Sequence record: NC_061447.1
Direction: 5' to 3' (one strand)
DNA length: 64,000 bases
In this document: piece after piece, positions 1 through 64,000 of the stretch
How positions within the stretch are numbered: the stretch's first letter is position 1
Layout of the letters: every line of letters starts with the position of its first letter
Position numbers and translations under genes: made by a program
Notes under the pieces: generated by a model
Told to the model about the DNA's origin: nothing
Databases searched by the model: none
Seen by the model: only the letters and a program-made list of their open reading frames with translations

Positions 1-1
1 C

Positions 2-760
2 ACGCTCAACCAGCTTGCTCAATATCCAGAGCAGAAAGGCCAGTATGCAGGTCTGCGTGTACCACCTGTGAAAGAACTGAAAGCGAACGTGCCTGATGCG
101 TTTGATGAAGCAAGCCAGCTCGTTAGCAATCTACTTGGCAACGCTGACTTCGTAAGCGTACAACTGCCTCTGGCTGTTGCTGGTGATACCACGTTTGCTG
201 CGAACGTACTGACTACCAATATGATTGGTGATCAGGATGATGTTCACACGTTCTCTTTGTGGGCACGTCACCTACTGTCTATCGGTATCTATGCTTACGC
301 CGATGAAAGCGGTCTGCATATCCCAGGTCTGAACTATCACGAACTGCAAGCGGCTGTAACTCAGGATGAACTCGGTGCATTTGCTGGTATCAGCTTCGAA
401 GCCACCAGCCGTCAACGTCAGACTCAGATGCTGACTGTGATTGCAGACGTGTTCCCTGAACTGACCCGCTACGTGCTGGACTATCAGTTGCAGACAGGCC
501 AGGATAAAATCTATCTGGCGCCAGAGCAGGACTTCGCACAGGCTCTCGACCTGATTCTGCATAAGCAGATTGAAGGTTACGATGACCAGTACGACCTGCT
601 GATGCAGCAACTGGCGTACATCGACGACTGGTATAACTTCGATAACTCTATCGTTCCTGTTCCGTTCACGCTGAAAGCTCTGGTCAATCCTGTGGAGTTC
701 TGGGATGTGAACGTCGAAGAAACGTCTGTTGTGATCACTAACGGTTTCGTTAGTCACAAC
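2..760 (+). mobile_element. Intein (C-terminal part) with probable degenerate LAGLIDADG-type endonuclease region
   Basis: Block F/G-like FWDVNVEETSVVITNGFVSHN is followed by Ser (nt 761). Upstream LLSIGI resembles DOD endonuclease block E/H. Confidence 0.85.
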
Positions 761-1294
761 TCTGACGTGCGTGTTCGTCTGGCTTCTCGTGCTGTGCCTC
801 AGGGCTGGCCGACAATGAAAGACGCACCGGGTATCGTTGGTGAGAAGTCTGTAACTGTTGAAGGTGGTACCGACCGCTACCGTTTCATTGCAGCCAAGAC
901 CATCAAGAACAAGATGGGCGGCATCCCTAACCAGCAGACTTGGTTACGTCTGTGGGAAGCTGACGGCAACGGTGAAGCGCGTGGCTTCGACCCAGTGTTC
1001 GATACGTGGCATTACCTGAAAACTCTCGGCCTGATCAACGGCACTCGTAAGAGCTTCAAGATCAAGGCGCCATGCCCGCTCGCATCTGACGTTAAGATGG
1101 ACTGGGATGACTTCCGTACTCTTATCAACGGCAGCAAAGAGCAAGTTGTTGGCGTGTGTAAGAAACTGAAAGTCAAACCTGCTGGCCTGCGTCTGTGGTG
1201 CTTCAAGTTCGTGCAGTCTACCAAAGGCAACGAGATGTTGAAGAACGCTATCAGTAAGTCTGCGAAGACTTCTGATGACGATGACGACGAGTAA
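2..1294 (+). CDS. recA: RecA/UvsX-like recombinase, 5'-truncated by the window edge, interrupted by an intein (C-extein starts at 761)
   Basis: The frame is open back to nt 2. After the intein end, SDVRVRL...KTIKNKMGGIP...GFDPVFDTWHYLKTLGLI aligns by eye with the RecA C-terminal ASVRLDI...KVVKNK..P...GI...ELVDLGV..LI. Confidence 0.75.
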   Translation, partial: TLNQLAQYPEQKGQYAGLRVPPVKELKANVPDAFDEASQLVSNLLGNADFVSVQLPLAVAGDTTFAANVLTTNMIGDQDDVHTFSLWARHLLSIGIYAYADESGLHIPGLNYHELQAAVTQDELGAFAGISFEATSRQRQTQMLTVIADVFPELTRYVLDYQLQTGQDKIYLAPEQDFAQALDLILHKQIEGYDDQYDLLMQQLAYIDDWYNFDNSIVPVPFTLKALVNPVEFWDVNVEETSVVITNGFVSHNSDVRVRLASRAVPQGWPTMKDAPGIVGEKSVTVEGGTDRYRFIAAKTIKNKMGGIPNQQTWLRLWEADGNGEARGFDPVFDTWHYLKTLGLINGTRKSFKIKAPCPLASDVKMDWDDFRTLINGSKEQVVGVCKKLKVKPAGLRLWCFKFVQSTKGNEMLKNAISKSAKTSDDDDDE

Positions 1295-1299
1295 TAAAC

Positions 1300-1330
1300 G
1301 CGGGAGGGCTTCGGCTCTCCCTTCTTTTGT
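1300..1330 (+). terminator. Rho-independent terminator
   Basis: GGGAGGGC-TTCG-GCTCTCCC then a T-tract. Confidence 0.85.
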
Positions 1331-1343
1331 TTGAGGAGAACAA

Positions 1344-1772
1344 ATGCGTACTCAAATCTATACTGCTGATATCCTTAATCTGGAAACAGTGACAGTCAAC
1401 GAAGAAGACGGTAGTGAGGTTCGTACACCAACTATCGTGCCTAACGTTGAAGGCGAACCTGAGTTCAATGTCGATACAGTCTATTCTCTGTTGCAGTCAG
1501 CACTGCCAGAAGAGTCTGCTCCTGATACACGCCGAATCGTATTGGTAACTCTTGATTTGGTGGCAGGCTTCTCTACCAACGGCCTGGAAAACTTCTTCGA
1601 CCCTATCGCTCGCGTCGAAGATATCACTGCTGGTAACGTCGGCAGCATTCTCGGCCTACAGGTTGTCGTCAATGACAAGTCTGTTGCGCCATGCCTTGCA
1701 GTGGCAAACGTTAGCGATGTTGAAGAGGGTGTCACAATTCTCTCATACAGCGCGGCCCGCGTAAAACTGTAA
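1344..1772 (+). CDS. Hypothetical protein
   Basis: ORF with GAGGAG RBS. Confidence 0.8.
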   Translation: MRTQIYTADILNLETVTVNEEDGSEVRTPTIVPNVEGEPEFNVDTVYSLLQSALPEESAPDTRRIVLVTLDLVAGFSTNGLENFFDPIARVEDITAGNVGSILGLQVVVNDKSVAPCLAVANVSDVEEGVTILSYSAARVKL

Positions 1773-1872
1773 ACCAATAGTGGGAGGCATCCCTCCCACA
1801 TTCTCTCGCTTGATAGGCTATCCGCCACAAGCAAACAACTTAACTCGATAGGCTATGCGCCAGGAGTGTTTT

Positions 1873-2583
1873 ATGAAAAAGATTCAGACTAACATCTTAC
1901 CAACCGAAGCTCTGCACGGACTTATTCACGGATTTTTCCATCAGGCAAAATCTCCTGAACATCCATCTGATAGTTCACGGAGTTTGATCTATATTGATGT
2001 TACCGACACTAGTGCTAGAAACGCATTGTACGCGATACTGAAACGCGAGCCTTCTAGCTATACGCATCCAGTTGCCTATGATCGCGTTGGTGACGTGCGT
2101 GGCTTTACCGCACCTCGCCATCTTCCTGTAGTTCTGTCTGCGAACTTAGCACATGTGGATAAACCAACACTGGCAAGCTCTCTTGCTGGTATTTTTAGCG
2201 CTCTTTCTCACACCGTACATAAATACGATACACAAATAACTATCTACGGTGAACCCCAGATTGAGAAACTTCTGTCTGACGTTCGAAATATTCAGTTTAA
2301 GGACTTCTTGGAAGTATGTACACCAGAACTCGCTTGCGGTGACTTCGATCTAAAATCCAACATCACCGTAGACAACTTTGTGTCTATTGCGATCGATCCA
2401 GAGTTCGCACAGCGTATTCCGGAAAGCCCAGGTACGACCTACACGTTCGGCCGTGACTTCATGTTCATGCACTATGAAGATCTGCACAAAGTCATTCAGA
2501 TCCTGCGTAAATATAAGAAGAACTGCACCTTGCATCCAGACTTGATGCGCTACTACTTCATGAACGTAATCTGTAAATATTGA
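1873..2583 (+). CDS. Hypothetical protein
   Basis: AGGAG RBS before ATG 1873; 236-codon ORF. Confidence 0.75.
   Translation: MKKIQTNILPTEALHGLIHGFFHQAKSPEHPSDSSRSLIYIDVTDTSARNALYAILKREPSSYTHPVAYDRVGDVRGFTAPRHLPVVLSANLAHVDKPTLASSLAGIFSALSHTVHKYDTQITIYGEPQIEKLLSDVRNIQFKDFLEVCTPELACGDFDLKSNITVDNFVSIAIDPEFAQRIPESPGTTYTFGRDFMFMHYEDLHKVIQILRKYKKNCTLHPDLMRYYFMNVICKY
2570..2579 (+). promoter_or_regulatory. TCTGTAAATA motif (putative phage-sigma promoter, class B)
   Basis: Recurs at gene ends and in intergenic positions (9610, 27482, 50769, 52291, 52348, 59395). Confidence 0.5.
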
Positions 2584-2631
2584 TCACCAACCGAACACAA
2601 ATGCTGTGTGTAGTCTAGCCCGACTTGGGCA

Positions 2632-2662
2632 GGGGAGAGCCTGATGGCCTCCCCATTTTTTT
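2632..2662 (+). terminator. Rho-independent terminator or attenuator upstream of the AcrVA2-like gene
   Basis: GGGGAGAGCC-TGAT-GGCCTCCCC then a T7 tract. Confidence 0.7.
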
Positions 2663-2676
2663 GTCTGGGAGTTTCT

Positions 2677-3699
2677 ATGTCTGAAAAAGCAACATTCGTC
2701 CAAGTACATGAGGCATACCTACAGGAGTCCGCCTCTCGTGGTGCAGCACGATCAAAGATAACCGATCACTTCACTAAGTACCTGAAAAACAAGAACGGTA
2801 AACTCCCTTCCCTCGGAATCCCTATGGAAGAGTTTGTTCGTTGGGCTAATATGATTCCAACGGAGATCAATCCTGACATAGCACGTCAGCTAATGTTTAT
2901 TTCGTCAGCGACCTATACGCATTACGTTTGGTCTTTTACGAAAGCATCGTTTGTGATTGAGAAAGAACTGTGGCCGCATCTGATTGAGGGTGATGCACCT
3001 AAAGTGCTGCCGACCTCTACGCTGCGTCAATTACCTCACTGGTCGCAGTGGATCAATTGTGTGTTCACACTCGACTACAAACATGCCGCGACCGGTAACA
3101 AATACGAAATTGATATTGAAGGGTTCTGGGCAACATACGTTAACTACCAAGAGGCAACTCACCTGAGCTTGTCCTGCTTCGGTGTGTATAATGATGGCAC
3201 AGGCAATCAAGTAATGTCGCTCTATATCATATTTGACATTACCAAAGACATGGAACTGTCTGATGGTTTCGATTGGTTCATGCACCTTGTAGGCGCTAAC
3301 GGCGCGACTGGTGTTGACAGTAATTCTGACAACGGCCCTGAGATCACTGGAGCTGTCATGGCTCTCATGAAGCCTGTCGTTAACGTGCTGCTGTTCGTTG
3401 CATCACAGGTAGACAATATCTATAAAGGAGGAATCAAATCACTCAAACCTAGACGTAGCGGTAACAGTTACAAAATCATTCCTGTTCGTGATGTTCGTGA
3501 GTGGAATGTGGGTACAGAGTTGCTTAATGAAATTCGTACCTATGAAAGCGAAGTGAAATCTCATGAATCTAATGGTCGTCGTGCGCATATACGCAGAGGC
3601 CATCATCATAGTTATTGGTACGGACCTTTAAAGGGTGAGCGTGAATTAAAGTCACGCTGGGTACCACCATGTGTTGTTCGTGGCACTATCGCAGAATAA
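2677..3699 (+). CDS. AcrVA2/FinQ-family protein
   Basis: The motifs VW..T...F.I..EL, PTS.L..LP.W, IEGFWATY, VG.EL..E.R.YES and RAHIRRGHHHSYWYG...RW.P...V are colinear with AcrVA2 as I recall it; GGGAG RBS. Confidence 0.75.
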   Translation: MSEKATFVQVHEAYLQESASRGAARSKITDHFTKYLKNKNGKLPSLGIPMEEFVRWANMIPTEINPDIARQLMFISSATYTHYVWSFTKASFVIEKELWPHLIEGDAPKVLPTSTLRQLPHWSQWINCVFTLDYKHAATGNKYEIDIEGFWATYVNYQEATHLSLSCFGVYNDGTGNQVMSLYIIFDITKDMELSDGFDWFMHLVGANGATGVDSNSDNGPEITGAVMALMKPVVNVLLFVASQVDNIYKGGIKSLKPRRSGNSYKIIPVRDVREWNVGTELLNEIRTYESEVKSHESNGRRAHIRRGHHHSYWYGPLKGERELKSRWVPPCVVRGTIAE

Positions 3700-3745
3700 C
3701 TTTTTATCTCAACTCCATGTATGGGCGTTATGCCCGGAGGCTATT

Positions 3746-4513
3746 ATGAAATCTCGTGTACAACATATGTATATCCCTGCTATGGGATCGTTTGACCCTT
3801 ACGTCCGTTCTCTGTGCCATATGGCGCGAGCACTGGAAAACAATGGCTTGAATTACGGCACGTCAAAGCCTGTCGTGATCATCGGCACTTCTAAACGTGT
3901 AGTCGAAGCCTACGTTAAGCAGTTACTGAATACAAACAATCTGCCACACACTCTCATTTGCTTTGGTGTGGACGAACCGCCTATCAGTCATCGTGACTAT
4001 ACTTACGCTGGCGCCCACGTTGTGTTGATGCACGATCTAACGTATGTTTGCAGCGACACAATGAACAAGGTTGCCACACGCGTCCTAGAAATCATAGACA
4101 GCCTGAAACAGAAAGAAGGTGATACTGACCTCAAAAACAGTGAGCTGTCTTTGGTGTATTCAAACCCGGACTTGTGGCAGGCTATTCTTGACTACGGCGC
4201 TGCTTCATTTATGCACATGGGTGGACGTAATATCGAATATCGCAGCGGCTTGGTTTCATCTGTAAGCCTTGATGCACTGATGAAGTGCGAAAGCAACCAA
4301 GAATACCATGAGCTTCGTGCCGAAACTATTACGATCGGCCTGGAGTTCTTCTGTGTGCGCACGGACTACCTGCTGTCCAAAGTGCATAACCTGTTGTGGT
4401 CACTCGCGTGTGATGACTGTGAGTTCAAAGCGAACCATCGTATCATCTTCCACGAAGACTTCCGCCGCTTGTTCTTTGAAGAATACATCCTCAGGGACTT
4501 CAAGGGCTTTTAA
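3746..4513 (+). CDS. Hypothetical protein (weak resemblance to a clamp-loader delta-like inactive AAA+)
   Basis: GGAGG RBS; the fold guess rests only on the PVVIIG and AGAHVVLMHD strands. Confidence 0.7.
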   Translation: MKSRVQHMYIPAMGSFDPYVRSLCHMARALENNGLNYGTSKPVVIIGTSKRVVEAYVKQLLNTNNLPHTLICFGVDEPPISHRDYTYAGAHVVLMHDLTYVCSDTMNKVATRVLEIIDSLKQKEGDTDLKNSELSLVYSNPDLWQAILDYGAASFMHMGGRNIEYRSGLVSSVSLDALMKCESNQEYHELRAETITIGLEFFCVRTDYLLSKVHNLLWSLACDDCEFKANHRIIFHEDFRRLFFEEYILRDFKGF

Positions 4514-4587
4514 GAATATTCTTAGCCTGCTCTCTAATTTCTATATGTTGGCAAGTAGTGCTGACGTAGAGTTATTGGAGAAATAAC

Positions 4588-4848
4588 ATGTGCGGTCGTA
4601 GCCTTATCAGGTTGAAGTACAACGCACGGTCCTCGAACTGGTGCAATAATAAAGTAAACGCTTGTAGTGAGCGGAAGGCGACCAACGTACAATGCGAAGA
4701 TTTTCTGGCAGCAACGAAAAACTGCCGCAGTGTGCAAGAGTCGTCCAGTGTTGTTTCTTTCTTTGATGGCCAAGAGCTGGTTGGTCAGGCTGTATGGCAT
4801 GAGATAGAAGGCGACAATACACTTCAATTCCGGTTGCTACTTGCTTAA
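4588..4848 (+). CDS. Hypothetical protein
   Basis: GGAG RBS, 86 aa ORF, followed by a terminator. Confidence 0.6.
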   Translation: MCGRSLIRLKYNARSSNWCNNKVNACSERKATNVQCEDFLAATKNCRSVQESSSVVSFFDGQELVGQAVWHEIEGDNTLQFRLLLA

Positions 4849-4852
4849 CGAT

Positions 4853-4890
4853 AAAAGGGCTTTCAGAGAGTATCTGATGGCCCTTTTCTT
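4853..4890 (+). terminator. Rho-independent terminator (possibly bidirectional)
   Basis: AAAAGGGC...GCCCTTTTCTT. Confidence 0.7.
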
Positions 4891-4946
4891 ATTCTGACGC
4901 TAATTTTGACCTGTCAATACACACAAACCGAACTCGGGGTAATAAC

Positions 4947-6587
4947 ATGTCTTTGATTAAGATTGAAGGTGTTGCATCCACCTCCGCTCCAACGCGAGCG
5001 CAGAAAGATGCTGCTGAATTTCTGTTTGGCTCTAAGGGCCACGCAATCGTTGCCGTGCTCGACAAATTCAGTCGTGCCAAAGAACTGCGTTCTGCACACC
5101 TTGATGGTCTGCTCAAGCTGATGAAAGAAGGCGAAGATGATGATATCATCAAATTCGGTGCTTCTGCTTTGGGCAAGAAAACCATCCAGAATGCCAAAGC
5201 GTTTGCTGTTGCGAAAACTTTGACTGCTTCTATCAAGGCACTGAAACTGATTCGCGTTCCTGTTAAGTGGATCGAAGGTCACTCTGATGTGGCTGCTGCT
5301 CGCGTACAGGAAACCAAAGAGGTTCGCGCACGTCGTACTGCTGGGAACAAAGTTGAGAAGCCGATTAAGCTCGACAACCCAGGCGCACCTGAAGCTACTA
5401 CCGTAGATAACAAAGTTATTGATCCGAAGAAGGGATCTGCGACGCCAGCCACAGATGAAGTGAGTGTAATTTCAAGCACGTCATACAACAAGTCTATTGG
5501 CGTTAACTCTATTGTAATTCGACGCTTCTTCCGTGGCCATGAAGTCACCAGCTCTCTGATGTTCAGAAAAGGTGTAGGTGAGCAAGCGACTCAACTCGGA
5601 CTTTCCTCTCACGGTAACGGCCATGAGCAAGGTGCTGGTCTGTTGGTTGAAGCGTTCAAAGCAACTGGCGTCAAGCCTGTTTGGTATCTGGCTGATGCTG
5701 GCGATGCTGCGTTCGATCTGGGTTCTGCTGCAAACGTGGCGAAAGTGTTTAAGTGGCTGCGAGCACGAAAAGTCGGTATGACCTTTGACGCAAAAGCGAA
5801 ACTGCCTAAGTCCGGCAAAGTTCCAGCAGGCGCCTCTCGAATTGTTCGAAACGATATCGGTAAGCAGAAGACTGCAACGGCAGACGAAATCAATAAAATG
5901 ACCTTTGAATTTGTTAAGAGCAAAAACACAGGCAAAGATTCCGTAGAGCTAAGTTTCAAACAACCTTCGAACGGTCATGAGTGGTCACTGAACCTGTCAC
6001 GTCAAGGCGATTCTATTGCGAGCGATCATGACGGTACATCTGGCTATCAGACGGCAGAATCATTCCTGCAGCGTGGCGTCACTGCCATTGGTGGTACCCT
6101 TGTTTGGGAGCACCAACAGCCAGGTAGCGCGAGCTTCAAATTCGCAAGCGAAGATCAGGCCAAACAGTTTATGGCCTGGGCCAAGAAGCAGAAAGCCCAA
6201 ACCATCAACTTCAAGACTGAGCCAAAACTCACAGTCGCTAAGAGCGCAGGATATACGCCGTCAGGCAAATCTGATGTGACGCTGGTGGATGAACTGGCAG
6301 AAGTTACCGCACGTAAGATCGCTGCAAAGCCATTGCAGGCGCGTGAAGAATATTTCAATGCGCTGCGTAATACTCTGCACTCTAACCTGCGTAACTCTGT
6401 GGTTAACACAACGTCCGATGGTGTTACCGTTGCACTTGGTAGCAAGCTGTACACGATCCGCCTGTCAGATAACGCGTGGACTATTCAGACTGGCGCTACT
6501 GGTAAGCAGAAAAAAGTCGGTGCAACGTTCGATATCGTTGACCTGCTGGGTATGATGGACAAGAGCATTCTGCGTCCTAAAGCATAA
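4947..6587 (+). CDS. Hypothetical Lys/Ala-rich multidomain protein
   Basis: 546 aa ORF with phage-typical codon usage, closed by a terminator. Confidence 0.85.
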   Translation: MSLIKIEGVASTSAPTRAQKDAAEFLFGSKGHAIVAVLDKFSRAKELRSAHLDGLLKLMKEGEDDDIIKFGASALGKKTIQNAKAFAVAKTLTASIKALKLIRVPVKWIEGHSDVAAARVQETKEVRARRTAGNKVEKPIKLDNPGAPEATTVDNKVIDPKKGSATPATDEVSVISSTSYNKSIGVNSIVIRRFFRGHEVTSSLMFRKGVGEQATQLGLSSHGNGHEQGAGLLVEAFKATGVKPVWYLADAGDAAFDLGSAANVAKVFKWLRARKVGMTFDAKAKLPKSGKVPAGASRIVRNDIGKQKTATADEINKMTFEFVKSKNTGKDSVELSFKQPSNGHEWSLNLSRQGDSIASDHDGTSGYQTAESFLQRGVTAIGGTLVWEHQQPGSASFKFASEDQAKQFMAWAKKQKAQTINFKTEPKLTVAKSAGYTPSGKSDVTLVDELAEVTARKIAAKPLQAREEYFNALRNTLHSNLRNSVVNTTSDGVTVALGSKLYTIRLSDNAWTIQTGATGKQKKVGATFDIVDLLGMMDKSILRPKA

Positions 6588-6590
6588 TCA

Positions 6591-6618
6591 AAAGGGGTGG
6601 CTTCGGCTGCCCCTTTTT
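6591..6618 (+). terminator. Rho-independent terminator
   Basis: AAAAGGGGTGGC-TTCG-GCTGCCCCTTTTT. Confidence 0.9.
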
Positions 6619-6649
6619 GCGTCTATATGCCCTCAGATCTGTGAAGTCT

Positions 6650-6702
6650 GCAAATAATAGGCTGAAATAGCTCTTTATACGCACACGCGCCTGTGATACA
6701 AT
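6650..6702 (+). promoter_or_regulatory. Class A promoter (variant upstream element plus TGnTACAAT)
   Basis: GCAAATAATAGGCTGAAAT ... TGA-TACAAT at 6697, with the same spacing as the other copies. Confidence 0.7.
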
Positions 6703-6755
6703 ATATGCAGACGCTACATGTCGTAGCGCATACAACTCATGCTAAGGGGCATACA

Positions 6756-7460
6756 ATGAAAGCAGCAGATTTTGACAAAGCATTCAACGCGAAAGACGAA
6801 GCAACCTTAAACGCATACGCCGACAAAATTGTTGCGGCGCTTAACGCTCTTGGTCGCTATGACCTGAAACTTCAAATCCTCTTCGGCACCGACCCGTACG
6901 GCGAGTGCCCTGATTTTGTGAATGACCCGAACGGTTTCCGCGTTACACAGAACGGCGAAGAAATTTTCGATATCTACACGCCGACTGAAAAACAAATTGA
7001 AGCCGATTCGTCTGATGCTTTCGTATACGCTTCATTAACTGGCGTTGAAGCCACGAAGTGGGGCAAGATGGTAAGCGAAGATGACGTGACAGAAATCGCC
7101 GCTGACCTGAACGAAGAAATCGAACGTGCCAGCCGCGTGTTTGATGAATCTGATCGTCAGATGCTGCAAAAACTCGCCGACACTTTGAACGCTCGTATGG
7201 ATCGTACCGATGCGCGAGTGATCGTAACGAACGGCGCCGAAGACGATCTGATTCTTATGGTAGTTGGCTATGACGCCGAAGAAGATGAAGTCAGTGATGA
7301 ATACGGCTTCTTCTTATCGCTTCCGTATACTGATGTAGAAGGCACCGACGAGAAATACAGCCTGCACTACGCTGGCTACCCTGGCGTGAATGATCACTCA
7401 TACAGCTCTGCTGACCTCGACGAAATTTCAGAAGAAATCGAGTCACTCGACCTGATGTAA
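6756..7460 (+). CDS. Acidic hypothetical protein
   Basis: AAGGGG RBS; Asp/Glu-rich throughout. Confidence 0.8.
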   Translation: MKAADFDKAFNAKDEATLNAYADKIVAALNALGRYDLKLQILFGTDPYGECPDFVNDPNGFRVTQNGEEIFDIYTPTEKQIEADSSDAFVYASLTGVEATKWGKMVSEDDVTEIAADLNEEIERASRVFDESDRQMLQKLADTLNARMDRTDARVIVTNGAEDDLILMVVGYDAEEDEVSDEYGFFLSLPYTDVEGTDEKYSLHYAGYPGVNDHSYSSADLDEISEEIESLDLM

Positions 7461-7463
7461 TCT

Positions 7464-7516
7464 ACACAAAGCTGGTCAAAAGCGCCATAGCAATGTGGCG
7501 CTCATTATCGTATTAT
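7464..7516 (+). promoter_or_regulatory. Class A promoter
   Basis: CTGGTCAAAA, then TATTAT at 7511 (32 nt after TGGTCA). Confidence 0.55.
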
Positions 7517-7564
7517 GTAATCTCTAGCGCAATGACGCGCTCAACACAGAAAGAGGCAATAACA

Positions 7565-7804
7565 ATGGCTGAGAAACAAGTAGTTCTTGATCTGATCGCA
7601 GACGTAGCATCACCTACAGAAGTTATCTTCGAAGATGGTCAATCGTCTAATGAGTGGCTGGCTCCATACGATCTGCGTCTGACCGTGTCGCAGAACGAAG
7701 GGCCGAACGGCTACCCCGAAGTGAACATCATCGGCGATGAAGACAATCTGAAACGCTTCTTGTCTGAACAAGACCTTGAAGGTTCGGTCGAAGAAGTGAA
7801 GTAA
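7565..7804 (+). CDS. Small acidic hypothetical protein
   Basis: GAGG RBS; 79 aa. Confidence 0.8.
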   Translation: MAEKQVVLDLIADVASPTEVIFEDGQSSNEWLAPYDLRLTVSQNEGPNGYPEVNIIGDEDNLKRFLSEQDLEGSVEEVK

Positions 7805-7812
7805 AGTTGTTT

Positions 7813-7844
7813 GAGCGGGGCTTCGGCCTCGCTTCTTTTTTTTT
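7813..7844 (+). terminator. Rho-independent terminator
   Basis: GAGCGGGGC-TTCG-GCCTCGCTTC then a long T-tract. Confidence 0.9.
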
Positions 7845-7864
7845 ATTCTGCCTGAGATTAAACG

Positions 7865-8368
7865 ATGAAAACATCATACCTGATTATTCGCCTCAACGCC
7901 AAAGATATGTATGACCGTGAATTTTTAATGCGCGGCTTTAACGCAAAACGCATTGAGAAAGTTATCGGCGTTATCGCTATTGTAGGTGAAGGCCTGCTGA
8001 CAGATGATTCTAAGATGTACCACCTGTCGCGTGTCGATATCAACCTGCTTGAGTCAGATACTCAACAAAGCTGGGCGCGTTTCAACTGGTCCTGTGTTGA
8101 CGATAACCTCATTGATTCTGGCATGCGCCGTTTGCCAACTGAGTTGCGCGATAGAATTACGGCGATGCGCACTAATCGCATTTACTGCGAAGTCGATACG
8201 GCTATACCAGAAGCGTTTCGTGACTGTCATACTAAGTTTGTGTACAAGTCACGCCCCGCACGTCTGACCGTTAGTGACGAGAAAACAGGTACGCTCGACG
8301 AGTTCACTGTAGAAGAAATCGTAGCTAACCTGAAAACGCGCATTAAAGGCGTCACTATCGCTTTCTAA
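7865..8368 (+). CDS. Hypothetical protein
   Basis: 167 aa ORF. Confidence 0.75.
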   Translation: MKTSYLIIRLNAKDMYDREFLMRGFNAKRIEKVIGVIAIVGEGLLTDDSKMYHLSRVDINLLESDTQQSWARFNWSCVDDNLIDSGMRRLPTELRDRITAMRTNRIYCEVDTAIPEAFRDCHTKFVYKSRPARLTVSDEKTGTLDEFTVEEIVANLKTRIKGVTIAF

Positions 8369-8430
8369 TCCTTGTCTGACTGTGGCGTTACGGCGCCACT
8401 TACTTCACAATCTAATTGAGAGAACATGCC

Positions 8431-9045
8431 ATGAACCTTATTAAAACTTTCTTCGCCAAACGCTCTTACGCTTCTCTGGCTGCTGGTAACTTTGCAATCG
8501 ACGCCAAACACGTACAAGAGCTGGTGGAATGTGAGTGTATGATCGTACACGTAGACACTGGCCACCGTAATGCGTTCGCGTTAAAGAACATCTCTATCAC
8601 GCCTATCGACGAACACAACGTTCGCATTACGTTCGACCCGCTGACCGACGCACACGCTATGCCTGTGACTGTCATGCCGAAAGATCTGAAAGGCAGTATT
8701 GATGTGTACGACATGTACGCAGAAGACCTGAAAGACGTGCCGCGTTTCAACGTGTCGAATGACGCATCAGGCAACAATCCTAATCTGCTGTCGCTTGACC
8801 TCGAAAGCCGCCAGCGTTTCACTCAATACTTCGGTGGCATGTGTACGCTGACAGACCTGTGCTTGACGCTGCACGACAAAGGCATTCACGTTGTCGATAT
8901 TCACCATAACGTTAAGCAGCACGATCATGGCGTTGGCGTTTTCACTCAGCGCTACCGCACAGCATTCGAACTCAACAAAGACAACGGCATTAAGCGCCAC
9001 AACGACGACTATCCTGTTCTGGCTCGCATGACCGTATTAATGTAA
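8431..9045 (+). CDS. Hypothetical protein
   Basis: GAGAG RBS before ATG 8431. Confidence 0.75.
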   Translation: MNLIKTFFAKRSYASLAAGNFAIDAKHVQELVECECMIVHVDTGHRNAFALKNISITPIDEHNVRITFDPLTDAHAMPVTVMPKDLKGSIDVYDMYAEDLKDVPRFNVSNDASGNNPNLLSLDLESRQRFTQYFGGMCTLTDLCLTLHDKGIHVVDIHHNVKQHDHGVGVFTQRYRTAFELNKDNGIKRHNDDYPVLARMTVLM

Positions 9046-9054
9046 ACACACATT

Positions 9055-9078
9055 GCCTCGCATTGAGCGGGGCTTTTC
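9055..9078 (+). terminator. Rho-independent terminator
   Basis: GCCTCGC-ATTGA-GCGGGGC-TTTT. Confidence 0.65.
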
Positions 9079-9093
9079 TATTTGGAGAATGTT

Positions 9094-9354
9094 ATGGTAT
9101 ACGAACGCGAAGAACTCGAAGACATGCCGCTTGATGTGCTTTATCATTTGGCGAGCGCCAAAGGTCTTCTGGACGATCTGGACGATGATGACGATGTGCC
9201 TGATCGTGAAGTGCTGGTGGGCATGATTCTCGATGCTCAGAATGAAGACGAACAGGCAGAGCAAGATGCTGCCAACAAACAACGCGCCGAAGATGATCGC
9301 GACCCACGTATCAATCGTCGTGATGGTCAAGACGGCTCAGAGGATTATTGCTAA
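9094..9354 (+). CDS. Small acidic protein with a Rho_N/HeH-like helix pair
   Basis: EELEDMPLDVLYHLASAKGL...DREVLVGMILDAQ; GGAG RBS. Confidence 0.7.
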   Translation: MVYEREELEDMPLDVLYHLASAKGLLDDLDDDDDVPDREVLVGMILDAQNEDEQAEQDAANKQRAEDDRDPRINRRDGQDGSEDYC

Positions 9355-9572
9355 TGACACCTACTGAATTGAATGAGTATCTGCATCTGGTACTGACGCC
9401 TGTAGCTATGGCCTGGCGTGAGCAATTCCCTAAGAAGAAGCAAGCGATGGTCTCTATTAAGACTGCGTACTCTTGCCGAATCAAATTCGTTGAGGACCGT
9501 GAAGTTGAAAAACGGTGGCAGGCCTTCTGTCGCACACACGGCCTCAAGAACGAGGAAACACTCGAAAGCTAA
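9354..9572 (+). CDS. Hypothetical protein
   Basis: TAATG overlap with the previous stop. Confidence 0.7.
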   Translation: MTPTELNEYLHLVLTPVAMAWREQFPKKKQAMVSIKTAYSCRIKFVEDREVEKRWQAFCRTHGLKNEETLES

Positions 9573-9576
9573 ATAA

Positions 9577-9606
9577 AAGGGCTGCCATTGCTGGTGGCCC
9601 TTTTTC
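9577..9606 (+). terminator. Rho-independent terminator
   Basis: AAAGGGCTGCC...GGTGGCCCTTTTT. Confidence 0.8.
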
Positions 9607-9651
9607 ATTTCTGTAAATATCTCGTACACAAACAACAATGCGAGATATACA

Positions 9652-10020
9652 ATGCGCCGCTTCGTTATCGTCTTCAACGTCAGTCAGGCAGAGCTTGATG
9701 ACCGCCGCTTCTTTCAATCTAAGTTCAATATCGTTTCGTCACTGCGCCGCGCTCGCTGTGTCTTCCTCGTCGTTCGTGAAACCAAACAGGTGCTGTGTGT
9801 TTCAGAACTGACCTATCAACCGAGCGTCGAGCCAGGCATTCGTCAGGTAGACTTTGATGCGCCGCGTGACGTAACAGCATACGTGCTGCCTTTCGCAGAA
9901 CTCACCGCAGCGATGATCAATAACTCACAAGACCTGAGCATTCGCTACTTTGGCCGCAGCCTTGATATGGACATGGACCAGGCCAAACGCTTTCACACTC
10001 AACTGGAGATTATCCCATGA
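9652..10020 (+). CDS. Hypothetical protein
   Basis: ORF downstream of the class B motif at 9610. Confidence 0.75.
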   Translation: MRRFVIVFNVSQAELDDRRFFQSKFNIVSSLRRARCVFLVVRETKQVLCVSELTYQPSVEPGIRQVDFDAPRDVTAYVLPFAELTAAMINNSQDLSIRYFGRSLDMDMDQAKRFHTQLEIIP

Positions 10021-10262
10021 GTCAATCATTAGGCGCCTCACTTGGCGCTCGCTTCGCTGTCACCTCTCAGGCTAACATTGAGAAGCGTAAGAAGCGCGAC
10101 CCCAAAAACAGAACACTAAGCTGCGCCGCTACCTCAGCGCAGTATGATGCACTTGGTATGCTCGCCAACAAACTCAACGTGTCTCGTTCGCGCGCCGTAG
10201 AGATTGCAGTCGAAGAACTGTTGGCTAAGCACGGCGTTAAGGTGCAGACTGACAATGAGTGA
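10017..10262 (+). CDS. Ribbon-helix-helix (CopG/Arc-like) DNA-binding protein
   Basis: RTLSCAAT...YDALGMLANKLNVSRSRAVEIAVEELL fits a strand-helix-helix with the SRS signature. Confidence 0.7.
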   Translation: MSQSLGASLGARFAVTSQANIEKRKKRDPKNRTLSCAATSAQYDALGMLANKLNVSRSRAVEIAVEELLAKHGVKVQTDNE

Positions 10263-10617
10263 CACGCACATCTACTGCAAGCTGTATGGCGTTCAGCACC
10301 GCTTAAAGATCACGGCCTTCAACTTCATGAAGCAGCCGAACATGATCACGGTTGATTCGTCTGACGTGCTCAAGATGATGCCGCTGATTAATGTCGGTGC
10401 TGCATACGACACGTACACGCCATACAACGTACTCAAAGCGGGACGCGCTGACTTCAAAATCAAATTGATGGAGCGCACTGATGCAAACGTCTGGCGCTAT
10501 GAGTTCGAAGACTATCGTGGCCAACGCTTCGAAACGTACCTGATACGGAGACACTATGAAACGCCTCGGGATTGTAACGGTGTTGTCATTAAAGGACAAA
10601 CAACCCAAATCATGTGA
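10255..10617 (+). CDS. Hypothetical protein
   Basis: Overlaps the preceding stop; 120 aa. Confidence 0.7.
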   Translation: MSDTHIYCKLYGVQHRLKITAFNFMKQPNMITVDSSDVLKMMPLINVGAAYDTYTPYNVLKAGRADFKIKLMERTDANVWRYEFEDYRGQRFETYLIRRHYETPRDCNGVVIKGQTTQIM

Positions 10618-11191
10618 CCTCGATATCACGCCTGTATCGAAAGACGAAGAATGGGGCTCGCTGAGTCCCTTTCATTTAGGTCCATGCAGAACGCCAGATG
10701 GCGTCATGTTCCACAACATGGAAAACTTGTGGCAGTACAGCAAGGTCTATGAAGAACATCTCGTCAATTCGAACGATCTATTTCACGGCGAGATTGCTGC
10801 CGATTGGTGGGCGTGGCATTTGAAAGGCAGTACGACAAAACAGGCGCATCGCTATCCTATGGGGAAAGGCCAAAAGGCTCTGTTCTCCAAATGGGGCGAC
10901 TTGCGCCTTTCTTACGTTGCCGCACGAAAACAAATCTATGTGCCTGAGTATGCAAAGCTGGTGGTGCAGCAAAAGATGTTCAAGCGCCTGCTCAAGGAAT
11001 ATAAGAAAGGTGCCCACATAGTTCTGCGTGACTATGACACCTACGATATTCAGAAGGCCTATCCAGATGCACGTAGTCCCTGGATATCGGCTATCCAAAA
11101 CAACAATGCTAAATTCGGACATGCGTTCGTTATTGCATTGGCCCTGCTCTTTCACGAACGACCACTATGGTACAATCAATGGGTAATCTAA
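10556..11191 (+). CDS. NADAR-superfamily / DUF6939-like protein (putative)
   Basis: DITPVSK..W.SLSPF, NMENLWQYSKV, LSYVAARKQIYVPEY, HA.VI motifs; GGAG RBS. Confidence 0.5.
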   Translation: MKRLGIVTVLSLKDKQPKSCDLDITPVSKDEEWGSLSPFHLGPCRTPDGVMFHNMENLWQYSKVYEEHLVNSNDLFHGEIAADWWAWHLKGSTTKQAHRYPMGKGQKALFSKWGDLRLSYVAARKQIYVPEYAKLVVQQKMFKRLLKEYKKGAHIVLRDYDTYDIQKAYPDARSPWISAIQNNNAKFGHAFVIALALLFHERPLWYNQWVI

Positions 11192-11496
11192 ACGGAAGCT
11201 ACTGGCGATTCGATATAGACGAACGTGCAGGCAACATCAATCTACCTCATCTTCCTGCTGACTATACTGTGGTGATCAAAGACAACCTGACGCTACAGCG
11301 CACTACAGTCAAAATTGATGGCCTGACTATCGTGACCTCTCAGGGAAAGACCTGCGGTAGCCTTCAATTCATTACAGGCGCAAACATGCTTATCTGGTCC
11401 TCGTTCGAAGCATTCAGATTTACGCTGATTGTAGACGAGGTGAAGCATTACAGACTCAAAGCAGTCGACCGTCAATCTGACGAACTCTGCAAATAA
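11167..11496 (+). CDS. Hypothetical protein
   Basis: ORF continuing the operon; start uncertain (11167 or 11179). Confidence 0.6.
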   Translation: MVQSMGNLNGSYWRFDIDERAGNINLPHLPADYTVVIKDNLTLQRTTVKIDGLTIVTSQGKTCGSLQFITGANMLIWSSFEAFRFTLIVDEVKHYRLKAVDRQSDELCK

Positions 11497-11541
11497 CTGG
11501 TCAAAATAGCCATTCTTTTCAGTACCAGCTTATGATATACT
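11489..11541 (+). promoter_or_regulatory. Class A promoter
   Basis: GCAAATAACTGGTCAAAAT ... TGA-TATACT at 11536, spacer 32. Confidence 0.8.
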
Positions 11542-11588
11542 AAGAGCGAGCGCTATTGCTCAAAACAACACAAGCTGAGGAGCTTAAC

Positions 11589-11906
11589 ATGTCATCTTCT
11601 ACTACTCTGACTTTCATCTTCCCAGAACTGACCTCTCTGGAAGTTTCTATCGGTAACGGCGTTGTCCCGCACTATTTGGGAATTGCCGAGAACATGGACA
11701 AGACGTTCAGCGATGTTAAGGCGCTACGTCTGATGCAAGACTCGAACGTCGTAGGCGTTATGAGCCGCTTCGATCAGTCCATGCTTAATATGCTGATCGC
11801 TCGCCACGAAACGCATGAGCATATTCGCTGTCGTGATGCCATTGAGCACGGCACCGAGCACTTCCCATCTACCTGTCTCTACCTGAAGGTAGCGCATCAC
11901 CGCTAA
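11589..11906 (+). CDS. Hypothetical protein
   Basis: GAGGAG RBS. Confidence 0.75.
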   Translation: MSSSTTLTFIFPELTSLEVSIGNGVVPHYLGIAENMDKTFSDVKALRLMQDSNVVGVMSRFDQSMLNMLIARHETHEHIRCRDAIEHGTEHFPSTCLYLKVAHHR

Positions 11907-11970
11907 GATTTGTGAAGGGCCTTCAACGAGGGTCCTTTGAAAATCAAACCATGTTCTGAGGAGAACAACA

Positions 11971-12324
11971 ATGCCAGCAACTGAATTGCCTATCGACGCT
12001 CGCGCTTTCGATGACCTGAGCAATAGCAACTTCCTGCAAGTGTGCAACGCGATCTCTTTCTGTGTGTCTCGTGGCGATCTTGAGTTTCGCCATCATATCA
12101 AAGGACGCCACATCGACGTTGCGTATCGCGCTGGTGGTCACAACGTTTTCGGTATCAGCACTGTTCGCATTCTGATGCCGTCCGAAGTTCTGCGTGAAGA
12201 TATCGTAGAAGACTTCGAAATCATTCACGGCGATGCAGTCATTCAGATCGAACGCCAGAAAGATTCGTTCTCGACGTTGCAGCGTATCGCTGGTGCAGTT
12301 GAAGCGTGTATGCCTAAGAAGTGA
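11971..12324 (+). CDS. Hypothetical protein
   Basis: GAGGAG RBS. Confidence 0.75.
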   Translation: MPATELPIDARAFDDLSNSNFLQVCNAISFCVSRGDLEFRHHIKGRHIDVAYRAGGHNVFGISTVRILMPSEVLREDIVEDFEIIHGDAVIQIERQKDSFSTLQRIAGAVEACMPKK

Positions 12325-12389
12325 TTGTTGCTCGCAGGTTCTTACGAGAGCCTGCTGTCAACATAACACCATGAGCTGAGGAGCTTAAC

Positions 12390-12794
12390 ATGAAACAATT
12401 TCCACTGCGTAATCGCATCTACACGTTGAAAGAAATCGAGCATGACCTCGAACTGCGTGATAGCCCGTTCCTGCGCTTCGTCCCGCAGAAAGTGCGTTAC
12501 GTAGGCATGCCAGCAGGCATTCAGGTTATTCAGCAGTCGCATATTGCTAACCTGTCTGACCTGCCTGGTTGGGCAGATACTGAATGGATATACGTGCGCG
12601 AGACCGAAGAGTGGATTCCACTTTTCCGCGCCGTTGATGATGCGGCTATTGAAGCGCTCTGTGTTATCGAGCCTGACGTGTCTCAGTTCCGCTCTGACAA
12701 CACGTTGTTCATCTACCCGAAAGGTACTGAGTGTAAACAGTACGATGGTTATGACGAAGAAGTTCACGGCGAACTTCTGGAGCGTGATGAATGA
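12390..12794 (+). CDS. Hypothetical protein
   Basis: GAGGAG RBS. Confidence 0.75.
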   Translation: MKQFPLRNRIYTLKEIEHDLELRDSPFLRFVPQKVRYVGMPAGIQVIQQSHIANLSDLPGWADTEWIYVRETEEWIPLFRAVDDAAIEALCVIEPDVSQFRSDNTLFIYPKGTECKQYDGYDEEVHGELLERDE

Positions 12795-12970
12795 CTAAAT
12801 GGCATCGCAAGATGCGGCGGATAATGCGGCAGTACATGGCATGCTGCATAGTTGTCGTGCTACTTCTGGTTCTGACATTCATATTCAGAAGTCTGCCGCT
12901 TGGTTTGTTCACGCTCGCCTTTACTGTGGTTGTTACCGCAATCTACTCGTGGCGAGTGAGTAAGATGTAA
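12791..12970 (+). CDS. Small membrane protein (59 aa, below the ORF-track cutoff)
   Basis: ATGA overlap with the previous stop; basic N-terminus then two hydrophobic segments (MTKWHRKMRR...CIVVVLLLVLTFIF...LFTLAFTVVVTAIY). Confidence 0.6.
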   Translation: MTKWHRKMRRIMRQYMACCIVVVLLLVLTFIFRSLPLGLFTLAFTVVVTAIYSWRVSKM

Positions 12971-12976
12971 CTGTCA

Positions 12977-13007
12977 GGGATGCTCACTTCGGTGGGTGTC
13001 CCGTTTT
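12977..13007 (+). terminator. Rho-independent terminator
   Basis: GGGATGCTCAC-TTCG-GTGGGTGTCCC-GTTTT. Confidence 0.85.
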
Positions 13008-13026
13008 ACATTCAAGGACTAATCCT

Positions 13027-13479
13027 ATGGAAATGTTTGATCGCTCAAACGTGATTAAAGCAATCATGCGTAACCTGAAAGACGCGCGGAGAATAGAAGA
13101 CATACGCACGTTCGACGACAAGGTATACTTCAAAGTTAACGGCGTAGGCTACTTTGTCACTGGCAGCTATCCTAATCTGAAAGTTGTATCTCGCGGTCAG
13201 TATGACCAAGAGATGATGAACCAACTCAACTATGTTTATCGGCGCAAGAAGGGTGTAGAAGAAGATACGCCAATGCGCATAGCACGTACCTCTCGCAATC
13301 TCACACTGACGCAGATAGCTAAAGAGTTGGGACTGGACCCAGGTAACCTGAGTCGAATCGAACGGGGTATGCAGATACCTTCAATGGAGTTGGCGGAACG
13401 TATCGCCGCGTATTTCGATAACACAATAACAGCAATTCAAATTTGTCATCCGACTTATAAGGGGAATCCAAATGCTTGA
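13027..13479 (+). CDS. XRE-family HTH protein with an extra N-terminal domain
   Basis: C-terminal LTLTQIAKELGLDPGNLSRIERGMQIPSMELAERIAAYF. Confidence 0.85.
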   Translation: MEMFDRSNVIKAIMRNLKDARRIEDIRTFDDKVYFKVNGVGYFVTGSYPNLKVVSRGQYDQEMMNQLNYVYRRKKGVEEDTPMRIARTSRNLTLTQIAKELGLDPGNLSRIERGMQIPSMELAERIAAYFDNTITAIQICHPTYKGNPNA

Positions 13480-14011
13480 CCAAATCACTCACATCGTCCA
13501 AGTGATGATGACCAGCCTGAAAGACGTTCGTGAAGTAGATCAGGTTAACTTCATTGGCAATCAGGCTGTGCGCTTTCGTATGAACGGTAAAATCTTTGAC
13601 GTGCGTGGTCACTACCCGCTGTTTTCTGTGCATGAGATCGAAGGCTCTTGCATGTCTGGCTCGAAAGCTGCCTACGAGATCGAGCGTCAGATGAATGGCG
13701 GCCCGATTGAAAGTCAGGACAGCGAAGACTTCGCGCATGATTCGCATGAAGAAGCGGTGAACGATCTGCTGTGCAATCACGTTGACAGCATGTGTGAAGA
13801 ACGTGTACGCGCCTATAATGAAGAATGCGGCGGCCCTGATTTAGACCCAATCAATGCGCAACGCGTTTGGTTGAAAGCGCACTTCATTCATATCAGCGCG
13901 GAAGTCCCAAGCATGTTGGAGACTGTGATGTTCATGGAAGGCAAAGAGCGTTACGAGCAACTGCGCAAGGCAATCAAAGAGATTTACTCTCCTAAACCAA
14001 AAGTAGCCTAA
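13472..14011 (+). CDS. Hypothetical protein; N-terminal domain paralogous to 13027..13479
   Basis: LKDVREVDQV...VRFRMNG.IF.V.GHYP versus LKDARRIEDI...VYFKVNG.GY.V.GSYP. Confidence 0.75.
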   Translation: MLDQITHIVQVMMTSLKDVREVDQVNFIGNQAVRFRMNGKIFDVRGHYPLFSVHEIEGSCMSGSKAAYEIERQMNGGPIESQDSEDFAHDSHEEAVNDLLCNHVDSMCEERVRAYNEECGGPDLDPINAQRVWLKAHFIHISAEVPSMLETVMFMEGKERYEQLRKAIKEIYSPKPKVA

Positions 14012-14023
14012 GAGGAAATAGAA

Positions 14024-14464
14024 ATGAGCGAAATAGATATTCTGATCCGTGAGTTCGAACGGGCGTATCTCAAGTCACTGGCGTCGTCTTGGGGAAACGT
14101 TGCGTATCACGTTCACGACCTTCACCCTGAGATGAAGAATTTCCGAGTGTACTTGCGCTTTCGCACCCAGTTCCAGTGTCTCTGGAATCGCCCTGTGTTA
14201 GTGCTGTCTACTATCGACGTGACTAACCCAGGTCAAGGCGAGTTCTCGAAGTTACTCGCACGTACCAAAGAGCTGTGTCGGCAGCGTGACTGGATTCTCC
14301 AGATTGAAAACGTAATAACGCCGAAGTTCAGAAAGTTTCTACAGCGTGGTGGATTCAAGCCGTTTGGCATTGACGCCGAAATACCGTTCGGTAGTCTCTA
14401 CTGGTTCCACGACGAGACAATCCCAACGCAGTGTGCAATGTACAGACAGGAGCGCTCACTATGA
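14024..14464 (+). CDS. GNAT-fold acetyltransferase-like protein (putative)
   Basis: LVLSTIDV..PGQGEFSKLL (motif A-like) and LQIENV...FRKFLQRGGF (motif B-like). Confidence 0.5.
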   Translation: MSEIDILIREFERAYLKSLASSWGNVAYHVHDLHPEMKNFRVYLRFRTQFQCLWNRPVLVLSTIDVTNPGQGEFSKLLARTKELCRQRDWILQIENVITPKFRKFLQRGGFKPFGIDAEIPFGSLYWFHDETIPTQCAMYRQERSL

Positions 14465-14904
14465 ATATCTGGTGGCCCTCAATTGCTATTGGCTTGCTGC
14501 CTCTAGCTACATGCTACGCTGTGTTTCCGTGGTTTCGTGCTGCCGTGAATCGTCGTCTGACATTCAAAGCGTTTGACTATGACGCTCTCGACGAGATTCT
14601 CGCAGGCAACATGCCTGAGCGTCTGCGCATTAAATGTTTGCAGGCGAGTTACAGTTCGAACGACGGTGAGCACACGCACGTGGACATTTATCCGTATAAA
14701 GAGAATACGGCTGTGATTCGCATTGCGATGGATGATGACTTCCCTGTCGCCCGAATGTTTCGTGATGTGTTGATCAATAACATCACCGCACTGTGCCTGA
14801 AAGGTCGCAAGCTGCCTCTGATTACGATCAACCAATCGACGTATCAGGTGCTGGGCTATCAACACGACAACTACTACCTCCACATTTACGTGGAGCATAA
14901 ATAA
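14461..14904 (+). CDS. Hypothetical protein with an N-terminal TM segment
   Basis: AGGAG RBS; hydrophobic N-terminus. Confidence 0.7.
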   Translation: MNIWWPSIAIGLLPLATCYAVFPWFRAAVNRRLTFKAFDYDALDEILAGNMPERLRIKCLQASYSSNDGEHTHVDIYPYKENTAVIRIAMDDDFPVARMFRDVLINNITALCLKGRKLPLITINQSTYQVLGYQHDNYYLHIYVEHK

Positions 14905-14913
14905 GGGACTATC

Positions 14914-15213
14914 ATGGTCACCCAACAACAACTCAAAGAGTTTTCTGCATTGCCCTCTTTAGACAGGAAAGTGTTTCTGCGTAGTATGCAAGTAGAGATG
15001 TTGGGTGCCCTCCCTGAGGTCGAAGCGATTGTGCGTGAGATGTTGTGTCGCGCTATCGTGGTAGACGTGGTCCAAGCGGAGATGGCACTCCTTGCAGCAC
15101 GTCAAATGTGCGAGAACAAGGACGTAAAGAAAGCCATTGACGATTTACTTTTATTCGCGGCTCGTATTCACGATGCCACCGACGATACCTTATTTCTTGG
15201 AGATATAGCATGA
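14914..15213 (+). CDS. Hypothetical protein
   Basis: ORF with RBS, coupled to the next gene. Confidence 0.7.
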   Translation: MVTQQQLKEFSALPSLDRKVFLRSMQVEMLGALPEVEAIVREMLCRAIVVDVVQAEMALLAARQMCENKDVKKAIDDLLLFAARIHDATDDTLFLGDIA

Positions 15214-16265
15214 ACACAATTTCTGGTTCCGTAATTGACGAAGATGTTCTGGACTGGCTTGATAACTTTAGCTCGCACGACCAGCGTAAGATTGCTGACA
15301 CGATCAACGCGATTGCTTATGTGCACCGTACCGAGCTGTCTATTCCAAACATGCTGCATGACGAAGATATTGCTGCGCTGTCTCATGCTGACCTGTTCAC
15401 CATTCTGTCGCTCGCTGCACCGAATGCGAAGTATGATCTCACGTTGTCTAACGTGCAACTGCTTGGTCTGGCTATGAGTGCTATGGGCATCATCAACTAC
15501 AACATGCCTGAGTTGAATAGTCCGATCATGATCAAACGCACCTTTGCCGACGAGCGCCGCAAAAACATGCTCGGTGGTGATAGCTCTCGTGGTGATGTGA
15601 TCAAAGCACTCAATCAGTGGTTGTGTGGTATGCGCGATATTGACCTGACTCACGCAGGCACCGACTATGCTCCTGATATCCCAGGCATGTATCTGTGTCT
15701 CGACGAGCACGAACAGATTCGCTACGGCCGCCTATTCCGTAACAGCAGTGATGGATGGACCTTCTGCGAATCGCACGAGAACAATGGCGCCACTGTTTGG
15801 TATGATCGTCAGACAACGCATCTCAAAGAAGATGACCTGCCGATGACGCTACTTAGTCATTGGGTGCTGGTGGCTGAATGGTACAGCCCGAACGAACGTG
15901 CTGCACAGAAAGCAATTCCGATCGGTATCGTAAGCGACACCCATCGCATCTTTATGTTCCTGCGTAGCCTCAGCCCCCATGTGAAAGCAGAGCTGGTGGC
16001 ACACTTCAAAGGTGTGCTTGACCATAAAGATCCAACGTCCGTTGACTCTATCGGTCGCTTGACTGAACACGACTGGCGAACGGCAGCAATCGCAGTTGCT
16101 GATGACGCTAAAATGCCTGATGGTGTTAAGAGCTGGTCAGAAGTAAACGCGTGGGTGTGCTTCGTTGCTGTTGCAGAAGCGCTTGGCTTTAACTTTGAAA
16201 CTCGTCAGTTTGACCCGCAGTTTGACTATCAGGCAAACGACGATGCACTGGATGCAGATGAATGA
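15210..16265 (+). CDS. Hypothetical protein
   Basis: 351 aa ORF, GGAG RBS. Confidence 0.8.
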   Translation: MNTISGSVIDEDVLDWLDNFSSHDQRKIADTINAIAYVHRTELSIPNMLHDEDIAALSHADLFTILSLAAPNAKYDLTLSNVQLLGLAMSAMGIINYNMPELNSPIMIKRTFADERRKNMLGGDSSRGDVIKALNQWLCGMRDIDLTHAGTDYAPDIPGMYLCLDEHEQIRYGRLFRNSSDGWTFCESHENNGATVWYDRQTTHLKEDDLPMTLLSHWVLVAEWYSPNERAAQKAIPIGIVSDTHRIFMFLRSLSPHVKAELVAHFKGVLDHKDPTSVDSIGRLTEHDWRTAAIAVADDAKMPDGVKSWSEVNAWVCFVAVAEALGFNFETRQFDPQFDYQANDDALDADE

Positions 16266-16471
16266 ATAGAAAGATGATCGCCTGGTTCGCTTTGGTGATC
16301 TTCTGCGTGGTGGGAGTGGTTGCTTCCACCGTCGCACTCAATCACTACAGCTTCTTGTTGAGCACGTTGCTCACAATCGTATTCGGCGTTGGCCTAGTTA
16401 TCTGCGTGAAGTGCTTAGACGCGGCCACATGGGATTACTGCGTTAAGAAAGGAAAAGAAAAGAATGGCTAA
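16262..16471 (+). CDS. Small membrane protein (2 TM)
   Basis: Two hydrophobic stretches; ATGA overlap. Confidence 0.7.
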   Translation: MNRKMIAWFALVIFCVVGVVASTVALNHYSFLLSTLLTIVFGVGLVICVKCLDAATWDYCVKKGKEKNG

Positions 16472-16997
16472 ATCACTTGGTGTTTACCTGACGTATATCT
16501 TGCGCCATAAGCCACAAGATATCGGCATCGCAATGGACACTCAGGGTTGGGTGTCTGTGCATGATCTGCTTGAGAAGGCTCGTTATGTAAAACCAGTCAC
16601 TCTTGAATCGCTGACAGCCGAAGTGGAGTCAGACAACAAAGGCCGCTTCGAGTTCAACAAAAACAAAACGCGCATCCGTTGTGTTCAGGGTCACTCGGTT
16701 GAGCATGTGCTTTTGAACATGCAGGCGTGGACAGACTGGTCGCCGTTATATCACGGTACGGCAGAAAAGAACATCTCGTCTATTCAACATGACGGCATCC
16801 TCAAGCGCAAACGCAAGCACGTCCATTTGAGCAACGATATCGAAACTGCTCGACGTGTTGGTCAACGTCACGGCGTACCTGTTGTGTTTCAGATCGACAC
16901 GCTGTCCATGATTACTCACGGCTATAAGTTCTACCGTGCTGAGAACGGAGTCATCCTGACCGAGTACGTGCCGTCCCGTTATATCCGACTGGTGTAG
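16464..16997 (+). CDS. kptA: RNA 2'-phosphotransferase (Tpt1/KptA family)
   Basis: YILRH, GWV, NKGRFE, IRCVQGHS, LYHGT, R.HVHLS, G.RHG.PVV, NGV.LT..VP motifs. Confidence 0.95.
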   Translation: MAKSLGVYLTYILRHKPQDIGIAMDTQGWVSVHDLLEKARYVKPVTLESLTAEVESDNKGRFEFNKNKTRIRCVQGHSVEHVLLNMQAWTDWSPLYHGTAEKNISSIQHDGILKRKRKHVHLSNDIETARRVGQRHGVPVVFQIDTLSMITHGYKFYRAENGVILTEYVPSRYIRLV

Positions 16998-16999
16998 TT

Positions 17000-17413
17000 A
17001 TGGAGAAGACGTACATGACACACTGGGGATCTCGGTATGTGAGATCTCCAACGGGCAAATGGTACTCTGTTCATGGTCGCGAAGGTGCCTGGGTGACGAA
17101 TCGCTACGGCACTTCATTCTATCGTAGCGGCACAGAGGTGTGGCGAGACATATCTCCTGCCTCTTGTAGGAATCTGGAGCGTGAGTTTCTCAAACGAACC
17201 CGCAATGACTTCAAGGATAATAAGAACAAGTACAACCACTGGGGTAAGGTAGTGCTGGTGATTGCACGTCAGTCGGAAGAAGAAAAGAACCCGCACACGT
17301 CAGAGCTTGCTGAGATGCTCGAAGCGCTTAGACAGACTTTCTATGGACAGAAGGTACAGCAACTAAGCACAATTCTGGACGAAATAGGTCTTACAGACAG
17401 ATATCGTTCGTGA
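17000..17413 (+). CDS. Hypothetical protein
   Basis: 137 aa ORF in the operon. Confidence 0.65.
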   Translation: MEKTYMTHWGSRYVRSPTGKWYSVHGREGAWVTNRYGTSFYRSGTEVWRDISPASCRNLEREFLKRTRNDFKDNKNKYNHWGKVVLVIARQSEEEKNPHTSELAEMLEALRQTFYGQKVQQLSTILDEIGLTDRYRS

Positions 17414-17419
17414 TATAAT
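17367..17419 (+). promoter_or_regulatory. Class A promoter (overlapping the end of the upstream CDS)
   Basis: GCACAATTCTGGACGAAAT ... TGA-TATAAT at 17414, spacer 32. Confidence 0.8.
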
Positions 17420-17462
17420 AGAGATGAACGCTAGACACTCGTTTAGCTACTTACATGAGGAC

Positions 17463-17792
17463 ATGTATATGAAAAAGAAAACTGCTGCTCAACCTACAAT
17501 CGAAGGTCGCGTTTTTACTCTTTTCAGTGCCGAGCAAATTCCGCCTGAATCGACTACGCCGTTTGCTGATCGTGATTCCTTCCTTCCTCTGTTACGTAGA
17601 GTTCAGGAAAGTTCTAGGCTGGAACGCATTCGTGGTATGTCCTGCTGTCCATACTGCGGTGAGATGATGATGCTTGGTGAATATACCAAAGACAACTGGC
17701 TCTGGTCTTATTCTTACCAGCACATGATCGAACACCACAACGTAAAGCCGTCCGCAGAATTTATTGCCTACGTTGAAACTGCTTCCAACTAA
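17463..17792 (+). CDS. Hypothetical protein with CPYC and H..EHH motifs (metal-binding?)
   Basis: GAGG RBS; CCPYC...W.W..SY.HMIEHH.V.PS.EF. Confidence 0.75.
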   Translation: MYMKKKTAAQPTIEGRVFTLFSAEQIPPESTTPFADRDSFLPLLRRVQESSRLERIRGMSCCPYCGEMMMLGEYTKDNWLWSYSYQHMIEHHNVKPSAEFIAYVETASN

Positions 17793-17813
17793 TCTGAATT
17801 TTACCTGAGGAAC

Positions 17814-19313
17814 ATGTACATGAAAAAGATTAAACACGCTTTCCGTCTGACCGACCTGGTTAATATTGAAAAAGTCGATACCGTTGATTATTCCCAATTG
17901 CATCACGGTAAACGTGCTATCATTGTTGGTCGTGAGCTTGACTGTCAAATGTACGATCTTCACATCGAAGGTGTTGGCGTTCATCACATGCAATACCCAG
18001 AAGAATGTTTGTCGCTCATTAAGCGCAATCAGGGTGAGATGCTCGACAAGTGGGAAGCTGGTAAGTACGGCAAGAAGAAAAAGAAAGAGCGCGAGATCCC
18101 TAACGTGCTGCGTAACTTCACTGCTATTCTGCCTGTGACCTGCAACGCCGATTGTTCGTTCTGTCCTGAGAAGGAGATGGAAAACAAGGCGCCTCAGAAA
18201 GAGTGGCAAGACAAACTGATTGCTGCGATTAAGACGCACGGGCATCGCGTTGACCACGTATCAATCTCAGGCGGCGAACCTACGCTGCGTATGAAGTACC
18301 TGTTCGAAACGATCGACCAGATTCAGACCAAAGCACATATGTATAAAGTCGGTCTGACGTCGAACGGTCAGTTCCTTGAGAAACCTAATCAGTTGCTGAC
18401 GTTCCTCGACCTGAACACCAACGAGATGTTGGAAAGCAAACTGTCGCATCTGAATATCAGTATGCACTCGTTCGACCGCGAAAAAGCAAACAAGATCATG
18501 GGCGTCAACTATACGTGGACTCTCGAAGACCTTGCTCGCTTCCGCCGTCAGTTAGGCCGCAAGCTGAGTTTCCACATCAACTTTGTTATCAACGAACAGA
18601 ACATTGATAACATCGAGTGGGAGTTCCGTCAGGCCAACGAGTTCATGAAAGAGAATCAGTGGATTGACGTTGTGTTCCGTGTTGACTACAACAACAAAAA
18701 GCTGAACAAAGAACTGCGTAAGTATGGTCTGGCTGTACAGGCAGCGCGTGAAGCAAAACGACCACGTGATAAGAGCATCAAATACTTAGCGCCTAAGATC
18801 AAGGAGCCTAAGCTGATCGAGTTGTTTAACTCTATCTTCGACGGTAGCTTCTACGATGATTTGACCGAAGAGACTATGCCTGGACTTGGCGATACGTTTA
18901 CAACCGCATGTCCGTCCTGCTTCACGCATCGTAGCACAGACCTCGGTAACAGCTTCGCATACCTGAAAGCGTCTTCATACGAACCGAACGAAGACGAAGA
19001 AGAATATACCGAGATGGTATTCCACATGGACGGCAACTTGTACTTCGACTGGTCACGCAAAGAGCCTGTGCCGGAAATGAAGGCGAAGACTAAAAAGACG
19101 AAGCGTTTCGACTTCGAGTTCGAGCAAAAAGGCGAACATGATGCACCTAACGGTGCTGCGCTTAAACTTGAACAGGGCAAGAAAGCCAAACCTGTCCGCG
19201 TTAAGAAGGCCAAGAAGACTGAGCCACAGGGCTACCCAGATAGCTGCAACTATTCTTCTCCGTGCAGTTACTCGCGTGGTTCGTCTTGCAATTTCGGCAG
19301 CGGCATGTGCTAA
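17814..19313 (+). CDS. Radical SAM enzyme with a Cys/Ser/Gly-rich C-terminal tail
   Basis: CNADCSFC (CxxxCxxC), SISGGEPTL, LTSNG, HLNIS.H; tail SCNYSSPCSYSRGSSCNFGSGMC. Confidence 0.9.
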   Translation: MYMKKIKHAFRLTDLVNIEKVDTVDYSQLHHGKRAIIVGRELDCQMYDLHIEGVGVHHMQYPEECLSLIKRNQGEMLDKWEAGKYGKKKKKEREIPNVLRNFTAILPVTCNADCSFCPEKEMENKAPQKEWQDKLIAAIKTHGHRVDHVSISGGEPTLRMKYLFETIDQIQTKAHMYKVGLTSNGQFLEKPNQLLTFLDLNTNEMLESKLSHLNISMHSFDREKANKIMGVNYTWTLEDLARFRRQLGRKLSFHINFVINEQNIDNIEWEFRQANEFMKENQWIDVVFRVDYNNKKLNKELRKYGLAVQAAREAKRPRDKSIKYLAPKIKEPKLIELFNSIFDGSFYDDLTEETMPGLGDTFTTACPSCFTHRSTDLGNSFAYLKASSYEPNEDEEEYTEMVFHMDGNLYFDWSRKEPVPEMKAKTKKTKRFDFEFEQKGEHDAPNGAALKLEQGKKAKPVRVKKAKKTEPQGYPDSCNYSSPCSYSRGSSCNFGSGMC

Positions 19314-19327
19314 TAAGGAAAACTAAA

Positions 19328-19945
19328 ATGGCTACTCAAAAAGAAGTAAACGATTTTCTGATCGAGTTCGAAAAGAACTACGGTCTCTCTATTCCTATCA
19401 CGGACGAAGACGAGTTTGGTCTTAACGTCCTTGAGCAAACCAATCGAGGTTCTTTCATCGGCTATCTCGATGAAGATGTGTTTGACATGTACGACCAGGA
19501 AGGTGAGTTTGACGAAGACGAGGATGACGATGTTATCGACGGCGAAGATGAAGAAGCCGTGCTTGATCGCATTGACGCAGAGCTTGATCGCTCGCACGTC
19601 TTCCGCGTCCTGTATCTGGCGCTGAGAGACTGGCAAGGCACCATCAAAGAACTTGAGATGGTAATGTTCGACGTCATGGAAGAGATGGATATTCTCGAAG
19701 AACACCCAGAGGTTATCACGGAGCCTCTGGCCACCATCGTCGTTTCACAAGATGACCTGAAAGCTCTGGCTGACATTGTGCGTGAATGCACAGGTCCAGA
19801 AACGCATCGTTTGTACGGCATGTTAACCGTACGCAAACTGCAACGTCTTGCTGCGGGTCGACCGTTCCCTGAGAAGTTTGCTGGCCTCACTATTACGAGT
19901 AGTGCGTTTGAACTTACCGAAGCGCTGGCCGAGCTTGGAGAATAA
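19328..19945 (+). CDS. Acidic hypothetical protein
   Basis: AAGGA RBS. Confidence 0.75.
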   Translation: MATQKEVNDFLIEFEKNYGLSIPITDEDEFGLNVLEQTNRGSFIGYLDEDVFDMYDQEGEFDEDEDDDVIDGEDEEAVLDRIDAELDRSHVFRVLYLALRDWQGTIKELEMVMFDVMEEMDILEEHPEVITEPLATIVVSQDDLKALADIVRECTGPETHRLYGMLTVRKLQRLAAGRPFPEKFAGLTITSSAFELTEALAELGE

Positions 19946-19946
19946 C

Positions 19947-20303
19947 ATGCGTCGTAACTATTACTATGACAGCCCTTTCTATTACGGGCTTATTGTGTGG
20001 CGTAGACGCCTTGCTGTTGTTTGTGCGATGTTGATTGCTATTCTGATCATGCACGGTCGCTCCGCGCCTGCTGTAGAAGACATGTGGTTCTGGACCGGCA
20101 TTATCTTCGGTGTCGTAGGTGGTGTGTGCTATATTCGTATGTGGTCCTATGAATGCTATCTGCTTGCTGCAATGGGTCCACTAGATAACAGCACTGTTAT
20201 TGGTTCGTTGAACTTCGATAAGATTGAACGGCGCCACGCTGTCTGGTACGAAAAGAAGTTCGGTCACAAGCCACCTAAAACTAACACATGGAGTATTGAC
20301 TGA
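19947..20303 (+). CDS. Membrane protein (2 TM)
   Basis: GGAG RBS; two hydrophobic segments. Confidence 0.7.
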   Translation: MRRNYYYDSPFYYGLIVWRRRLAVVCAMLIAILIMHGRSAPAVEDMWFWTGIIFGVVGGVCYIRMWSYECYLLAAMGPLDNSTVIGSLNFDKIERRHAVWYEKKFGHKPPKTNTWSID

Positions 20304-20770
20304 TGCCGCGCATGTTTACTGAAACTCACCGCACCAAGTATTTCCGTGATCGCAATCATCCTGAGTATCACGGTGATGTGTGCGAGCGCATCCACCTTGA
20401 AGGTATGGAGACGTTGAAAGACCTGAAATACTATCAGGCTGCTATCGCGTTGAAGCGCCGCAGTAGCCCACATCGTGTGCGTCGTCTGGTTGAGCCTAAG
20501 ACGTGGGATCAACTTTGTCAGTCACGTGGCGAGCGTCACGATATGTATTATCTACGCGCTCAATTCAAATTGTCGGCGGCCCGATTGAAGTCACTGCGTA
20601 TTGCATACACCGAAGAGCATTGCCGTAGACATGGCGATCCTATGCGACTCGAAGTGAAAGACGCAGATGGTAATCGCGTTGATTTGTTCGTAACCTATGA
20701 TGCGGCCAATCACTGTAAACTACGTTCAGGGCTTGGCGCTACAATTAATCGCTACGAGGAAAAGAAATAA
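20303..20770 (+). CDS. Hypothetical basic protein
   Basis: TGATG overlap. Confidence 0.7.
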   Translation: MPRMFTETHRTKYFRDRNHPEYHGDVCERIHLEGMETLKDLKYYQAAIALKRRSSPHRVRRLVEPKTWDQLCQSRGERHDMYYLRAQFKLSAARLKSLRIAYTEEHCRRHGDPMRLEVKDADGNRVDLFVTYDAANHCKLRSGLGATINRYEEKK

Positions 20771-20771
20771 A

Positions 20772-21035
20772 ATGGCAGTAGGTTTTGTCAAAGACGATGG
20801 CGTGAACGATACCATCGAAACAAACGTGCTGAACGAGATTGACCGCGCTCGTTCAGAACTTCAAGGCGTAGGTTCCGACTACTGCGTCAACCCTGACTGC
20901 GGTGAAAAGATTCCTGTAATGCGTAAGCTCGCTATGCCGAACGCGCGTTACTGTGTTAACTGTCAGGCAGCGCACGATGGTACTGCTAACGTCGGCTACA
21001 ATCGTCGTGGCTCAAAAGATTCCCAGCTGAGGTAA
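20772..21035 (+). CDS. ybiI: DksA/TraR-family C4 zinc-finger protein (YbiI-like)
   Basis: C.NPDCGEKIP..R..AMP.A.YCV.CQ; the C-terminus GYNRRGSKDSQLR matches enterobacterial YbiI as I recall it. Confidence 0.9.
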   Translation: MAVGFVKDDGVNDTIETNVLNEIDRARSELQGVGSDYCVNPDCGEKIPVMRKLAMPNARYCVNCQAAHDGTANVGYNRRGSKDSQLR

Positions 21036-21037
21036 CT

Positions 21038-21466
21038 ATGGAAACTAAAGTATTGCAGTCTGCCACTGAGTGGCGCGTTAAGGTTACGCAGAAAGATCAG
21101 CCAAGCAACACGTTCACTGATGTGTATCGCTCCGAAGAGGAATATCAGAAGTGGATGGACTTGCATAAGAACGACTACACGGTAGAAGTGAACGTTGTTC
21201 AGACGCTGACTATCGAAGTGAAGAAAGGCACCTACCCTGACGTCCAGCCAGTAGTTGATCCGAACGTGACGTATTCTCTCGAAGCGTTCGTTAAGACTGC
21301 TAACGACTGGGTAGTTATTCGTAGCGGTATCGCAACGCCAGAAGAAGTTACTGGTCTGGTTGATCGCCTTAATCTCAAGTACAACAAGCCAGAGTCTGCT
21401 ACTCATTTCCGTGTTGTGCGTGTTGTGCGCAGCGAAGTAGAAGAACTGTGGGGAGAGATGTGGTGA
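21038..21466 (+). CDS. Hypothetical protein
   Basis: GAGG RBS. Confidence 0.75.
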   Translation: METKVLQSATEWRVKVTQKDQPSNTFTDVYRSEEEYQKWMDLHKNDYTVEVNVVQTLTIEVKKGTYPDVQPVVDPNVTYSLEAFVKTANDWVVIRSGIATPEEVTGLVDRLNLKYNKPESATHFRVVRVVRSEVEELWGEMW

Positions 21467-21648
21467 ACGAAGAAGAACGCAAACAGTTCCTCGAACGCTT
21501 AGGTAAGCGTAGCGAAGAACGCGCCGAACCTTACTCACGTTGCGAAGACTGCCGTACACCTCTAGCAGAAGATGAAGTGTACGGTGAATTTGATGACCTG
21601 TGTGAGAATTGCTGTGCTGATCGTGAAGACTCAGGGGAGCCAACATAA
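21463..21648 (+). CDS. Small CxxC...CxxC zinc-ribbon protein
   Basis: GTG start overlapping the previous stop; CEDC...CENC. Confidence 0.6.
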   Translation: MNEEERKQFLERLGKRSEERAEPYSRCEDCRTPLAEDEVYGEFDDLCENCCADREDSGEPT

Positions 21649-21965
21649 TGCTGCGTAAACTTTGGGTAGCTATTGGATTCAAATTTCCTACTGTGGCTGA
21701 TGCTATGCGTAAACGTCAGGCATGTACACGCGTTGGCTATAAGAGCTACTGCGTTATGAATCGTGCTGGATTCGCAGAGGCATTTACTCACCACCTGCAT
21801 GAGTATCGTGATTCCAGCCCTTCGCTGGCTGTGCTCAATAAACACAAGCATGAAGAAGTAGCGGCCAAGGCACAGCGTATGGACTATCCGTGCGTTGTTG
21901 TTTTTGCTGACGATGGCTTCTCTGCAATTGCAATTGATGCACCTACTATGGATCGCCACGTATGA
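21648..21965 (+). CDS. Hypothetical protein
   Basis: TAATG overlap. Confidence 0.7.
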   Translation: MLRKLWVAIGFKFPTVADAMRKRQACTRVGYKSYCVMNRAGFAEAFTHHLHEYRDSSPSLAVLNKHKHEEVAAKAQRMDYPCVVVFADDGFSAIAIDAPTMDRHV

Positions 21966-22315
21966 AACTCAAAAACACACCACGCGGGCTGTGGTTGTAC
22001 GTTAAACAACTCTACTTAATGTGTCTGTTGCTTAAGGATGAATATGACCTTATCCGACTGGAGCATGAGTCAGAAGTTCTTGACGCTCTGCAAAGATTGA
22101 CCGAACGGGACATGGCTAATAGCACAGATATAGGTGTACGCGTTCTGTTGTTCTTTAAGGAACACAAGAAACCACGTAGCGCAAGATATAACCTGCCTTA
22201 CCTGTGGCCTAAGCGCGACCTAATTCGTTTGCTCAACCAGAACGGTGTTGCAGTAGGTCCCGTGCCGAACTACTTTGTAGCACTCCATCAACTCGTCGAT
22301 AAGGGCTTCAAGTGA
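21962..22315 (+). CDS. Hypothetical protein
   Basis: ATGA overlap. Confidence 0.65.
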   Translation: MKLKNTPRGLWLYVKQLYLMCLLLKDEYDLIRLEHESEVLDALQRLTERDMANSTDIGVRVLLFFKEHKKPRSARYNLPYLWPKRDLIRLLNQNGVAVGPVPNYFVALHQLVDKGFK

Positions 22316-22650
22316 TGAAGACAGTAACCTGTTCTGTAAATGCGCTACACGGTAAACGTGTGCTACCAGTCTTCTTTCAAGAGGAAGAAGAAAAGTTTTA
22401 TATCGGCAGTGACTTCTGGAAAAGTCTGAACCTGCGCGACGACCTGTTCATTGAGCCTCAAACAGAGCAAGTCATCCACAATGACGAGCGCATGAACCGC
22501 ACCGAGTTCATTCGTGTCTCTACCGTGCGCGATGTTATTCATGCGCTGCATCGTTGCCGCAGTTATATCTGCTACTTTGAGTACATCTCCGACGAGGAAA
22601 TTGACAGCCTCGCCGAAGCACTCGAACATTGGGAAAAACCAGAGGACTAA
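22312..22650 (+). CDS. Hypothetical protein
   Basis: Coupled ORF. Confidence 0.7.
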   Translation: MMKTVTCSVNALHGKRVLPVFFQEEEEKFYIGSDFWKSLNLRDDLFIEPQTEQVIHNDERMNRTEFIRVSTVRDVIHALHRCRSYICYFEYISDEEIDSLAEALEHWEKPED

Positions 22651-22652
22651 TC

Positions 22653-23276
22653 ATGAACACCACAATTCAATTTCTCATGGATGAGAACGAGATAGAAGAC
22701 GCACTCACCTCGTATCACACTGACCCTACCGATGAAAACAAACGTCGTGTGATTGAAACGATTTTGAGTGAGTCTAAACACGCACCAAAACCAGACATTG
22801 AACCTGAGGCGCATCGCATTATATTTGTGCCGTCCGTAACTACACTTAGAAGTGAGCCTGCTGTTACGCAATATGCTTCTTTCAGTGGTGAGATCGACAA
22901 GATGCTCGTGGCCACTGCTAAATTGGCTAAGCGTGTTGCAGACAAAATTCATGAGGCAGGCAGCTCCGCTGTGCTTGTTCGCTTCGACCCAGAAGAATGG
23001 TATTCGTATCGCATTCCTATTCTTCTGGGTTTCTACGATCTGGCGTTAGAGTCGAAAACGCTGGACGGGATTGATTCCTCCATGCGCGACCTCATGCGCA
23101 AGGTAGGCAATCTGCCTTTCGATGAAGATGTTGAAGCCTTCTACGAAAGAATAAATCGTTATGTGGCTGAGGGAGAGCATGAAGGCTGTCTGCGCTCCAT
23201 CACTCAAATGGTGGACACTAAGTTCACACGCAACTTACCTCAAACCGAAACCGAAGAAGAAGGTGAAGAAGAATGA
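22653..23276 (+). CDS. Hypothetical protein
   Basis: GAGG RBS before ATG 22653. Confidence 0.75.
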   Translation: MNTTIQFLMDENEIEDALTSYHTDPTDENKRRVIETILSESKHAPKPDIEPEAHRIIFVPSVTTLRSEPAVTQYASFSGEIDKMLVATAKLAKRVADKIHEAGSSAVLVRFDPEEWYSYRIPILLGFYDLALESKTLDGIDSSMRDLMRKVGNLPFDEDVEAFYERINRYVAEGEHEGCLRSITQMVDTKFTRNLPQTETEEEGEEE

Positions 23277-23644
23277 TCAGACAAATGCCGTTGCAGCTTT
23301 TAAGCAAGGACCCAGACGTAACAGCTCAATCGACCGCAGCGCGTCTAGGCCTTGTTAACTACACGATAGTCGTTCGTGGTGACTGGCAACTGATCTGCGG
23401 CACTGGCGTAGATCGTAAACCGCGCATCGCACTTATCGGTCCTTATAAAATCAATCCTGATTTGACCGGTGTGCATATTCTGACTCATGCTGGCTTCTCT
23501 GATATTGACGCACTGTTGGCTCTCGGTCTGCATCGCAATGACTTACGCCGTATGCAGAAAGAACACCGTGCTCGCGTCAAAGCTGTAAAAGAACAGAAAC
23601 GCATGGGCAACACTACCGCACTCGACGATATCAAGGGGAAGTAA
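23273..23644 (+). CDS. Hypothetical protein
   Basis: ATGA overlap. Confidence 0.7.
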   Translation: MIRQMPLQLLSKDPDVTAQSTAARLGLVNYTIVVRGDWQLICGTGVDRKPRIALIGPYKINPDLTGVHILTHAGFSDIDALLALGLHRNDLRRMQKEHRARVKAVKEQKRMGNTTALDDIKGK

Positions 23645-23645
23645 G

Positions 23646-24404
23646 ATGAAACAGTTATTCGTAGGCAGCCACCCAAACACCGTTCGCTTTTCTGATCTCG
23701 ACAGCCGTGACCGCATCTGTGAGATTCGCGCGATGATCGCTGACGCGTATCGCATGTTGCGTGATTCAATTGGCGAACAGGCCAAGAACGAAACGAATAC
23801 CTTCCACGGCCCGTGGCTTGTGTTTCGCAATCTCATGAACGATCACCCTGCCGCCTGTCTGGAAGAGTTTCGTCATGCGTCTATCTACTTCGATGCAGAC
23901 ACCGAAGGCAAGGTAACTGAGATTGCTGATCTGATTGAACAGCACATCGAACTCTCCCGTGAAGCCCTGAGCCTGAAAGGTGTGCACCAACATCAGGCTG
24001 ACGCGATGATCAGTATTCAACCTGACACAGCTACGCGTGAAGTAACGTTGCGTGTTGGTCTTGGCAAAACGCGTAGCAATAACCCGCATCTCATTTTGGC
24101 TGATAGTGTTCGTCACTACATCGACCTGGCCTCCACTGCTGCATCGACGTTCGAGTTCTGCGTACTGCTCACCAAGAAGCTGGACTCTGACGCCCACGAT
24201 AACTACGGCGAGATGACGCACGACGAGATGGTAGACTGTGTACACGGCCTAATTCTCGGCTCGTCTAAAAGCATAAAGAACCTCCGTGAACTGATCATGG
24301 ACAGCATTAACGAATTGTCTATGCCGTATTCTCAATTCGTTTCTGGTCCTAAGTTCGACGACGAACAGGCGGCTGACGATGAAAACTTTGCGCTGCGTGG
24401 CTAA
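23646..24404 (+). CDS. Hypothetical protein
   Basis: 252 aa ORF with RBS. Confidence 0.8.
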   Translation: MKQLFVGSHPNTVRFSDLDSRDRICEIRAMIADAYRMLRDSIGEQAKNETNTFHGPWLVFRNLMNDHPAACLEEFRHASIYFDADTEGKVTEIADLIEQHIELSREALSLKGVHQHQADAMISIQPDTATREVTLRVGLGKTRSNNPHLILADSVRHYIDLASTAASTFEFCVLLTKKLDSDAHDNYGEMTHDEMVDCVHGLILGSSKSIKNLRELIMDSINELSMPYSQFVSGPKFDDEQAADDENFALRG

Positions 24405-24582
24405 ACGTTATTGGCGCGAGGTGGTGATACTGATCGTGTTAGTTGTCATCGCCTTCGCTTTACCTTATTTTGAAGTGCGCAACCCTAAGCTGACTATGCT
24501 GGTGGCTGTTATTGTGGCTGTGTACTTCTTCGCTACTTGGGCATGTAAGCCCAGTTACGGAAAAGACAATGAGAAAAAATGA
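24379..24582 (+). CDS. Small membrane protein (2 TM)
   Basis: Two hydrophobic segments. Confidence 0.6.
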   Translation: MKTLRCVAKRYWREVVILIVLVVIAFALPYFEVRNPKLTMLVAVIVAVYFFATWACKPSYGKDNEKK

Positions 24583-25120
24583 AATCGTACTGAGTGCCGA
24601 AGAGATTGCAGACGGCATTGAGAAGATCAATCACGCATTGCTGCAAGTTGGTCTGCGTTGTAATGAAGGTGATGTTGGTTACGAAACTGTGTACACCGAT
24701 GACCGTGGTGAAACGCAGGGTGGCTGGTACGCCGAGTTCGATAAGAAGTCCCGCGACAAACTGCGCGAATCAAAGAAAGTGTCATGGCGTAACTGCGGCA
24801 TGATTAGCGGCGACACGCTCGACAGCATTCTGCGTACTGCTGCCAGTCTGAAATTCCGTAACTACGGCAAAGAGCCTAATCCTACTCAGATTAAAAAGGT
24901 GGTGCACATGATGACCAAAGAAGGTGCCACGCAGAAAGCGCTTGAGACCTACAACTCGGCCAAGCCTTTGTCCGATGGTGACCTCAAGCTGTGTATCGAA
25001 CACTTCCGCACTCTGGAAAACTTAATCAAAGTTGACCCGATGTTGAAGCTGGCGCAGCCGTATGTTGTAAACAACCTGTATCAACTCGAAAACTATTTGC
25101 AAGCACGTAAGAGCAAGTAA
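24569..25120 (+). CDS. Hypothetical protein
   Basis: ATG 24569 overlapping the previous gene. Confidence 0.7.
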   Translation: MRKNEIVLSAEEIADGIEKINHALLQVGLRCNEGDVGYETVYTDDRGETQGGWYAEFDKKSRDKLRESKKVSWRNCGMISGDTLDSILRTAASLKFRNYGKEPNPTQIKKVVHMMTKEGATQKALETYNSAKPLSDGDLKLCIEHFRTLENLIKVDPMLKLAQPYVVNNLYQLENYLQARKSK

Positions 25121-25126
25121 CAATCA

Positions 25127-25153
25127 TGGGAGGCCCTTAACAGGGTTTCCCAT
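25127..25153 (+). terminator. Stem-loop or weak terminator
   Basis: TGGGAGGCCC-TTAACA-GGGTTTCCCA; similar to 33550..33578. Confidence 0.55.
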
Positions 25154-25178
25154 TAGTCATTTCTGGAGCAAATTTCGC

Positions 25179-26159
25179 ATGAGATTCGGATTCGCCTGTA
25201 AGCTGCTTGACGCAAACGACAAACAACCATACACCAACAAGAGCCTTAGCTATAAACATTTCTCGGCGCTATCCGCACCTGACCAGCATGAAAAACTTTT
25301 GGCCGTTGTCGCACACAACCTGACTTCGTTACTCGACATGATAAAGCACGTTGGTCGTCTGCGTACCGACCTGCGTATGTTTCGAATCACAAGTGAGTTA
25401 CTTCCGTTGTACACTCACCCGAAAGTGTTCCACATGTACATGCGCCATGACGTCGCAGCCTTAACAGAAAAGATGTTAGCACTCTGTGGTGCAGCGGCAC
25501 GTCGGCTTGATGTGCGACTATCTTTTCACCCAGGTCAGTTCACGGTACTTGCATCTGATCGTCCTGACGTGGTTGAGAACTCCATTCGTGAACTTGAGTA
25601 CCATGCGTACTGTGCCTACCACATGGGATATGGCCGACGCTTTCAAGACTTCAAGATCAACATTCACCTCAGCGGTAAACTTGGTGCAAAAGGCTTTCGT
25701 GCCGCACACCAGAAACTTTCTGACCACTGCCGCAAGATGTTGACCGTTGAGAACGACGAGATCACTTCCAGCCTCGAAGACTGTTTAGAGCTGGCAGACA
25801 TATGCCCGATCGTCCTCGACATTCATCATCACTGGGTTATGACTAACGAGTACATACAGCCGACCGATGATCGTGTTAAGCGTGTCATTGACTCTTGGCG
25901 TGGCGTTCGACCGACTGCTCACTACTCTGTGTCGAAGCCTGAGTTCGTGCCGTCACGTGGTCTGCCTGATCAGAACAAGCTGTCCGCTAATCGTATGCAG
26001 TTACGCGCACACTCTGACTACTATCACAATGACGATGTAAACGACTGGGCCCTCAGCTTCACTGATTTTGACCTGATGTGTGAGTCAAAAGCTAAAAACA
26101 GGGCTAGAGTCAAACTGGCGTGTTTTAGCGTCAACTCTGCAAATAAATGGACAAAATGA
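25179..26159 (+). CDS. uvsE: UV DNA damage endonuclease (UVDE/UvsE family)
   Basis: MRFGFACK, FRITSELLP..THP, RLSFHPGQF.VL, ELEYH, LTVENDE, VLDIHHH, AHSDY, M.E.K.K. Confidence 0.95.
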   Translation: MRFGFACKLLDANDKQPYTNKSLSYKHFSALSAPDQHEKLLAVVAHNLTSLLDMIKHVGRLRTDLRMFRITSELLPLYTHPKVFHMYMRHDVAALTEKMLALCGAAARRLDVRLSFHPGQFTVLASDRPDVVENSIRELEYHAYCAYHMGYGRRFQDFKINIHLSGKLGAKGFRAAHQKLSDHCRKMLTVENDEITSSLEDCLELADICPIVLDIHHHWVMTNEYIQPTDDRVKRVIDSWRGVRPTAHYSVSKPEFVPSRGLPDQNKLSANRMQLRAHSDYYHNDDVNDWALSFTDFDLMCESKAKNRARVKLACFSVNSANKWTK

Positions 26160-26192
26160 GGCTTGTTTGCGATATTCGACCTGTGATACACT
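26139..26192 (+). promoter_or_regulatory. Class A promoter
   Basis: GCAAATAAATGGACAAAAT ... TGA-TACACT at 26187, spacer 33. Confidence 0.75.
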
Positions 26193-26248
26193 GTTTATGA
26201 GCACTATCGCTCGTTTTTCTCATATAACTAGACAGAGGAAATAAGACA

Positions 26249-26551
26249 ATGTTCACAACAACCACTATCGCAAAGAAAGCACCTGTTGTTCAGTCCGCCA
26301 ACCATTCATTCGGTATTACTGGTATCACACCAACTAACCGTATCTCCTGCATTTGGCCTGGCGCTCTGGAAGTTCCTGCGAATATTAAACGTTGGTGCCG
26401 TGTAAACGAAATCACCAACGACCTTGATGCTTACATGCGTGTTCGCTTTAAAGGTCGCCGCGCAGATATTCTGAACCTGGTGACTAAACACCTTGCTCCG
26501 AATAATCCTGAGCTGGCAGTTCGTATTCTCGCAACTATCACTGAGGCGTAA
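26249..26551 (+). CDS. Hypothetical protein
   Basis: GAGG RBS. Confidence 0.8.
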   Translation: MFTTTTIAKKAPVVQSANHSFGITGITPTNRISCIWPGALEVPANIKRWCRVNEITNDLDAYMRVRFKGRRADILNLVTKHLAPNNPELAVRILATITEA

Positions 26552-26552
26552 A

Positions 26553-26816
26553 ATGAAAGTCCAATGTTTGGAAGCCGTATACGGTACTACGAATACCAAT
26601 ACTCCGCTTGTGGAGAAACGTGGCTTCCGTCCTGTCGAATCAAAATATCTCGATGGTACGGAGGTTAGATTACAACGGTTATCACACGATATACATGAAC
26701 GTGTGGTTGTGGGTTACGACCGTTTTGGCCGTGCTGTGTATGGAACACAAGTACCACAATCAACGTTCGAAGTGCGTGACAGCAAGGAAAGCGAACCGAA
26801 TAAAACGGCGCCCTAG
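26553..26816 (+). CDS. Hypothetical protein
   Basis: GAGG RBS before ATG 26553. Confidence 0.6.
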   Translation: MKVQCLEAVYGTTNTNTPLVEKRGFRPVESKYLDGTEVRLQRLSHDIHERVVVGYDRFGRAVYGTQVPQSTFEVRDSKESEPNKTAP

Positions 26817-26889
26817 CAAGCTCACAACCAGAAGCCATAGAATAACCAACAATAAATTCATGTGCTGACCTATCGTGGGGTGTCTTAAA

Positions 26890-27267
26890 ATGATCGTCAT
26901 TTGTAACAGTTCAAAACAGTTTTGTGCTGATCGTCTGGCACACGGGGATGCTTTTGTTTTTGGTAAAACTCGCATGTTGCTACGTGCGGACTTTATCGTC
27001 CTGACCGACAAAAACAATTGCTTCTATGTAGTACGCAAATCTGATGTTGTTTGGGCTCCCGAGCTTACGGGTGCGACGCATGTGATTAAAATCCGGGCGT
27101 TCGCCCAGATTAAGCCATTTGAACTCAACGCAGCATGTCCTCAGTTCAATAGCCGCGTATTCGGAACAATCGCGTTCCGCAATCCGCACTTCGAACACAG
27201 ACTCTCTGGTCTGAAATACGTAGAGACAAACTTCGGAGGTTTACATGGCACGTTATCATGTGTTTAG
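26890..27267 (+). CDS. Hypothetical protein
   Basis: ORF fills the gap; weak RBS, start uncertain. Confidence 0.55.
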   Translation: MIVICNSSKQFCADRLAHGDAFVFGKTRMLLRADFIVLTDKNNCFYVVRKSDVVWAPELTGATHVIKIRAFAQIKPFELNAACPQFNSRVFGTIAFRNPHFEHRLSGLKYVETNFGGLHGTLSCV

Positions 27268-27496
27268 CGCAACCCATAAATACTACGGCGAAGCATACGA
27301 AGGTACGTGGCTGAAAGAGATTACACTCAACGGCCATCAAGTTACCTCAGCCGAGTTTAAAGACTTCGAGAGCGCAAAGGAATGCGCGGACAAGCTGCAT
27401 GAGGTTTGCGATATAGGGTGGATCGTATACAACGCCTTCTCTGAAAGAGCGATGTACGATACCCGCACAGAGCAAGGCGAGTCTGTAAATACATAG
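27245..27496 (+). CDS. Hypothetical protein
   Basis: GGAGG RBS. Confidence 0.7.
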   Translation: MARYHVFSATHKYYGEAYEGTWLKEITLNGHQVTSAEFKDFESAKECADKLHEVCDIGWIVYNAFSERAMYDTRTEQGESVNT

Positions 27497-27570
27497 CAGC
27501 CTCGCCTGCACCTATTCTTAATGTGGCGCTTACGGGCAACACACAAATTCACTATCTAATGAGGTTCAGA

Positions 27571-28083
27571 ATGAAATTCACTTCCATCGCTATCGCACTG
27601 GTTATGGCCGCTTCTTCCGCTAACGCTGCAAACTACAAAGCGCCAGCACCTGCTGCGGGCATGGAGTCTTCTGGCATGTCTATCTCTGACAAACTGGACG
27701 ACTCCTGCCAAACTAAGCTGGCTCAGGCCATTGACCTGCGTGGTGCCGTTGTTGACTTTGCCGTGTCGCGTGACGCTATCGACACTGTGCCGCTCTGGCC
27801 TCTGGTCTGTGCGCCGACTGTTGAAACCAAATCAATCAACGTTGAGCGTACCGGCGCTGACCTGACGATCACCTACATCAACAACGATGTGAAGATGCCA
27901 AAACTTACTTTGGTGTTGCAGCGCGTTAAGTCTGAGAACGACGATGATGCACCTGCGTATCAGATCGTTCAGGTTGGAGATATGAATGCGATGGGCTACG
28001 AAGAACAGTCCGCCGTTAAAGACTGGTTGCTTGATTGCTACGCGGCCACTATTCAAGATGACATGGTGGCGGTGCTGAACTAA
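27571..28083 (+). CDS. Exported (Sec signal peptide) hypothetical protein
   Basis: MKFTSIAIALVMAASSANA-A signal with an A-N-A cleavage site; GAGG RBS; class B motif upstream at 27482. Confidence 0.8.
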   Translation: MKFTSIAIALVMAASSANAANYKAPAPAAGMESSGMSISDKLDDSCQTKLAQAIDLRGAVVDFAVSRDAIDTVPLWPLVCAPTVETKSINVERTGADLTITYINNDVKMPKLTLVLQRVKSENDDDAPAYQIVQVGDMNAMGYEEQSAVKDWLLDCYAATIQDDMVAVLN

Positions 28084-28388
28084 TGAAAGGAAAGAAGTTA
28101 GACGTATTCCTGCAACAACGCACGGCAATAAACAAGGTCGCCTCAAGTCCACAAGACTGGCAGACTTATAAAGAAATGCTGTTGAACATACGGCTTGCCG
28201 TTGCTGTTGAACCACGACCCGATGCTGCGGTGCGACACTTAGCTCGCACTTGGCACGCGGAAAAGAAATATGCGCTCCCTGTCTGTCAGGCCACGCTTTT
28301 AAAACTGATGACGTTGAAGAAAGCGAACCAAACGCTTGAAGAAATGATCGCGCTCTACATTGACCTTGAGGAAGGACCAATCAAATGA
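28083..28388 (+). CDS. Hypothetical protein
   Basis: TAATG overlap. Confidence 0.65.
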   Translation: MKGKKLDVFLQQRTAINKVASSPQDWQTYKEMLLNIRLAVAVEPRPDAAVRHLARTWHAEKKYALPVCQATLLKLMTLKKANQTLEEMIALYIDLEEGPIK

Positions 28389-29587
28389 CCGAAGCTGAGA
28401 TGAACATCGACCAAGTAACAAACGCCGCTAAAACCATTTTTCGTTCTGGTACCGCTGAACAGCGTGATGCACTTCGTGCTGTAGCCAACACGGTGCTTGC
28501 TGGTTCTGCTGCGCTGGCTTACGAAGGCACCGAGCCTGATGTTGAAACTACCTATCGTCTGCTGTCTAAGATTCAATTCTCTGGCGATGGCCAACAAATG
28601 CTACCTGCCGATGAAATCTACGCACTCGACACGTTGCTGCGTAAAGGCAAGAAAGCCACGTTCATGCGCGCCGTAGAAAACATAGCACTGACTATGTACT
28701 GCACTGACCCACGTACTGCTGGTCGCGGTTATTGGCCAAAGAACAACAACGATCTGAATCTGCTATTGACCCGCGCTTTTATCTGGCTGGTTGCTCAGGA
28801 AGGTCTGGAGAACATTCTGGTCAAAGACACTTCTGTAGTGAGCCATACGCGTCTGGCGCAGTTCCTGATCGCAACGCAGGTTGCAGGTAAAGACGAAGGT
28901 GCGCTGCGTCACTTCACGCTTTATCATCCGCATCAAGATACAGGCAACATCTATTCCTGCAACGTGCTACCTGATGAATATATCGCTTCATTGAAAGCGG
29001 CGCGTCGTGCGAATCGTCCTGAAGAATACGATCAGGTTCGTGGAATGTCGTTCAATCAACTCGCAGATCTGTGTGAGCGCCTGAATGTTATTGGTCCTAA
29101 CTCTGTGCCAAAACACTCATGTAGCTGTGATGATGAAGATTGCGAATGTGAGGACGATGATTACCGCAGCCGAGAAGATTACGAAGGCGACACCGAAGAA
29201 CTGCTTGAAGATTTTTACGGTAAGTTCGGTGACCCTGACGACGACGAAGAACCAGAACAAGATATCTGGCAGCCTGACGTATCGCTCATGGAAGTCGAAA
29301 TCGATCTGCCTGCCGTAACGTTACCGCGTCCTGCGCCGGATGCTTATGTAGGCCGAGCGCCTTCTCGCTACAAGAAGCCAGTTCAGAAAACATCGCGTAC
29401 TAAATTGCTCCTTACCCGTGAGCAACAAATCTGGCACACGATTGATACTGATAACAAAGAGTTCGGTGATCGTCGTTTTGCTATTACGCTCGTATCACGC
29501 CACACGTGCGGCGTAAGTCATGCAATCGCCACAGCCCGTGAAGCACTCGCAGTTGCTGCCGTGCTTATGGACGAAAGTAGCAAATAA
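28385..29587 (+). CDS. Hypothetical protein with a Cys/acidic linker
   Basis: 400 aa ORF, GAGGAAGG RBS. Confidence 0.8.
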   Translation: MTEAEMNIDQVTNAAKTIFRSGTAEQRDALRAVANTVLAGSAALAYEGTEPDVETTYRLLSKIQFSGDGQQMLPADEIYALDTLLRKGKKATFMRAVENIALTMYCTDPRTAGRGYWPKNNNDLNLLLTRAFIWLVAQEGLENILVKDTSVVSHTRLAQFLIATQVAGKDEGALRHFTLYHPHQDTGNIYSCNVLPDEYIASLKAARRANRPEEYDQVRGMSFNQLADLCERLNVIGPNSVPKHSCSCDDEDCECEDDDYRSREDYEGDTEELLEDFYGKFGDPDDDEEPEQDIWQPDVSLMEVEIDLPAVTLPRPAPDAYVGRAPSRYKKPVQKTSRTKLLLTREQQIWHTIDTDNKEFGDRRFAITLVSRHTCGVSHAIATAREALAVAAVLMDESSK

Positions 29588-29632
29588 CTGGTCAAACTAG
29601 CGCTTCGATTCGAGGCGCTTTTCTGCTATAAT
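29580..29632 (+). promoter_or_regulatory. Class A promoter
   Basis: GCAAATAACTGGTCAAACT ... TGC-TATAAT at 29627, spacer 32. Confidence 0.8.
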
Positions 29633-29700
29633 CATAGCTAGAGCAATATTGCTCTCAACGTCATTTTTTAACCATACGTTTATAACGGGAATTGTCATTT

Positions 29701-30003
29701 ATGTCACGCACTATTTCACGCAAGAAAGCAGTTAACCTCATGTCCACCACTTACAACGCGAAACACCCTGAGTACCTGCCACGCCTGTTGGCAGAAGATA
29801 TGGACTCGACTCACCTGTTTGAGTTTCGTGAAATGGTAATCGCCAAGATTCAATCTGGTGAAGACCCAACTAAAGTGGTCGATGACATGATCGATACTGC
29901 AATCCGCGTCACTCAGGTTCGTCGTCGCACCAGCAATGACTATAATCCGAAAATCGCTGACGTGCTGACTGATGAAATGCGTGAGATGCTCCGTAACCTT
30001 TAA
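29701..30003 (+). CDS. Hypothetical protein
   Basis: First ORF after the promoter; start uncertain. Confidence 0.7.
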   Translation: MSRTISRKKAVNLMSTTYNAKHPEYLPRLLAEDMDSTHLFEFREMVIAKIQSGEDPTKVVDDMIDTAIRVTQVRRRTSNDYNPKIADVLTDEMREMLRNL

Positions 30004-30011
30004 GGATTAAA

Positions 30012-30566
30012 ATGAAAAGCTACGGTTACTTCTTTATTCTGAATCACATCGCTATGGCCGTAGATGCACCCGACAAGGACGTCGGGTTTAAAGCTATGGT
30101 TGAACTGGATATGCTCAATCGCGCATCTATTTTTGCTCGACCTGACGCAGAGCCTCGCGCTGCTAAACTTGTGCGTGACTTAACTCAGGCAATCTACCCA
30201 CCGGCATCCGATATTCATCCGACTGTTGCGCAGCGTATGATGTTGGTGAAAGCTCTGCACGATGAAGAACTCGAATCTATCGTTGGTGGTATTCGCTTCT
30301 TCGTGCCGTTTGCGTACACGAAAGAACAACTGACCGAGCAGTTCGGTTTCTTTGATAGTGGTGAAGCGCTTAACGTGCCGTACTATCTACGGCACATGCT
30401 CATGGAAGATCAAGCTGTCTTCCTTGACGGTAAGCTGACCAGCTTCGCGCATTCGTGCGCACACGGCGAAGTGACGCAGACAGCCAGAACTTACGGTCTG
30501 CTTCCTGCTCAGGCTTATGGCAAAAACGATATTCCTGAGCAATTCAAACATCTGCCTCTGTTTTAG
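30012..30566 (+). CDS. Hypothetical protein
   Basis: AAGGA RBS. Confidence 0.75.
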   Translation: MKSYGYFFILNHIAMAVDAPDKDVGFKAMVELDMLNRASIFARPDAEPRAAKLVRDLTQAIYPPASDIHPTVAQRMMLVKALHDEELESIVGGIRFFVPFAYTKEQLTEQFGFFDSGEALNVPYYLRHMLMEDQAVFLDGKLTSFAHSCAHGEVTQTARTYGLLPAQAYGKNDIPEQFKHLPLF

Positions 30567-30578
30567 GAGACAACGCTC

Positions 30579-31037
30579 ATGGGAGTTGTTAAAGGCATAA
30601 CCGCTACCACGTTCCCTTCACGGGGACGTGACGAGGGCCAGAAGATTGCTCTCAAGACTCGCTGGGGAATTTATCCAGCGGTCATTGTGCGACAAGATAA
30701 CGACCAGCCGTACAATGAGATATGGAAGATCGATGCAAAGAATCTTCCTCGCCGTTACTTCGCTGAAAGCGATGACCTGTTCGTGTCTCGCCACTACATT
30801 GAGAACTACGCGAAGCATTCACCTATCTGTGCTAAAGGTGAGTACGAAGGTCAGTTCGTCGATGTTGTGTTTGACTACGACACGCAAAATAAATGCGAAG
30901 GCGTTGTTGTGACGCATCGTGATTTGCTTTTGGTAATTCTTATTACCACAGGCCCACATTCAGGTCGCTACGTCACTGGCAAAGAATGTCAGTATGCACC
31001 GCGACCTCGTTCCACCAAAGAACTAATCGACAACTAA
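30579..31037 (+). CDS. Hypothetical protein
   Basis: AGGAG RBS. Confidence 0.75.
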   Translation: MGVVKGITATTFPSRGRDEGQKIALKTRWGIYPAVIVRQDNDQPYNEIWKIDAKNLPRRYFAESDDLFVSRHYIENYAKHSPICAKGEYEGQFVDVVFDYDTQNKCEGVVVTHRDLLLVILITTGPHSGRYVTGKECQYAPRPRSTKELIDN

Positions 31038-31047
31038 GGACGTACTA

Positions 31048-31542
31048 ATGCAATTCAAAGTAATGCCAGACCTCAATCGCTACCCTGACTTCATCATGCC
31101 TAAACGCGCCTCCGGTCAGGCTGCTGGTGTTGACCTGTTTGCTCAGGAAGACATGGAGATCACAAACAATACCGAACTGTTTGAGCTGGGCTTTAAAGCA
31201 GCGGTCCCTGAAGGTTACGTTGGCATCATCTTCCCTCGCAGCGGCCTGGGTGCTAAGTTCAACTGTCAATTGTCTAACACGCTTGGTGTGATTGATAGTG
31301 ACTATCGTGGAGAGTGGATGGCAGCTCTGCATCTCGGCGGTAAAGGCACTAAGGTTCAGATCGTCGAAACGCATCGACCGAGCCACGATCAAACACATCG
31401 CCTTGTGGTTAAGAAAGGCGAAGCGTATGCACAAGTGCTGTTCTTCGAAGTGCCTCTGATGGAGATCGTGCAGGTCTCCGAGCTGGACGACACTGAACGT
31501 GGTGAGGGTGGTTTCGGTTCCACCACACCTGCCCGTGGATGA
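31048..31542 (+). CDS. dut: dUTP diphosphatase (trimeric dUTPase)
   Basis: AAGVDL, PEGY.G.IFPRSGLG, NT.GVIDSDYRGE, AQVLF, TERGEGGFGST motifs. Confidence 0.97.
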   Translation: MQFKVMPDLNRYPDFIMPKRASGQAAGVDLFAQEDMEITNNTELFELGFKAAVPEGYVGIIFPRSGLGAKFNCQLSNTLGVIDSDYRGEWMAALHLGGKGTKVQIVETHRPSHDQTHRLVVKKGEAYAQVLFFEVPLMEIVQVSELDDTERGEGGFGSTTPARG

Positions 31543-31750
31543 TCTGCTGATAGTGCTTATCGCCTACTATATTGTGGGCGTTATCATATTCATTCGCGAT
31601 CTATACGATGCCGCAGAAGACACGGTGCTCCGCAAACAGTTCGATGCAGAACTCGAACAGACCTCTAATACAGGTCTGGCGATTGAACTTATCCGTGTTG
31701 TGCTATTCGTTGTGTTTATCCACATCCCTTGCTGGATATTCCGCGTATAG
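31535..31750 (+). CDS. Small membrane protein (2 TM)
   Basis: Hydrophobic N- and C-terminal segments; GTG start uncertain. Confidence 0.55.
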   Translation: MDDLLIVLIAYYIVGVIIFIRDLYDAAEDTVLRKQFDAELEQTSNTGLAIELIRVVLFVVFIHIPCWIFRV

Positions 31751-31808
31751 TGACGCTACTCACACGAGGAGCCTTACGTGGGCTCCTCATTATCGTAATA
31801 TAAACACT

Positions 31809-32123
31809 ATGGCAAAGAAAACTTATCTGCTACCTCGTGAGCGCCCAAGCCCGTTGCCTAATCTACGAGCCTATCTCGCGTTTCTCGCCCGGAAGCCTAA
31901 TGCTAATCGCGCAGTATTAGAATCGTATTGCAAAGCAAGTGTGGCACAAATGGCGCGCGGCCGTTTCTTTGTAGGTAAGCTCTTTGGCTACAAGGTGTAT
32001 ACGAAATCGAACAAGCTCGCATACACGGTTGTCTGGATTGACCCATACAACTACGATTGTCTTGTTCTAAACCATCAAAGGAGAGAAGTAGAGTTTAAAA
32101 ACCTTTATGGCCTGCTTTTATAG
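31809..32123 (+). CDS. Hypothetical basic protein
   Basis: ORF after the hairpin at about 31768-31788. Confidence 0.6.
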   Translation: MAKKTYLLPRERPSPLPNLRAYLAFLARKPNANRAVLESYCKASVAQMARGRFFVGKLFGYKVYTKSNKLAYTVVWIDPYNYDCLVLNHQRREVEFKNLYGLLL

Positions 32124-32160
32124 TTGGGTCCTAGCGCCTTCACACTAGGGGAATCTTCCG

Positions 32161-32841
32161 ATGATAACTGTTCTTAACAATCGTACCGACGAGGTAATTA
32201 ACCGCCTGAACGTAGCAGTATGGATTTGCGTAGCGTTTGCATCGGCAATCTTTGCCGCATTGCTCTTAACGCCAGCATCTGCCAGTATGTCTACAGGCCC
32301 TGACAACGCCATTGATATTTCATCTTCCGTGTCACTCGATCCCTCCAATCGCGTGGCAACCAAATACAAGGAGATAGAAAAGGCAGTAGCTGCAAAAGAG
32401 GAACGAAGGCCAAAACGCTATGTAACACGCGAGCGCCTCCGACAACTCTATGCTCACTTGCCTCATCCTTCTGACTTAGGCAAGCAGATTGATTTGGCCG
32501 CAGAGAAGTACAACGTAGATGCAAAACTGCTTCTATCGATCTGCGTCTCCGAGTCGCATCTTCGTGCAAAGGTCAGAAATAAATCCGGCGCTACGGGCCT
32601 GTGTCAAATCATGCCTAACATGCACGGACGTACTGTTAAGGAACTGCAAGATTATCGCATCAACGTTGATCAGGCAGCCCAGATTGTTGCGTTACTAAAC
32701 AAGCAGTGTAAAGGACGACGCGCCTGCGTTATCCAAAGTTACAACACTGGTTGGGGAGCATATTTGAAGGGGGTACGTGCCCCGCAATATTTAGCGAAAG
32801 TTCAGACTGAGTATCGCCGCAAGCATACTCCATCTTCATAA
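32161..32841 (+). CDS. Lytic transglycosylase (SLT domain) with an N-terminal signal or anchor
   Basis: YNVD..LL.SI...ES (catalytic Glu), SGATGLCQIMP, NV..AA..V, YNTG; hydrophobic VAVWICVAFASAIFAALLL..ASA. Confidence 0.85.
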   Translation: MITVLNNRTDEVINRLNVAVWICVAFASAIFAALLLTPASASMSTGPDNAIDISSSVSLDPSNRVATKYKEIEKAVAAKEERRPKRYVTRERLRQLYAHLPHPSDLGKQIDLAAEKYNVDAKLLLSICVSESHLRAKVRNKSGATGLCQIMPNMHGRTVKELQDYRINVDQAAQIVALLNKQCKGRRACVIQSYNTGWGAYLKGVRAPQYLAKVQTEYRRKHTPSS

Positions 32842-32855
32842 TAGAGGACATAATA

Positions 32856-33542
32856 ATGAACATCAATATCACCACGCTGTACAAAATGCAATTCCAGTTA
32901 CTGAAACCTCTGTCACCTCGTCAGGAGTATGCGCTTGTTGTGCTGCTCTGTGACAACGTGCAAGATGGGGATGTGGCTGCACTGGCTCAAGTAATCGTTC
33001 GTGACTATCCGCACGTTGCGCGTCTGTATGATGCGTTCGCTGCCGCCAACCAGTATGAGAATGCCGTGCCGTTCATCGTACCTGTGTTGAACTCGGATGA
33101 AGTCACCGAAGAGATCTTCTGCATTCGTAATCACGCTCTGGTTGTTGCACCTGACCTGCGCGATTCTCTGTATCAGGCTCTGACTCGCGTTGTAATGATG
33201 CGTGAAACTCCTGATGAATTGCTGATGCGTGAAGGCGCTGAATTGATTCTGGTCCATGACGCTCTGCCGTTCTTGCTTGGCCAGTTCGTTGACAGTATGC
33301 TCGACGCGTACAACTGTGGTGTGCTGCCTGTGGTTATTCGTCCTACGAAAGACCAGCAGGCTATGCGTGATGATCGCCTGTTGTCGTTTGAGATGTTGCG
33401 CGACAACAATATGTTCTCTGGAAGTCTGGACTTCACTAAAGCTCTACAGCCGAGCGAGAAAGCGAAAGCAATTGCTGCCCAGCTTATCTCTCGTCTGCGT
33501 GGTGTCAAGTCGGCACACGGCTTCGATGCAGTAACACAATAA
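32856..33542 (+). CDS. Hypothetical protein
   Basis: GAGG RBS. Confidence 0.8.
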   Translation: MNINITTLYKMQFQLLKPLSPRQEYALVVLLCDNVQDGDVAALAQVIVRDYPHVARLYDAFAAANQYENAVPFIVPVLNSDEVTEEIFCIRNHALVVAPDLRDSLYQALTRVVMMRETPDELLMREGAELILVHDALPFLLGQFVDSMLDAYNCGVLPVVIRPTKDQQAMRDDRLLSFEMLRDNNMFSGSLDFTKALQPSEKAKAIAAQLISRLRGVKSAHGFDAVTQ

Positions 33543-33549
33543 AACACAA

Positions 33550-33578
33550 CGGGAGACCTTAACTGGTTTCCCGTTTTT
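33550..33578 (+). terminator. Rho-independent terminator
   Basis: CGGGAGACC-TTAACT-GGTTTCCCG-TTTTT. Confidence 0.8.
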
Positions 33579-33609
33579 CATTTCTGCGCAAATTTTTGAG
33601 ACTACGACG

Positions 33610-34578
33610 ATGACTAATCAATTCCAACAAATCCCTGCAGGTAAAACCCTTCTGCCATTCTATTCTTCTGTTGCACTTAACGTCTACTTCAACGAGCGTA
33701 TCAAACGTCTTGGCCTGACTAAGGTGTGGGAATACGTAGAGCGCAACAACTGTCCTGCGTTCGGCGACGATCAGATAATGGAAGCTCTGCACTATCATTC
33801 GACCGTACACATGAAGCACGTAACGGCTCTTGCGCTTTGGTTGCTTGACTGCGAAGCTATTCACGATTGGCAATACAGAAACGGCGCAGTCCCATTAGCT
33901 ATTGCCTGTATGTTCCACGACATGAATCATACTCTCGGTCAGAAAGACGATGCGTACAATGTCCAGCAAGCTGTTGCCGCATTGGAGAAAGCTGCTCACC
34001 ATGAACTGGCCGACGCTGTGCTGATCGATAACTGCGATATTGCGGCCGACCTGATTCGTGTTACGCAATTCCCCTACTCGGAAGACCGCGTGCCGAAGAA
34101 TATGATTGAGCGTTGTATTCGTGACGCGGATATTCTCTACGGCATGCAGCCGTTTGTTATCGACCACGTTATGTTTGGTTTACGTGAAGAAGTGAATAGC
34201 AATCCTGATATGCCTTATACCTTCACACAGAAAGAGTGGGCTGCTGGTCGTGTTGACTTCCTGCGTAGCGTTGAGATGTTTACGCAGACCGGCAAAGACG
34301 CTATGGACTGGTTGCTTGATGCAGAAAACGATCACAACCATCAGGCGAAGATTGAAAGCTGGATGACAGACAACATTGATTTTATTGTTACCAGTGCTCG
34401 CCGCGTCAAAGCGAACGATGTTCTGTTTATCGACACACCAGAAGATACGTTGAAAGCTCGTCGCTTGATTGAGCGTGTTGCTGACATGGGTGTGGGTTTC
34501 AACGTCTATTTCAATGACGGCACTTCGGTTCATCTGCGTAATGGCGAGAGTTGTGTGGTCTGCGAAAGACGCAAATAA
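33610..34578 (+). CDS. HD-superfamily metal-dependent phosphohydrolase
   Basis: YHSTVH, ACMFHDMNH, IRDADIL. Confidence 0.8.
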   Translation: MTNQFQQIPAGKTLLPFYSSVALNVYFNERIKRLGLTKVWEYVERNNCPAFGDDQIMEALHYHSTVHMKHVTALALWLLDCEAIHDWQYRNGAVPLAIACMFHDMNHTLGQKDDAYNVQQAVAALEKAAHHELADAVLIDNCDIAADLIRVTQFPYSEDRVPKNMIERCIRDADILYGMQPFVIDHVMFGLREEVNSNPDMPYTFTQKEWAAGRVDFLRSVEMFTQTGKDAMDWLLDAENDHNHQAKIESWMTDNIDFIVTSARRVKANDVLFIDTPEDTLKARRLIERVADMGVGFNVYFNDGTSVHLRNGESCVVCERRK

Positions 34579-34623
34579 TAGGATGAAATAGGCGGTATAC
34601 GAACCACGTGCCTGTGATATAAT
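34571..34623 (+). promoter_or_regulatory. Class A promoter (variant)
   Basis: GCAAATAATAGGATGAAAT ... TGA-TATAAT at 34618. Confidence 0.75.
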
Positions 34624-34655
34624 ACGCATAGACACACATAATAGAGAGAACTCGA

Positions 34656-35360
34656 ATGAAATACTTGAAGCGCATTCATCCAAACGTAGACGCCAGCTTA
34701 TTTGCGGTTAATGGAATCGTAATGCCGATGGCCTTCTTCTACATGGACGTCACCGTTCACGATCAGGAACGCGGCGACAAAGAAATAAAAATCGGTGTGC
34801 GTATGAATCCTAACGTTTCTCGTGAATCTTATTTGCCTGGCGTGGATTACAGAACGTTTATTCCAGTGTTAGCCTGCGACCCGTCCTCCGACGAAGGGTT
34901 CCACACCGAGCTGGGATTCATCGACATTAACAGTCGCTATGTTGACATGCACCACCAGAAGCGAACGTATATTGCTTATCTTGGTTCGTTGCCTGATGTT
35001 GCTGAGTCCGATGTACGCGACAAACGTTATGTATGTCCAGTAGACATACGCCAAGTACCGCCACATCCTGACATGCCTCAACGTTTCCGCAACGTGCCAC
35101 GCTACGGAGCAACGATACGCACTGACTATCTGCGCACTTCTGTGCTCGACCAGATAGATGATGAAACGTGGGAAGCGCTGCGCACCATCGACCACGCTAA
35201 AGGCACCACGTGGTCGCAGTTCTTAGATGCCGCAACGTCAGGGCGCTTCACTCCGCACGATGATCTGTCAGACTGCTTGGAGAGTCTGGAAGAAGAATAC
35301 ATGCCCGAACATATCTTCAAGCGTATTCGTATTTCTCAATTCGAGAAAAGAAGGGGCTAA
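34656..35360 (+). CDS. Hypothetical protein
   Basis: 234 aa ORF after the promoter. Confidence 0.75.
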   Translation: MKYLKRIHPNVDASLFAVNGIVMPMAFFYMDVTVHDQERGDKEIKIGVRMNPNVSRESYLPGVDYRTFIPVLACDPSSDEGFHTELGFIDINSRYVDMHHQKRTYIAYLGSLPDVAESDVRDKRYVCPVDIRQVPPHPDMPQRFRNVPRYGATIRTDYLRTSVLDQIDDETWEALRTIDHAKGTTWSQFLDAATSGRFTPHDDLSDCLESLEEEYMPEHIFKRIRISQFEKRRG

Positions 35361-35362
35361 TC

Positions 35363-35593
35363 ATGATGCACGATATATACAAGGTAAGTGCTGTCTTGTT
35401 CTACCTGCTTGGCGCTATGGCTTTCCTTGCACATATCGTTGGCTTCGTGAAGAACTGGATGAAGATAAAAGAGATGCGGCAGAAAGCACAGGCGAAGATC
35501 GCCAAAGTGAAAACGCCGCATGAACTGATTAAACGCCGTTTGCGAAAAGCAGAAGAACGCGCACGGCACCGCCCACGTAAACTGAGAGATTGA
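35363..35593 (+). CDS. Small membrane-anchored basic protein
   Basis: One TM segment plus an Arg/Lys-rich tail. Confidence 0.7.
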   Translation: MMHDIYKVSAVLFYLLGAMAFLAHIVGFVKNWMKIKEMRQKAQAKIAKVKTPHELIKRRLRKAEERARHRPRKLRD

Positions 35594-35595
35594 TT

Positions 35596-35904
35596 ATGGC
35601 TGAGATAACTATCGAACCCAAATTGACAAACAAAGTACGCAAGGCTCTTGAGACTTGCTGGGATGAAACAACCAATAGAAACGAAGGCCCGATAGCATTC
35701 TCGTTTCTCGCCTCATCTTTTGCCAAAGATGGTAAGCGCCTGTTCGAAGGTGAGTTGCGCCTGATCAATGCGATTCTGCGCGAAGCCATAAACATCAACC
35801 TGTATGGCTGGTACGTAGCAACTGTCCATAACAGTAAAAAGGGTGACATGCTGATATTCCAGCCTGTTGCTGACCTCGAAGATATCGTTGAACTGGAGCT
35901 GTGA
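35596..35904 (+). CDS. Hypothetical protein
   Basis: GAGAG RBS. Confidence 0.7.
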   Translation: MAEITIEPKLTNKVRKALETCWDETTNRNEGPIAFSFLASSFAKDGKRLFEGELRLINAILREAININLYGWYVATVHNSKKGDMLIFQPVADLEDIVELEL

Positions 35905-35905
35905 C

Positions 35906-36214
35906 ATGAAAGAAAAATCAAAAGTTAATCTGCACCATATCCAAACAGTAACGCTGCGTACTCTGGATGATATTCTGCAACGTAAGAGCGAACACGATCT
36001 GCCTAATACGTCGTTCTCTGTTAAACAGTCTCACCTATTTCCTGATACGGAGATGACGATTAAACACGCGAGCGATATGGCGATCTTTCTTTCATCGCCT
36101 TCCGTATGTGAGAAGTACGGTCGATGGGCAATAGCGCCTGAGCGAAATGCAAACAACGAACTTGTTGTTGTGTTTGTTCCCGTTCCTGCCATTTCAAATG
36201 TCGTGGAGCTGTAG
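35906..36214 (+). CDS. Hypothetical protein
   Basis: GGAG RBS inside the previous gene end. Confidence 0.7.
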   Translation: MKEKSKVNLHHIQTVTLRTLDDILQRKSEHDLPNTSFSVKQSHLFPDTEMTIKHASDMAIFLSSPSVCEKYGRWAIAPERNANNELVVVFVPVPAISNVVEL

Positions 36215-36215
36215 C

Positions 36216-36791
36216 ATGGAACAGATTGATATGTTTGATACGCAGGGTGCTCATGAAATCTCCGAGTACACTGAACTTGATTCAGATCGTTTGCATCCGT
36301 CTGTGGTTACGCGCAATGACCGTCGCGTGATTGCTGCGTTCGGCCAGCCTGTACTTAGTGACGAATATCTTGCTAAGTACCCAAGTATGCGTCCTGGTAA
36401 ATTGAAGTTTCGCAAGAAGCTGGTTGTGATTCATGAGTTCGTGCTCGTCACGCATGATAAACTGAAAGCCAGTTTGTTGAAAAATCAGGGCGACGTGCGC
36501 CGTATGAGCAACGCCGACCCGCAGTACCTGATCAATGTGTACAACCACACAGAGAAGGTAGCGTTGTTCATGCGTGACTTTGAAGACTTCATGAGCCACT
36601 TCATGAATGCCCTTCATTTGTTTACTGTGGCAACTGTGTATGATGGCCGACTGCTGGTATTTGCAGAGAACGGCGATCCGCTTGTTACCTCAGAAGAAAC
36701 GTTGGCGATGCTCACCGAGATTGAGCACTTCATCAACAAGAGCAAAGTGTATCGCGTACACTCACAACACGCTATCTACCGTACAATCTAA
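36216..36791 (+). CDS. Hypothetical protein
   Basis: GGAG RBS inside the previous gene end. Confidence 0.75.
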   Translation: MEQIDMFDTQGAHEISEYTELDSDRLHPSVVTRNDRRVIAAFGQPVLSDEYLAKYPSMRPGKLKFRKKLVVIHEFVLVTHDKLKASLLKNQGDVRRMSNADPQYLINVYNHTEKVALFMRDFEDFMSHFMNALHLFTVATVYDGRLLVFAENGDPLVTSEETLAMLTEIEHFINKSKVYRVHSQHAIYRTI

Positions 36792-36827
36792 CCTGAGCGC
36801 TTACGGGCGCTCTACTGGAGAAACATT

Positions 36828-38363
36828 ATGTCATTCGATCTTCGTCAAAACTTACTGCTTGTTCGTGACGCTGCCCTGACAGGCAAGCCGCTGTTTTATT
36901 TCTACAACGCCATGGGACGTGAGATGGTTCTTACTGGCGATGTGCTGCGTGAAATCATTGAGCGCCAGAAAGAAGGTACGCTCTGCACTAACACTTACTG
37001 GGGTTTCGCTACTGACCCTACGCTGGAAGTTTGGTCGTTCGACGATAACAATGACCTAATGCTTCACCATCACGTAGGTAGGTCCTGCAAAACGTTCCTG
37101 CCGTATGAGATGCTTGAGAGTGCGCACGAAGGCTTCAAGCCAATCAATGGTCTGTTCATTGAAGACAGTCTGCGCCGCATAATCAAGATTCATCTCAAGG
37201 CAACCTGTCGTGAAGAACAAAAGATCACTTGGTTCGCTGATCTGCCAGAGCCTGAAATGCGTAGCATGTTACTGTCGTTTGGTGTAGGCCCAATGCGCGT
37301 GTCGCGTGAAGATAAAGAAGGTCTGATCAAACTACATGATCGCTGGCTCGAAGACTTCGACGATAAATACAAGTACACGCATAACGCAATCGGCTTGGAC
37401 GACAACGAAAAAATTCCTGCTGACTATCGCCCTGACCGCATTCGTGATCTTACGAAGCGTATGATGGCTAACGGTAAGACGCAGGATATGATGGACCAAA
37501 CTCTGAATGACTTGTTGCGTCAGTGCCGTATTCGCGGCGATATCCCGCATCCTGGTCGTAACTTCAATCGTTATCAATTGACTTGCTACTATGCAACGCA
37601 TTTGATCTTTGCGCACGACGCGAAAGATAAAATGGCTGAACTGATTGATAATCCGCAATTCGTGGTCAACTTTATTTATGGTTGGTACCCGGACTATACG
37701 TGGATTACGATCAACGAAGAAACGTTTGAGTACCAGCAATCGTTGGTACGTGCCGCGCTGATTAGCTTGCAGCGTCATGTACAAAATGAAGTTGGCGTAT
37801 ACAAGATCGATCGTGGCATGGTTACGTGTGCAGATAACTTCGACCCACATGCAGACGAAGAATCAGAAGATGGTGATGTTGATCTGGATAAACTGGACAG
37901 AGAAGGTCTGTTAGATCTGGTCATCCAGTATAAGCTGGCCTCAGCCAAGAAAGCCGCATCACTTGATATCTCTGAGTTACGTGAGCTTTGTGAAGATCAT
38001 TTCGGGTATGATGAAGTTGAGGAGGACGAGCCGGAACAGGAGCGTGAGCCTCGTAAATTCCCAGCAGTCAGTGATGACCGCAATATCAGCTACGAAACGA
38101 TTCGTAAGACTCTGATGAAAGCTAAAGTTCCTCGCGCTACATATGCTGGGGACCTGTACTCAAACAAGAAAACCGTCGTGCGTGATGTGCGTAAAAGCAT
38201 AATAAGTGCTCTGACAAATGCAGTCGAAGCTGGTCTGCTGGATAAACTGCCTCAAATTTCATTGGAGGCTATCGCTTACGCTCTGACAAAAATGAAAGAT
38301 GGTGATCGCTATCCTCGTGATGCAGAATACCTGAAAGAACTAATTAAACACGCACTGCGTTAA
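36828..38363 (+). CDS. Hypothetical protein carrying one copy of the repeated HeH-like module
   Basis: DLDKLDREGLLDLVIQYKLASAKKAASLDISELRELCEDHFG at about 37881-38007. Confidence 0.85.
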   Translation: MSFDLRQNLLLVRDAALTGKPLFYFYNAMGREMVLTGDVLREIIERQKEGTLCTNTYWGFATDPTLEVWSFDDNNDLMLHHHVGRSCKTFLPYEMLESAHEGFKPINGLFIEDSLRRIIKIHLKATCREEQKITWFADLPEPEMRSMLLSFGVGPMRVSREDKEGLIKLHDRWLEDFDDKYKYTHNAIGLDDNEKIPADYRPDRIRDLTKRMMANGKTQDMMDQTLNDLLRQCRIRGDIPHPGRNFNRYQLTCYYATHLIFAHDAKDKMAELIDNPQFVVNFIYGWYPDYTWITINEETFEYQQSLVRAALISLQRHVQNEVGVYKIDRGMVTCADNFDPHADEESEDGDVDLDKLDREGLLDLVIQYKLASAKKAASLDISELRELCEDHFGYDEVEEDEPEQEREPRKFPAVSDDRNISYETIRKTLMKAKVPRATYAGDLYSNKKTVVRDVRKSIISALTNAVEAGLLDKLPQISLEAIAYALTKMKDGDRYPRDAEYLKELIKHALR

Positions 38364-38398
38364 TTGTCCAACCATACCTAACATTGTAGGGAACAAAA

Positions 38399-38833
38399 AT
38401 GAAATTCGAACAAAACATTCTGGTAGTAAATCGTATTCAACTGGCTATGAACGACGAGCTGGTCAAGAAGCTGACTGATGCTGCGCGTGATGATCGTGGC
38501 GCATCGGCTATGTCACTGGCTTATGCGACCGCAATCGTTATGGCTAAACTTCAACATAAGATTACCTTCGCTTTGGCTGAGGAGAATCCTGAGGCCTGTG
38601 TTCGTGCTGAACTACTCTGGACTGATCATGGCTCAGTCACCACAAGTGCGCTATTCCTCATAGCGTCCGCAGCCGACGAAGAAGTATTAAACCACGTCGA
38701 AGACCACGACTACCTGAACCATCTGCACACAATCAAACGTGTAGCAGAGGAGAACGGATTTAACCTCCATGTCTTCCCCGTGGCTGCTAACTTCCCGTTC
38801 AAGCGTACTGAAATCCCGGCTAATATGCAGTGA
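38399..38833 (+). CDS. Hypothetical protein
   Basis: AGGGA RBS. Confidence 0.75.
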   Translation: MKFEQNILVVNRIQLAMNDELVKKLTDAARDDRGASAMSLAYATAIVMAKLQHKITFALAEENPEACVRAELLWTDHGSVTTSALFLIASAADEEVLNHVEDHDYLNHLHTIKRVAEENGFNLHVFPVAANFPFKRTEIPANMQ

Positions 38834-38841
38834 GGTGATCT

Positions 38842-39141
38842 ATGACTGATAAACTGACATTGGTACCGAATGTCGCTATCGTCCTGAAGATGAACGAACG
38901 CCGCGCATTCTTAGGGCCGAAAGAAGATGGGTTTGTCTATCTGGCAAGCAAGGAAGCACTCGATAAATTCGAGGCGCATATCCTGCGCTACCGCAGCCGC
39001 GAAGAATACTCTGAGATAGAGGAACGTGAATTACGCGCTCTGACAGACGAGGGTGTTCTGGCTCTGAGTCATGAAGTCAAAACAGACCCAGACAGACCGT
39101 GGCTGTGGACAAAGACAGACTTCCGCAAGAAGCTCTGGTAA
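38842..39141 (+). CDS. Hypothetical protein
   Basis: GAGG RBS. Confidence 0.7.
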   Translation: MTDKLTLVPNVAIVLKMNERRAFLGPKEDGFVYLASKEALDKFEAHILRYRSREEYSEIEERELRALTDEGVLALSHEVKTDPDRPWLWTKTDFRKKLW

Positions 39142-39194
39142 GCATAAAACTGGACAAAACAGCGGTAGTATCTGAAAGCGTCCTATGATACAAT
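39142..39194 (+). promoter_or_regulatory. Class A promoter
   Basis: GCATAAAACTGGACAAAAC ... TGA-TACAAT at 39189, spacer 32. Confidence 0.85.
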
Positions 39195-39247
39195 AGAAGC
39201 GTAGCTTGTGCTGCGCTTTTATAACATATGTCTGAGGAGACAACGAA

Positions 39248-39712
39248 ATGATGAACGAAACTCAAGCAACCCCATCTGATATCGAATTGCAGGACCGCAT
39301 GATGGACGCCGCTGTCCAGAAAGTTATTGAACTGACCCCTGAGTGGATTGACGTGGCAGCCGCAGGCCTTCGCCTGTACCTGACCGTGTGTGACCAGCTT
39401 GGTGGTCCGATTCCTGAAATGCGTTTCGTACACAACAACCGTCCATGCAAACTCCAGTTCAATTTGAACGAAGTTGCCGAAGGTTCTGAGTTTGTTGCGA
39501 ACGATATCGATCATGCCAAGCAGATGGAAATCTGTGAGGCGATTCTCGCTACAGCCGAAGCGAACGAAGATGGTCACTCGCTAATGGACCTTGCGATTTG
39601 TTCTGGCCGCCTGTTTATGATCGGCTACGATGGTCTTGCTGGCACGGTTAGCAAAGTTTGCTTCCGCTTCGCCAAAAAGAACTACGTCATGAATCTGGTT
39701 GAGGCTAAATAA
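39248..39712 (+). CDS. Hypothetical protein
   Basis: GAGGAG RBS. Confidence 0.8.
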   Translation: MMNETQATPSDIELQDRMMDAAVQKVIELTPEWIDVAAAGLRLYLTVCDQLGGPIPEMRFVHNNRPCKLQFNLNEVAEGSEFVANDIDHAKQMEICEAILATAEANEDGHSLMDLAICSGRLFMIGYDGLAGTVSKVCFRFAKKNYVMNLVEAK

Positions 39713-39713
39713 C

Positions 39714-40409
39714 ATGAAACTCTCACCGTTTATGTTGAAACGCAGTAAGCTGGCTCCTGAAGTATTTGCACTCGTTCGTGAAAACGAAGTGCTCGCCTCA
39801 TTCAGACCTAGAAAGTTTCTGGAAGCTCTCCAGGCAGTTGTTAAAGAGCACGGTCTGAAAGAAGTCGATGTTGTATGGCGTGACGGCTCCCGTACCGTAG
39901 AGCACTTAGTTGTCTCGCTCACCCGTGAGCTGGTATCAACTGATACTATCATGAACCGATACAACATGTGCCTGATGCTTCGCTCGCAGGGTATTGCGGC
40001 CAGTCTTGCCGTACCTGTCGATATTCGCACGATGTATGATGAACACGGTCCGATGATCAGTGAGATTCACATTGACCCTGAAATCGCAGACAAGCTGGCT
40101 GTGGCCCTCGCACCAAAACATCCCCTGTATGCGGATGCTCATAACGGGTATGAGGAGGATGATGACGCCATCGACGACGAGGACGACTTTAACGACGATG
40201 AATGTATCGACGATGAAGAAGACTTCGACATGGAAGATGCTAACCCTGAAATCGAGCGTATGATGATTTGCAGTTGGGGATATCGCGCCGAAGACTGGGC
40301 AATCACTCTGAACGATGATCAGGTTCAGGAAGTACACAGCCTTGAGGTTGGTGTTGACCCTGACATTGAACTGCCACTCGCACCTGATGCGAAGGACAAA
40401 TACTTCTAA
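39714..40409 (+). CDS. Hypothetical protein with an acidic tract
   Basis: GAGG RBS before ATG 39714. Confidence 0.8.
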   Translation: MKLSPFMLKRSKLAPEVFALVRENEVLASFRPRKFLEALQAVVKEHGLKEVDVVWRDGSRTVEHLVVSLTRELVSTDTIMNRYNMCLMLRSQGIAASLAVPVDIRTMYDEHGPMISEIHIDPEIADKLAVALAPKHPLYADAHNGYEEDDDAIDDEDDFNDDECIDDEEDFDMEDANPEIERMMICSWGYRAEDWAITLNDDQVQEVHSLEVGVDPDIELPLAPDAKDKYF

Positions 40410-40600
40410 TGAAAACCACTAACGAAATGATCAAAGAGTTGCGACAACGCGGCGAGCTTGTTATTGAAGAACGCCAGAAAGACGCAGTGCCCGACTTAAC
40501 GTTCACGCTTGATTGTCTGTGTCTCACATACAAGAAGCGGGAAGTGGAAACAACCAAGCGCGGCCGCGTTATCACAATCAAGTTGACGAACATGCACTAA
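40409..40600 (+). CDS. Small hypothetical protein
   Basis: TAATG overlap. Confidence 0.65.
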   Translation: MKTTNEMIKELRQRGELVIEERQKDAVPDLTFTLDCLCLTYKKREVETTKRGRVITIKLTNMH

Positions 40601-40741
40601 CAATCAGTTTGGCTCGCCCGTCCAGAAATGCTCACCCCCAATGAGGCGCCCCATCGCAGAGGCGTGACGACGCGGGTCCTTTTTGAAGCGTACTGAGTAG
40701 TGCGCTGCATAAAGTACCTAAAACCAAACAGGAGGCTGTTA

Positions 40742-41155
40742 ATGAAGTTCAACGAAGCAAGTAAAGATGCACAGGTCATTCTCATGGGTGGTGCACTCGC
40801 TGGTGTGATTGAAGTCTTCGGACGCGACGAAGAAGACGAAGGCAAAAAGCTGATCGAAACGGCATTAAGCCAGATAGGTCTGACGTTCGACGAGTTCTGT
40901 GTGCTGATGACAGATATGGCGCCTGAGGTAGAAGTTGAGGTCGAAGCGATTCTCGGTGAGCATAAAGCTGTACGTGTTGCTGATGCAGACGATGACTTCG
41001 ATGATGAAGACCTCGACACTGCGGAAGAACGACCAGGCAATCTCAACGATGACGGCCGTACCGATGAAAACGGTTGGCAGAACCTCGACGAAGGTGAAGA
41101 TGAAGTCTGCTTCTCCTGCCATAAAGAGCATTGCGAATGCAATCGTGTGGGGTAA
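40742..41155 (+). CDS. Acidic hypothetical protein with a C-terminal CxxC..CxC
   Basis: AGGAGG RBS. Confidence 0.75.
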   Translation: MKFNEASKDAQVILMGGALAGVIEVFGRDEEDEGKKLIETALSQIGLTFDEFCVLMTDMAPEVEVEVEAILGEHKAVRVADADDDFDDEDLDTAEERPGNLNDDGRTDENGWQNLDEGEDEVCFSCHKEHCECNRVG

Positions 41156-41159
41156 TCAA

Positions 41160-41375
41160 ATGAGCCGACGTCCTACACAAGATGAAGTGAGCGGCCAGAT
41201 AGCTGCCGCCGAAGAACAACGCTATAATGAGCAAATCGCTCAGTACGACGACTGGACAGACGACGAGCTGGCCGACGCTGTAGAAGCTAACGAGCTTGTG
41301 GACGAAGATGACGACGCAAGCAACTACAGCCGCGAAGCGCTGATTCGAATGCTTCTGGCAGATCGTCGCTTCTAA
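41160..41375 (+). CDS. Small acidic protein with an HeH-like module
   Basis: YDDWTDDELADAVEANEL...YSREALIRMLLADR. Confidence 0.7.
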   Translation: MSRRPTQDEVSGQIAAAEEQRYNEQIAQYDDWTDDELADAVEANELVDEDDDASNYSREALIRMLLADRRF

Positions 41376-41428
41376 GCATAAATCTGGACAAAATGAGGAT
41401 TGTCTCAAAACAGCGTCCGTGATACAAT
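41376..41428 (+). promoter_or_regulatory. Class A promoter
   Basis: GCATAAATCTGGACAAAAT ... TGA-TACAAT at 41423, spacer 32. Confidence 0.85.
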
Positions 41429-41430
41429 AT

Positions 41431-41620
41431 AGAGACAGCGAGACATGTTCTCTCTGTGATGTGCCTATAACGTCTTGACCGTGTGTTTATTTTTTCCCGG
41501 GCACACGGTCCTTTTTAAAGCTGCTTCCTGTGAGGCTGTTTTAAAAAGGGTTCGATACCCTTTGAGCGCGTCGGGCTTTACGCGGTTTCCGCCTGCCGTG
41601 CTCTCATGCTAAACCGCAAA
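41431..41620 (+). ncRNA. Structured RNA or 5' leader with a T-arm mimic and an H-type pseudoknot
   Basis: 9-bp stem 41477-85/41502-10; 10-bp stem 41510-19/41540-49; AAAGGG-TTCGATA-CCCTTT; stem 41564-76/41591-603 whose loop GCGGTTT pairs with AAACCGC at 41611-17. Confidence 0.55.
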
Positions 41621-41630
41621 GGAAATAGAT

Positions 41631-42461
41631 ATGCCTAATACTTCACGCCCTAAGACAGAAGACAAATTCTCCCGCGCTCGCGCCGCTAAGAACTCGCCAA
41701 AGCGCGTTAAAGGCAAAAAGCCTAGCGAGCGTCCTGAGAACGAAGGTGAGAAGAAACGCCCAACACCACGCGGGCCGTCTTCCGCTAAACCACGTCAACT
41801 GCCTCCTGGCTACGGTTACAAATCGAAAGCTACGGGCGAACGTCTCCCGGACACGCAGACGAAAATTCGTGACGAGGAACGCGTGTTCAATCTGGTTCAC
41901 GCAATCTTATCAGCATGGAAGGTTACGACTGACGCGGAAGCGGTTGCTACGGGTATCATCAAAGTGTCTCGTCGTAAGATTGAAGGCGCCTTGCGTGACC
42001 TCAAGAATACGCGCTTCACTAAAATCCCGTCGCTGGTTAACGATATTCTGACCGATATGGACCTCTACAAAGAGTTCGGTCAGTGGGTGTATGTCGAACA
42101 CGATTCTCCTGATTGGATTTTCGTTCGACTGCCTGAAAACAGTACGCAAGTGATTCGTGCTGATATCAGTTCTGATCGTATTGGCGAAACGTCTGCTGCC
42201 GTGACAACCAGAACAGAAGTTCTGCTTGACGGTGCGCACCTCGAAGAAGATGAAGAGGAGATTCCTGAGAACGTCGAGTATGGCGACGAAGAAGAAGAAT
42301 CTGACGAAGAAGAAGAATCTGACGAAGAAGAAGATGATAACGCCGCTGCTGTTGCTAAGATGCGCAAGTATCTGGTAGCTGCGCAAATCATCAAGCCAGA
42401 AGCTGCCGTCAAGCTGTCTGACAATGACGTAGTGAGGTTGTATAGCTACTACCGAGCGTAA
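41631..42461 (+). CDS. Protein with a basic disordered N-terminus, an acidic tract and a C-terminal HeH-like module
   Basis: Lys/Arg/Pro-rich N-terminus; EEEESDEEEESDEEED; MRKYLVAAQIIKPEAAVKLSDNDVVRLY. Confidence 0.85.
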   Translation: MPNTSRPKTEDKFSRARAAKNSPKRVKGKKPSERPENEGEKKRPTPRGPSSAKPRQLPPGYGYKSKATGERLPDTQTKIRDEERVFNLVHAILSAWKVTTDAEAVATGIIKVSRRKIEGALRDLKNTRFTKIPSLVNDILTDMDLYKEFGQWVYVEHDSPDWIFVRLPENSTQVIRADISSDRIGETSAAVTTRTEVLLDGAHLEEDEEEIPENVEYGDEEEESDEEEESDEEEDDNAAAVAKMRKYLVAAQIIKPEAAVKLSDNDVVRLYSYYRA

Positions 42462-42472
42462 GCACTAACGAG

Positions 42473-42499
42473 CGGGGCAGTGAAATATAGCTGCCCTGC
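42473..42499 (+). terminator. Stem-loop (terminator-like)
   Basis: GCGGGGCAG-TGAAATATAG-CTGCCCTGC; no clear U-tract. Confidence 0.5.
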
Positions 42500-42513
42500 T
42501 ATCTGCGAAGTAT

Positions 42514-42567
42514 GCAGAAAACTGGACAAAATCGTGGTTGTTATCTGCCGGCCACCTATGCTATAAT
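42514..42567 (+). promoter_or_regulatory. Class A promoter
   Basis: GCAGAAAACTGGACAAAAT ... TGC-TATAAT at 42562, spacer 33. Confidence 0.85.
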
Positions 42568-42623
42568 AGATTCAGACGCAATAGTGCGTCACACACAAAA
42601 ACATATACTGAGGAGTATTAATC

Positions 42624-44255
42624 ATGGCACGTATCGAAACTAACACTAACCTGGTTGGCAAAACTATCGTCCTGCTGAACGGCACCAAATCTAAAATCGA
42701 AGATGCAATCGCGTCTGGTTATAAAGTGAAGGGCCTGACCAAGCGCATCGCCACCCGCTGCATCATCAAAGAAGGCTCTCACTTCCGCGAAATCGAACGC
42801 ATGAACATGAGCCAGCTGGAAGATACAGGCGAAGGTTATGTTAAGCTGAAAGATGCGAAAGCGTCTGGCAAGAAAACTGCCAAGAAAGAAACTGCCGCGC
42901 CGAAAGCGTCTGGCAAGAAAGCTGGCTCTAAGAAAACTTCTGGCAAGAAAGACGCCAAGCCGACGAAAGACAAAGAGCCTAAAGTTCGTCGTAAATCTTC
43001 CGAAGAGCAATCCGAAGATTACCAGAATCTGGCTCACGCTATCATCAAAGGCGGCAAAGCCAAGCCTGCTGTTGAGATCGAAGCTGTAGACGAGTCGCTG
43101 ACTGATGCAGTTGCTCAACGTCTGGCCCATTACGTGCTTAACTCTGACGTTGCAAAAGTGTGCGCTGATAACAAAACGCCGATCGCTAACGCACTGGACG
43201 TTACTTACGGTGCTGAGTATGCGCCTGAAGGTAACGTGCTCCAGATTACGCTGAATCTGCAATACGCTGCGCCTGTGAAAACTGTTGCTGCTGCGCCTGA
43301 GCTGGACGAAGCTGTGGCGAAACGTGCTGCCAAGCTCGCTGCTAAGAAGATTGGCAAAGTGCTGGCGAAAGCAATCAAAGCGGCCTTCGACCTTGAAGAC
43401 GCGAACGACCTGCTGCCTGGTACCGTGTTGACCAGCGAAGGTACTGAGTTCGTGTTCGTCGGTGAGTCTGCGAAACATGCAGGCAAAGCGCTGATGTATA
43501 GCGCCGACACTGACGGCTTCAAATCATTCGGTGCCGACAAACTGGCCGACTTCGAAATCGTCGCTGATGAAAGCGAAGAAGAGGAAGAAGATGAAATTGA
43601 AGATGAAGATGAAATCGAGGAGGAAGAAGAAGAGGAAGAATCCTCCGAAGACGAAGAAGACGGTGAAGAAGACGATGGCGAAGAAGAAGACGGCGAACCG
43701 CAAGATGCCGAATACGAGTTCGTCGCAGTCGATGCTGATCAACTCGAACTGGTCAACAAGAAAGTAACCGCCAAGTATCACGCTTCACTGGCTGAACGCT
43801 TCGGTGTTGACGAAGAAGCTCTGGCCCCAGGCCTGATGTTAACTGACGGCGAAACTACTTTCGCTTACCTCGGCTGCGATAGCAAAGGCGGTCTGCTGGT
43901 TATCGACCTGTCTGATGATGCAGACGAAGATGATAACGTGCTGGTGTATAGCAAAGCCGATATCAAAACTCTGACCGACTTTAGCCCTGTGATCGATAGC
44001 GGTGAAGCTGACGATTCAGAAGAAGAAGACGGTGAAGAAGAAGACGGTGAAGAAAACGACTTCGAAGATGAAGAAGATGGCGAAGAGGAAGACGGCGAAG
44101 AAGAAGACGACTTCGAGTTTAACGACCTGCCGTCCGAAGATCTGGAAGACCTGTCCGAAGACGAACTGCGTGACCGCGTTGTTGAAGCCGGCCTGACCAC
44201 TGTGCGTAAAGCTGAGAACATGAAAGCCGCACAACTGCGCAAGCTGCTGAAATAA
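42624..44255 (+). CDS. Multidomain protein with long acidic tracts, a duplicated beta domain and a C-terminal HeH-like module
   Basis: 543 aa; internal repeat LLPGTVLT..G.EF.F.G / LAPGLMLT.G.T.FAYLG; SEDELRDRVVEAGLTTVRKAENMKAAQLRKLL. Confidence 0.9.
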   Translation: MARIETNTNLVGKTIVLLNGTKSKIEDAIASGYKVKGLTKRIATRCIIKEGSHFREIERMNMSQLEDTGEGYVKLKDAKASGKKTAKKETAAPKASGKKAGSKKTSGKKDAKPTKDKEPKVRRKSSEEQSEDYQNLAHAIIKGGKAKPAVEIEAVDESLTDAVAQRLAHYVLNSDVAKVCADNKTPIANALDVTYGAEYAPEGNVLQITLNLQYAAPVKTVAAAPELDEAVAKRAAKLAAKKIGKVLAKAIKAAFDLEDANDLLPGTVLTSEGTEFVFVGESAKHAGKALMYSADTDGFKSFGADKLADFEIVADESEEEEEDEIEDEDEIEEEEEEEESSEDEEDGEEDDGEEEDGEPQDAEYEFVAVDADQLELVNKKVTAKYHASLAERFGVDEEALAPGLMLTDGETTFAYLGCDSKGGLLVIDLSDDADEDDNVLVYSKADIKTLTDFSPVIDSGEADDSEEEDGEEEDGEENDFEDEEDGEEEDGEEEDDFEFNDLPSEDLEDLSEDELRDRVVEAGLTTVRKAENMKAAQLRKLLK

Positions 44256-44286
44256 GATCGACCTGTAATACGAAAACTTGAAGTAA

Positions 44287-44311
44287 GATGCGGTTCAGAC
44301 AGAGCCGCATC
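44287..44311 (+). terminator. Stem-loop between the paralogous genes
   Basis: GATGCGG-TTCAGACAGAG-CCGCATC. Confidence 0.5.
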
Positions 44312-44343
44312 TCTGACAACTAAGCTGATTGAGGAATCACACT

Positions 44344-45576
44344 ATGTCAAACGCAAATGCAAACCTGTTGAATGCCCGTGTACGTCGTCTGGACGGCACC
44401 ACCACTTTCATCAACAAAGTAAACGCTAACGGTTATAGCACCGACGCGAAAGGTCCGCAGATTCCGGTGAAGCGTATCGTGCTTGCTGGTAAAACTCTGA
44501 AAGAGATCGAACAGCCGTATGCGAAAGCCGAGCACGTTCTGATTGACGGCATCACCGTTAAGCTGAACAAGCCCCAGCAGAAAGATCTGCGCAACGACGA
44601 AATCGACGTTGACACTATCAAGCCTGACTTCGGCAATTTGGTCTACATCGACCCTGAGACAGGCAAGCCTGCTGTGAAAACTGCGAAAGTGAAAGGCGGC
44701 GTGAAAGCTACCCGCGAACGTAACAAAGACAAGCGCACCAAGAAAGAGCGTAAAGCAGAAGTCGCCGCGTCGAAAGACGAAATCGACATGCTGCCGTCTG
44801 CTAAAGTTGATCGTAAAGCTGAACTGGCTGGCATCATCGACGCAACCATCGCCGACGCGAATACGAAAGACCGTCGCAAGATGTTGAGCGAAGCGTTTGA
44901 CATGGACTGGAAAGATGTGAAGAAACACGGCGGTGCTGGTGTTATCAAACACATGGGCCGCAAAGCTGCACAGACCGCAGTGAATCGCCTGAACGCCAGC
45001 GTAACGCAAGACACGTTCATCAAGCAGATGCCTGTCGCGTTGAAACGTCTGATTCAAGACGGCGCCCTGACGTTGAATCGTTCGCAGATTGAGCGCGTAC
45101 TTAGTGCGCTTGACCTCGACGTGAAATTCTACGATGTTGCCATTCAAACTCTGATGGGCAACCTCAAGCTGTCTCTCGATAAGTCCATCGAGAACCCGAA
45201 AGTGAAATCAAAGAAGGCAAAGCATAAACTTGCCGTGCCTACATACGCTTCGGAAAAAGAAATCACCAAGCGTATTCGCAAGATGACGATCAAGCTCATT
45301 AAGCCAAGCAAGAAAGATATGCCAGCGCTGAAAGAGCACTCGAAAGCATCGAAAGCGGTTATCGCTAAAAAGCTGGGTATCAAATCTTCTGACGTGAAGC
45401 GCGGCCTGATCGTCTACAAGCCGAATGGCGTTGAGTTGATGTTCCTGACTTGCGATATGACGGGTCCTGTCTTCATCGACAAAGACGGTGCTGAATGTGT
45501 GATGGCCCATGCTAATGTTGACAGCACGTTCAACCTGACCCTGGGCAAAACCTCTGAACTGGATGCCAGCGTATGA
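44344..45576 (+). CDS. Lys-rich protein, paralogous to 42624..44255
   Basis: GAGGA RBS; shares N-terminal (GY....I..K.I...G...EIE) and C-terminal beta domains with the upstream acidic protein. Confidence 0.85.
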   Translation: MSNANANLLNARVRRLDGTTTFINKVNANGYSTDAKGPQIPVKRIVLAGKTLKEIEQPYAKAEHVLIDGITVKLNKPQQKDLRNDEIDVDTIKPDFGNLVYIDPETGKPAVKTAKVKGGVKATRERNKDKRTKKERKAEVAASKDEIDMLPSAKVDRKAELAGIIDATIADANTKDRRKMLSEAFDMDWKDVKKHGGAGVIKHMGRKAAQTAVNRLNASVTQDTFIKQMPVALKRLIQDGALTLNRSQIERVLSALDLDVKFYDVAIQTLMGNLKLSLDKSIENPKVKSKKAKHKLAVPTYASEKEITKRIRKMTIKLIKPSKKDMPALKEHSKASKAVIAKKLGIKSSDVKRGLIVYKPNGVELMFLTCDMTGPVFIDKDGAECVMAHANVDSTFNLTLGKTSELDASV

Positions 45577-45953
45577 CAAACAACGAAATCGTTTTGTCTG
45601 GTGTATTCGCTCAAATCTATTCGCGGCTGACAACGGCCGCGATACTCAAAACCTACGTGTACTACTCTGACCTGTCACCTGCGGTGTTTGGTCTCCAGCT
45701 TAACGTGAGCACGGCACAGTATCACGCGCTGTGGGAATTTGTAGTGAAGACCATGCGTCTTGATATTGCTAACGGCCGCCCACCGTTAGCTGCTCTTTAT
45801 GTGTCGCGGGCAAACGACGAGAAGGCTCCTGCGAAGAAGTTCTTCTCTGAATACTACAAGCTCACTGGGAAGCGCCTGACACTTGATGAATGGCAAGCAC
45901 TCGTTGAACATGTGTGGAAATCATATGAGCCAGATCTTCGGGAGCCATCATGA
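45573..45953 (+). CDS. Hypothetical protein
   Basis: ATGA overlap. Confidence 0.75.
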   Translation: MTNNEIVLSGVFAQIYSRLTTAAILKTYVYYSDLSPAVFGLQLNVSTAQYHALWEFVVKTMRLDIANGRPPLAALYVSRANDEKAPAKKFFSEYYKLTGKRLTLDEWQALVEHVWKSYEPDLREPS

Positions 45954-46411
45954 AAAAGTCGAAAGTTGTAATTAGTCGTGGCGGCTACAGGCCGTCTTCA
46001 CCAGAAGAAGCTCAGAAGCTGGTAGCTGAGTTTATTCTGGGTACCATCGGAGTTAACCCTACTGTTATCAGCCAGCAAATGTTATTGAACGTTGCGAACT
46101 ACAATTACCTGACGTCTATTGCTGACACGGGTAAGGCAAATCAAGCGAACCAGAGCGCATTGCATAAAACTGTAAAAGAACTTAATGCGTTCTGTAGATT
46201 GCACAAGATTCCACTGGGATTACTAATTATGCCGCATACGTCGGCCAGTGATTATGCTGGTGACGAGGTTGTAGCGATTCCTTGGGAGCATGTGCGCACA
46301 AACGCATTGAGCCAGTCTGCCATCGAATCTCTGTTTGAAGTAGTTGTAGCCGATGGTTATCCGCAGTTTGTGACTGATGCGAAAACAGTAGAGGGATACA
46401 ATGTTTTATGA
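45950..46411 (+). CDS. Hypothetical protein
   Basis: ATGA overlap, GGGAG RBS. Confidence 0.75.
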   Translation: MKKSKVVISRGGYRPSSPEEAQKLVAEFILGTIGVNPTVISQQMLLNVANYNYLTSIADTGKANQANQSALHKTVKELNAFCRLHKIPLGLLIMPHTSASDYAGDEVVAIPWEHVRTNALSQSAIESLFEVVVADGYPQFVTDAKTVEGYNVL

Positions 46412-47681
46412 CCACGTATTCAACCACGACCAGAGACAGTTGCTCTTGTCTGTGGCTGAATCTAAATATCTGGTGCGGCTTGACTGCCCCGACTATTTGA
46501 AAAAGTCGAAACATGCAATTGAAGTTCGGCACACAGTAACCAACCGCGGCGAGCAACGCCGTAGCGGTACAATCACAACTGCATTCGTACCTCGCATTCA
46601 TTCCGCAACCGTACAGCGGCTTGTGCGTGAAGTACGTGACACCCAAAGCAAGAGCGCGTCGTCCAGTCTGGCTGCGCTGTTTGAGCTAGGGCTTGGTGTA
46701 CCGAAGCAACATGACATTGCGGTGTACCTGAAAGACTACTGCCAGGAAAACGATAAGAAGGGTGTGGGTATCAAGTATATCCGCAAACTGATTAACGAAT
46801 ACCACCGCAAGCATCGTCATAGCTTCGCGGGAAGTCGCTGGTTGATGCCTGCCGCTTACACGGCGAACATGCTCAACATGCAGTCCTTCATTCATCTGAA
46901 AGAAGACGGCTATGCGAACAAGGTGAAAGTGCCTGATGGTATTCCTGTCGTGTTCATCTACCAGAACACGAATCATGAGCAAGCCACATTTACTTTGTGT
47001 GACGCATTCACGATAAGCCCGCTTGGTTATCCGATGCCGTTCGCACAGATAGCGTTACGACCTGAGTTCAAAGCTGCACCGAAAGAGTTCAAGTCGAAAG
47101 CGCTGCGTGGCAAGAGCATGTATGCGATGGTCATGGGCATGGTTTACTGGACAGAAGGTGATTCTGTTTCTAACTTCCGCGAACTGCAAGATATCGACGA
47201 CGACCCGTACCTGACGTTGCTGTCAAACGACAAGTATGCTGATCGCCGCAGCCCTGAATATCAGGCACTGCTGGACGAACGTGTTGCGTTGAACGAGCAG
47301 GCGCCGAAGTGGAACGCAGTGATTGCCAAGTACGGTAGCACGACTCGAACGCTCAAGCCTGAGCAAGCCGAGAAGCTCCAGAAAGCTAACGACTTCTTCC
47401 AGAAGCGTAAAGAGTTCATGGATGCTTTCGACAAGTTCGAGAAGAAAGAGAACCACCATGCAGCGAAGAAGTTCGCCGCAGCCCGTGCTCTGTTTGCCGC
47501 CGTAGATTGTGGTACTATCATGGACCGCAGTACGTACATGTCGGTATCGTCTGGTCTTGACGATGTGAATAAAATTCTCACTCGGTGGGGATTCACTACA
47601 GTCAACACTGTTAATAGTAGTTTGAAGAAGTCTATCCTTACTTATGACCGCAAAGGCGCAAGTCGCGTCTGGTCACTGTAG
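46401..47681 (+). CDS. Hypothetical protein
   Basis: 426 aa ORF, GAGG RBS. Confidence 0.8.
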   Translation: MFYDHVFNHDQRQLLLSVAESKYLVRLDCPDYLKKSKHAIEVRHTVTNRGEQRRSGTITTAFVPRIHSATVQRLVREVRDTQSKSASSSLAALFELGLGVPKQHDIAVYLKDYCQENDKKGVGIKYIRKLINEYHRKHRHSFAGSRWLMPAAYTANMLNMQSFIHLKEDGYANKVKVPDGIPVVFIYQNTNHEQATFTLCDAFTISPLGYPMPFAQIALRPEFKAAPKEFKSKALRGKSMYAMVMGMVYWTEGDSVSNFRELQDIDDDPYLTLLSNDKYADRRSPEYQALLDERVALNEQAPKWNAVIAKYGSTTRTLKPEQAEKLQKANDFFQKRKEFMDAFDKFEKKENHHAAKKFAAARALFAAVDCGTIMDRSTYMSVSSGLDDVNKILTRWGFTTVNTVNSSLKKSILTYDRKGASRVWSL

Positions 47682-47708
47682 ACAACCTTATCTGAGGAGA
47701 TAACACAA

Positions 47709-50700
47709 ATGTCTAATAATAACCTGGGCGCTGCTGCAACATTCGGTTCTGAGACTCAACGCCAGATCGCTGATGAACAACGTCGCGCTAACTCGTCCGA
47801 GTCGGGCCACATCAACAAATGTACCATCGTTGTTTTGACTTCGCTTAACGCACACGGCCGCTTCTCTTATATGAGCGCCAGTGAGCAACTGCACGAAAAG
47901 CAGATCGAAGGCAAAGTGATGGACCGTCTGCCAAACCTGATCGAACGCGCATCTGGTCCTTCGACTGACCAAAACAGCGCGTACTACATCCTGCATCCAA
48001 ACAACGGTGTGCCTACTCGTATCGACGAGCGCATCAAAGTGGGTGAAGGCGATGCAGTCATCGTTTCGTATACTGTAAATAAAGCAGTGTCGGAGATGCA
48101 CGGCAGTCTGTCGCTTGCTCTGTTCAGTGCTGGCGAAACAGATCTCGCGGACCTCGCAGCCGAGTTTGGCGTTCACTCCATCTCGATTGTCGAAGAAAGC
48201 AAAGCTGGTCCGTACATCCGCGCATTGGCCGCGCAGGTGGAAAATCTGCAAACTGTAAATATCACAAGCATTGATGAAACTGACGGCGCTTTCGATAAAG
48301 CAGTAATCGACTACAGCGCGTTGCCGGCCAATCCTGTTACTGTGCTGTCCGGCGCTGTGCGTACTTTCATCATGCAAACCATTGGCGGCGAGATCGTTGC
48401 TGCAATTCCAAATAACGGAGAACTGAACGTGAAACAACCTACTAACGCAACGCCGGTTAATCTGAACGAAGACTTCGATGCCGAAGACGAAGTTGTAGAT
48501 CAGAACGAAGGCAGCGAAGAAGAAGTCGCGGCCGGCACGGACCTGTTTGGCTACAAGGCTGAAACCCTGAGCGTCGAACAAATGTCCGAAGCGCTTGAAG
48601 CTATAGGCTACACGCTGGACGCTATGAACGAAGACGGCATCCGCGAATCGTTCGAAACTGAGCAGGCCATCTGGCTGGAAAAAAGCGAAAGCGGTGACGA
48701 CTCCGCTGATGACTCTGCGGAAGACGAAGAAGAAGAGGAAGAAGATGGCGAAGAAGAAGACTTCGATGCTGTTCAGTTCCTCGCTTCTGTGCTGGTCGCC
48801 GAAGAGCTTGATCGCGCCGGTCTGAAAGTTCTGATCCGCACTCAGGATATTCCGGTGATGAAGAAAGACACCGTTGAAACTCTGACTGCGAAACTGCTGG
48901 AAGTTGTTGAAGGTGCAACCGAGCAGGAAATGATTGAACTGCTGAACACCTTCGTCGGCGCTCTGCAAGAGCACGAAATCGCCTGCCCTAACATGCTGGC
49001 CGCTCTGTCTTCTGACGAAGAAGACGAAGAAGACGAAGAAGAATCCGATGAAGAAGAATCGGAAGAAGACGAGTCCGAAGACAGCGAAGAAGAAGACGAA
49101 GACGAAGACGAAGTGCAGCACCAGATCGACGCTGTTACCGATCCTCTCGACTACTTCCAGTTTGCTGGCGGTATGCTGACTGCCGAACAACGCGCTGCCG
49201 CTGTTACTGCTATGGGCGAAGACGCCTCAACGATGACCATCGTTCAGGTAATGAAAGCGTTCACCCGCATCCAGGGTCAGGCCAACGAAGAAGTTGAAGC
49301 CGAAGAAGTTGAAACCTCTAACGCCGAGCAAGTTGTTGAGCTGCTGCGCCAGTACGACGACGCTACAATTCAGCACGTAGCAGAAAGCCTGGGCATTCTG
49401 GTCGATGAATGCGAAACTGCTGACGAAATGATCGAAGCGATCATTAACGGCGGTAGCGAAGATGACTTCGCGGCTGTTGAAGAAATCGCAACCAACTACG
49501 GTGTTGACCTGTCAGAGATTGCTGACGAAGACGGTCTGTCGTTTGTTGACGCGCTGCTGGCTGTGCTGCCTGAGTTCCTGGCCGATGACGAATCTGCCGA
49601 TCAGGAAGACGAAGGCGAAAGCGACGAAGAAGCCGAAGATGAAGAAGGCGACTTCGTGGATGACGAAGAAGAAGACGAAGAAGACAGCGCCGAGCAGGCT
49701 GCCGAGTCTGAAACTAACGATCATCTGAAATTCGTTAAAGACGTTGACACCACCAACTCCGTCGGCCCGATGCTGTCTGTCGATATGGACCAGACGCTGA
49801 TCATCAACTTCACTCTGACTGACGGTAACACCTACGGTCCGATTGAAAGCGAACTGTCTGACGTTGGCGGCTTTAACTACCGCTACCCGTTCAATCTGGG
49901 TAAACCTGGTAAAGCGCCTGGCTCTATGCACCTGCCAGCTCAGTCTATTCTGGATATTCTGGAGCGCGTCGGTACTACTCGCTTCCTCGCTAACCCTAAA
50001 ACGTTTGATATTGAAACGTGGGCGGAAAGCCTGGAGCAGACCATCAAGCAGGACCTCGATGCGAACCTGTACGCCGGCCGCATTGAAGACGGCATGGACC
50101 CTACCGAAGCGGGTCTGATTGTTGGTGACTTCATCGACGAAGAAGAAATGGCTCAGGCTGCTGAGATGGGCTATCTCGACGAAGACGGTCTGGACGAAAT
50201 GCAGGGTGATCATCTGCCGCTGGCTAGCCTGTACAGTGCTAAGTCTCGCGTTCGTCCTGTTCAGGTTGACACCGCACACGTTGCGCTGCACACCACCGTG
50301 ATGAACGTAGCTGTCCCAGGCTTCTGGGGTGACTCCGAAGTTTCACGTCTGGTGCAGGCTGCTGTTAACCGCGTTATCTCTCTGGCTGAAACAGTCGAAG
50401 GTATCAAAGTGTACGCTGGCTTCACTATGGAGTCTGCTGCTCTGCTGAACAACGACCGCCTGTTCGAAGCGCTGACCGCACTGCGCGCCATGGAAAACGT
50501 ACAGTCCTACTCTGCTGCTGACGCTGCGAACTTCGACGATGCCGAAGACGTGATCGAAGTAGCAAGTGCGCTGGACTCTCGTGACCTGCCGCTGGCTGTG
50601 CTGTCTGGTGGTCTGGCTGCTGCAACGTTCGACAACGGCGGTGACCTGACCGTGCTGGTGCTGTGCTCTCCTGAGGACGAAGAAGACGAGTCCGCAGAAG

Positions 50701-50720
50701 ACGAAGGCGACGACGAGTAA
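47709..50720 (+). CDS. Very large, highly acidic multidomain protein with HeH-like modules
   Basis: 1003 aa; several poly-D/E tracts; ELDRAGLKVLIRTQDI..MKKDTVETLTAKLL and YDDATIQHVAESLGI...ETADEMIEAII. Confidence 0.9.
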   Translation: MSNNNLGAAATFGSETQRQIADEQRRANSSESGHINKCTIVVLTSLNAHGRFSYMSASEQLHEKQIEGKVMDRLPNLIERASGPSTDQNSAYYILHPNNGVPTRIDERIKVGEGDAVIVSYTVNKAVSEMHGSLSLALFSAGETDLADLAAEFGVHSISIVEESKAGPYIRALAAQVENLQTVNITSIDETDGAFDKAVIDYSALPANPVTVLSGAVRTFIMQTIGGEIVAAIPNNGELNVKQPTNATPVNLNEDFDAEDEVVDQNEGSEEEVAAGTDLFGYKAETLSVEQMSEALEAIGYTLDAMNEDGIRESFETEQAIWLEKSESGDDSADDSAEDEEEEEEDGEEEDFDAVQFLASVLVAEELDRAGLKVLIRTQDIPVMKKDTVETLTAKLLEVVEGATEQEMIELLNTFVGALQEHEIACPNMLAALSSDEEDEEDEEESDEEESEEDESEDSEEEDEDEDEVQHQIDAVTDPLDYFQFAGGMLTAEQRAAAVTAMGEDASTMTIVQVMKAFTRIQGQANEEVEAEEVETSNAEQVVELLRQYDDATIQHVAESLGILVDECETADEMIEAIINGGSEDDFAAVEEIATNYGVDLSEIADEDGLSFVDALLAVLPEFLADDESADQEDEGESDEEAEDEEGDFVDDEEEDEEDSAEQAAESETNDHLKFVKDVDTTNSVGPMLSVDMDQTLIINFTLTDGNTYGPIESELSDVGGFNYRYPFNLGKPGKAPGSMHLPAQSILDILERVGTTRFLANPKTFDIETWAESLEQTIKQDLDANLYAGRIEDGMDPTEAGLIVGDFIDEEEMAQAAEMGYLDEDGLDEMQGDHLPLASLYSAKSRVRPVQVDTAHVALHTTVMNVAVPGFWGDSEVSRLVQAAVNRVISLAETVEGIKVYAGFTMESAALLNNDRLFEALTALRAMENVQSYSAADAANFDDAEDVIEVASALDSRDLPLAVLSGGLAAATFDNGGDLTVLVLCSPEDEEDESAEDEGDDE

Positions 50721-50733
50721 TATCGTCTGATTG

Positions 50734-50760
50734 AGCGGCTCGAAAGGGCCGCTTACTTTT
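50734..50760 (+). terminator. Rho-independent terminator
   Basis: AGCGGCTC-GAAA-GGGCCGCT-TACTTTT. Confidence 0.8.
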
Positions 50761-50777
50761 CTTGGGGATCTGTAAAC

Positions 50778-51608
50778 ATGACACAAGAAGTAGACCACGA
50801 AGCTAACATCGTACAGATGATTAGTACCCGTGACGAGAAAATCCGCGAACTGACCAACGAGCTTGAAGAAGCTATTGGTGATAAGAAAGATGTGGAGAAC
50901 GTCTTAGAGGATGAAGTAAGCCGCAGCACTGTGCTGCGTGTCGCACTCAGACGTAAAGTACGCCAACACGCCGTTGAAATCGCACTGCGCGATGAACGCA
51001 TTAAAGAAGTGGTTGGCTTCTGCAACGAACAAACAGCCGAGCTTAAAAAGCTGCAAGCTGAAAACGAATCTGTAAAGAGTAAACAGAAGCAAGCGAATCC
51101 GCTGCCGTTTGCTCTGCATATGATAATGTGTGCTGGCATTAGCCACTATCACAATGTCGTACAGCAACTCGCACACGGTTCTGTAAACCGTGAAACGAAC
51201 AAAGTGGCCAGAGCGCTTGCTGATTTGAACCGCACCGACGTGGTAGTCAAACAGCCTTCTCTGTATCGCTCTGTCGCAATGTATTGTTCTGCTGTTGGTG
51301 CCGACGCTCCTGCAAGCGCTGCGCTGCTGGGGGAACTCAATAATTACATCCGAGCGAACATCGACCTGTTCCTCAAAGACACCCAGTATGAACAGTCACG
51401 TAAGATGTTACATTGGGTGTGGGAGGCGAAGAATAACTCTGCCCACATGGGCTTCGCCGCACGTAACATTTGTCAGGCCTTCGACTGGTTGCCTATCGCA
51501 TTTGAAAGCGATGCTATTGACCATCTCGAAGATGACGATGATTACGAAGAATTGTTCTGCGAAACACTTCTGAAAATTTGTACGCATCTGATTCGTGATA
51601 GCTTTTAA
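50778..51608 (+). CDS. Hypothetical protein with an N-terminal coiled coil
   Basis: Heptad-like IRELTNELEEAIGDKKDVENVLEDEV; class B motif directly upstream. Confidence 0.8.
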   Translation: MTQEVDHEANIVQMISTRDEKIRELTNELEEAIGDKKDVENVLEDEVSRSTVLRVALRRKVRQHAVEIALRDERIKEVVGFCNEQTAELKKLQAENESVKSKQKQANPLPFALHMIMCAGISHYHNVVQQLAHGSVNRETNKVARALADLNRTDVVVKQPSLYRSVAMYCSAVGADAPASAALLGELNNYIRANIDLFLKDTQYEQSRKMLHWVWEAKNNSAHMGFAARNICQAFDWLPIAFESDAIDHLEDDDDYEELFCETLLKICTHLIRDSF

Positions 51609-51707
51609 TAATCTGTAAAAGTTACCTGCAATCGAAACTGTAAACACTAATTGAAGTTCGAACCGAGCGATACGCTCACACTTTATAAATCCCGGAGCAT
51701 TAAACAA

Positions 51708-52253
51708 ATGGCTAAAGTAACTAAAGGCACTTCACTGGCACCTACCCTGGCTTCTCGCATCGCTAAAAAATCTGGTTCCATTAGCACCTCTAAAGTGAAG
51801 CCTGCTGAACTGCCGCACGACATTCTGATCGAAACAGTTCAGGCTGTTGAGCTGATTGGTTTCATTACTGACCGCACCGATAACAGCGTGACCATCCGCC
51901 ATAAAAAAGGCCACGGTTCTTCTGCGCAGATCATCTCAACCTTCGGTCCGAACCAAATCCTGTCTATCCTGGGCGACGCCGGTCAGCACGGTAGCGTTAC
52001 TGCTCTGGTTAACGCGCCGGTTCGTGAGTACAAAGGCTTCACCGTTAAATACGTCGGCGCCATGATTCACGCAACCTCTGTCGAAACCGGCGAAGTGATT
52101 CACATCAACACTGCTCTGCCTGGCTTCAACGTTCGTCCTACTGTAAACGAAAACGCGGCCGCTAAGAAGTACGGCACCGCTGCTCCAACCAAAGCTAAGA
52201 AAGGCGACAAAGCAGACAAGCCTGCGAAGCTGGTGAAGAAAGTAAAAAAGTAA
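51708..52253 (+). CDS. Beta-rich protein with Lys-rich termini (possible Sm/Hfq-like fold)
   Basis: GGAG RBS; VELIGFITDRTDNSVTI...QILSI pattern; PAKLVKKVKK tail. Confidence 0.8.
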   Translation: MAKVTKGTSLAPTLASRIAKKSGSISTSKVKPAELPHDILIETVQAVELIGFITDRTDNSVTIRHKKGHGSSAQIISTFGPNQILSILGDAGQHGSVTALVNAPVREYKGFTVKYVGAMIHATSVETGEVIHINTALPGFNVRPTVNENAAAKKYGTAAPTKAKKGDKADKPAKLVKKVKK

Positions 52254-52285
52254 TAAAGTCTGACGAAGACTTTTAACTGACTTTC

Positions 52286-52357
52286 TGAAATCTGTAAACA
52301 TTAAGTATGCAGCGAGATAAAATGTTCTCGCTGCCTGTCTCTCGAAATCTGTAAATC
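52286..52357 (+). promoter_or_regulatory. Tandem GAAATCTGTAAA motifs (class B) upstream of the polyacidic gene
   Basis: GAAATCTGTAAACA (52287) and GAAATCTGTAAATC (52344); a third GAAATCTGTAAATA at 59391. Confidence 0.6.
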
Positions 52358-52402
52358 TTAATTGAAGCAACATCGCTTCTAATCAAACAGGAAATAAATA
52401 TC

Positions 52403-53212
52403 ATGGCTAAAGCTGCTAAAGCAACCGTTAACACCGCATCTCTGGTTCTGGCTAAAATGCTGGGTGTTGTAGTGGAAAACGCGACCGACAAAGAAATCGC
52501 CGCGCTGCTCACCTCTGCCGGCCTGACCGTGTCTGGTGGCAAAGTTGTTAAAGCTGACAAAGGCGGTAAAGCTGCTAAAGGCAAAAAGCCTAAGGCACCA
52601 ACCGTCGCTGAAATCGTCGCTGCTGTGAAAGAAGAAGACGAACTGGATATCTCCGGCGTCGATGAAGACACTCTGCGCGAAGCAGTTGTCAAAGCCAAGC
52701 TGTCCACCGCTAAGAAAGCGAAAGCGCTGGACGAAGATGAACTGCGCGAACTGCTGAACGATAACCTGGGTGGCGAGTCCGAAGAGGACGAAGACGAAGA
52801 AGAAGAGGACGAAGACGAGGACGAAGACGACTCGGACGACGAAGATGAAGACGGCGACGACGAAGACGAAGACGACGAAGACTCTGATGAAGAGGACGAC
52901 GAAGACGACGACGAAGACGGCGACGACGAAGATGAAGATGAAGAGGACGACGAAGACGAAGAAGAAGACGACGAAGATGAAGACGAGGACGAAGATGACG
53001 AACTCGACCTCGACTCCCTCGACGAAGACGAACTTCGCGCCCTGGTAATCGAACACAAGCTGGCCACCGCCAAAAAGGCGAAGAAGATGGACGAAGATGA
53101 ACTGCGCGAACTCTGCGAAAGTCACTTCGGTGGTGAAGACGACGAAGACGAAGATGAAGACGAAGACGACGAAGACTTCGACGATGAAGACGAAGACGAA
53201 GACGACGAGTAA
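52403..53212 (+). CDS. Polyacidic disordered protein with two HeH-like modules
   Basis: A near-pure D/E tract of tens of residues flanked by DEDTLREAVVKAKLSTAKKAKALDEDELRELL and DEDELRALVIEHKLATAKKAKKMDEDELRELC. Confidence 0.9.
   Translation: MAKAAKATVNTASLVLAKMLGVVVENATDKEIAALLTSAGLTVSGGKVVKADKGGKAAKGKKPKAPTVAEIVAAVKEEDELDISGVDEDTLREAVVKAKLSTAKKAKALDEDELRELLNDNLGGESEEDEDEEEEDEDEDEDDSDDEDEDGDDEDEDDEDSDEEDDEDDDEDGDDEDEDEEDDEDEEEDDEDEDEDEDDELDLDSLDEDELRALVIEHKLATAKKAKKMDEDELRELCESHFGGEDDEDEDEDEDDEDFDDEDEDEDDE
52780..53000 (+). repeat. Low-complexity (GAC/GAA/GAT)n repeat encoding poly-Asp/Glu
   Basis: Directly visible GACGAAGAC-type triplet runs. Confidence 0.9.
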
Positions 53213-53261
53213 TATCTTCTGACCGGCGCGCCCCTCTAGTTCTCTGTGAATGAGCGAGGGG

Positions 53262-53352
53262 CAAATATTCGAGAAAACTTTTCGAATATTTTTGTAAAAA
53301 GTTTCAAAATTCCTTGCAGACGTATGTTGAATATAATAATGTACGTCTACAG
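53262..53352 (+). promoter_or_regulatory. Promoter region with two inverted repeats upstream of the H1-like gene
   Basis: AAATATTCGA-N9-TCGAATATTT (about 53262-53290); TGCAGACGTA...TACGTCTACA flanking TATAAT at 53332. Confidence 0.6.
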
Positions 53353-53428
53353 GGAAACAAACCTGAACAAATTTATCTTTTCATCCAGCGGTGAAAACGC
53401 CGCATCAAAAACAAAGTAAGGAAATCGT

Positions 53429-53947
53429 ATGTCTAAGAAAGCAATCAGCGGCCTGAACAAAGAAATCCGTGCCCTGGACAAATCTGAAAAAAATCTGGTT
53501 AAAACTGCTGCCAGCCTGACTAAAGAAGCCGAAGCGATCGCACAGCGCCGCGCCGGTCTGACCGCTCAGGTTGAAGCTCTGTCTGCTGACGGCGCTGCTC
53601 CAGCTAAAGCTGCTAAACCAGCGAAAGCTGAGAAAGCCGCTAAGCCTGCTAAAGCAGAAAAAGCTGCTAAGAAAGCAAAAGCTGAGAAGCCTGCTAAAGC
53701 TGAAAAAGCTGGCAAGAAAGCTAAAGCAGAAAAACCTGCTAAAGCTGAGAAAGCCGCTAAGCCTGCTAAAGCAGACAAAAAAGCGAAAGCTGAAAAGCCA
53801 GCCAAAGCTGATAAAAAAGCTAAAGCTGAAAAATCCGCTAAGCCTGCTAAAGCAGACAAAGCTGCCAAGAAAGTGAAAGGCGATAAAAAAGCCAAAGGCG
53901 GCAAGCAGAAAAAACAAGAAGAAGACTTCGACTTCGAAATGGAATAA
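53429..53947 (+). CDS. Histone H1-like (AlgP/Hc1-type) Lys/Ala-rich protein with an N-terminal coiled coil
   Basis: Many PAKA(E/D)K(A/K)AK repeats; N-terminal heptads; short acidic C-terminus EEDFDFEME; AAGGA RBS. Confidence 0.85.
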   Translation: MSKKAISGLNKEIRALDKSEKNLVKTAASLTKEAEAIAQRRAGLTAQVEALSADGAAPAKAAKPAKAEKAAKPAKAEKAAKKAKAEKPAKAEKAGKKAKAEKPAKAEKAAKPAKADKKAKAEKPAKADKKAKAEKSAKPAKADKAAKKVKGDKKAKGGKQKKQEEDFDFEME

Positions 53948-53980
53948 GCAAGTAATCGCGCACTAGCGGTCACTTGATCG

Positions 53981-54012
53981 AAAGGGCAGCGCTGACGAGC
54001 GTTTGCCCTTTT
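53981..54012 (+). terminator. Rho-independent terminator
   Basis: AAAGGGCAGCGCT-GACG-AGCGTTTGCCCTTTT. Confidence 0.85.
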
Positions 54013-54044
54013 GTCTTATCTGCACGAATTTTTGAGGTAATGCC

Positions 54045-54530
54045 ATGTCTGCCGAACATCTGCTTAACGACGACCTGCCTGACGATACTCGACCGTCAAA
54101 ACAAACTCCAGAAAAACCTTCCTATTACGACCTGATGACGCTACGCCTTGAAGCTGGTGCTCGTCTTGCTCGCTCTCTCAAAACCCTGTGTGATGCTAAC
54201 GTGATCTCAAATGCCGTCAATGAACCTCTGCTGAAACAAGCTCTCGATAAGGCAGAGAAGTATTGGGCTGAAATTTGCATGGGTCAAATACCTGCATCCG
54301 ATAACGGCCTGCTGAATGACGTCAAGCTCAGGGACGACCTACCTGCCTGTGTCGAAGCGTTCCGCATTGTTGTGATGGAACATGCTCAACGTGAAGCATT
54401 GGAGCGTGAGTGCCGTAATATGATTGACCACGTTGGTGGCTTCAAACTTCTCACTCAGCCTCAAGTGCTGCATATCGAAACCAAACACGTCTGCAATGGG
54501 GATTGCGATCATGACTCAGAAACTGTCTGA
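54045..54530 (+). CDS. Hypothetical protein
   Basis: GAGG RBS. Confidence 0.75.
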   Translation: MSAEHLLNDDLPDDTRPSKQTPEKPSYYDLMTLRLEAGARLARSLKTLCDANVISNAVNEPLLKQALDKAEKYWAEICMGQIPASDNGLLNDVKLRDDLPACVEAFRIVVMEHAQREALERECRNMIDHVGGFKLLTQPQVLHIETKHVCNGDCDHDSETV

Positions 54531-55251
54531 ACAAATCAACCGCTATTTTAATCTCATGGAAAAAATCCGTGAGCAAATGTACCGCGTCCTGCCTGTCAGT
54601 GACCGCTACTTGTGTGTCGTAAGTTTCAGCACACAACTCCAGGCACTCCAGTGTGTACTGGTAAGCAAAGCATCTTTGATGGAAGCAAAGCTGATCGAAG
54701 GTCTGACTGGTCAGGAGCTGGTAACGTATGGCCAGTATCTGCAAACTGCCGAGCAGTGGGTTGCTAATGGTATGCAGGACGATTATCCGTTCACCCAGGA
54801 TAAAGACGTGTATGCCGAATACCGCAGCCTGACGCGTGACGAATCCCAGCCTGTGCCTGAAATGGATGACGAAGAAGACCTCGACATACAGGAGCTGGAT
54901 AATCTGCGCACCTCAATTCTTTGTGCGGACAAAGCCACTCTGGTGCAGATGTACGTAGATGAAAATCTCGGCACAAAAGGGAAAGCTGCCGACATGGATG
55001 CGGAGCAATTGCAAGAAGCTCTGTGTGAGCACTACGGTCTTAACCCTGATGTTCCTGTCAGACTCGTCGATGTTGTTGGCGAAATGGTTAAACGCTTCGA
55101 AAGCCTTCCGAATCATGCTGCCCTCAAAGAAGTTGACCTCTTGACAAAGGAAGAACTGCTTAGTCTTGCAGGCGCGTGGGGTATTGAAAAGACCGCACAC
55201 GAGCACACCATGCGCTCTCTTATCAAGGGCTATCTGCTGCGCCGTACCTAA
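54511..55251 (+). CDS. Hypothetical protein with two HeH-like modules
   Basis: DKATLVQMYVDENLGTKGKAADMDAEQLQEALCEHYG and LTKEELLSLAGAWGIE...MRSLIKGYL. Confidence 0.8.
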   Translation: MTQKLSEQINRYFNLMEKIREQMYRVLPVSDRYLCVVSFSTQLQALQCVLVSKASLMEAKLIEGLTGQELVTYGQYLQTAEQWVANGMQDDYPFTQDKDVYAEYRSLTRDESQPVPEMDDEEDLDIQELDNLRTSILCADKATLVQMYVDENLGTKGKAADMDAEQLQEALCEHYGLNPDVPVRLVDVVGEMVKRFESLPNHAALKEVDLLTKEELLSLAGAWGIEKTAHEHTMRSLIKGYLLRRT

Positions 55252-55261
55252 TTCAAACTCT

Positions 55262-55314
55262 GCAAATAACTGGACAGATTGCGGGTATATAAGAATAGTC
55301 TTATGTGATATAAT
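55262..55314 (+). promoter_or_regulatory. Class A promoter driving the topoisomerase operon
   Basis: GCAAATAACTGGACAGATT ... TGA-TATAAT at 55309, spacer 32. Confidence 0.85.
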
Positions 55315-55388
55315 AGCGTCAGACAAGCAGTGTCTGAAATTGCTAATATCGAGTAGTCCACACGATACTCACTCAGGAGAATACGAAA

Positions 55389-57419
55389 ATGGCCAAAGCG
55401 CCTAAAGCTGCCAAAGTTAAAAAGAAAACGGGAGATGGGTCCGAACAAGAAGGATTCATGATTGCCGAAGGCCTTGATGGTATTCGTCTAAATCCCGGGA
55501 TGTACATGGGGGAACGCGGTGCCGATATGGCTTACCGTGCGGTTAAAGAGCCAGTCGATAACGATTACGATGAATACATCGCAGGTCGAAACAAACTTAT
55601 CGAAGTGGTCATCGACTACGATAACGACCTGAACGTTGTTGCCGATATGGCGAAAGGTATTCCGACTGACTTCAAGAAACTGAAAGACGGTTCGAAAGAA
55701 ACGATCATGACCGCAGCATTTAGCCGAGCACACGCTGGTGGTAAGTTCGATGATAAAGCATATAAGACCTCTGCTGGTACTCACGGCGTAGGCGTTGCAG
55801 CACTGAACGCAATCTCAAGTCGCCTGCGCGTATGGTCAATGTACAAAGGCGGTTGTGCGTATCAGATGTGGGAGTGCGGTGTCGCCAAGTCTGGCAAAGA
55901 CCCGAAACAGGTTAAAGCAGTAGACAAAGATGTTATGAGTCTGCTGCGTGAAAAGAAACACAGCAAGTACGGTACGATTGTCGCATGGACCCTCGACCAG
56001 ACTGTTGTGTCTGCTGACGTACAGCGTGGTAAAAAGCTGCCGAAGAACTATCGTCACGCTGCCCCAGACCCAGCACAGCTTGGCTCATGGCTGCGTAACA
56101 TGTCTATGCTCAACCCGGGCCTTGAAGTGCGCCTGACGTTGATCAAGAAAGGCAAGCGCAAAGAGTTCACCTTCCTCAACAAGAAAGACTTGGTGCACGT
56201 TGTCAAGACGATGGTTGAAGAACGCGAGCTTGGCTCAGTTGGTAAGCCGTTCATCTTCAAGAACGACAACATCACCGCTGCGCTGACGTGGACCGACCAT
56301 GCAGACACAGACAACTTCTTGTCCTTCGTTAACACCAGCCCGACAATTGACGGCGGCTGGCACGTTGTTGGTTTCCGTGACGCGCTGTTCGAAGCGATCA
56401 AACCTTTCATGAAAGAGCAGAAAGGTAAGAGCAAGAAGAAGCAGGGCTTCAAACAAGAAGACTTGCTTATTGGTCTGACTGGTATGTTCGACTGGCGTAT
56501 GCACGGTGCTCAGTACACCTCGCAGGTTAAAGACAAGCTGGCGAGCCGTGTCGAAAAAGAAGTGTACGAAATGCTGAAAGATGCTTTCGTGAAATACTTC
56601 AAAGAGAATAAGAAGGTCGCAACGACGATCATCAAACGCGCCGAAGCGATGAACAAGGGACGTGAAGAACTCAGCGCCGTCGTGAAGTCTATGGCTGACA
56701 CGAAGAAGAAGCTGAAAGGTAACTCACTACCCGCTGACCTGATCTCTGCGCTCAAGTGTAAGCCGCATGAGCGTGAGCTTATCGTTGTAGAAGGTGACTC
56801 TGCTGGTGGTACTGCGAAACACGCACGTAACCCTGACTATCAGGAAGTTATGCTTGCTGGTGGTAAGCCGCTCAACGGTCTGAAAGCCTCACTGGCTGAC
56901 GTGCTCAAGCACAAAGAAGTGCAGGGCATGTTAGTGTCTGTCGGTGCTGACCTGAAATCGTTAGACCCGAAAGCAGAAGCGCCGAAGTTAAGCACGAAGA
57001 ATCTGCGTGTCGGCAACCTGCTGTTCCTGATGGATGCTGACCCAGACGGCTTCCACATCGCAACGTTGTTCCTCGGCGTTATCTATCGTCTGCTGCCTGA
57101 CCTGATGAAAGAGGGCCGCGTGTGGATCGTAGATGCTCCGCTGTATAACGTGATGCACAAAGGCATTCACTACGGCGGCATGACGTTTGAAGAATGCCGA
57201 GCGAAAGCACCGTCTGCTGTAAAAGATAAAGAAATCGTTCGTGCAAAAGGTTGGGGTGAAGTTGAACCTGACGTGCTCGAAGCGATCTCATTCAATCCGA
57301 AGACTCGTCGCTTGATTCGTGTGAACCCGTTCACTAGCGTTGAGCAAGAACGTTTCTTCCGTGGTGTGCTGGCAGAAGATGCTGTCCATCGTCGCCGTCT
57401 GTTGGGTCTGGAGGAATAG
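55389..57419 (+). CDS. gyrB: Type IIA DNA topoisomerase subunit B (GyrB/ParE-like)
   Basis: IRLNPGMYMG, E..DN, HAGGKF, GTHGVG, EGDSAGG, GKPLN, DADPDG.HI, KG.GE. Confidence 0.95.
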   Translation: MAKAPKAAKVKKKTGDGSEQEGFMIAEGLDGIRLNPGMYMGERGADMAYRAVKEPVDNDYDEYIAGRNKLIEVVIDYDNDLNVVADMAKGIPTDFKKLKDGSKETIMTAAFSRAHAGGKFDDKAYKTSAGTHGVGVAALNAISSRLRVWSMYKGGCAYQMWECGVAKSGKDPKQVKAVDKDVMSLLREKKHSKYGTIVAWTLDQTVVSADVQRGKKLPKNYRHAAPDPAQLGSWLRNMSMLNPGLEVRLTLIKKGKRKEFTFLNKKDLVHVVKTMVEERELGSVGKPFIFKNDNITAALTWTDHADTDNFLSFVNTSPTIDGGWHVVGFRDALFEAIKPFMKEQKGKSKKKQGFKQEDLLIGLTGMFDWRMHGAQYTSQVKDKLASRVEKEVYEMLKDAFVKYFKENKKVATTIIKRAEAMNKGREELSAVVKSMADTKKKLKGNSLPADLISALKCKPHERELIVVEGDSAGGTAKHARNPDYQEVMLAGGKPLNGLKASLADVLKHKEVQGMLVSVGADLKSLDPKAEAPKLSTKNLRVGNLLFLMDADPDGFHIATLFLGVIYRLLPDLMKEGRVWIVDAPLYNVMHKGIHYGGMTFEECRAKAPSAVKDKEIVRAKGWGEVEPDVLEAISFNPKTRRLIRVNPFTSVEQERFFRGVLAEDAVHRRRLLGLEE

Positions 57420-57420
57420 C

Positions 57421-57741
57421 ATGTTCACGAAAGAGAACTTGTCGAACGGCACCGAAGTTCGCTTCATCGATCTGGGCGCTATTGAGCCGCGATTCGAAAA
57501 CAGACTCAAGAATCTGCGTACCAGTTATGTGCCACCAGAGACCGTGTCCGTTAAAGATAAAGACGGCAACGAGTTGGATCCGGAACTTGTCGGCAAAGAG
57601 ATTTGCGCCAAGTACGGATGCACTGGTCATACGGTGTCTGCGCATCGTATTGTTGACGACAAGCCTGTTGAGCGTGTGCAACTGCATATACCTCAATCAA
57701 TGCTCAGTAAGATTAACGCGATTGCCAAAGGGGAACAGTAA
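57421..57741 (+). CDS. Small hypothetical protein between the topoisomerase subunits
   Basis: GGAGG RBS; TAATG-coupled to gyrA. Confidence 0.75.
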   Translation: MFTKENLSNGTEVRFIDLGAIEPRFENRLKNLRTSYVPPETVSVKDKDGNELDPELVGKEICAKYGCTGHTVSAHRIVDDKPVERVQLHIPQSMLSKINAIAKGEQ

Positions 57742-59390
57742 TGGCAGTTAAGCCAAAGAAAGTAAAAGTCGAAAAGAAATCGACTGCGGTAGCGAAGCCT
57801 GCAAAGGTCAAGTTGAAATCGAAAGCTGTTGCTGTCGATGACATGCCGAAAAAGAAAAAGAAGAAAGGCGAAGTAGCAACAACCAGCACAGGCGCTTCAT
57901 TGTACCCGATGCTGGGTCAAGATGAATCTCTCATTCGTGACGAGAACCTCGCTGACTACACACGACGCGCTCTCTTCCAGTACGGCTCTTACGTTGTTGA
58001 AGACCGTGCTATCGCTGACTATCGTGACGGTCTCAAGCCTGTGCACCGTGCGTTACTTTGGTCGTTGTGTGACTTGGGCTTACGTCCAGGCGGAGCATTC
58101 AAGAAGTCTGCGCGTACCGTTGGTGATGCGTTAGGTAAGTATCACCCGCACGGCGATGCAGCCTGTTACGGTGCAATGGTAACGATTGCAAACACAGTGC
58201 CTCCTGCTGTAGCTGGTCAAGGTAACTGGGGCGACCCTGTAGCACCTGCCGCTGCGATGCGTTATACCGAAGCGAAAATGAGTAAGTTCGCAGGTAGCTT
58301 CTTGCTTGACCCTGACTACCTCGAAGTAACGCCGATGGTAGACAACTTCTCGAACGATATGAAGATACCTTTGTATCTGCCAGCGCTGCTGCCGTACATG
58401 TTGTTCAACGGTAGTGTGCCTGCACCAGCATACGGCGTTAAGTGCGGTAACCCATCGTTCAGCTTTACGTCTGTTGCGAAAGTCGTGTGCGATATGCTCA
58501 ACGGCAAAGAGTACAGCGCGAAGAAACTGGCAGACACGCTCAAAGTTAACCACGAGTACGGTTGCTTGGACATAAGCTCAGACGAAGACTATCTGGCGCT
58601 CATGTCTACTGGGCGAGGTAAAGTCACATACGAACCGCAGATGAAGATCGACGAGAAGGCGAAGACGATCACGATTCAAACGTATGTGCCCGGCGGTATG
58701 TCAAACAACTCCACCATCACTAAGAAGCTGGAGAAGATTGCTGAATGGCCTGGTGTTGTATCTGCATCAAACGCCAGCTCGAAGAAGAACAAAGATGCAG
58801 GCCCGTGGGGCGCCGCGTTTGCGATCAAGTGTCGTGGTAGCGAAGACCAATTGTATGAACTCGCCACCAAGATTCAGCGTGAAGTAACGTCGGCCATCAA
58901 CTACTCGCTCGGTGTGACAGTTCGACGTGCTGATGCCTCAAACAAGTTCATGTATCTGTCTTATGTGAACTACTTCAAAGCATGGGTTGCGTATCGCGTT
59001 AAGCTGGAAACTGCGATGCTCAAAAACAAGCTGGCCAAAGCAGAACGGCAGTTGTATCTCAATGAGGTATATTTGTGGGCTGTGGATAACATGGACAAGT
59101 TGCTCAAAGCTCTGCCTAAAGTTCTTATGGCTAAAGACCCTGATGAAATGCTGGCGAAGATTTTCAAGATTAAACTTGAAAGCGCCAAGATCATACTCGA
59201 CCGTCAGGTTCGTAAGTTGGCAAGACTCGAACGTGCAGCATTAGCCCAAAAAGTTAAAGAGCTGAAGGCCGAGATTGCAGAGTACAAAGGCGGTCTGAAA
59301 GAACCAGGCAAATATGCCGCTGCTGGTACTGCTGCGAAAGTTAAGGCTTATCTCAAGTCTCCAGACGACAAGCTGCCTGTAAGTCTTTGA
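57741..59390 (+). CDS. gyrA: Type IIA DNA topoisomerase subunit A (GyrA/ParC-like, no C-terminal pinwheel)
   Basis: DGLKPVHR, KKSAR.VG...GKYHPHGD, AAMRYTE (catalytic Tyr); only 549 aa. Confidence 0.95.
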   Translation: MAVKPKKVKVEKKSTAVAKPAKVKLKSKAVAVDDMPKKKKKKGEVATTSTGASLYPMLGQDESLIRDENLADYTRRALFQYGSYVVEDRAIADYRDGLKPVHRALLWSLCDLGLRPGGAFKKSARTVGDALGKYHPHGDAACYGAMVTIANTVPPAVAGQGNWGDPVAPAAAMRYTEAKMSKFAGSFLLDPDYLEVTPMVDNFSNDMKIPLYLPALLPYMLFNGSVPAPAYGVKCGNPSFSFTSVAKVVCDMLNGKEYSAKKLADTLKVNHEYGCLDISSDEDYLALMSTGRGKVTYEPQMKIDEKAKTITIQTYVPGGMSNNSTITKKLEKIAEWPGVVSASNASSKKNKDAGPWGAAFAIKCRGSEDQLYELATKIQREVTSAINYSLGVTVRRADASNKFMYLSYVNYFKAWVAYRVKLETAMLKNKLAKAERQLYLNEVYLWAVDNMDKLLKALPKVLMAKDPDEMLAKIFKIKLESAKIILDRQVRKLARLERAALAQKVKELKAEIAEYKGGLKEPGKYAAAGTAAKVKAYLKSPDDKLPVSL

Positions 59391-59411
59391 GAAATCTGTA
59401 AATACAACTAA

Positions 59412-59464
59412 GCATATTCCTGGACGAAATGCGGTTGTATCAGAATAGTCTTATATGATATAAT
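59412..59464 (+). promoter_or_regulatory. Class A promoter, preceded by a class B motif at 59391-59404
   Basis: GCATATTCCTGGACGAAAT ... TGA-TATAAT at 59459, spacer 32. Confidence 0.85.
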
Positions 59465-59470
59465 GGTACT

Positions 59471-59725
59471 GTTGAGTAGTGCTGTCTATGGGGAAGTAGG
59501 CAGCCTGCTCCTAACTTAAACTGGAGGAAAGTAGCGTCACAGCAAAATCACAACTCAGGCATTAAAAATAAACCGAGCTTAAAAAGCCGAACCGCCTGAC
59601 CTCGGACATATAAACTGAGGCAGAGCAATACTATAATCGACCCAAGTAATGCTAATATGATATCGTATCGGCATTCGAAGTGTCGCTAGGACTGGCAACA
59701 ATGGTCCTCAACTCTTAATGAAGTT
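59471..59725 (+). ncRNA. Candidate structured non-coding RNA or long leader (about 250 nt)
   Basis: No plausible ORF; consecutive hairpins; 5' GTTGAG (59471) is complementary to CTCAAC (59707); TCAGGC/GCCTGA stem. Confidence 0.5.
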
Positions 59726-59738
59726 TGGAAATCCATAG

Positions 59739-61013
59739 ATGAAAAATCAGGTAAGCAACCTTAAAGCTGGTTTAGAGAAGGTTAATGGAACATTGGCCTC
59801 ACTCCGTTCAGGCACCAATTTGAAACGCCAGCACGTTGTTGATTCATTGGGTCAGCCGACCTCTGTATTGGCAGACCTGACCAAGGCATTAAAGAGTAAT
59901 ACTTATAAGTCGTACCCCGATGTACTGCAATTGCGTGATTCTGTACGCGCAACCTGCACCACCTGCCTAAGCCTGTCAGAACAAGTGGCCGCTAAACGCA
60001 TTAAGCCACGCGAACTGATGGAAAAGCTCGGTGAGATTGTGAAGTCGTTTGAAGCCGACGTGTCGTTGGCGAAGTCTTGTCTAGGTTATCTGCCTGAGTC
60101 TCGCAAAGTCGTAACGCTCGACGATGTGAAGATGAACGCAGACGGTAGCACCGATCTGGATTCATTCCAGAAAGTTGCGGAAGAGATCTACGAACAGGAA
60201 TCGAATGACAAAGCTGTACGCCGTGAGCAACGCGAAGATGCTGCGACTGCTAAAACAAGTCGTGTGCTCAAGCGCCTCAAGGACACGTACGGACACAAAG
60301 TCCCGAGAACGTTCAAGAACGCTATTCAGATAGTCCAACTTCCTGTGATGGCTCGATTCGGTACACTCGCCATGAGTCCTGAGTCGTTATCGCGTATGGG
60401 TTTCAAAATCGAAACTGCTGGTCTGCACTCAACCCCAAGTTCAGACTTAGGTATCATCTTTGAAAACCAGCTCCTGCTTTTCTTCCGCATGTCTGACGCG
60501 AAAGGTATGGCAGAAGAAGCCGCGAAGGATCACAAGATGCTCGATGGTACCCTCGTAGAACGCAAACGTCTCCAGAAAGAACGCAACGCAGAACGCCGTG
60601 ATCTCAAGAAGCTCAATCAGCTTTTGGAGCAGGCGAAGTCGCTGAAAGCTCGTCGTGCTCTCCGTGAACAAATCACAGAGACACAAGAGAACATCGACGA
60701 TATTACTGCGAAGCTGGACTCTATGGAAACGAAAGTCCGTGCGAGTAACTCCAAAGAGCGCGTGTATCGCCAGATGAAGACCTCAAACGATCACGCGATG
60801 TTAGACTACCTTAACCCTATTGTCGATATGCTCAATGAAAAAAGCAGTTCCACGCTCGGTCTGTTCACCACCATGCCGTTACGCGGCGTGATGAAAGACA
60901 GCGATGTGCATTGTGCTTGGCTTATGGAGAAATCAGCTATCAACTTGTTGCTGCGCCACACTGGCGGCGACGTGAAGTTGCAGAACTGGTTCCTGCCGTG
61001 GACAAATGGCTAA
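59739..61013 (+). CDS. Hypothetical coiled-coil protein
   Basis: 424 aa; long charged heptad region in the C-terminal half. Confidence 0.8.
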   Translation: MKNQVSNLKAGLEKVNGTLASLRSGTNLKRQHVVDSLGQPTSVLADLTKALKSNTYKSYPDVLQLRDSVRATCTTCLSLSEQVAAKRIKPRELMEKLGEIVKSFEADVSLAKSCLGYLPESRKVVTLDDVKMNADGSTDLDSFQKVAEEIYEQESNDKAVRREQREDAATAKTSRVLKRLKDTYGHKVPRTFKNAIQIVQLPVMARFGTLAMSPESLSRMGFKIETAGLHSTPSSDLGIIFENQLLLFFRMSDAKGMAEEAAKDHKMLDGTLVERKRLQKERNAERRDLKKLNQLLEQAKSLKARRALREQITETQENIDDITAKLDSMETKVRASNSKERVYRQMKTSNDHAMLDYLNPIVDMLNEKSSSTLGLFTTMPLRGVMKDSDVHCAWLMEKSAINLLLRHTGGDVKLQNWFLPWTNG

Positions 61014-61548
61014 CAACGATAACCGACTACCAGCGGTAACGAAAGGTGATTTATCGCAGTGTATCATCTGCATGAAGTTCAGTAGATCGATTCACTATCA
61101 CCATACCGTTCCCCGCTCACTGGGAGGCGAGCTTTCGCTACAAATCCCAATAGACGGTGACTGCCACACAACGCTTCACGCAAAAGCAGAAGCTGTGGTA
61201 GCGAAGTTAGCAGGTAACCGTAAGCAACCTATCGGTACGTTCTGGGATGACCCAGACGCCGAACGTAGAGCACAAACGTGGCTAGACATTCTGGTAGATG
61301 CTATGCTCAACCCACCGGTACAGCCTGGACAGAAAGAAGTCCTGCTGCCGATGATTAAGGTCGACATGGAAACCAGACATGCGCTAGAACTTCTAAAGCG
61401 CGACACGCCTGGCATTACTAATATGAGCCAAGTGTTGCGGTACTGCATTGAGACAACATTGAAATCAAAGGGGTTAAAAAATGGCGAATCCAAAAGTACG
61501 CACTCTGGACATCAAGGCACTCGTAAAAAGCGAACTCACTTGTGGTGA
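61006..61548 (+). CDS. HNH-like zinc-binding domain fused to an RHH-like domain
   Basis: CIIC...HYHHTVPRSLGG...IPIDGDCHTTLH; C-terminal MIKVD..TRHALELLK...TNMSQVLRYCIE. Confidence 0.6.
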   Translation: MANNDNRLPAVTKGDLSQCIICMKFSRSIHYHHTVPRSLGGELSLQIPIDGDCHTTLHAKAEAVVAKLAGNRKQPIGTFWDDPDAERRAQTWLDILVDAMLNPPVQPGQKEVLLPMIKVDMETRHALELLKRDTPGITNMSQVLRYCIETTLKSKGLKNGESKSTHSGHQGTRKKRTHLW

Positions 61549-62353
61549 CTGCCGCGGGCTGACTCGTGATGCCTTGTTACCGACTGCCGAAAAGCCGTGT
61601 GCTACACAAGGTCAGTTAGCAGATTCTAAGATCTGCAAACACTATCGCTCTGACAGCCAATCACTGACCGAGCTGATGACCGAGCACGGCGATACGCTGG
61701 TGGCTCTTTTCAACACGTTCCGTAAGATGTCGGACAAAGACCTGCGCGTTGTCGCTGGTATGCTGCTGTCTGAATCTAAAACTCGTCGTCATGGCGTGAA
61801 GATGGGACAAGCTGTATTTGTTCGTTATCGTGGTCGTGAGACACGCAACTACCTGAACAACTTCATGGCAGCGCGTGTGCTGGACGTTGACGATGATTCG
61901 ATTCGCCTTATTTCCGAGAAAGGTGATATCGTTCTGACTTACGCCAATAACGGCTTCAATGGTCCGTCCGTATATACGAAGAAGCAATTTGCTAAACTGC
62001 GCACAGAGATGATCAAAGCTGGTAAGCTGATCGACCCTGAGCAGGAGATCAAAACCGCTAAACGTAATCTTCCACAAGAAGACAACGTTAACTTCTCCGC
62101 ACCAAGTTCACTCGATGGCTTCGCTATTCCTCTTATGGAAGATGTGGCGAAAGGCCGTGGCGGTAAGCGTAAGGGTAAGAAGACTCAGACGCTGGTGGAC
62201 ATTGTGTCTATGATCGAGAACGGTCACGACATGGGTGCAGAGCAGGACGAGTCAGGTGTAATGACTCTTGGTGGCAACTCCTACAAGTCTAAAGAGAAGA
62301 AAAAGAAACTCCGTGTCGGTAAGAACGGTGTTGTCGAACTCGGCGACCTGTAA
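61481..62353 (+). CDS. Hypothetical protein with an N-terminal Cys cluster
   Basis: CGDC...PC...ICKHY; 290 aa. Confidence 0.8.
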   Translation: MANPKVRTLDIKALVKSELTCGDCRGLTRDALLPTAEKPCATQGQLADSKICKHYRSDSQSLTELMTEHGDTLVALFNTFRKMSDKDLRVVAGMLLSESKTRRHGVKMGQAVFVRYRGRETRNYLNNFMAARVLDVDDDSIRLISEKGDIVLTYANNGFNGPSVYTKKQFAKLRTEMIKAGKLIDPEQEIKTAKRNLPQEDNVNFSAPSSLDGFAIPLMEDVAKGRGGKRKGKKTQTLVDIVSMIENGHDMGAEQDESGVMTLGGNSYKSKEKKKKLRVGKNGVVELGDL

Positions 62354-62409
62354 TTTAAGATCTAAGCAAAGCATACCTTCAAAACTATACGAACAGGATC
62401 TCGGAAAAC

Positions 62410-63549
62410 ATGATCACAGAAGAATTAGGTCTTAATGCTTATCTGGCACAGCGTCTGGGAATTGAGGAATCCTCAGAGGCGTTCCAACGAGTATACGCTG
62501 CAACGATTCGTTATATTGGCAGCGGTTATAATTCCATCGCGGGCTATCACCGCGACTTGCAAGCAGCCGTTGATTTTAAGCAGTACGAATTTACTGCTCC
62601 TGACTTGCGTATTGAGATATCTTCCATTTGTCGTTTCACGTTGAAGATGCGTTTCTTCGTGCTGGCTGTATGCTTGCACAAGAATCCGAAAGAAACAGTT
62701 TTGAAATACGCCTCGTATGGCCTGTCGAAGCGCGAAGCCGTGTTAGCATGGAACTTGGTGCTGAAAGACGATGCGAAGCGTACACAGATTCGTCGTTGTG
62801 CGAAAGCGCGAGCGAAGTCCAAAGGTGGTCTTGATATCACTATGGTCAGTAGCAATGAATTGCGCTTGCGCCTTGAGCAGTCTGCTAGCCTGTTCGGTGA
62901 GATTCACCGCAGCGCCAAGCGTCTGTGCAGAAAGAAATTGCAGTGGGTGTCAGTAAGCCACAACATTCCTATCGCGGACCTTACCTGCGATATCATGTGT
63001 AAGGTCTTGCTGTCGTATTATCAGTCTCTGCCTAATCGTTTTAGTGAGGGCCACCAGCTTAACTACTTACGTGCGTCACTGACGAACCGCATTAACAACA
63101 TGAACAACTACTACGGCGCTGAGAAGCGCAAGCGTATGAAGAAAGTGGGCGAAGACAAATATGAGATCGTGGTTATGTCTGACAATCAGATGTGGCACAA
63201 TCCAGAAGATGATTCGTCTAACTCTTACGAAGACATGTTGGGTGAGGATGCTCGCGTACACACCGAGCAGATGGAAAACAATCTGACCATCAATCGTCTG
63301 CTGGAAGATTCAGAAGGAACGAAACGCCACAAGCTGTATCAAACGGTACTCGGCCGTGATTGTGCTGAGTTCACCGAATATCTGCGTGAGAACGGAATGC
63401 TTAAACAGACCATGACATGTGCCACTCAGTGGATAATGTCAAAGCCTACGAAGTTCATACGCAAGACTCTGGCCAAATGGTTAGAGGTTAGCGTTGACGC
63501 CATAACAGGTGGTCTGGAAACATTACGTGGTTCATTACAGGTAGCATGA
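62410..63549 (+). CDS. Divergent RNA polymerase sigma-factor-like protein (putative)
   Basis: ADLTCDIMCKVLLSYY...NYLRASLTNRINNM...AEKRKR resembles sigma region 2.1-2.4; C-terminal helices end in ...AKWLEVSVDAI (region 4-like). Confidence 0.45.
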   Translation: MITEELGLNAYLAQRLGIEESSEAFQRVYAATIRYIGSGYNSIAGYHRDLQAAVDFKQYEFTAPDLRIEISSICRFTLKMRFFVLAVCLHKNPKETVLKYASYGLSKREAVLAWNLVLKDDAKRTQIRRCAKARAKSKGGLDITMVSSNELRLRLEQSASLFGEIHRSAKRLCRKKLQWVSVSHNIPIADLTCDIMCKVLLSYYQSLPNRFSEGHQLNYLRASLTNRINNMNNYYGAEKRKRMKKVGEDKYEIVVMSDNQMWHNPEDDSSNSYEDMLGEDARVHTEQMENNLTINRLLEDSEGTKRHKLYQTVLGRDCAEFTEYLRENGMLKQTMTCATQWIMSKPTKFIRKTLAKWLEVSVDAITGGLETLRGSLQVA

Positions 63550-63938
63550 GGGGTCACCATATAGTTATGCAAGCATCAATCATTAACACTGACGTAGAGC
63601 GTTGCGCTCTCGCCCTGTTCACTCGTCCGCAGCTGGACGAGGACTATAAGCGTACCGTGTTGTACCTCGTGTATAAGACTGTAAATCGTAATGGCATGAT
63701 GCAAGTCAATCGTCTGGTGTTTGAACTCAGCCAGAAGTATGGCCTGAACAAAGAAGATGTGAAGTCTGCTATCAGTGCGCTCAAAGCGCCTGCGGCATTC
63801 AACTCGCTTTCTGTGTTCGTGCCTCGTGCAGATCTGAAAGCTAACCGTGTATGTCGTGTTAATTCAAACGAAGCGATTGATAACTGGATCGCAGAAGTAG
63901 AATCGACTCGACCTCATATCACCCGCTTGTTGCAGTAG
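63546..63938 (+). CDS. Hypothetical protein (possible winged helix)
   Basis: ATGA overlap; start may be a downstream ATG. Confidence 0.7.
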   Translation: MRGHHIVMQASIINTDVERCALALFTRPQLDEDYKRTVLYLVYKTVNRNGMMQVNRLVFELSQKYGLNKEDVKSAISALKAPAAFNSLSVFVPRADLKANRVCRVNSNEAIDNWIAEVESTRPHITRLLQ

Positions 63939-63946
63939 GGGCGTAA

Positions 63947-64000
63947 ATGGAAATGTTTTCGCTTGGCCTGGAAGTTCGGGCCATTCGAACAGTAACGAAC
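63947..64000 (+). CDS. Start of the next CDS, truncated by the window edge
   Basis: AGGGG RBS, ATG, open to the end (MEMFSLGLEVRAIRTVTN). Confidence 0.5.
   Translation, partial: MEMFSLGLEVRAIRTVTN

Follow-up and report, generated by a model that had tools for sequence, protein, structure and literature searches.

The translational operators that phages carry in 5' leaders include the pseudoknot of the T4 gene 32 leader and the operators of T4 gene 43 and regA, and the 5' UTR of Escherichia coli ompA provides the 5'-terminal stabilizer hairpin of a bacterial mRNA. To our knowledge, jumbo phages are poorly annotated and their post-transcriptional gene control is almost unstudied. The locus described here resembled the T4 operators in that a conserved RNA fold immediately precedes a ribosome-binding site in an operon for phage DNA metabolism, with a proposed cis effect on initiation. 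However, the T4 operators consist of one hairpin or pseudoknot, whereas this RNA was roughly 270 nt long with eight or more helices; there was no sequence similarity between them, and a repressor is known for the T4 systems alone, the leader role here being putative. As in ompA-type stabilizers, a stable hairpin (P1) began about 3 nt past the predicted 5' terminus and was constrained in its pairing alone, which is the signature of a 5' stabilizer, but P1 was one module of a much larger leader. The multiple helices, invariant junctions and position next to the ribosome-binding site were reminiscent of riboswitches and other complex-folded leaders in Rfam; unlike Rfam riboswitches, this RNA matched no model, had no clear expression platform and did not retain an intact core across genera. 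It shared with GOLLD, ROOL and HEARO a phage-borne location, a length of more than 200 nt and helices supported by covariation, but it was much smaller, tied to one start codon, confined to one jumbo-phage clade and without a match in Rfam.

The window (i.e., the whole 64,000-nt stretch of DNA that was analysed) matched, letter for letter, the final 64 kb of the 263-kb genome of Erwinia jumbo phage pEa_SNUABM_33 (genus Alexandravirus); window positions equal record positions minus 199237. Every annotated gene of the window was carried by the plus strand. The original prediction placed the element in the largest ORF-free gap, and the 348 nt at 59391-59738 did exceed all other intergenic gaps between annotated genes in the window, the runner-up being 255 nt. 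The gap was flanked by two genes:

57741-59390, plus strand: topoisomerase II A-subunit-like gene, the 5' neighbour (Pfam DNA_topoisoIV, E = 4e-58)
59739-61013, plus strand: 424-aa gene, the 3' neighbour (RefSeq gp336; PHROG 34809, unknown function)

The leader preceded the 424-aa gene in every genus examined. Pfam and PHROGs were uninformative on the function of the 424-aa protein, and its AlphaFold model (pLDDT 77.5; helical with a small sheet) returned no significant fold match. Neither Pfam nor PHROGs lent any support to the label 'sigma-like' that had been given to the last gene of the operon. Across 55389-62353, the topoisomerase genes were split into pieces, beginning with a GyrB-like gene (676 aa), a 106-aa ORF, a GyrA-like gene (549 aa) and the leader, and continuing with the 424-aa gene, a weak HNH-like 180-aa ORF that overlapped the genes on both sides, and a 290-aa gene assigned to the PHROG 'DNA topoisomerase'; this order was kept in six genera.

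Two promoter-like motifs preceded the RNA:

59394-59404, plus strand: phage-specific promoter-like motif ATCTGTAAATA ('class B' of the original prediction), recognized by enrichment and conservation
59435-59464, plus strand: sigma-70-type promoter with -35-like TTGTAT (59435-40), 18-nt spacer and extended -10 TGATATAAT (59456-64)

The form CTGTAAATA, at 59396-59404, sat sixty bases upstream of the extended -10. It had six copies in the window, all on the plus strand, where 0.45 were expected, and in each of the six genera, even the most distant, it immediately followed the stop codon of the topoisomerase gene. The pattern TGNTAYAAT had ten sites in the window, again all on the plus strand and mostly in intergenic gaps (3.05 expected). 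The TGATATAAT element at 59456-59464 lay 7 nt before 59471, as stated for the 'class A' -10, and the class B motif did precede it; transcription was predicted to start near G59471. The two stacked promoters were therefore borne out as motifs, being enriched, co-oriented and conserved at this locus in relatives; the -10 and a CGGTTG block were kept in Alexandravirus, Y3, Yoloswag, SNUABM_5 and fHe-Yen9-02. The early and late expression of the original prediction stays putative, suggested by these two conserved promoter-like motifs. A strict promoter scan made no call for the TGATATAAT site because its -35 matches at only three of six positions. With respect to a T4-type late promoter, CTGTAAATA was enriched, conserved and similar to the T4 late TATAAATA box, and searches of Pfam and PHROGs gave no gp55-like factor. 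Between the two motifs, the sequence at 59405-59455 (GCATATTC..GGACGAAA.GCGGTTG) had an identity of 0.84-0.86, above that of the 5' domain of the RNA; a regulator may bind there, or the stretch may belong to the structure of a longer transcript.

The gap holds a genuine, evolutionarily conserved structured RNA on the plus strand. The plus strand of 59471-59725 folded at -71.8 kcal/mol (z = -2.9 against shuffles), while the minus strand folded no better than shuffles (z = -0.16); the other Alexandravirus leaders and that of Y3 produced plus-strand z-scores from -2.9 to -4.1 in all cases tested. The homologous gap was present in 46 phage records at 67-100% identity, and the comparison set comprised 19 distinct sequences (17 phage records and two IMG/VR metagenomic contigs); covariation counts used 19-25 homologous sequences. 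Mean pairwise column identity was 0.38-0.58 in the 5' half, against about 0.8 in flanking coding sequence, and 0.72-0.87 in the 3' half, about the same as coding sequence. RNAalifold failed across the variable 5' half when applied to plain MAFFT alignments; these are not structure-aware, and the homologs were therefore realigned using covariance models, seeded with the three near-identical closest sequences and a hand-derived structure. The resulting pair counts were:

5' domain (59468-59631): 92.9% of cells with standard pairs (shuffles 71.6%); 28 of 32 pairs changed on both sides; 113 cells changed on both sides (shuffles 31.6); 0/500 shuffles reaching the observed value; pairing 28-47% with the 3' partner slid
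3' domain (59621-59741): 97.0% of cells with standard pairs; both-side changes in 9 of 22 pairs (32 cells); 0/500 shuffles reaching the observed value; pairing 25-45% with the 3' partner slid
3' domain with other genera: 95.9% of cells with standard pairs; both-side changes in 12 of 22 pairs (53 cells); 0/500 shuffles reaching the observed value; slid pairing 28-49%

As the counts derive from structure-fitted alignments, pairing is inflated somewhat, and the shuffle and slid controls offset this in part. The signal was considered real because the effect was large, the helix sequences had turned over completely, and the same hairpins appeared when each homolog was folded alone. The covariation for which the original prediction had asked was present, the helices being kept through compensatory changes at levels above both controls. 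Furthermore, about 49 G-U or U-G cells (in the 3' domain, other genera included) would be A-C mismatches on the minus strand, and the frequency of such pairs fixes the RNA to the plus strand.

The 5' domain evolved fast and only its helices were kept. Its elements were as follows:

59474-59510, plus strand: P1, a 14-bp 5'-terminal hairpin (59474-79 and 59481-88 with 59497-59510; U59480 bulged; loop 59489-96)
59523-59527, plus strand: GGAGG, invariant and single-stranded (GAGG invariant in 19 sequences)
59555-59599, plus strand: P2, enclosing P3 (59555-60 with 59594-99)
59562-59572, plus strand: conserved A-rich stretch inside P2
59574-89, plus strand: P3 (59574-75 and 59577-80 with 59584-89)
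59600-59620, plus strand: P4, hairpin CCUCGG/CUGAGG

P1 started 3 nt past the predicted transcription start and had both-side changes in 13 of 14 pairs, with 96.8% of cells paired; a hairpin of 13-17 bp appeared in its place in every homolog folded alone, and the loop was a GGGA (GNRA-type) tetraloop in most relatives. All six pairs of P4 changed on both sides (95% of cells paired), and every Alexandravirus, and Y3 too, had a hairpin at this place, though of unrelated sequence. P3 changed on both sides in four of six pairs, with 90% of cells paired. Both-side changes affected five of the six P2 pairs, but P2 was 83% paired with many gaps, and so is not the same in all subclades. The GGAG of the invariant GGAGG was found also in Y3, Yoloswag and SNUABM_5, and no start codon stood at Shine-Dalgarno distance from 59523-27; RNAalifold paired GGAGG with CUC-U at 59712-15, a predicted pairing in which both sides were invariant.

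The 3' domain was organized around a compact core adjoining the start codon:

59630-59685, plus strand: 3' core, comprising conserved ACUAUAAU followed by Pa, P5a and P5b
59638-41 with 59682-85, plus strand: Pa, CGAC/GUCG, enclosing P5a and P5b
59648-53 with 59670-75, plus strand: P5a, AAUGCU/GGCAUU
59655-59 with 59664-68, plus strand: P5b, AUAUG/CGUAU
59674-80, plus strand: UUCGAAG
59688-59708, plus strand: P6, hairpin AGGACUG/UGGUCCU (59688-94 with 59702-08), after a CU linker
59709-59741, plus strand: conserved CAACU after P6, then the start region to AUG (59739-41)
59710-13 with 59722-25, plus strand: proposed P7, AACU/AGUU, nearly invariant within the genus
59726-28 (UGG) to 59733-35 (CCA), plus strand: predicted mini-hairpin, also invariant within the genus, enclosing a weak Shine-Dalgarno GGA

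Pa was 100% paired, and those of its pairs that varied changed on both sides across genera. P5 had both-side changes in 8 of 11 pairs; for example, G59651/C59672 switched jointly to A/U. In P6, 97% of cells were paired, many through G-U and U-G variants, and A-U to G-C changes affected both sides across genera; by eye, the equivalent helix was AGGGCC/GGCUCU in Yoloswag, AGGGC/GCCCU in fHe-Yen9-02 and AGAGUC/GGCUCU in JA11. A small hairpin occupied the stretch corresponding to 59709-59741 in all six genera, and the conserved domain continued unbroken to the ribosome-binding site and ATG. The GG of the Shine-Dalgarno GGA was predicted to be paired in most homologs, and predicted occlusion of the ribosome-binding site was moderate (mean unpaired 0.40-0.61). 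A 6-codon mini-ORF (ATG...TAG, 59718-59738) stopped exactly at the main ATG in pEa_SNUABM_33; it was out of frame in the SNUABM_3 and SNUABM_13 groups and is therefore probably not a conserved upstream ORF.

The UUCGAAG at 59674-80 varied only in ways that fit a tRNA T-loop (UUCAAAG in SNUABM_35, UUCGACG in SNUABM_13), and GNRA-type loops were seen on P1 and on some copies of P3 and P5; judged by their sequences, these T-loop-like and GNRA-type elements hint at tertiary contacts. Although UUCGAAG resembles a T-loop, the surrounding hairpin, CGGCATT/AGTGTCG, was unsupported.

That hairpin was one of nine helices in the original prediction, four of which were upheld by covariation: GCTGTCTA/TAGGCAGC, which forms the upper part of P1, GCTT/AAGC (P3), CCTCGG/CTGAGG (P4) and AGGAC/GTCCT (P6). 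TCAGGC/GCCTGA (P2) was weakly supported, being 83% paired and gap-rich. Four others failed. AGCAATACT/AGTAATGCT was 53% paired, no better than the slid controls, and CTCC/GGAG was 70% paired. CGGCATT/AGTGTCG was 84% paired almost without both-side changes, cannot form in the SNUABM_13 group, and clashes with the covarying AAUGCU/GGCAUU. The helix proposed to close the domain, GTTGAG/CTCAAC, had both-side changes in none of its six pairs, five of which departed only through unpaired cells, and shuffles did equally well; the GAG of its 5' arm belongs to P1. The 3' core backed by covariation consists instead of CGAC/GUCG, AAUGCU/GGCAUU and AGGACUG/UGGUCCU.

Outside Alexandravirus, orthologs of the 424-aa gene were identified in the following phages:

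Erwinia phage Y3 (Sasquatchvirus): 70.5% identity
Yoloswag (Yoloswagvirus): 52.0% identity
pEa_SNUABM_5 (Rivsvirus): 51.8% identity
Yersinia phage fHe-Yen9-02 (genus not assigned): 51.7% identity
Dickeya phages JA11 and JA29 (Salmondvirus): 42-43% identity

All of these had a common gene order, in which a topoisomerase II-A gene was followed by a gap of 149-345 nt, the 424-aa ortholog, an HNH-like gene and a 290-aa 'DNA topoisomerase'. A covariance model rebuilt from the first matches (R3) located the 3' domain at the corresponding position in Y3 (E = 2e-26), Yoloswag (6e-15), SNUABM_5 (1e-4), fHe-Yen9-02 (1.5e-3) and the metagenomic relative L201. Between SNUABM_5 and L201, P5 differed at three compensated positions (CUGCGUA/UGCGUAG vs CUGCACA/UGUGCAG). 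R3 did not detect the Salmondvirus leader, in which the same layout was recognized by eye: a hairpin, UU, AGAGUC/GGCUCU, CACU, and a third hairpin (CUCG/CGAG) with a GAGG Shine-Dalgarno in its 3' arm. The first hairpin of this layout was GCAUACCA/UGGUAUGC in JA11, GCAUAUCA/UGAUAUGC in JA29 and GUGC-GAAA-GCAC in the relative L198. At the start of the Salmondvirus gap there was also a long inverted repeat, GGGAUCUGU...ACAGAUCCC, with U's after it (L178:745-845, which is JA11; L198:1030-1140) and CTGTAAATA motifs enclosed in it; its sequence suggests a terminator-like hairpin that contains promoters.

In five further genera the 3' core therefore reappeared, with different sequence, just before the ribosome-binding site of the 424-aa ortholog, and the cross-genus comparison identifies the P5-P6-P7 module, set against the ribosome-binding site of the 424-aa gene, as the constant feature. 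Junction nucleotides were invariant in Alexandravirus and Y3, partly kept in Yoloswag, SNUABM_5 and fHe-Yen9-02, and largely lost in Salmondvirus. Alexandravirus and Y3 have the large 5' domain in addition; as Salmondvirus lacks it, this domain may serve another role than the core. Each genome had a single copy of the leader. Viral and prokaryotic collections were searched with motif scans filtered by R3, and viral and metagenome contigs with protein-anchored searches. Outside the phage clade, IMG/VR, the JGI metagenomes and 185,579 prokaryote genomes gave no member; looser DNA patterns produced only chance matches in the viral and prokaryotic collections, none recognized by R3, and the protein-anchored searches yielded just two informative relatives, L198 and L201. 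The distribution of the RNA is limited to Alexandra-like jumbo phages and sister genera, with Erwinia, Dickeya and Yersinia as hosts.

Searches for known RNA classes were negative. Using the gathering thresholds of Rfam 15 (4227 models), cmscan found no match in the whole window, and at E<=10 over 59300-59850 the only result was a 12-bit chance match outside the RNA; hence the Infernal/Rfam check that had been suggested showed no family matching this RNA, even permissively. ARAGORN identified no tRNA or tmRNA genes in the window, which together with the Rfam result agrees with the earlier view that tRNA, tmRNA and group I intron signatures were lacking. A group I intron was also rejected because both flanking genes were complete, the upstream topoisomerase gene having its own stop codon and a complete DNA_topoisoIV domain, and the downstream gene its own conserved ATG. 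No conserved small ORF existed in the gap among relatives; a 40-aa ORF on the minus strand (59579-59701) was discounted as a gene, owing to 1-nt indels and wholly replaced sequence among relatives. In the literature searched, neither this RNA nor a transcriptome of the phages was described; the structured RNA leader is absent both from Rfam and from that literature. Elsewhere in the window, the second-largest gap (41376-41630) contained an extended -10, TGATACAAT, at 41420-28, after which about 200 nt folded with z = -4.7 (0/200 shuffles as good); a T-arm-like GGGUUCGAUACCC was present at about 41551-63, where ARAGORN found no tRNA. This gap may contain a second structured leader or ncRNA.

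The original prediction had offered two alternatives, a novel ncRNA or a long regulatory leader. A structured RNA is upheld in either case, and the leader is favoured over a free-standing ncRNA since there is no terminator, the 3' domain runs unbroken into the ribosome-binding site, and the same hairpin pair occurs upstream of the orthologs. The RNA lay between promoter and start codon, on the sense strand and free of terminators, with the same downstream gene in six genera. On this comparative footing, the stretch is probably the cis-acting 5' untranslated leader of an mRNA that spans the 424-aa gene and the next four genes, and the most likely role suggested by its position is control of the translation or mRNA stability of the gene just downstream. 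Transcription would start at about 59471 from the host-type extended -10 promoter, with a second putative start about 65 nt further upstream, from the phage-type CTGTAAATA promoter. P1 would shield the early transcript from decay at its 5' end, while the P5-P6-P7 module, beside the ribosome-binding site, would set the frequency of ribosome initiation on the 424-aa gene, most likely as the operator for a protein partner. The conserved P5-P6-P7 nucleotides, next to a weak and partly paired Shine-Dalgarno, would suit a protein operator; a ligand-sensing or ribosome-docking role appears less likely.

Among the alternatives, a stable trans-acting RNA, released by cleavage from the 5' part of the operon transcript or produced through inefficient termination, and for instance binding a host or phage protein, is unlikely. 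Its large size, many helices, GNRA-type loops and many invariant unpaired nucleotides make it more elaborate than most operators, and the A-rich single-stranded stretch at 59562-72 could be read in the same way; but there was neither a terminator between promoter and ATG, where a terminator scan found none, nor a conserved 3'-end signal, and the conserved module always abutted the ribosome-binding site of the same gene. Public RNA runs were sparse, with a single low-depth contig of 242 nt (59456-59697) in run X14 and scattered coverage in other runs. That only this contig covers the region, with nothing on either side, would suit a discrete RNA; yet its 5' boundary falls within the promoter, before the predicted start, and its 3' boundary within the loop of P6, so that this low-depth contig outlines no RNA species. 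A further, quite unlikely proposal sees a new class of complex-folded regulatory RNA, either a riboswitch or a module that docks proteins or ribosomes and has tertiary contacts of GNRA and T-loop type; it would time or dose the topoisomerase-linked operon, and its 5' domain would be an accessory scaffold docking onto the P5-P6 core.

A riboswitch proper, in which the 3' domain would bind a small molecule or ion and alter access to the ribosome-binding site, is more doubtful still. Its location in a 5' leader beside the ribosome-binding site, the invariant junction nucleotides ACUAUAAUCGACC, CUAAUAUG and UUCGAAGUGUCGCUAGG around covarying helices, and the predicted partial pairing of the Shine-Dalgarno all fit such a role. 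Against these stand the failure of any Rfam riboswitch model to score, even at E=10, the lack of a known metabolic role for the downstream 424-aa gene, and the Salmondvirus leader, which is without most of the invariant junction nucleotides and in which P5 is a 4-bp GNRA hairpin; moreover, with no terminator and no covarying alternative helix, there was no recognizable expression platform. Finally, a DNA-level element (replication origin, packaging site or protein-binding array) whose inverted repeats mimic RNA hairpins is highly improbable, for although this is the largest non-coding gap, AT-rich, set among DNA topoisomerase genes and containing -10-like words, its helices tolerate G-U and not A-C, as is specific to plus-strand RNA, their sequences turn over completely with pairing kept, unlike sequence-specific DNA sites, and no direct-repeat array was seen.

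The leader is thus a well-supported, uncatalogued RNA with enough natural variation to define its helices and a fixed place in a conserved topoisomerase cluster, and it is a candidate for a new Rfam family. Together, the TGNTAYAAT and CTGTAAATA site sets would provide a first promoter map of this arm of the phage. Should the leader bind a ligand or protein, this would be a pointer to the function of the 424-aa gene; and the leader offers a tractable handle on regulation in phages that are used against fire blight and soft rot.
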